Positions 1-64,000 of a stretch of DNA of 64,000 nucleotides are shown piece by piece. The notes below the pieces were generated by a model. The model saw only the letters and a program-made list of their open reading frames with translations, made no database searches and was not told the DNA's origin. Source of the stretch: Eledone cirrhosa. Lineage: Eukaryota. Within the stretch, counting starts at the first letter, position 1; every line of letters starts with the position of its first letter. The position numbers and the translations under genes were made by a program. Where the stretch lies: NCBI GenBank assembly GCA_964016885.1, contig OZ024743.1, positions 358,918,001 to 358,982,000 of the forward strand, written 5' to 3'.

Positions 1-1810
1 CCCCTCCCTATTTGATGAACATGGCACACTCCAGGACAATGCCAAAACCATGGGCGAGATACTGCAGAAACAATACTGCTCTGTTTTCAGCAACCCTGAT
101 ATGGCCGATCTGGGCCGTATCAGTGATATTAACCCCCAACACACTATATCAGACATAACGTTTGGCGCGCGCCCCTGATGTCTTAGCGGCAATAAACGAA
201 ATTAAACACAATTCAGCAGTAGGCCCCGACAGGTTCCCTGCTTGTGTCCTGAAGGTGTGTCGACACCAACTTGCAACTCCTCTTGCTAATCTGTGGAGGA
301 ACTCACTGGCTATATTCCTGAAAACTTTCTGTCCCAGTCCGTTGTCCCAGTCTTCAAAAAGAGAAATAAGTCCCTTGCAGTGAACTACCGTCCGATCTCA
401 CTCACATCTCATATTATCAAGGTATTTGAGAGGGTGGTGAGATCACGAATAACCCACTTTCTTGAAAGCAACGGCCTGCTGAACTCCAACCAACATGGGT
501 TCCGTAATGGCAGGGACTGCCTAACGCAGCTCCTGCATCACTTTGACGATGTTTTGAGATCCTTGGGAGAGGGCTCCAACACTGATGTCATCTACGTTGA
601 TTTCAGCAAGGCCTTCGACAGGGTTGATCATAAGATTCTACTGAAAAGACTATCCAATGTTGGTGTCTCTGGAAGGTTACTACAGTGGATCAAATGTTTC
701 CTGACAGGCAGAACCTAGCATGTTGTAGTCGAAGGAGTAAAATCAAGCCCCGTAGTGGCGTCTCACAAGGCACTGTGTTGGGCCCACTTCTTTTCATCAT
801 CTACATTAATGACATTACTGACATCATCAAACACAGTAACATCAGAATCTTCGCAGATGATTCCAAGCTCCAAAGGGTCATCAATGAGGTGGGTGACCGG
901 ACTTGCCTTCAGTCAGACCTACTGGCTGTTATCCAATGAGCAGAGATGAATAATATGCTGTTGAATGAGGATAAATTTGAACTAATCCACTTTGGAAAAA
1001 AGGATGCTCTGAAACTACCATACTCTCTTCCTTCGGGTGAAACTCTAGTAGCTTCCAATAACATCAGAGACCTGAGAGTAATTGTGGACAACAATATAAG
1101 CTGGGCCACTCATATAAACAGCAAAGTTGATATGGCCCGCAGAATGTGTTCCTGGATTCTCAGAACTTTCCAATCTAGAGATATCCACACTGTTGTCCTA
1201 CTCTTCTCCACATTTGCCCGACCCCACCTTGAATACTGTTGTCCACTGTGGTCACTCCACACGAAACAAAGTATCATGAAAGTTGAAGCACCCCAAAGGT
1301 CAATTACAAAAAAGATAGTTGGCATGACAGGCCTTGACTATTGGGGTCGATTAGAAAAGCTCAAACTTTATTCTCTTCAACGTCGCTGTGAGCGCTACAT
1401 TATCTGTATGATGTGGAAAATATTCCATCAGCTTAGCCCAAATGATGTTGGCATCACCTTTAGTGTAAACCCAAGGCTTGGGCCCCGTGCTATCCGCCCA
1501 CGACAAAAATCCCACTCGCATCACATAACAACAATACGGCACAATTATTTCACCTCAATTGGCCCTGCAATCTTTAACATTACACCAAAACACATCAAAG
1601 CAGAAACAGACCCCATTAAGTTCAAGAAGTCTTTGGATAAATTCAAGAAATCCCGGATAAGCCTCCTACACCCGGATATGCCTCCGTAAACAATAACTCT
1701 CTGCTCGAGTGGACCAAACACTGATTTGTAAGACTTCGACAGGTGGTGCTATTAAGTTAGACATGGCCTGGGCCAATACTGGCTGAAACCTATCAAAGTT
1801 ATCAAAGTTA
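1..1810 (+). mobile_element. CR1-group LINE, family A: frameshifted RT and 3' end (5' part outside window)
   Basis: Split ORFs carry NYRPISLTS, QHGFR, DFSKAFDRVDH, GVSQGTVLGPLLF, FADD and RPHLEYC motifs. It ends in an (ATCAAAGTT)2 tail that abuts (TA)n. A diverged copy lies at 49225-50478. Confidence 0.9.
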
Positions 1811-2026
1811 TATATAAATATATATATATAAATATATATATATAAATATATATATAAATATAAATATAAATATATATATAAATATATATAAATATATATA
1901 TATATAAATATATATATAAATATATCTAAATATATCTAAATATATATATAAATATATATATATATAAATATATGTATATATATATATATATATATAAATA
2001 TATGTATATATATATATATATATAAA

Positions 2027-2571
<545 letters not shown>

Positions 2572-2664
2572 TATATATATATATATTTATATATATATTT
2601 ATATATATATTTATATATATTTATATATATATTTATATATATAAATATATATATATATATAAAT

Positions 2665-2695
<31 letters not shown>

Positions 2696-2698
2696 AAT

Positions 2699-2731
<33 letters not shown>

Positions 2732-2782
2732 AATATATATATATATAAATATATATATATATAAATATATATATATATAAAT

Positions 2783-2813
<31 letters not shown>

Positions 2814-2848
2814 AATATATATATATATTTATATATATATATATTTAT

Positions 2849-2904
<56 letters not shown>

Positions 2905-3102
2905 ATATATATATAAATATATATATAAATATATATATAAATATATATATAAATATATATATATAAATATATATATAAATATATATATATAAATATATAT
3001 ATAAATATATATATAAATATATATATAAATATATATATATATAAATATATATATAAATATATATATATAAATATATATATATATAAATATATATATAAAT
3101 AT

Positions 3103-3197
<95 letters not shown>

Positions 3198-3225
3198 TAT
3201 ATGTATATAAATATATATATATATA

Positions 3226-3263
<38 letters not shown>

Positions 3264-3266
3264 AAT

Positions 3267-3301
<35 letters not shown>

Positions 3302-3325
3302 AATATATATATATATAAATATATA

Positions 3326-3600
3326 AATGATTCTAATGAAATGATAGTTGAAAATAACATTGAAATATTGAGTGTCTGCATAATTAATACTTCGTAGATA
3401 GCAGCCGTTTTCAGGTTATATAACTGTTATTGAAACACGTGTCAATAAATTCCTTTTACTGAACTGTATCCATTTAAATCCTTCTATTTTCTCCGGATTA
3501 CTTTTGAAACTACAACTGGAACCGTCGAGCAAACCCTACGTGAGCTGTCCATCTACTGTGTGTAATATTCATATTACAACACTACCGAAAATACTATATT
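3326..3600 (+). mobile_element. Probable PLE pLTR fragment with HHR 3' half only
   Basis: GAAACACGTGTC (palindromic loop 3, GUC site) followed by AATAAA at ~3432-3449. No CUGANGA is found on the same strand. Flanked by (TA)n. Confidence 0.45.
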
Positions 3601-3622
3601 TATATAAATATATATATATATA

Positions 3623-3691
<69 letters not shown>

Positions 3692-3697
<6 letters not shown>

Positions 3698-4113
3698 ATA
3701 CTTTGGGAGGGTCATGTTGCCAATAAGAAACACACGCACCAGTTGCTTTCACTTCAATTTATTATATATTTATAAATTTATAAATTTACAAATCTACAAA
3801 CTTATAAATTTCTGGTTGGTTGGTTGGTTCCACAACCAGATAGTTGTTTATATATAAACAACTGGTTGGTTCCACAACCAGATAGTTGTTTATATATAAA
3901 CAACTATCTGTTTGTGGAACCAACCAACCAACCAGAAATTTATAAGTTTGTAGATTTGTAAATTTATAAATTTATAAATATATAATAAATTGAAGTGAAA
4001 GCAACTGGTGCGTGTGTTTCTTATTGGCAACATGACCCTCCCAAAGTATAACAATATCGGTTTCAACACACGATTTCAGATAAAGAATCTTGCTAAACAA
4101 ATTCAGAAACGAA
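3692..4113. mobile_element. PLE pLTR fold-back, same family as 15089-15450
   Basis: Inverted arms of about 170 nt with a ~42 nt duplication at the apex. The sequence matches the part downstream of the HHR at 15297-15342. Confidence 0.8.
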
Positions 4114-4115
4114 AT

Positions 4116-4146
<31 letters not shown>

Positions 4147-4149
4147 AAT

Positions 4150-4186
<37 letters not shown>

Positions 4187-4205
4187 AATATATATATATA
4201 TAAAT

Positions 4206-4254
<49 letters not shown>

Positions 4255-4285
4255 TATATATATATAAATATATATATATATAAAT

Positions 4286-4336
<51 letters not shown>

Positions 4337-4351
4337 AATATATATATAAAT

Positions 4352-4384
<33 letters not shown>

Positions 4385-4403
4385 AATATATATATATATA
4401 AAT

Positions 4404-4458
<55 letters not shown>

Positions 4459-4545
4459 AATATATATATATATACAAATATATATATATATAAATATATA
4501 TATATATAAATATATATATATATACAAATATATATATATATAAAT

Positions 4546-4578
<33 letters not shown>

Positions 4579-4610
4579 AATATATATATTATATAAATAT
4601 ATATATAAAT

Positions 4611-4643
<33 letters not shown>

Positions 4644-4678
4644 AATATATATATATATAAATATATATATATATAAAT

Positions 4679-4731
<53 letters not shown>

Positions 4732-4752
4732 AATATATATATATATACAAAT

Positions 4753-4811
<59 letters not shown>

Positions 4812-4818
4812 CAAATAT

Positions 4819-4869
<51 letters not shown>

Positions 4870-4871
<2 letters not shown>

Positions 4872-5160
4872 ACTTGGTCTTTCCTTATATTTAAATTTAT
4901 TTCATTCCTTGTATTTTGATCATGCTTTATTTTTATTTTTATTTTTATTTGTTTCATTCGCACCGTTTCCTTTCGCTATATGTCTCTCCACCACTCCCCT
5001 ACACACCCTTTGAACTCTGTTCCCACACACTTCTCACCTGAGGAAGGGCTTATTCCCGAAACGTCGTCCCCCACCAACACCCCACTCTCCAGTGCGTGAA
5101 ATTAAAAAACATTCGTTGTACTGCCTCTCTGTTTTGTCCCTGTTCAAATTTTTCCATTAT
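4870..5160 (+). mobile_element. PLE 3' end with HHR-like core (5038-5068)
   Basis: CUGAGGA AGGG CUUAU UCCC GAAAC GUC GUC; stem I is not obvious. A homologous copy lies on the minus strand at 47990-48245. Confidence 0.7.
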
Positions 5161-5167
5161 ATATATA

Positions 5168-5247
<80 letters not shown>

Positions 5248-5276
5248 TATATATATAAATATATATATATATAAAT

Positions 5277-5309
<33 letters not shown>

Positions 5310-5326
5310 AATATATATATATATAA

Positions 5327-5399
<73 letters not shown>

Positions 5400-5412
5400 T
5401 ATATATAAATAT

Positions 5413-5493
<81 letters not shown>

Positions 5494-5506
5494 TATATAT
5501 ATATAA

Positions 5507-5537
<31 letters not shown>

Positions 5538-5538
5538 A

Positions 5539-5588
<50 letters not shown>

Positions 5589-5592
5589 TTAA

Positions 5593-5679
<87 letters not shown>

Positions 5680-5710
5680 TATATATATATAAATATATAT
5701 ATATATAAAT

Positions 5711-5765
<55 letters not shown>

Positions 5766-5774
5766 AATATATAT

Positions 5775-6083
5775 TACTCTTTTACTCTTTTACCGGTTTC
5801 AGCCATCCGGCTGAGGCTATGCTGGGGCACCGCCCTTGTTGCTACACATTTTATCTCCAGCCTGTATAGGTTGGCCACTGGTGTAAGAGGGAATTTGTTG
5901 CTGCTGCCCTTAGGTTTCCCTCGTGTCTTGCTGTGGGCTCATCCGGGATCCTGGATAACAAGGTGTCGAGATGTTTCTTGAAGACATCCACCTCCATGTC
6001 ATGCAAGTCTCTCAGATCCCTCGGCCGCCTGTTGAAGAGCTGAGGGCCCTTGAATCCCAGGCTATTGCAATATCTGCTCCTTA
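5775..6083 (-). mobile_element. CR1-group LINE family B, 3' terminal fragment
   Basis: Matches 55927-56240. Encodes NSLGFKGPQLFN...IPDEPT...NSLLHQW, followed by a (TAAAAGAG)n tail into (TA)n. Confidence 0.92.
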
Positions 6084-6873
6084 GCAACCTCACTGAAGAT
6101 GCTCTTCAGAAGCTCCTTGGCTAGCGGTGCACTACCCAGGGAGCTGAAAGAAGGCACAATATGCCCTATCCATAAAGGAGGTAGCAGAGCGGAGGCCAAA
6201 AACTAGAGGTCAGTCTCCCTGACGTCGGATGTCAGTAAGGTCATGGAGCGAGTCGTCAGAAAGAAACTCATCACTTTCCTCGAGGAAAATGACCGCCTGA
6301 CTAGCACGCAACATGGCTTCCACCCAGGAAAAAGCTACCTTACACAGCTGCTACATCACTACGACTGGGTACTGAGACAACTACTAGACAGCTCACATGT
6401 GGACGTGATATATCTTGACTTTGCGAAGGCCTTTGACAAGGTCGACCACGGAATGATATGTCACAAACTACACGGACTCGGCATAACTGGAAAAGTAGGT
6501 GAGTGGCTGCATGGCTTCCTAAGGGACAGAAGCCAGGCAGTCGCAGCAAATGCGGCCCTCTCGAGGGAAACACCAATAACAAGTGGGGTGCCCCAGGGGA
6601 CAGTCCTGGGACCACTACTGTTTTTGGTGGCTCTCTCAGACATGCCCTCTGTAGTGCATACAACAACATCCCTCACTAGCTATGCTGATGACACCAAGGT
6701 AGCACAGGCAATCAAAAACCCGGCTGACGCTGCCCTTTTACAGCAGGATCTGGATGCCATATACAAATGGGCGGAAGAATACAACATGCAGTTTAATGCT
6801 GGCAAATTCCAAGCCCTACAATACAAACCCCCAAACAAACCTGCAAACACAAATATAGTGGAACACAACTACT
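6080..6873 (+). mobile_element. LINE family B, inverted internal RT segment
   Basis: Reverse complement of ~56745-57528. ORF 6243-6875 carries QHGF, DFAKAFDKVDH, GVPQGTVLGP and YADD. Confidence 0.92.
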
Positions 6874-6885
6874 AAGGCTATAACA

Positions 6886-8072
6886 CAACTAGACTAGGGC
6901 TATAACACCCCACTTGCCGATTTTGTAATGGGTAACCCCTGCTTGCTAAGGGAGACGTAAGATCTTCTTTTATATCTTCTTATCGCCTCCTCTATATTTC
7001 CTTCTTCCCCCCCATCCCTCCCTAGTCCTTCCACCCCAGTTCTTTTTCTTTGTCGTCGTCTTTTTCTCGCCCACCCGAGGCAGCCCCTCGGTCCTTTGTA
7101 GCCTCAGTACCCCCACCCCTTCCCCTATTCTATGATAGATTTGGCCGACTCCGCTTTTTATAGCAGATGTGTTAGACCCCGGATACTTGCCCCATTATCC
7201 GACCGCCGTCCCTTTTCCGTGCTTTCTATATTTCTTAGTGGCATCTTTGCTTTAATTTCTCGTTCATCAGTATTTTTTTGGGGGGGATTCTGAATCAATT
7301 TTTCCGTATTTTTCCGTATTTTACTTTTACTTCGTACGAGCTTTTATGTAGCTTGTACTAGAACTTTTGTATCATGGCGGTACCCTTAGAGATAGTATTA
7401 GTATTTTCGGGACTCTGAATTATTATTTCGTACTAGTTTACTTTTTTGCACTGGGTGGTTGCCGGCCTTGTGCCTGGGGTAGAAACTTTTATTAATTATT
7501 TCGTGGTAGTTTCTTTAGTTTTTTGGCCCCACACTTGTTGACCCGTCACCGTATGATATACGTACGTATACCTCTTAAAGGGTGTCTTTTTAATTCCGTC
7601 CCACCTAGTATATTTCTTTAGCCTAGCTATAGCGAGAGACTTAGGTCGTAGTAACCAGAAATTGTTTATTTTTTTTTTTTTTACATTTATTCGCTTTTCA
7701 ACACTCTCAGTATTTTTCTATTTATTTTCCCCTCATTGTTCTACTTACTGTTTCGACTTCCCCCCCTAGTATCTTCTCTGACCTCACGCCCAGCTGTAGC
7801 CGGCACTATCAATGCATGAATGGGTCTCCTCCACCCACTCTCCGTCTTTCTTCTACTGGCAGGTTTAGCTACCCCTTTCCCCACTAATTGCCCTCATAGA
7901 ATTATTATGTCTCAACTACTAACTTTTGACCAATCCCTGTGACAATCACTTTGACCATATATGGAATTACCCCTTGAGAAGCTCGGCTATTCAAATACCA
8001 GGATTAATTTTCATTTAGTCAAGAATTAGCCGTCGAAACGGCTTGAGCTCTGCCATCGGGGTCCTACTCGTT

Positions 8073-8075
<3 letters not shown>
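6886..8075 (+). mobile_element. Naiad-type PLE 3' UTR/pLTR, 5' truncated
   Basis: Colinear with 51846-53075, which directly follows a GIY-YIG ORF. Ends at the same GTTCCTA|(TA)n position. Confidence 0.85.
7969..8062 (+). ncRNA. Hammerhead ribozyme, U3-A8 core, long stem II
   Basis: ACCCC UUGAGAA [G.UCGGCUA...UAGCCGUC] GAAAC GGC..GCC AUC GGGGU. Stem I is ACCCC/GGGGU. Confidence 0.75.
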
Positions 8076-8125
<50 letters not shown>

Positions 8126-8127
<2 letters not shown>

Positions 8128-9180
8128 CAATATATTTAGAAACACACAGATACATGCGGACACACACATATATACATGAATGCATCCGCACCCAACTGAG
8201 AGTTAAGGGTGCCAACTTCACCGATGTTGCTCAATGAATGACTGGGACAGACCAATCCAGTTGAACTAGACTGAACCAGTATCAGAGTTAAAAATACATT
8301 ATGAAGAGAAGAAGAGGCTTAGCTCTGTTTCTCGACCGTTATATCGCGTGACTATCTCCCCCTCCGCCTTTTGGGATTCTTTCTCACGTCGTGTAGACGC
8401 GTTCTTGAGACTAGTAAAATGAGGTATCCTCTTGATAAGTCGGCAGACCTCGCAAGGACTCAATATCTTTATGATATATTGTTCTTGTTTATGCCACGAA
8501 ACTACGTAGTCGAGGAATCTAGAAGCAGTTTAGGTATGATACATTTTATTACTAATTATATCTAAATGTTTCTTCTCTCTTCATAATGTATTTTTAACTC
8601 TGATACTGGTTCAGTCTAGTTCAACTGGATTGGTCTGTCCCAGTCATTCATTGAGCAACATCGGTGAAGTTGGCACCCTTAACTCACAGTTGGGTGCGGA
8701 TGCATTCATGTATATATGTGTGTGTCCGCATGTATCTGTGTGTTTCTAAATATATTGTTAATAACTCCCTCTGGTCGAGCAATCTTTGAAGTGTGGGGAC
8801 AGCTGGAAAGCTTCCATTACTCATACTTCTCGCCCCCTTCACCACCTCTTCTACGGCCTCGATATAAATACCCCCTCCGCCTCCGTGGTATTTTCTTCGG
8901 GGTTATAAGAGGCTTAGCTCTGTTTCTCGACCGTTATATCGCGTGACTATCTCCCCCTCCGCCTTTTGGGATTCTTTCTCACGTCGTGTAGACGCGTTCT
9001 TGAGACTAGTAAAATGAGGTATCCTCTTGATAAGTCGGCAGACCTCGCAAGGACTCTATATCTTTATGATATATTGTTTTTGTTTATGCCACGAAACTAC
9101 GTAGTCGAGGAATCTAGAAGCAGTTTAGGTATGATACATTTTATTACTAATTATATCTAAATGTTTCTTCTCTCTTCATA

Positions 9181-9184
<4 letters not shown>
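8126..9184 (+). mobile_element. PLE-type non-autonomous element: tandem 595 bp pLTR units with inverted 5' piece
   Basis: 8313-8590 repeats at 8908-9184 (period 595). 8126-8312 is the reverse complement of ~8569-8759. Each unit carries an HHR. Confidence 0.8.
8426..8517 (+). ncRNA. Hammerhead ribozyme, U3-A8 core, long stem II (copy 2 at 9021-9112)
   Basis: UCCUC UUGAUAA [GUCGGCA...CAAUAU..AUAUUG...UGCCAC] GAAAC UACGUA GUC GAGGA. Loop 3 is palindromic. Confidence 0.8.
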
Positions 9185-9221
<37 letters not shown>

Positions 9222-9231
9222 TATATATATA

Positions 9232-9835
9232 TAAGAGAGTATTGAAGTTTGCTTGAAGCATTGTGGAATAATAAGTAAATATCTTTAAGTCGTTTGGAAG
9301 CCTCGACAATGCAAATGGGTAAATCTCCGGGTAACAAGATCCGGTGGTTGAGAGAGAGATGTAAGTGGGTGTACTTTGAGATGCGTGGTGTGTATAAGAT
9401 GTGTAAGATGTGTAGAAGAATGAAGGGAAGAGTATAAAGGATAAAATAAAAATAACACACGAGAGAGTTACCTTGGGAGAGATTTAATAGTCCCTATATA
9501 TTTATCCGAAATATATAGGGACTATTAAATCTCTCCCAAGGTAACTCTCTCTAGTTGGTTGTTTGTTCTATGTGCGTGTGTGTTTTCATTTTGTCCTTAA
9601 TTGTAAGTTGTGATGTTGCTGTTCCATTCATGTTTTCTATTTAATTTTGGTTGGAGTTCATTTATAATTATTGCCTCTGTGATTTGTCTAAACATTGCGT
9701 CTTTTCTGTGTGTAGATTCTATAATTATTTCTATGTTCTCTAATTTACCCCTATGTGCTATTTTAGCATGTTGGTAGAGTACAGATGATTCTTTACTATC
9801 TTGAAGCTCTCGCCAGTGTTCATTTATCCCTTGAT
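9232..9835. mobile_element. PLE-like fragment with central hairpin, same family as 60882-61256 and 62870-63330
   Basis: 9232-9503 matches 62870-63138. A perfect ~42 bp inverted repeat is centred at ~9505. Confidence 0.65.
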
Positions 9836-9850
9836 ATATATATATGTATG

Positions 9851-9883
<33 letters not shown>

Positions 9884-9884
9884 A

Positions 9885-10217
<333 letters not shown>

Positions 10218-10315
10218 TATATAAAAATATATATATAGTTAAAACTTAGACGGGAAGGAAAACAGAGAGGCAGTACAAATATGAGTTTATTAGGTTCATG
10301 CTTTTGAGTGTAGGT

Positions 10316-10391
<76 letters not shown>

Positions 10392-10398
10392 GTATATG

Positions 10399-10463
<65 letters not shown>

Positions 10464-10553
10464 TTGGTGTGGTAATGACTACATAATAGCTCTATACGGG
10501 AGTCACTGAAATACGAATTATACAATAAATTCGATTATGTAACACATTCATGT

Positions 10554-10584
<31 letters not shown>

Positions 10585-10602
10585 CACATACATATATATA
10601 AA

Positions 10603-10781
10603 TAACTGTTTCTACTTTAGGCACAAGGTCAGCAATTACCCAGTACATTACTGGTACTTTATTTTATCGACTCCGTAAGGATGAAAGGCAAAGTTAACCT
10701 CGACGGGATTTGAACTCAGACCGTAAAGGGGCGTAACTATGCTGGAAAGCATGGCGTCCGACTCTCTACCGATACTGCCAA
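10603..10781 (-). mobile_element. tRNA-derived SINE inserted between ~70 bp inverted repeats (10466-10540 and 10812-10876)
   Basis: A-box-like TGGCAGTATCGGTAG, B-box GAGTTCAAATCC and a GCCTTTCATCCTTACGGAGTCGATAAAAT core. Confidence 0.85.
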
Positions 10782-11129
10782 AACATCAAGACACACGTTA
10801 CATAATTGTATTTATTTTTCTAATTCGTATTTCTGTGACTCCTGTGTAGAGCTGTTATGCAGTCATTACCACACCAACCGGCACTGGTGTGACATTAACA
10901 GCTGTTAACAGAATTATGTGAAGGAATTGATATCAAACGCTTTCATGTTTACGAAATTTCAGTGAACATATCACTCGTCATTTGTTTTTCATCCTTTCAG
11001 GATGTGTTGATTAAAAAATAAGGAATATATACCAACACTACATGAAATCGAAAAGAAAAACAATTGTCAAGTTATATATTCGCTGAACTTTCATAAACAC
11101 CCCCTAAACACCCACACATACACATATAT

Positions 11130-11242
<113 letters not shown>

Positions 11243-11269
11243 TGTGTGTGTGTGCATGCATATATATAT

Positions 11270-11575
11270 AGTTCCTCAGTGAAATAACAACCCAACAAGG
11301 AACTGGGCATATCAGAGTATTGACAATATTATACACCTAAACAACATATGTACTTGTCTATACCATACTAATTCAAACTGCCTGAAGAGGTCACAGCCAA
11401 AGATGGCTGTCACTGAAATATATATAGCAGTAATAAACGAAGCTAAATTTTAATCATTTGACTTTTATTTAACTTTATTTTACACTACTCCGGAGTAACC
11501 AAACCTACCTGCGCACTTCGTCGAGTGCTCCAGCCTACATACTTAGGTGTTGGTATACAACCAACATAAACTCAA
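11270..11575 (+). mobile_element. PLE pLTR fragment with HHR at 11377-11431
   Basis: ACUGC CUGAAGA GGUCACAGCC AAAGAU GGCUGUCACU GAAA UAUAUA UA GCAGU, followed by AAUAAA. Confidence 0.85.
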
Positions 11576-11584
11576 AATCTCTCT

Positions 11585-11683
<99 letters not shown>

Positions 11684-11890
11684 ATGTATGCTGGGCACAC
11701 AGGTATTAGGACGTGTGTTTTTTCCTACCAGCGACATATCAAACCTATCGATTTTATCTGAGGATACCGTTCTCATAATCAACAGCAAATGCATGAACGA
11801 TATCTCGATTGCATGGAGAACCGTGGAAATAATGATTAAACAATATATGTAACCCCACCATCTTATTTTGTTATATATATATATATATAC

Positions 11891-12376
11891 ATGGAAAAGA
11901 ATGAAACGAAATTTGATTTCTCACTCTTAGTACGGCTCATACCTAAATATAAGTAATTATACGCACATACATATATGTGTAGAAACGTACAGTAGTATAT
12001 ATATATATATATACATGCACACACATATATATATGTACGTATGGGTGTACCGAACATTTATTCTAATGTTCGGTTTGTTTGTAAACAAACAGCTTGAATT
12101 ACGCCGTACAGTGCTCGGCAACCATCGTTAACACTGACACAGGAACGATGTACTAGTTTAACGATGTACTAAGCTTATTAGCTATCGTCAGCATCGTATA
12201 CCTTTCTATCAGATGATTGAACGTGTGAAAGTATATACTTTCCTTATGCATATTAACGGCTGAGCACCCTAATTTGCATATCGAGTGAGTTAGTCGGCCG
12301 GGCGCACCGAAAACGATAAATGGAAAAGAATAAAACGAAATTTCATTTCTCACTCTTAGTACGGCTGATACCTAAT
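11891..12376. repeat. Dispersed repeat with ~58 bp direct terminal repeats
   Basis: TGGAAAAGAAT.AAACGAAATTT.ATTTCTCACTCTTAGTACGGCT occurs at 11892 and 12321. Other pieces lie at 18748-18825 and 38240-38475. Confidence 0.6.
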
Positions 12377-13172
12377 ATATATATATATATAAAAAAAAAC
12401 ATGAGAAGAAAGAAGTATACTGCGTGGTTGCACATGGGTTTCATATGATAAAAATAGTCCTTCGTCAGTAATTTTCCAACCATCATTGGTATTTCATCGC
12501 ATTAAAAATCATATACCTCAGGTTGGTGCGAGCAATAACTAAAAAATGTTATTGGGACCAGTAAAGCGCGTAAAGCGAGGAGGACAAGTAAACAACATAG
12601 AAGGATAAAAGCAAACCAAAGATACGAAAAAAAACAAGCAACATGGTTGTCCGGTCAGCATAAGCTGGGTGGATTTATATATATATATATATATATAAAT
12701 ATAGTATAACTGAACAAAAAGGAAAAACGAACACAGACTTATACATGTATGTGTTCAAACCGTAATGGACCAGAATCGCTAAAGTGAAAAATGTACTAAC
12801 TACAGACAATAGGGTTTGCCAGACTCAATTTAAGAATAAATATAGAAAAAACAGAAACCATAATTGTGGTAACTACCGAACACCCGGACAGTTTTGATTG
12901 TACTGTTGCGCAATATTATTTGTGAAAAGGAATACCAAAGTCCTAGCTCATCAGCGGATGAAGAAATTAGTATCCTGATCACTTCTAAATATAATAAAAA
13001 ACTGGATAGTGTGTGTATATGTAATGCACATGGTTCCCAAACTTAGCGTGTCTCGCACACTCACGCCACTAAAAATAGCAGCCGAGTTTACTCGACATTT
13101 GAATTAGCTCGACGAATTAACGGAGCCGAATATATCAAAGGCATTTTGAGTTTCTAACTCAATACATGCTTT

Positions 13173-13278
<106 letters not shown>

Positions 13279-13311
13279 ATGTATGTATATATATATATAT
13301 ATATGTATATG

Positions 13312-13358
<47 letters not shown>

Positions 13359-13381
13359 GTATATATATATATATGTGAGTG

Positions 13382-13431
<50 letters not shown>

Positions 13432-13434
<3 letters not shown>

Positions 13435-26277: not shown

Positions 26278-26810
26278 ATATAAAATTACAGGTGAAGAGT
26301 TAGGCTGTGTGGTTACTGAAAACAATGGTTAGAAGGTAAACGGGACGTAAACAAGAGAAGAAAAGTATCCTTTCATCAGCTTTTTACTACAGATCATAGA
26401 TGTTTCGGCGTTTAAAACAGAACATCGATCTGTAGCGCTTATCCATCAAAAGGCCACGCGGGAAAGAAGTGATAGTGAAGAGAGAGGAAGAAGAAAAAAA
26501 ATAGGAAAAGAGGAAAAAACGAAGTAAACATACCGATATAAGTTGGGACACAGGACAATGGCACATGTATGTAAAGTTACCGAAGAGAAAGTGGAATAAG
26601 TTATACTGTACCGATGGGTATAAGACCGGTGGCCGTATAACTGCGGAGCAAGGTTTTTCCGTGGCGATCTCAGTAAAGTGAGGGTAGAGAGAGAAAGACG
26701 GAGGAACCGGAAGTGAGAGGGGTAAGAGGGATAGAGAGAGAGGGAGGAGAAGGGAAAGGGAGTTAATCCAAAAGAGTTTTACGACACGTGTGACCAGGCC
26801 GAAAACAACC

Positions 26811-26860
<50 letters not shown>

Positions 26861-27075
26861 GGGAGTCGATCCGAAAGACAAATCAAGCAAGACAGGCAGG
26901 GAGGTCACAGCAGTAAATATAAAATTGCAGGTGAAGAGTTAGGCTGTGTGGTTACTGCAAACGATGGGTTAGAAGGTAAACAAGAGAAGAAAAGTATCCC
27001 TTCATCAGCTGTTTACTACAGATCATAGATGTTTCGGCGCTTAAAACATAACATCGATCTGTAGCACACCATGGC

Positions 27076-27080
<5 letters not shown>
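26278..27080. repeat. Element with ~170 bp direct terminal repeats (26280-26457, 26919-27077), possible pLTR-type
   Basis: Direct repeats with a period of about 638 and an internal hairpin TACAGATC...GATCTGTA. Flanked by (CA)n. Confidence 0.55.
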
Positions 27081-27143
<63 letters not shown>

Positions 27144-27175
27144 CACATGTATATATGTATAGATATATATTTACA

Positions 27176-28470
27176 CATTTTGTCAGGTTTTGTTTTTTGT
27201 CCTGCAGGGTGTCTAAAATCACCCTCCTCACCAAGTAAACTTAGTGGGGTTGCCGGTTTCGTTGCTGACGACCCGACCATGCGGCAGGTTGGGTTGGGTT
27301 GGGTTACATGTTACCAGTAGCACCCAAGAGTGACCCGACATACATACATACATACATGATGGCTGCAAACTCTGCTAAGAGTATTGCAATCGCTTGTCGG
27401 ATTATAGAGTTTGGTGCACTTTCAGACTACGGCTAGTCACACGAACCTGTAACAGATCCTGAACAAGCAATACCTGTGCTTTGAATGTTTTTCAAGTGGA
27501 GAAAGGCCTTGCACTCGATCAATCCCTCTCTCTGAGCATCGAAAACACCACCCGAAAAGGAGAACTGGTCAACATCATCGGATGCTTCCGAAGCCGCAGG
27601 TTTTTTTTCAGAGTTTCTCTCTCTTAGAAAGGTGTTGTGACAACAACTGAGGGCCTTTCACTCCCAGGTGAAAAAAAAAAGAAAGTACTATTTGGATGGC
27701 GGTTGACTCTGCTGAGTTCCTCCGCCCTTTGCAGGTTCTTGTATTTCATCCGGCAGGGTGTCCGTACATACATACATACATACATACATACATACATACA
27801 TACATACATACATGGTGGCTGCCAACTCGTTTTCGAGTACGGCCACTACTTTATATCCATGTAGGAGAACCCCTACCGATGCGCTGAACGAGTGTGACTT
27901 TTTAGTCCAGTCAGCGACTTGAAAACTCTGGTACAAACACTACACTTGTGACAATTATTGACACATAGTGCTGGGCCCATGGTACCATGTGACGGCAAGT
28001 GCAGAGAGATCTCCAGATATAAAGCAATGCCTGTGCCGTGAAGCTTTTATAGTGAGCAAAGGCACTGCACAAAGCCAGTCCCACTCTCTTAACCAAGATG
28101 ATATTTACCAAAAAGAAGAACAAGTCAACATCATTGGATACCATCAGGGTTGCAGGTGTTATATCAGAGTTTTCCTTCTCCTAGAATTCTGCCTTGACAA
28201 AGGCTAAGGGGTCATCTCTCCCAGTGATTTTGGATGGCCATTGACTCTTAAGAGCTCCTTTGCCCTTTGACAGGTTTTGTTTTTAGTCCTGCAGGATGTC
28301 CAAAGTCACCCTCCTCACCAAGAAACCTTAGTGGGGTTGCCAGTTTAGTCGCCAACGACCCGACCATGAGACAGGTTGTACTGGGATACATGTTACCAGT
28401 AGCACCAAGTGGTGACCTGACATACATACATACATACATACATACATACATACATACATACATACATACA
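27176..28470 (-). mobile_element. Tandem array of three related (TATG)n-tailed elements
   Basis: Units 27176-27340, 27357-27765 and 27812-28421, each separated by (CATA)n. Confidence 0.8.
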
Positions 28471-28569
28471 TGTATGTGCATACTTTATTCCTTTACTTTT
28501 TCGATTTAGTTGAAATTTGAAACTGGATTATTTTGTCTCGCGCTTACTGATTTTGACACTTCACTGCAA

Positions 28570-28730
28570 AGGCTAACATTTTATAGGAGGGAGAAATTGA
28601 TGAAATCGATTCCAGTATTCAATTGGTTCCTTATTTTATCGACCAGAGATTGGTGAAAAACGAAGTTGACTCTCGGTAGAGTTTGAACTCAGAAAGTAAA
28701 ATGACGTAACTAATACCGCAAAGAATTTTA
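28570..28730 (-). mobile_element. Old SINE copy
   Basis: TTTATCGAC...TTTGAACTCAGAA...ATACCGCAA remnants. Confidence 0.6.
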
Positions 28731-29903
28731 TTACATTTAAAAGGTTTCATATTTTTGCGGTACCAGGTTCTTTTGCAATTACTTTATGATAAGAGTATAC
28801 AGCAGTCCGACATCATATTTATTTTGCCATCTCGAGTGTTTGCCAAAAAACCATATAAAAATCAATATGTTTTTGCAATTTAGAATTCTATTTTCAACAA
28901 ATACGAAATGTTACAGCAAATCTGAAAGGAATGTATTTCTTCTTCAAATCTACGCTTCAAGCATTTCGTTGTAAATATTGCTCTGGGGGTCATTTCCACT
29001 GAGGTTCAAATATGATTTTACCTATTTATATAATTATTTATTATTTGAACCTCATTCCGAAGATGTAGGTATACATTACACGATCACGGTAGCTATGTGG
29101 TTAGATTGTTTAAAGCCTGTAATTGAAAATAAACGTTTATGTGTTCGTCTTCTCCTCTTCCCCCTTCTCTCTCGACACCATGTTTCAGATGGTTTCATGT
29201 ACCTTATATGTTTCTTATATATATGCCCTTCCACTAGATCAGATCAACAATCACAAGATATATGTCATTTTCTGTATTTTCTTGCGTTTTGTTTTCTGGC
29301 TCTGATGTATACTAACTATTATAGATTTATTCTTGTAGGTTGTATTTGTTTAGAAGGGATTATTAAGCTTATGCAGAAAGTAATCGGCTCGTTCTATCGG
29401 AGTATAATAAGTGTTTACAATATTATATCCTCAATGTTCAGAGCCGTATGCCGTTATTAAATAGCACTAGCAGAAAAACCACCATTCGGGTGGTTTTCTG
29501 CTAGCATGTGTAGTGTGTATTTTGATATTATACGCAAGTATATATACATGTAGATATGATACATCAAATAAAATCATAATTGACAATATAAACAGAAATT
29601 GAACGAAGACGTTGTTACACTGTCTTATGTAATCAGTAACGTAATCCATGATACATTAAAAAAAGACGCATTAGTGACAGAAAATTAGTATGTTTATTTA
29701 AGTGATCGCCACCGGAAGTGTTGACATCACACACTCTCTCTTTCTATATATATGGTAGTTGAAGTGGTGGTGGTGGTGGCAACGATATACCGGAAGTACA
29801 ACTTTGAAAAGAAGTCAATTTTAAATTATTTATTTTTACGAAATTATTTTTGTTTACGAAGTTTAGTAGATAAATTATGTAATATTCATTCATTATTTAT
29901 TCA

Positions 29904-30042
29904 TAGTTACGTCCCTTTACGATCTGAGTTCAAATCCCGCCGAGGTTGACTTTGCCTTTCATCCTTACGGGGTCGATAAAATAAAGTACCAGTAATGCAC
30001 TGGGTTATTGCTGGCCTTGTGCCTAAAGTAAAAACAATTATT
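29904..30042 (+). mobile_element. SINE, 5' truncated
   Basis: B-box, core and GTGCCTAAAGTA.AAACAATTATT end. Confidence 0.88.
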
Positions 30043-30397
30043 TATTCAAGGTAATCCAACTTATTTTACTAACGGGATAAAAAAAAAACCGTACGTAGTC
30101 CCGCAGACCTTCCTTTATTATAGTTTAGATTCAATAATATTCGTCATACGTTTCTTAAATCACAGATTAACGAAAGAATGAAGATTTAGCGTCGAATGAA
30201 TGAGCTCACAGTATATATTGTATACTTCTCTTCACACTTTTGTTAGCCGGAAGGTGCGTATATATATATACATATCCAGTAAAAATTTGTTATATCCAGT
30301 AAAAATTTGTCAGCTCGGTTGTCACTTTGGTAAAAATAGGAGTAAGCAGGGGAAAGCTTTCTACATTCGTAGTGTGTGGTTTACGATGGAGATTCAG

Positions 30398-30656
30398 TAT
30401 AAGAATAACATTAAGAAAGATGTTCTGTTTACATAAAGCGTTTATTTATTATAATTATTTCTATGGCGTCCCGTATGTAGCCAATGTGCAGTATTTACAT
30501 CTGTTGCTAGTACAGGTGCTATGTCATCAGATGAATTTACGTTTATGCTGCAGATGCACCCACTGGACCTTGAATGCATACGGGATGCCATAGAAATAAG
30601 TATAAGGAATAAACGCTTTATGTAAACACAGCATCTTTCTTAATGTTATTCTTATA
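30398..30656. mobile_element. Fold-back/MITE-like element with ~85 bp imperfect TIRs
   Basis: TATAAGAATAACATTAAGAAAGATG ... CATCTTTCTTAATGTTATTCTTATA. Confidence 0.7.
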
Positions 30657-30660
30657 TATA

Positions 30661-30836
30661 TAATTGTTTCTACTGTTGGCACAAGGTCAGCAATTATCCC
30701 AGTGCATTACTGGTACTTTATTTTATCGACCCCGTAAGGATGAAAGGCAAAGTAAACCTCGGCGATATTTGAAATCAGAACGCAAAGGGCCACAACTCTG
30801 TGCTGCAAAGCATGGTGTCTGACGCTCTATCGATAC
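30661..30836 (-). mobile_element. SINE
   Basis: Family match. Confidence 0.88.
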
Positions 30837-32644
30837 TTATATATATATATGATGAAAATATAACGTATATGGACCCATATACAATGATATTCCTATATGA
30901 TAAACATACACATATTCCCCGTGTGAGTATTTTCAGCTGTGCTTTTATCATAGCTATCACAGTATCTGCATAACTTACTCCGAAATACTTAGGTAATGAA
31001 GATATCTCTTTGTATATAGGTTTCGTAAATCTTCTTCTTCTTCTTCTTCTTCTTCTTTGACTTTTGCCCTTTAAGAGCCAATAAAATAAAGTTTTGTTCC
31101 AGGGTGGTAGATTAACAAAGTTGTTAGTGCGTAGTTGTTCCGGCTTTTTATGTTTTGAGTTCAAATCATGCTGCGATCTACCTGAATGGAATACTTAATC
31201 CATTGCCCGGCTTAGCACCACCACCTCACCTTAAGTGGCGTGCACTATTTTGCAAGCATTCAGACAAGGTGTTTAATTGATGAAGCCTCCCCCAACACCA
31301 ATCATGGAGGCCTTGAAAAGTGCGATGGGTGCTGCTTTTTATCCCACAGTAGGAAAAATAATTTATTTAATAATTAATACTTGACATGTTATATTTGTAT
31401 AGTATTTCACGTTTAGCAATTTTATATGATAATATTCATATACGGTCTATATACTTTTCAGATTATTTAGGATATATCATATCGAGTCGTATATTTTCGT
31501 AAATTTATTGCTCAAAGCATATATTATCCATTTTATTTGTACTACTTTACATTTCTACTTTCTATTTGCAATATAAAACATCTTCAGCTATTTTTTCACA
31601 TTTTCAAAGTAGTTCCAAACTCAACTAACATTACATCCATCTGCGCTTGCGCACAGATACAAATCTCCTTCCGCTCCTTCTAAACTATTTCTATCTAAAA
31701 GTATATCTGTGTTCTAACCTAGATATAACACATGACCTTTGATAGTGAGTTAATGACCAATCGTCATGTCTACCCACTACTAGACTTAAACATTCAACAA
31801 TTTACCTTTTTTACTATTTATATAACATCTCGACTCCACTATATTGAATTTAGGATATTTGTAAGTGCATACATTTCTAAATAATAGTATGTTTTCTGTA
31901 GTGATGCGTAGGGACTTCTATGAATGTTGATATATTTACATATGGTGACTTGGTGTACTCATTTTTCTGTGTCAATGTATGTAAAATATAAATATTCGTA
32001 TGGTGATAGCTACAACTATGAATAAACATTGGTATGCGTATTTATGAATGGGCGATATAAGAGCACACACACATACATGCAATATAATCAGAACTACAGT
32101 AGCTATTAAAAGGTGTGTGTGTGGCGAGGTGGGGGTGGGGGTGGGTGCTGGTGCTGGTGGTTATATGTAGAGATTTTGTTTAATGAAAGTGAAAGGCGAC
32201 GGAGAAAATTGTATATTTTTTATATTGTATTAAATTTATTTTCTAAAAGATCTTAAATCATTAACGTATGCATTTTAGTGCAATTAATTATCGTCAGCCA
32301 GACAAAAAGAAGCGATGATACCTAGAGATAAACTGATACCTAATTATTCAAATTGATCTTTTGTTTTAGAAACTCGGTTTCCTGTTAGTTAATAAAACTT
32401 ATAGTTGATAAAACTTAGGTTCAAACATTTAATTAGACAATGATTTACTTGCTGTAACGAATATTAATATGTAGTCACGAACGGTTATGTTACATCCTCT
32501 GGGTCTAAGACATTATCTGATGTTTTTGTTAGAGAAAATTAATACTAATAAGCAAGGAACAAATGGTATACATTTTGATAATGATTATTAATAGTAAAAT
32601 GGTTCAAATGATACAATGTTGTAATAATAATAATAATAATGATG

Positions 32645-33567
32645 ATTTATTTATTAACCACAATGGTTTACATAAAGTAGACATTAAGGACAGTACAGGA
32701 CAATACAGGACGGTACAAATGGGCATTTCTGCGTGTAAAAAACAAGAAACAGAGGATGTAATAATAGAACAATGAAAAAATTCCCCAATAGGGGGGAGAC
32801 TTCCGAGGGACATTCGTGGAGAAAGCCCATTAAAAAGCCACAGTGACCCTGACCACCAGGGTAAGTGCCCTCTCCCAGGTTTCCACCTTTAATTTACAGA
32901 CACATACTCAGAGTAGGCCCATTCACTCGGACCATTCTTGCCTCTCTCACCCATCTTTCAACAAAATGCTGGGAAGAGAGCACTTCCCTTTCTACCCTGA
33001 TTTTCCTTTTCAAATGAAATTTGAAAAAGTTAATCAGAGCATCACCGAAGAGGTAAGTGCTCGTCTTCAGCGCTTTCAAACATGTCCACCATACTATTTC
33101 TTTCGCCATGGCCACCAGACATATAAAATCTGCCTGCCCTTCCCGGCTAAAGGAAGAGGGCGGGGAAATCCTCACGATGGACTCAGCTGATAGCCGGATC
33201 CGTCCTACACGTGACAGCAGGTGTTCGACATAAACCCACAAGTCAGCAATGCTCGGATACTGGATGAGTGCGTGCAGGACGGTTTCGTCACCCTGCGCGC
33301 ATCTCGGACATGCCCGGCTGACGGCACCTCCATGCCTGTAGAGTTTATCCCGAACTGGCAAAGCTCCTCGGTAGCACTGCCAGGCCAGGGATTTCTGGAA
33401 GTTGTCCATAGGCCCCGGCCCGAAAGTTCTTCCGAAGAGATTGGCTAGTTGATTTTCGTCGACGCCTAGAGTTTCCCCAAGTAAGTCGTCGCTCTTCCCC
33501 TCCACTAATCCTCTATAGAACGCCAAGGTGGAGTTTCCACCGATCACAGCCCTCGACCAATCGGGCA
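32645..33567 (-). mobile_element. L1/Tx1-type LINE 3' fragment (C-terminal CCHC/zf-RVT region plus 3' UTR)
   Basis: LAWQCYRGALPVRDKL...CPRCAQGDETVLHALIQ(Y)P...WV. AATAAA at the 3' end. (AAT)n on both sides. Confidence 0.85.
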
Positions 33568-33589
33568 ATAATAATAATAATAATAATAA

Positions 33590-33975
33590 TAATTGTTTCT
33601 ACTTTTGGCACAAGGCCGCAATTATCTCAGTGTATTACTGCTACTTTATTTTATCGACCCCGTAAGGATGAAAGGCAAAGTTAACCTCGGCGGGATTTGA
33701 ACTCAGAATGGTAAGGGCCGTAACTCTATGCGTCAAAGCATGGCGTCCGATCCTCTACCGATACTGCCAATAATAATAATTGTTTCTACTTTTGGCACAA
33801 GGCCAGCAATTATCCCAGTGTATTACTGGTACTTTATTTTATCGACCCCGTAAGGATGAAAGGCAAAGTTAACCTCGGCGGGATTTGAACTTAGTCCCAC
33901 CGAGGTTAACTTTGCCTTTCATCCTTACGGGATCGATAAAATAAAGTACCAGTAATACACTGAGATAATAAACTG
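33590..33975. mobile_element. SINE cluster: two tandem minus copies (33590-33770, 33778-33892) and an inverted plus fragment (33897-33975)
   Basis: Family match with (ATT)n tails. Confidence 0.88.
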
Positions 33976-34046
33976 CCAATAATAATAATAATAATAGTTA
34001 TAACGATATATATATATATATATACTGTATAAATATAAATAAATAA

Positions 34047-34265
<219 letters not shown>

Positions 34266-34411
34266 TACATGTAATGTTATTCCTTCCCATCTATCTGTAT
34301 GTAGATTTTTCAATGAAACCCACAAACATACACCAGAGTAATTAATGTTTTAGTTGTTAACAACCAAGGAATTTTCACGAGTCCAGTTAGTTTAATATTA
34401 ATGGCTTAACA

Positions 34412-34636
34412 AAGGGCGGTGGATTGGCAGTATCGTTAGGACGTCGGACAACATGCTTTATGGCATGGAGTTACGGCCCTTTACGATCTGAGTTCAAATC
34501 CTGTTAAGGTTAGCTTTGCCTTTCATCCTTATGAGGTCGATAAAATAAAGTACCAGTAATGCACTGGGGTCGATTCAGTCGACTTTCCTCTCCACTAAAA
34601 AAATTGTTAACCTTGTGACTAAATCAGAAACCAATA
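34412..34636 (+). mobile_element. Full-length SINE, longer variant
   Basis: AAGGGCGGTGGATTGGCAGTATCGTTAG head, B-box, core and an extra GGGGTCGATTCAGTCGAC segment. Confidence 0.88.
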
Positions 34637-36706
34637 TTAATGGCTTAACAGCTATTCACGCTTGAATGATTTCTTTTCTACGCAAGTCTCAGGCTGAGAA
34701 GTAGCTAGCATCCATAAATTCTAATTATATAAGAATTATAATGCCCAATCAAGTCACGTCTGGGCTGTTTGGGTTCACAATGGCTTCGCTGTGCCCCAAT
34801 ATGCTGGATACCAACTCAGCAAGGATGACATCAAATGCAGTTCAAACTGCGTAATTATCGAGTTTTTCTTGGACTCCCTTCCCAGGCTCTGGTCTGCCTC
34901 GTAGCCAAACAGCAGCGCGTAGCTCAATTCGGTGCATTCTTCACTGGTCGCTACTCTTCTTGATGATGAGTGAAACTGTATCGGAGTAGCCCTGTAACCT
35001 CTACATGTGTTAGTCACACAAATGCCATTTTGGAGACATGGTAGACACGCAAGTAGAGATATAAAGAATCAGGCAAGCAGGAGTTTATGCAGAGGTGGAG
35101 CGTCCGTGTCTATCACTGGTGCTGGCATATGTGTGTGCGGATGAGGTGCATTATGTGAGTGTGCGTGTTATTATACTTTTTTTGTGTCTATATGTGTTGG
35201 AGTGGTGTAGATTTTGTTTATGATGGAGTATATTACCAGTGTGTGTATTTACAAGCGTGTGTAAGTGTGATGTTTGTCTTTTAAAATCTTGAACTATATG
35301 TACACAGTCGCCTACATATGCATTAAAGACCACTGCATAAACGCAGTAGTAGTAGTGATAGCATCACCACCATCATCATCATCATCCTCATCAGTAGTAG
35401 TAGTAGTAGTAGTAGTAACAGCAGCATCACTATCTGAATAACTTACTTTTAAATCTGGTAGCCATTTTCTCTCATTAGCTCTACTTGTCCATTCTAACAA
35501 TATACTGTCACCAATGAAGGCGGCAACTTCAAGTCTATTAGGTTCTCACACCAACGATTGTAAGAAAACGAAATTTATTCTGATTTGTTTTTCCTGCAGT
35601 TTTATGTTCTATTTCGTTTTTCTTTTATTATTAAAGTAATGTTGGATTTCCCAAAATCAATAAATATAACGCCTGAACATTTTCCTCTACTGCACCCAAA
35701 ATATCTTTTGACTTATAAATCTAGTTTACTATAAGTGCACTGGGAATTCATATTTGGGTATAGACGAAAGAGGGAAAAAGAGTGAGAGAAGCGCCGCCGA
35801 AGTTGGTACGTTCGTACAAATTTGGTACTATTTGCCCCTAATTTGACTGTTCTGTACGTTTGGTACCATGCCCGGACGCTTTGGTACGTTTTAAAGATTG
35901 TACATGCTTTGCGAATTTGGCTTACTTGGTATTCTAAAATCCCCATTTGATGATTTACCATTTATCAGCTATAACAATTTTTATGTCGAGAAGCTATCCA
36001 TTAAATGTATTTGGCCGTCAGATCTTACTTGACATCAATACTCTTCTGCGGAGTATTTCAAATCAGTAGCCAACCATCTTCTGTATTACCCTTGTAGCCA
36101 ATAATAATACACTATTTGCTCACAATTGATTAGTGGATGTTTTACTTGAATAGTTTCCACTGACAATACGCAAGGACATCTAAATATAGATAGATTAAGT
36201 CAAATTCTTGGAAGACAACTATATCAGTTCAGTTTAAGTAGTTGTGTCACAGCGTGCAGTGTGCTTTGGTTGTGTCATCTTTCAATATCTGAACTGTTTT
36301 TCTTTTGGAGAAACATTTTGAAGAAACATTTTGAACACATCATGAGTAGAAAAAAAGTGAATGTAGAATATCTTTCTGATAGTGACGTAAATGACATTCC
36401 TCAGAAGAAAAAAATCTGGAATCCACTTTCTTCAAATTAAGTTCGTTCCATATCAACCCATACACCACGACAGACTTCAGTTCATCTATTTTTGAACCGT
36501 TACAACATCAACACGAATGGGTTTTAGACATAAAAGCAAGCACAAACAAAAGCGTATTCGCATTTATACATATGCAGCAGATTTTCGAATAATATATACC
36601 GAGTTAGTTCTCGGTATGGTGAGCTAACTGTTGTGGAACTACTTCTATCAAACACATCCCTTGGACTGAGTGCTCTACTGCTACGGATATAACCCTCCAG
36701 TGTTCT

Positions 36707-36789
<83 letters not shown>

Positions 36790-36929
36790 TAACTCCCCAC
36801 CTCATATGGAGACCTGCAGTATCAATGTAACATATAAGGGCTTCCTACTATGTACTGTGTTAGATGATCAACTTACGACCGGCCTCTTGGAACGTAACTC
36901 GTTCGTAAGTTGGCGTCTTACATTATATA

Positions 36930-37182
<253 letters not shown>

Positions 37183-37480
37183 ATACTTTGGGAGGGTCAT
37201 GTTGCCAATATATATATCATAGATTGAGTTAGAAACTCAATATAGTCTTTTACAATTAAATAGCTCAAAGAAGGGAATCTTTCCTTTCCGAGCCGTGTAA
37301 TACAATTGTATATATAAGAGGGATGAACACCGATACAAGTATACATGTGTTCCAATTGCAAATGACCAAGTTAGCTAGGTTGAAAAATAGTAATTAGTAT
37401 TTTTCAACCTAGCTAACTTGGTCATTTTCAGAGAGTGCTCAACCGGCATACCGCCTATGGAAGCATCTTAGCTACCATCA

Positions 37481-37547
<67 letters not shown>

Positions 37548-37597
37548 CTATATATATCAATATCTATTAGGAATATATATATATATATATATATATA

Positions 37598-37763
37598 TTT
37601 ATTAAAATAACAGATTAAAGTTTAAGCAAAGAATCGCTGCTTTCACCCTTAACGGGATCTTCTGTTATTTTAATAAATATTTGCTCTACTGTTCTTATAT
37701 ATTTGATATATATTTATCCTTATCGAGCCCTCTTTGGATTTTAGTCTTCAAATTTATTATTAT

Positions 37764-37768
<5 letters not shown>
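37598..37768. mobile_element. Short head-to-head PLE fragment pair, family of 44192-45385
   Basis: 37598-37663 is the reverse complement of the 45313-45378 HHR end. 37662-37768 is the reverse complement of 42781-42880. Confidence 0.75.
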
Positions 37769-37826
<58 letters not shown>

Positions 37827-37857
37827 GAAATTAGGAAAATCTGATTCGTAGAATCAA

Positions 37858-37953
37858 GACGTATCTGAGGACCTTGCGATTTTCAGAGTCAGGTTCGATC
37901 ATCAAATCGATCGTGCCTTGAGCTGGTCGCCAGAGAAACGATTGTAATATGTC
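37858..37953 (+). ncRNA. Hammerhead ribozyme with ~63 nt stem II, within PLE fragment 37823-38190
   Basis: GACGUAU CUGAGGA [..GCGA..CAG..CAGG..CGAUC loop GAUCG..CCUUG..CUG.UCGC..] GAAAC GAUU GUA AUAUGUC, then AAUAAA. A related fragment lies at 43346-43470. Confidence 0.75.
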
Positions 37954-38177
37954 CAATAAATTCCATTCGTCGCAACACTGATTCTCTTTTTTTCTGTGAT
38001 ATCATACTCTGCTCTATGAGAGCATCGAGTGCTCAAACGGCCTACCTCAAACGGACGCTTTAAGCATCCAACACCAATTATATACATTGAGCTATTTCTG
38101 TTACTGGTAATAAGGTAGTTGGAAATTACTGACCTTTCCTGTTTATAGTTGTTTATAGTATATACATAACTATAAAT

Positions 38178-38244
<67 letters not shown>

Positions 38245-38495
38245 GTAAGTATGTATGTATGTATACGTACATACATATATGTATACAGACGTACAGTAGT
38301 ATGTATATATATACATACATGCACACACATATATATGCACGTATCGGTTTACCGAACATTTATTATAATGCTCGGTTTGTTTGTTTGTAAACAAACAAAC
38401 AGCCCGAATTACGCCGTACAGTGTTTCGGCAACCACGTCACCTTTTTGTTCAACACTGACACAGGAACGATGTATATATGTATATATATATATAT

Positions 38496-38690
38496 GAGGT
38501 AAGTTATTCCGGGTTGAATTGGAGGTAACCACAGCAATAAGGTACTCAATACATATCAGAGTATAAAAGTTTTAATATAGATGAGATTCTACAAAACTAG
38601 AACTGTTTCATTCTTTAGAAATCATCATGAATCTGATTCCTGATGATTTCTAAAGAATGAAACAGTTCTAGTCCTGTAGAATCTCGTCTC
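38496..38690. mobile_element. Minimal PLE fold-back: two HHRs head to head (38584-38634 minus, 38635-38683 plus)
   Basis: Same family as 21814-21864. The apex lies at the 5' strand of stem I. Confidence 0.85.
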
Positions 38691-38702
38691 TCTCTATCTC
38701 TC

Positions 38703-38747
<45 letters not shown>

Positions 38748-39204
38748 ATTTTATAGAAGGAGCTTCTACAGGACTAGTACTGTTTCATTCAGATGAAATC
38801 TTCAGGAAGCTGGGTGTCATATTAAGTTCTGGTATTTATACATTTAGGTAGTGGCAAGGGAGGGTGGTGGATGGGGGGGGGGGGGGTATTTAGATACACA
38901 GGACCACTACATGGCACAGGCCGTTTTTTCTATGGGGAGTGGTCAATTAGCCAGAGTGCTTTTTTGAAATAAATAAATAAGTAAATAAATAAATAAATAA
39001 ATGAATAAATAAATAGATAAATGAATAAATAAATAAAATAAATAAAGAAATAAATAAAAAATAAATAAATAAAAACCCCAAGAATAGTAATTCAACAGAT
39101 ATATAGTAGGGAAATTTTTTAGGTAGGTTGGTAATAGAAATTAAGCATTTAACAAGACCGAATCATGGCACAGACTGGGGTGAGTGGTCAAGTTAACATA
39201 CATT

Positions 39205-39759
39205 AGACTCTCTTACTCTACCACACCTAATCTAGCCAGAAACTTAGCCAACAACAACATCAAGAAGCTAAATAAGTCTACTTTTTCCGAAGCCCATCCA
39301 GCAACCGATAGCAACTGCAATTGCCCTGATAAGACGACCTGCCCTCTCAACAACAACTGTCTAAAAAAAGATCTTGTGTATATATGCGATGTACTCTCAG
39401 GCCCCGATGAAAAAAGAAACTCGTACATCGGGATGACTTCTAATAGTTTTAAGACTCGCTGGTACGCCCACACACACTCGTTCCGGCGCCCAGACAAATC
39501 CAACCAAACTACACTCGCCGCCCACATCTGGCACCTAAAAAGGAACTCCATCCCCTTCAAGACCCAATGGAGACTACTCCAGAGAGCGCGATCATACACG
39601 GGAGGCCATAATTGCTGTGACCTCTGTATCTCCGAGAGCTATGAGATTCTATTCGCCAAAGGCCCTCTCCTCAACAAGATCTCGGAACACTCCCCTAATT
39701 GCATGCACAAGAACTATGCAAATTACAAAAACTACAGACCCCCCCGGCCCCCCGACTGA
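39205..39759 (+). CDS. PLE GIY-YIG endonuclease domain, Naiad-type (fragment)
   Basis: CNC-x5-CPLxxxC, LVY...YIGMT..SFKTRW..H..SF, TTLAAHIWHLK, CDLCISE, LLNK..E....CMH. Confidence 0.88.
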   Translation, partial: RLSYSTTPNLARNLANNNIKKLNKSTFSEAHPATDSNCNCPDKTTCPLNNNCLKKDLVYICDVLSGPDEKRNSYIGMTSNSFKTRWYAHTHSFRRPDKSNQTTLAAHIWHLKRNSIPFKTQWRLLQRARSYTGGHNCCDLCISESYEILFAKGPLLNKISEHSPNCMHKNYANYKNYRPPRPPD

Positions 39760-40343
39760 CCCCCCCTCATATCACCACCCCACCCCAGCCCCCCTTCCCA
39801 TTTCCGTCCCTCCATCTCTCATTATTACCCTCTTTCCTCCCCTCCATCTCTCATTATTACCTTCTTTCCTCCCCTCCAGGTCTTATATATTGTGTTGTAT
39901 GCCTCTGAGTAAAGTTCCGTGGCCGCACACACAAATTCACGTATATACCTGCTCATGTTTGCATACGTGCAGTTATGAACTGCTGCACGCACACGTTCAT
40001 GATTTATTTATCTATTTAACTTGTATATTTATTTAGTTATTTATTTATTTATTTATTTAGTTACTTTATTTACTTATTTATTTATTTATTTATCCATTTA
40101 TTTATTTACTTGTTTATTTATTTGCTTATATACTGGTTTATTTGTTTGTTTGTTCGTTTGTTAGTTAACTCTTTCATTTATTTATTAATTTATTTATGAG
40201 TGAATGATTAGGTATTAGATATAGGATAAAAGATAGGTAACGAATAGTGAATGGTAAATAGTAAGTAATAAATAATAAATAGTAATTAATTACTTGATGA
40301 GACTATTAATAACTTAATAGTGACATTAATTATTTTAATCCTC

Positions 40344-40530
40344 AAGGGCGGTGGATTGGCAGTATCAGTAGAGGGTCGGACACCATGCTTTCCAGCATAG
40401 TTACGTCCCTTTACGATCTGAGTTCAAATCCCGCCGAGGTTGACTTTGCCTTTCATCCTTACGGGGTCGATAAAATAAAGTACCAGTAATGCACTGGGTA
40501 ATTGCTGGCCTTGTGCCTAAAGTAGAAACA
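40344..40530 (+). mobile_element. Full-length SINE nested in PLE 3' UTR, with 19 bp TSD
   Basis: ATTAATTATTTTAATCCTC at 40325-40343 and 40531-40549; A and B boxes. The central GCCTTTCATCCTTACGGGGTCGATAAAAT resembles the Meta-type SINE domain (from recall). Confidence 0.92.
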
Positions 40531-40803
40531 ATTAATTATTTTAATCCTCTATCCAAATTTAAAATTTGTCCCACTACCTTTATATTATAGACACATGTAT
40601 GAGTGCGAACGAGTGCGTGTTTGTGCATATGCGTTTGTGTACTTATTTGTATGTATGCGTGTTTGCTTGTAAATGTGTATGCGTGTGTATGTATGTGCGT
40701 ATATATATGTATGTGTGTGTGTGTGTGTGTATATATATGTATGTATATATGTATATGTATGTATGTATATATATATATATATATGTATATGTATGGGTAT
40801 ATG

Positions 40804-40844
<41 letters not shown>

Positions 40845-41333
40845 GAGATTATATATGTATGTGTGTGTGTATGTGTATATATATATATGTATATATATAT
40901 ATATGAGATTATATATGTATGTGTATGTGTATATATGTATAATTATGTGTGAATGTATGTGTTTGTGTGTGTGTGTGTATGTATGTGTGTGCAAATGTAT
41001 GTATGTGTATGTATAGTATAGTTTACACGAGAGAGACATACGTACTTGTAGGTGTGTATATATATGTATATATATATGTATATGTGTGTGTGTATGTATG
41101 CATATATATGTATATATATATATGTATATGTATATATGTATGTGTATATGTGTATGCGCGCGTGTGTATGTGTAGATATATATATGTATATATGTGTGTG
41201 TATGTGTATGCGTGTGTGTGTATATATTTGTGTGTTTGTGTTTTTCCTGTGTATATATGTATATATGTGTATGTATGTGTGTGTGTGTGTGTGTATATGT
41301 ATGTGTGTGTGTGTGTATGTGTATGCGCACACA

Positions 41334-41364
<31 letters not shown>

Positions 41365-42072
41365 GTATGTGTATGTGTGTGTGAATGTGTAGGTGTGCAC
41401 ACACACACACTCATATGTATGTGTGTGTGTGTATATATATGTAAGTATATATGTATGTGTGTGTGTAAGTGTTTTTGTATGTGGTTGTGAGAATGTAAAT
41501 ATATTTTATTCTTTCCATTCTACAAAAACACTCTGGCCACCTGTGGCTTGTATGTTAACTTGACCACTCAGCCCAGTCTGTGCCATGATTCGGTCTTGTT
41601 AAATGCTTAATTTCTAATACCAACCCACCTAAAAAATTTCCCTACTATATATCTGTTGAATTACAATTCTTGGGGTTTTTATTTATTTATTTTTTATTTC
41701 TTTCTTTCTTTATTTTATTTATTTATTCATTTATCTATTTATTTATTCATTTATTTATTTATTTATTTACTTATTTATTTATTTCAAAAAAGCACTCTGG
41801 CTAATTGACCACTCCCCATAGAAAAAACGGCCTGTGCCATGTAGTGGTCCTGTGTATCTAAATACCCCCCCCCCATCCACCACCCTCCCTTGCCACTACC
41901 TAAATGTATAAATACCAGAACTTAATATGACACCCAGCTTCCTGAAGATTTCATCTGAATGAAACAGTACTAGTCCTGTAGAAGCTCCTTCTATAAAATA
42001 AAAAAAATTTACTCTGCCATGTATTGAGTACCTTACTTACTGTGGTTATCCCCGACTCAACCCGGGACCTAC

Positions 42073-42108
<36 letters not shown>

Positions 42109-42148
42109 GTGTATTATTGACGGACGTGAGGAAGTACTAATACCGAAG

Positions 42149-42264
<116 letters not shown>

Positions 42265-42780
42265 TTTACTTCTCTCGTAACCCCATCCAATATCGAATTA
42301 AACATTCGGTGGTGTTGTGAATACCAACCATGATTCAGATTCACCCCACGAAATACAATTACACAACTACCGATACCACGGTTAACAATTAATTAATCAT
42401 CTTTAACCATTTGACAATATATCATACCCGTATTAACAAAATAAACAGCGCAGACAAACGCCCCAAATTATGTAGGTAATATATTACACTCTCTTCAACA
42501 AAACATTTTACAAAAAGAAAATCATTCTACTTATCCCTTAGCTATCCTAACACTACACCGAACTAATCATATCAAGACAGAAACACTTCTTACAAAAGAC
42601 ATTTCAATGAGGACCTCAATCCACATGATATCTAAGGCATGATACTATAACATTTTAAAAGTTGTGTTTTGTGGCCGAGTAATTGTATTTGAGTGGTGGG
42701 TGTTTGTTGGTTTGTATTTGTGGTATTCTTTTATTTTGTTGCCGGTTGGGGTTGTGAGAAGATGTATATATATATATATA

Positions 42781-43320
42781 GTAATAATAATAAATTTGAA
42801 GACTAAAATCCAAAGAGGGCTCGATAAGAATAAATATATATCAAATATATAAGAACCGTAGAGCAAATATTTATTATAACACATTAAAGTTTAAGCAAAG
42901 AATCGCTGCTTTCACCCTTAACGGGATCTTCTGAAACTAACAAAGTCAATCTGTGAACGCAGAAGTGAATATTTCAAAAAACGTTGCAACCGGAGGAAAA
43001 CAGGAAGACGATACTTTGGTTCGTGGAAACGTTCCCCGGCAAAGAACGGGAAAAAAACGAATATAATACGTCATTATTTGGAGCAGTGAAAAACAATTAC
43101 ACGCAAAGACAGAACCACGTTTATGGCATAAAAGAAGTCGTAGACTAATATTCTATTAGGTGGTTCATAGAGACGTTCTCTGGCAATGAACGGAAAAAAC
43201 GAAGATATTACGTCATATGTGGAGCGTGGAGAACAATTGCACGCAAAGACAAAACCACGTAAATGGTATAACTGAAGTCGTAGATTATTTGCTTAAACTT
43301 TAATCTGTTATTTTAATTAA
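42781..43320 (-). mobile_element. PLE pLTR (HHR 42888-42938, U4A core) ending in a short inverted 3' fragment
   Basis: Reverse complement of 44965-45378. Contains an internal ~125 bp tandem duplication. Confidence 0.8.
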
Positions 43321-43493
43321 TATATATATATGTATATATATATATCCAGAGGCCCGACGTGCTTTTGATTCCAGAGTCGGGCCATTTTGATACAGATCAA
43401 ACCTTGAGCTAAGAAATAGCGAAATGCGCGTCACCAATCAATAAACGTAATGAAGGGTTAACAAATCGTCCTTGTATTATATATATATATATA

Positions 43494-43813
43494 TGTAAAA
43501 GGTAAACAGAAATGACAACACAATCGGTGCAGTATATAAAAGGGAAGAGGGTCTTAACGTTTCTTAACGTTTCTTCATCAGAAGAAAGAATGAGAAATAA
43601 GATAGATTGAGGGGACGGGCGGGCTGGAATTGGGAAAAATGTCTTCAGATAAAAATAACAGGTCCATTCATGTTGAGATCTTGCACAATTGTTGGTGCTG
43701 GCGTTTTGTGTATGGTTTTTTTTTTTTTTAGAAAAGTGGATGATAGAGCGCGTCTACCTGAAATGGAAAGAAACCGTTTTGTAAAAAGAGCTATACTTGT
43801 GCACGTGCGTAAG

Positions 43814-43891
<78 letters not shown>

Positions 43892-44135
43892 ACGTCCGTA
43901 CGAAGATAAGAAGAAATGTGTGTATATGTGAGTAAAATAGTTTGTGTGCATGTAAGTACGAAGCTATGAGAAAAACTATGTTAATATAAGGGTGTGTATG
44001 TGTGTATACAGAGCAGTGAAGGGAAAAGTGGAGTGAGCATATATAGTCGGTCTGTATTAGTTGTAAGAGAAGACGTTAATGATCAAGAGAAAGCGATAGG
44101 AATCTAGGGGTGTGATAATGGACGGGGTATTAGAG
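43494..44135 (-). mobile_element. PLE 3' UTR with broken HHR at ~43551-43585
   Basis: UCUU CUGAUGA A GAAACGUU AAGA AACGUUAAGA; stem II has been replaced by a local duplication. Confidence 0.55.
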
Positions 44136-44140
44136 AAATA

Positions 44141-44191
<51 letters not shown>

Positions 44192-44192
<1 letters not shown>

Positions 44193-45385
44193 GTAATAAT
44201 AATAAAATTGAAGACTAAAATCCAGAGAGGGCTCGATAAGGAAAATATATATCAAATATATATGGAAATACTCTACGCCACAGACCACATCTTAAACAAA
44301 AAATCTGAGGCAATTTCGGCTTGTAAACATAAATTGCACAAAACGTTCCTGTATTACAGCCCTACGTTATACCTTAACGGATAGCACGATCTATACGTGG
44401 ATATTTACGTCTTGATGTGGGAGCTAAGTATATGTTTTGTTTATTCCTTTACTTTTTGCATAGGTAAGTATATATTACCCGTATGTTTTGTGAAGGTATG
44501 TATACCTTCTCGTACGTATATTTGACTGTTTTGGCGTATAATTTTTACATATTCTGGTATTTAGGGCTTGGTTATGTGTATTTGTGAGTTTTGCGTCTGC
44601 GTGAGTATGCAGGTTCGTAGTATGGTGGGTGTGTGTATATGTTTACTTCTTGTTTTAGTTGACTTACGTCTCCGAACCTTCATGTATTGATTTGTAGGTA
44701 TGTGTGTGCGCTTGTTATATACGTATTTATTTACTTATATACGTTTATATAATTATTTATTTATTTGTACACAAGCATACACACATACACATATTTATAT
44801 GTGCGTGGTTTTGTATACCTATGGTAAGGTTTTGCGTATGCTTGTGTATGTACGTATCTGTTTGCGTGTATGTATTTATTTGTTCCTATTACTTCTGTAT
44901 TGTATTTATTTACTTTGTTCTTAACTCTGTAGCGGAGATTCATTCGGTCTCTTAGTTAGAATTTTAGTCTACAACTTCTGCTATACCATTTACGTGGTTT
45001 TGTCTTTGCACGCTATTGTTCTCCACGCTCCACATATGACTTATTATCTTCGTTTTTTCGTTCATTGCCAGAGAACGTCTCTATGCACCACTTAGAGAAC
45101 ATTAGTCTACGACCTCTTTTATACCATAAACGTGGTTCTGTCCTTGCACGTAATTGTTTTTCACCGCTCCTATTAATGACGTATTATTCGTTTTTTCCGT
45201 TCTTTGCCAGCGAACGTCACCATGAACCAAAGTATCGTCTTCCTGTCTTCCTCCGGTTGCAACGTTTTTTGAAATATCCAGTTCTGCGTTTACAGATTGA
45301 CTTTGTTAGTTTCAGAAGATCCCGTTAAGGGTGAAAGCAGCGATTCTTTGCTTAAACTTTAATCTGTTATTTTAATAAATAATAA
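44192..45385 (+). mobile_element. Naiad-type PLE 3' end (ORF tail 44265-44384; HHR 45308-45358) with inverted 5' piece 44192-44262
   Basis: EILYATDHILNKKSEAISACKH aligns with the LNK..E...CxH C-terminus of the other two endonucleases. Confidence 0.8.
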
Positions 45386-45402
45386 ATATATATATATATA
45401 TA

Positions 45403-45601
45403 TACGATATTAAATAAATGGAAATTATATTTATAAAACCATATTTATTTCATTATATATATTTCAGGGATATCATATTACAAATATGTTATGCCTTCTT
45501 CAGACAAAATACAATATAAACAGTCTTATAAATAGATAGATTGCTTTTATATCAGTTATAAATATTTACTCGTTGTAACCCAACAATTTAAATATAACTT
45601 T

Positions 45602-45672
<71 letters not shown>

Positions 45673-45703
45673 CATATATATATACATATATATATAAATA
45701 TAC

Positions 45704-45758
<55 letters not shown>

Positions 45759-47000
45759 CGATATTAAACAAATTATTTATAAAACCATATTTATTTCATT
45801 ATACATATTTCAGAGATACCATATTAAAAATATGGCATGCCTTCTTCAGATAAAATACAATATATAAGCAGTTTTATAAATAAATTTGACGTACCATAGA
45901 ATATTGATCAACTTCCATTTAAAAAAGTTGGTTTGGTAGTGAGATGTTTGTAAATATTTAGTGTTAAGTACAGTTAGAAAAGAAAGACGGAGAGAAGGAG
46001 TAAATGTATGTAAAGAAAAACAGAGAGAGATAGACGGAGAGAAGGAGTAAATGTATGTAAAGAAAAACAGAGAGAGATAGAGAGAGATATGATAGAGAGA
46101 AATAGTGAGGAGGTGAAAAATGAGAGGCAGCTGAGGTAACAGATGAATAATAATAATTCAACATGCAAAATGAGAGATTTAGGGGGGAGGGAGTACTGTA
46201 ATTATTTATTTATTTATTTATTTAGTTATAGTGTTAAGGAGACGGAGAAAACAGCGATACACAGATTACATCATGTATAGAGGGAGGAGAAGAAAGCTAT
46301 ATCTAGATAGAAAGATGACAGATTTACAACTATACGTTATGTTCTATCAATTTGAATTATCAATTTATATGAATTGGGTATTATACTGTAGATATCAATA
46401 TTCATGAATGAGACATAGATATATAATGTGTGAAAGATAATGACCATATGTTTAGTTTAAAAATTCTTAGGTCGATATATCAAAAACCTGAGATAAAACT
46501 TCAAAATACATAAGTATATATGTACTTTCCGGAAAAAAGAAAGAAAGAGAAAAAAAGAGAAGGTCATCTCAAGTTCTAGTTGACACTATAGATATACACG
46601 TGAGCATACGTGATCAGTTCAGTAATTTCTCATTTCACATGAAAAAATTTTCCTTTGCGTTATAGAAGATTTTACTACATATATATATATACATACATAC
46701 ACATACATAAAAATATAAAATATATATTAATATTAATATTAATATTCCAGCCCTACCATACATGATTATCGTTCATGTATAGAATATACATGAACGATAT
46801 ATATTCTATTTTATCTGAAGAAGGCATGCCATATTTTTAATATGGTATCCCTGAAATATGTATAATGAAATAAATATGGGTTTATAAATATAGTTTCCAT
46901 TTGTTTAATATCGTATATCTACTCCAAAACTTGTTGAGTGCTTTATATCAGTTATAAAATATTTACTCGTTGTAACCCAACAATTTTAAATAAAACTTTT
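45403..47000. mobile_element. AT-rich PLE pLTR family: minus copies 45403-45605 and 45757-45890, plus copy 46798-47000 (HHR core 46815-46863)
   Basis: CUGAAGA AGGCAUGCCAUAUU UUU AAUAUGGUAUCCCU GAAA UAUG UA; stem I is weak. Confidence 0.7.
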
Positions 47001-47013
47001 GCATATATACATA

Positions 47014-47085
<72 letters not shown>

Positions 47086-47241
47086 CATATATATATATAC
47101 ATATATATATATATATCTATATCCAAAATTAGGATAATCAAAATTATGGGTGTCATGCCAGAAACACATGCGCCATATCACCCGCAAAATAAGCTGTGAT
47201 TATTCATGTTTATTTATATGTTAATCAATTTGTAGTTATTA

Positions 47242-47402
<161 letters not shown>

Positions 47403-47426
47403 TGGTATAACAATATATATATATAC

Positions 47427-47565
<139 letters not shown>

Positions 47566-47578
47566 CATATATGTATAT

Positions 47579-47659
<81 letters not shown>

Positions 47660-47678
47660 TGTATATATACATATATAC

Positions 47679-47897
<219 letters not shown>

Positions 47898-47938
47898 CAT
47901 ATATATATGTATATATATATATATATATATATAAATAC

Positions 47939-47985
<47 letters not shown>

Positions 47986-47989
47986 CATA

Positions 47990-48245
47990 TAATGAAAAAT
48001 TGAACAGGGACAGAACAGAGAGGCAGTACGACAAATGTTTATTAAATTCACGCTCAGGAGAGTGGGGGGTAGGTGGGGGACGACGTTTCGGGCATAAGCC
48101 CTTCTTCAGGTGAGAGTTCAAAAGGTGTGTAGGGGAGTGGTGGAGAGACATATAGCGAAAGGAAACGGTGCGAATGAAAAATTCATAGAAATACAATTGT
48201 AAGAACACAGGCAAAGAATCATATACGGAAAAAAAGGGTACGGTA
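47990..48245 (-). mobile_element. PLE 3' end, family of 4870-5160 (HHR-like core 48079-48109)
   Basis: CUGAAGA AGGGC UUAU GCCC GAAAC GUC GUC. Confidence 0.75.
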
Positions 48246-48246
48246 A

Positions 48247-48278
<32 letters not shown>

Positions 48279-48325
48279 CACATATATATATATATACATA
48301 TATATATATACATATATATATATAT

Positions 48326-48388
<63 letters not shown>

Positions 48389-48409
48389 TATATATATATA
48401 TATATATGC

Positions 48410-48522
<113 letters not shown>

Positions 48523-48523
48523 T

Positions 48524-48649
48524 ATCGCTGCCATGTCCTGGTCTGTTGGAGACGCAGGACATGGCAGCGATAATGAGGGACAGAGACCGCTGGAGAGAAC
48601 TCGTCCATGGATCTCGGGAATTTTACCCGCCTTAGATAGATAGCTAGAT

Positions 48650-48650
<1 letters not shown>
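48524..48650 (+). mobile_element. RTE-clade LINE extreme 3' fragment with 5' fold-back and (GATA)n tail
   Basis: Encodes [20 protein letters not shown]...PP*, a typical RTE C-terminal M.DR..WR motif. A 17 bp inverted repeat sits at the 5' junction. Confidence 0.7.
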
Positions 48651-48732
<82 letters not shown>

Positions 48733-48755
48733 TATATACATATATATATATATAC

Positions 48756-48874
<119 letters not shown>

Positions 48875-48899
48875 TATATACATATATATATATATATAC

Positions 48900-48972
<73 letters not shown>

Positions 48973-48999
48973 CATATATATATATACATATATATATAC

Positions 49000-49030
<31 letters not shown>

Positions 49031-49031
49031 C

Positions 49032-49062
<31 letters not shown>

Positions 49063-49073
49063 CATATATATAC

Positions 49074-50478
<1,405 letters not shown>

Positions 50479-50479
50479 T

Positions 50480-50660
50480 TAGTGGATAGTGCAGTTTCAA
50501 CATATGTTGATTTAAAACTGCACTATCCACAAGTGTTTTTTAGCCTTCATATCATGTTCTCCTGTTTTATCTGATGAAAACACAAATATTATTGCATGAT
50601 GATGTTTGTTTTGAAATGCGCATAATAAAATACATGGAACTCCTTTAACCATCCTTTGAT

Positions 50661-50663
<3 letters not shown>
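50480..50663 (+). mobile_element. PLE pLTR end with canonical HHR at 50565-50630
   Basis: UUUUAU CUGAUGA AAACACAAAU...AUGUUUGUUUU GAAA UGCGCA UA AUAAAA. Confidence 0.85.
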
Positions 50664-50707
<44 letters not shown>

Positions 50708-50751
50708 CGGCGATGAATTATATATATATACATACATATGTATATATATAC

Positions 50752-50802
<51 letters not shown>

Positions 50803-50803
50803 C

Positions 50804-50892
<89 letters not shown>

Positions 50893-50990
50893 CATATATA
50901 TAGATATATATACATATATATACATATATATATATACATATATATACATATATATACATATATATACATATATATACATATATATACATA

Positions 50991-53075
50991 TAACGAAGGA
51001 AATGTGGTAAGGAACCAGGTGGACCATAACGCACCAAAGTACTCAATACTTGAGGTAGTAGAGTGGGTAATAGGAACCAGTAAGACCCCGACAGCTGAGC
51101 TCAAGCCGTTTCGACGGCTAATTCTGGACTAAATGAAAATTTATCCTGGTATTCAAATAGCCGATCTTCTCAAGGGGTAATTCCATATATGGTCAAAGTG
51201 ATTGTCAAAAATCAGTAGTAATTCTGTGGTTGCAAATTAGTAGGGGAGATGGTGGCTAAACCTGCCAGTAGGAGAAAGAGGGGAGGGGGTGGAGTAGACC
51301 CAATCAAGCGTTGGTAGTGCCAGCTACAGCTGTCTCCTCTAACAACAAAAAACTCAACCCCGATGGCAGAAATAACCTAATTAGCAGTGGAGAACCGACC
51401 AGGAGGTGTAACTGCCCGGATAGATCTATTTGCCCACTCGACAATAGATGCAGAGACCGTAATGTGATCTACCAGTGCAACGTGAGGACGGATACCTCCA
51501 ACAAAGCCTATATAGGACTTACCGCATGTGACTTCAAGACCCGGCTATACCAACATAGACATACCTTTCGAAACCCGGCCCGGTCACGCCACTACACTTT
51601 CGGGCCACATATGGGACCTCAAGGACAACAACATCACCTATGATCTCACTTGGAGATTACTGTCCAGAGCCAATTCTTACACGGGAGGACGCCGTCCGTG
51701 CAATTTATGCTCGGAGGAAACTTTACAAATGCTGTTTTCGACGGACCAACTCCTAAACAAGAAAGATGAACTGGTTACTGCATGTAAACATAGATTGCGT
51801 AGGACTTACCTCGCCCTCAAACCCCATAATGACCCGGGGGGGGGGTAGACTAGGGCTATAACACCCCAGTTGCCGATTTTGCAATGGGTAACCCTGCTTG
51901 CCAAGGAAGACGTAAGATCTTCTTTGTATTCTTTTATCGCTTCCTTTATTTCCTTCCCCCTCTCTCCTTTGTCCTTCTACCCCAGCTCTTCTCCTTTGTC
52001 GGCGTCTTTTCTCGCCCACCCGAGGCTGCCCTTTGGCCCCATGTAGCCTTAGTACCCCCCCCCTCCCCTAGTCTTTGATAGATTTGGCGGACTCCGCCCT
52101 TTATAGCAGTTGGCTTAGACCCCGGATACTTTCCCCCTTTTTCCGACCGCTCCCACTATTCTCTGTGCCCTCTATATTTCTTAGTGGCACTTATGCCTTA
52201 TTTTTTCGTTTCAGTATTTCTTGCTTCGCTTTTCTTCTGGGCGGGGTGGATTCTGAATTTATTTCTCCGTATTCTACCTTTATTTCGTACGAACTTCCAT
52301 GTAGCTTGTTTTAGATCTTTTAGAGTTAGCATTAGTATATATTTTTCTCGGGACTCAGAATTATTATCTCGTACAAGTTCACTTTGCTGCACTGGGTCGT
52401 TGCTGGCCCGGGATGGAAACCTTTATTGTTTATTTCGTGGTAGTCTCTTTAGTATTTTGGCCCCTTTTGTTGACCCGTCACCGTATCATTTACGTACTTA
52501 TACCTCTTAAAAGGGTCCTTGCCTTATCCGTCCCACCTAGTTCTCTTACTTATTTCCTTATTTATTTATTTATTTATTTATTTACTTCTTTCTTTCTTTC
52601 TTTATTTTATTCTCGCCTAACAATAACCTGACACATAGGTCGTTGAATTTAATTTACTTTACTTTTTTCTTTACACTTATTTGCTTTTCTTCACTCTCAG
52701 TATTTTTTCTTTCCTATTTCTACCCCCCATTGTTCTACCTACCGTTCCGACTTCCTCCCCCTCCCCCTCCCCTGTATCTTCTTTGACCTCATGCCCAGCT
52801 GTAGCTGGCACTACCAACGCTTGATTGGGTCTACTCCACCCCCTCCCCTCTTTCTCCTACTGGCAGGTTTAGCCACCATCTCCCCTACTAATTTGCAACC
52901 ACAGAATTACTACTGATTTTTGACAATCACTTTGACCATATATGGAATTACCCCTTGAGAAGATCGGCTATTTAAATACCAGGATAAATTTTCATTTAGT
53001 CCAGAATTAGCCGTCGAAACGGCTTGAGCTCAGCTGTCGGGGTTGAGCTCAGCTGTCGGGGTCTTACTGGTTCCT
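50991..53075 (+). mobile_element. Naiad-type PLE, 5' truncated, inverted 3' repeat 50991-51333; HHRs at 51085-51178 (minus) and 52950-53043 (plus)
   Basis: GIY-YIG remnant, 1.2 kb 3' UTR and near-identical inverted arms. Confidence 0.9.
51336..51848 (+). pseudogene. Naiad-type GIY-YIG endonuclease fragment with one frameshift (~51585)
   Basis: CNCPDRSICPLDNRC, VIY...YIGLT...FKTR..QH..TF / TTLSGHIWDLK, CNLCSEE, LLNKKDE...CKH. Confidence 0.88.
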
Positions 53076-55390
<2,315 letters not shown>

Positions 55391-55393
<3 letters not shown>

Positions 55394-55672
55394 TGGCTGC
55401 CAACTCGTTTTCGAGTACGGCCACTACTTTATATCCATGTAGGAGAACCCCTACCGAAGCGCTAAACAAGTGTGACTTTTAGTCCAGCCAGCGACTTGAA
55501 AACTCTGGTACAAACACTACACCTGTGACAATTATTGACACATAGTGCTGGGCCCTTGGTACCATGTGACGACAAGTGTAGAGAGATCTCCAGATATAAA
55601 GCAATGCCTGTGCCGTGAAGCTTTTATAGTGAGCAAAGGCACTGCACAAAGCCAGTCCCACTCTCTGAACCC
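55391..55672 (-). mobile_element. 3' half of the (TATG)n-tailed element, inserted in (TA)n
   Basis: Matches 27813-28095. Confidence 0.85.
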
Positions 55673-55679
55673 AAGATAT

Positions 55680-55783
<104 letters not shown>

Positions 55784-55891
55784 ATACATATACATACATA
55801 TACATATATATATACATATATATACATATATATATACATATACATATACATATATATATATACATATATATATATACATATATATATATAC

Positions 55892-55926
<35 letters not shown>

Positions 55927-56008
55927 CTCTTTTACTCTTTTACTCTTTTACCTGTTTCAGCCATCCGGCTGAGGCCATGCTGGGGCACCGCCCTTGTTGC
56001 TACACATT

Positions 56009-64000: not shown

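Follow-up and report, generated by a model that had tools for sequence, protein, structure and literature searches.

The PLEs closest to the element studied here belong to the Hydra clade, whose members carry a C-terminal GIY-YIG and the motifs DKT, RWK, CxCx5C and CxxC/CxH, do not conserve GxKF/Y, have a canonical hammerhead but no CCHH motif, and target (TA)n (Craig et al. 2021, PMC8557442). In Naiad PLEs, the endonuclease is N-terminal and precedes the RT, the motif is DKA, and a canonical hammerhead is lacking (PMC8557442). Paired PLE arms with a tail at one end have already been published in qualitative form (PMC8557442; PMC3846280), and antisense self-priming has been proposed for the formation of such inverted repeats (PMC3846280). 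Purified Poseidon PLE from anole cuts and extends both strands and initiates at two sites (Frangieh et al. 2024, PMC11167929).

Compound insertions have also been described for L1. Twin priming with internal deletion leaves the tail piece in one orientation and an inverted, non-overlapping upstream piece, joined at microhomology (PMC2912911; 10.1101/2024.08.27.596794), with a median gap of 14.5 bp between the human pieces (10.1101/2024.08.27.596794). Antisense RNA/LINE-1 chimeras and two-L1 bridges unite the 5' ends of copies of two opposite templates at one site; they are L1-driven and were validated by TSDs or tumour-normal comparison (PMC13174262; 10.1101/2024.08.27.596794). Two-RNA twin priming itself has already been proposed for L1 chimeras (PMC13174262). 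Finally, G-quadruplex-induced deletions, shown in worms lacking dog-1, span ~50-300 bp and leave a scar of end joining mediated by polymerase theta (TMEJ) with templated inserts (PMC4654259).

Here we analyse a cassette at positions 5775-8075 of a 64-kb stretch (the window; G000:C4:358918001-358982000) of the 3.0-Gb assembly of Eledone cirrhosa. Like the L1 chimeras, it joins the 5' ends of two opposite templates at one site, but it comprises two element classes with different enzymes and is known from one assembly. The cassette is real, but probably an ordinary compound insertion.

Structure of the cassette

Sequence and alignments bear out the anatomy given in the first-pass annotation: (TA)n, then the minus-strand 3' end of LINE B, a plus-strand LINE B RT piece, a templated patchwork, a plus-strand PLE 3' UTR with a hammerhead-like motif, and again (TA)n (Table 1). 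Its other structural claims stand as well, namely the absence of a TA tract between LINE and PLE, the outward-facing 3' ends with microhomology and templated joins, and the patchwork of locally templated words, the last of which ends at 6908 rather than 6907.

Table 1. Features of the cassette and of its two comparison copies, in window positions.
Feature	Position	Strand	Basis or identity
Degenerate (TA)n tract, target of LINE 3' end	5158..5774	.	left flank
LINE B 3' end, with two copies of the 8-nt tail repeat, the 3' UTR and the end of ORF2 (element 4544-4235)	5775..6083	-	95.8% to window copy 55926-60475
CTTA, 4-nt overlap of the two LINE pieces at the inversion junction	6080..6083	.	sequence
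Internal piece of LINE B from the RT domain, inverted (element 2950-3735)	6080..6872	+	95.1%; Pfam RVT_1 E 9e-26
Templated insert, alternating words of PLE start and LINE end	6873..6889	.	within period-22 x2.2 repeat 6862-6908, built from words of both flanking elements
Hydra-type PLE arm: 3' UTR from directly after the family poly-G tract to the short 3' end (without 80-nt tail)	6890..8074	+	alignments; 77% to window copy 51846-53075, <=93% to other genomic copies
Hammerhead-like motif (candidate), type I, U3-A8 core; core 7974-7980, GAAA 8035-8038, predicted cut after 8057	7969..8062	+	placed by hand
(TA)26 tract, right flank	8075..8126	.	repeat search
Comparison copy: near-full-length LINE B (APE and RT, frameshifted), between TA tracts	55926..60475	-	95% to cassette
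Comparison copy: ordinary insertion of the cassette's PLE family, a long-ended arm (minus) and a short-ended one (plus), joined	50993..53075	.	alignments

The two LINE B pieces show the arrangement of L1 twin priming, with the inverted upstream piece lying 5' of the tail piece and microhomology at their junction (PMC2912911; 10.1101/2024.08.27.596794). They differ from it in several respects: the element gap between them, measured by alignment to the 55926-60475 copy, is 500 nt (3735 vs 4235) rather than a median of 14.5 bp (10.1101/2024.08.27.596794), the inverted piece is longer than the tail piece, and the (TA)n target leaves no readable TSD. The PLE arm is short-ended, and its partner arm is absent.

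Among 40 scored genomic candidates, only the locus itself matched the LINE/PLE junction end to end, and we therefore rejected a composite family that amplifies as a unit. The LINE B copy at 55926-60475 was likewise rejected as the direct source or template, as its identity is only 95%. Elsewhere in the window (59378-63326), a 1.9-kb near-duplication that includes a LINE B 5' part surrounds a 200-N gap (61257-61456) and may be an assembly duplication. This gap-linked duplication would be compatible with the cassette being an assembly chimera of repeat copies, as would the public data: the junction is known from a single assembly and is unspanned in the four of nine public runs examined, whose fragmented contigs or RAD reads cover <=41% of its words and are uninformative. 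A chimera is nevertheless very improbable, given the unique templated insert, the 4-nt overlap, the private substitutions in each piece and the lack of an identical copy among those found.

The identity of the PLE was read from a long copy (L165) with a 719-aa ORF, which contains RWR (37), DKT (117), YRDD (348), a CxCx5C linker (572), VIYQC/YIG (591-606), corresponding to a C-terminal GIY-YIG, and CxxC and CxH (670, 688) around conserved E and N. A motif check of this ORF found no GxKF/Y, Pfam assigned it no family, and a search of the ESM Atlas matched only unnamed animal PLE-like clusters. With a single ORF, a C-terminal GIY-YIG after the RT, DKT, RWR for RWK, CxCx5C, CxxC/CxH, a preference for (TA)n and an inverted, 5'-truncated copy with a tail at one end only, the element matches the described Hydra-clade PLEs; it departs from them in having a length of ~3.5 kb where they are generally <3 kb, and a U3-A8 hammerhead core, and, in the cassette, in the replacement of the partner arm by LINE sequence (Craig et al. 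2021, PMC8557442). By these sequence features, the cassette PLE is Hydra-type. The label 'Naiad', under which it was first annotated, is ruled out by the domain order and by DKT instead of DKA, and a hammerhead-like motif is present. A candidate source locus lies at G000:C1:91474353-91488543, where the Hydra-type element forms a five-unit tandem array with a period of 3,542-3,543 bp. Another PLE family in the window (16493-18705) has a 632-codon open frame (minus) with an inverted 3' arm.

The hammerhead reported in the PLE 3' UTR is retained as a hammerhead-like candidate. Its core could be placed by hand as the U3-A8 variant, which has been reported in PLEs (PMC4209133), but Rfam returned no match for 7969-8062, neither at the gathering threshold nor at E<=10, and the free fold of the region is not significant (z -1.19); cleavage is predicted only. 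Four more hammerhead motifs were noted in PLE 3' ends of the window, at 2167-2210 (-), 5030-5070 (+), ~48090-48130 (-) and ~15300-15350 (-), the first of which alone reached the Rfam gathering score.

Ordinary insertions of the two elements

The PLE 3' motif has 33,262 matches in the genome, and an exact genome-wide pattern identified ~9,950 self-pair loci with motifs <=30 nt apart. All 65 islands with two termini of the family consist of one long end, carrying the 80-nt tail, and one short end, and the rule is kept in 43 of 44 islands of seven other PLE families. The two arms are also alike in sequence: sub-variants could be scored by pattern in 32 of the 65 islands (33 could not), and in 30 of these 32 pairs both arms are of a single sub-variant (<=1 mismatch), against 32% in shuffled pairs and a maximum of 56% in 5,000 shuffles. 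Of the two exceptions, one is a local duplication and the other a register shift. The normal insertion of this PLE is thus two-ended and tail-out, and it is made in cis from one template variant. Tail-out pairs of one long and one short end were seen in at least eight PLE families (for example window 50993-53075, L122 and L143-L146).

Such pairs fit a protein with two-strand cutting and extension and two start sites, as described for Poseidon, with which they share two 3' ends separated by the tail, an AT-rich target and the cutting and extension of both strands; in vitro, however, the start site is not strand-dependent, whereas here each insertion has one long and one short end (PMC11167929). 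In our view, strict long and short pairs made from one template favour priming of both DNA ends at two initiation sites over antisense self-priming (PMC3846280).

Some arms lack a partner. Among 26 unbiased PLE insertions, four arms are orphans, three joining TA directly and one joining a SINE. The 5' break of the cassette's PLE lies just past the poly-G run that ends the ORF, which is a recurrent breakpoint of the family. This break was found in 2 of 30 unbiased arms, and a pattern for non-G letters upstream gave 16 matches, nine of which are G-run variants and seven breaks at the poly-G site. The partners at these seven are an own arm, TA (twice), an internal deletion, another PLE family, another LINE and the cassette locus. 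L180 and L185 break at the same site and then join TA. The run has a median length of 11 G and reaches 22 (51 copies); the cassette arm starts at its 3' edge, and the run itself is lost.

The lost run could point to a later deletion, in which a twin-primed LINE B stood beside a longer PLE until a replication block at the poly-G led to deletion and TMEJ. A break that falls on the 3' edge of a G run and a junction with templated inserts resemble the scars of G-quadruplex deletions (PMC4654259), a plain 815-bp internal deletion (L171) ends at the same poly-G site, and the 500-nt gap would be explained as well. We nonetheless consider this reading improbable: the deletion in the cassette would usually have to exceed the ~50-300 bp described in worms (PMC4654259), very young orphan or hybrid arms (L198, L199, L203 and L212; 97-99% identity) suggest loss at insertion, and the rare LINE inversion would still be needed.

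LINE B, which we take from motif resemblance to belong to the CR1 group, has a tail that is matched exactly at 2,952 genomic sites. Its copy at 55926-60475 contains Pfam Exo_endo_phos (APE) and RVT_1, and its tail is an 8-nt tandem repeat. Among the first 90 copies examined, 53 stop 34-57 nt in; such tail stubs (for example L033, L036 and L037, among L031-L120) mark a strong early stop. Templated duplications are routine at ordinary 5' junctions of LINE B (8 of 80 readable ones, with one further match dropped as low-complexity), so the patchwork at the cassette junction is not special. Inversion is another matter, as none was seen at 119 other LINE B loci (the first 90 and 29 nearest relatives), in which LINE B differs from L1 with its twin priming (PMC2912911; 10.1101/2024.08.27.596794). 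LINE A likewise showed no inversion at the 50 loci examined, and no direct join to a PLE in the 35 of these that were resolved.

Mixed junctions across the genome

The first-pass annotation explained the cassette by a single lesion. In this reading, which we regard as unlikely, both DNA ends of a (TA)n break were extended on two different retroelement RNAs; in a refined form that is equally doubtful, extension would run to the left on PLE RNA and to the right on LINE B RNA, the PLE cDNA would stall at the poly-G and switch internally onto LINE RNA, and the two cDNAs would join at CTTA. A single event of this kind would account at once for the large gap, the inverted LINE piece, the break at the hotspot and the lack of a partner arm, and the bottom-strand junction alternates PLE-LINE-PLE-LINE, as expected of template hopping. 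Purified PLE cuts and extends both strands from two start sites (PMC11167929), and for antisense L1 chimeras, twin priming with two RNAs as templates has been invoked (PMC13174262). The ages of the parts are also compatible with it. The two LINE pieces, which do not overlap, are equally diverged (6/275 vs 14/733, p 0.8), and the LINE and the PLE are indistinguishable in age by private non-CpG changes (20/1,008, 2.0%, vs 12/1,109, 1.1%; p 0.11), a comparison without resolving power, by which true arm pairs differ up to several-fold.

Length-blind sharing of breaks by two kinds of RNP should make short hybrids abundant, with many short ones for each long one, since just 1,236 of the 33,262 PLE arm matches are as long as that of the cassette and LINE B stubs are common (53/90). 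Genome-wide exact-match patterns for the commonest short forms, with a gap of 0-30 nt and blind to diverged copies, found no hybrid of LINE B with the cassette's PLE family, none of LINE B with family c34 (c34, Y, V, W, U and Z are working labels), and none of the cassette's PLE family with c34, either tail-out or same-direction. The positive controls were the ~9,950 self-pairs of the cassette's PLE family, 1,657 self-pairs of c34 and the short LINE B copies next to a TA tract, 864 on the forward strand, the last a lower bound (the reverse count is inflated by overlaps). A fifth test, family Y with the cassette's PLE family, gave one match, which repeats the neighbouring genomic arm in inverted orientation with 1 mismatch in ~72 nt and is likely DNA-templated. 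At L367:1330-1720, ~72 nt of neighbouring DNA are inverted and duplicated across a short (TA)n and joined to a PLE arm, likely by fold-back synthesis from the TA end.

A tail-out bias did not emerge either. Of ~104 resolved LINE B 5' junctions, classified by hand, seven run straight into an identifiable retroelement, two in opposite orientation (L354, and L108 via a single TA) and five in the same orientation (L038, L083, L093, L098, L120); L340 and L351 join sequence that was left unoriented and stand outside this count. On these small numbers, the orientation of heterologous pairs appears random, without the tail-out excess that a recurrent class of two-RNA hybrids had been expected to show. 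The proposed comparison of head-to-head pairs with a shuffled-orientation null was rejected as invalid because in a PLE pair the outer arms invariably point outwards, and any fusion of neighbours can therefore look tail-out. Three same-direction junctions are candidates for a template switch or target deletion: LINE B into a tandem, presumably Neptune-like PLE of equal divergence (0.6%; L120), LINE B into an RT that we assume from motif resemblance, as for the Neptune-like label, to be Tx1-like (L093), and a PLE arm into such a Tx1-like RT (L186/L168).

Cross-family partners, by comparison, count in favour of the two-RNA reading. Among the 26 unbiased insertions, the long PLE arm is joined tail-out to another PLE family in three (L198, L212, L214; one further insertion is unclassified), and selected sets added L184 and L218; L354 and window 49223-50662 complete the cross-family tail-out partners. 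The last of these is a second LINE/PLE tail-out cassette, 43 kb away from the first, in which the 3' part of a LINE A (minus; 96.8% identical to L042) abuts, with no TA between them, the short arm of the Hydra-type family c34. Its PLE break is the main break or stall site of c34, and a ~20-nt inverted PLE remnant (50482-50503) is kept. In L354, the PLE appeared younger than its partner (p 0.04; 0.15 under another setting). L076, L140, L147, L160, L003 and L236 resembled hybrids at their ends but were rejected, being islands of several elements, neighbours across a short TA or fusions with other DNA.

Several hybrids nevertheless speak against a two-RNA origin. L217, which joins two Hydra-type families that are 39% identical in protein tail-out, and L229 are PLE-PLE hybrids of two short ends, contrary to the rule of one long and one short end, and L217, L354, L083, L098 and the second cassette (50482-50503) retain a remnant of their own inverted PLE arm, 14-37 nt or longer. 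Together with the absence of short hybrids in four genome-wide tests, the single template variant of normal pairs and the two opposite versus five same-direction junctions, this weakens the one-lesion reading as a regular process, although its geometry is right and it may hold at this one locus. To stand, it requires that mixing be tied to the synthesis of long cDNAs. A version restricted to long arms, which we also hold to be unlikely, is that after a long PLE cDNA the partner arm fails, the free DNA end is captured by an RNP of the other class, and the stalled PLE cDNA primes on LINE RNA; this would yield both cassettes and explain why roughly one long arm in 10 has a cross-family partner.

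Proposed sequential insertion with target deletion

In the reading that we favour, to which we give about an even chance, the cassette arose in two steps: one element entered a (TA)n tract that already held the other, and the DNA separating them was deleted by this later insertion. Of the two orders, a later PLE is the more likely, though by itself somewhat improbable, and a LINE that came second, twin-primed onto an existing PLE end, is less probable still. In the former order, LINE B would have inserted first by twin priming, with its tail primed at the left TA end, internal priming at the right end and the two products joined at CTTA. The right-hand TA would later have primed PLE synthesis at the short site, the cDNA would have stalled at the poly-G run, and no partner arm would have been made. 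The TA between the elements and part of the inverted LINE piece would have been lost before host end joining, polymerase theta-like and with templated inserts, attached the PLE cDNA to the LINE. The unusually large gap would then follow from the loss of part of the inverted piece, the poly-G break from the stall of the nascent cDNA, and the patchwork from end joining.

Support for sequential insertion comes from the way both elements normally behave. PLE pairs are made in cis (65/65 long and short; 30/32 of one sub-variant against 32% shuffled), short hybrids are absent where self-pairs run to thousands (~9,950 and 1,657) and short copies of LINE B to 864, fusions of LINE B 5' ends to other elements are seen in ~7 of 104 cases and in both orientations, and orphan PLE arms (4/26) and templated duplications (8/80) occur at ordinary insertions. 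By analogy with human twin priming, a gap so far above the median of 14.5 bp (10.1101/2024.08.27.596794) would also suggest a secondary loss. The weak point is that sequential insertion needs a LINE B inversion (0/119 elsewhere; LINE A 0/50) and, at the same spot, another rare fusion. Against it also stand the second LINE/PLE tail-out cassette just 43 kb away and the cross-family pairing of long arms (3/26), which seems more frequent than simple target deletion predicts.

If the one-event reading were true, enzymes of two retroelement classes would share one break, of which we found no description in the open-access literature. If it is a sequential fusion, the locus is what crowding in (TA)n tracts ordinarily produces. 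The strict rule of one long and one short end made from one template is a more solid lead than the cross-class reading and may matter more: with thousands of such PLE insertions, the formation of the inverted repeats becomes directly testable.
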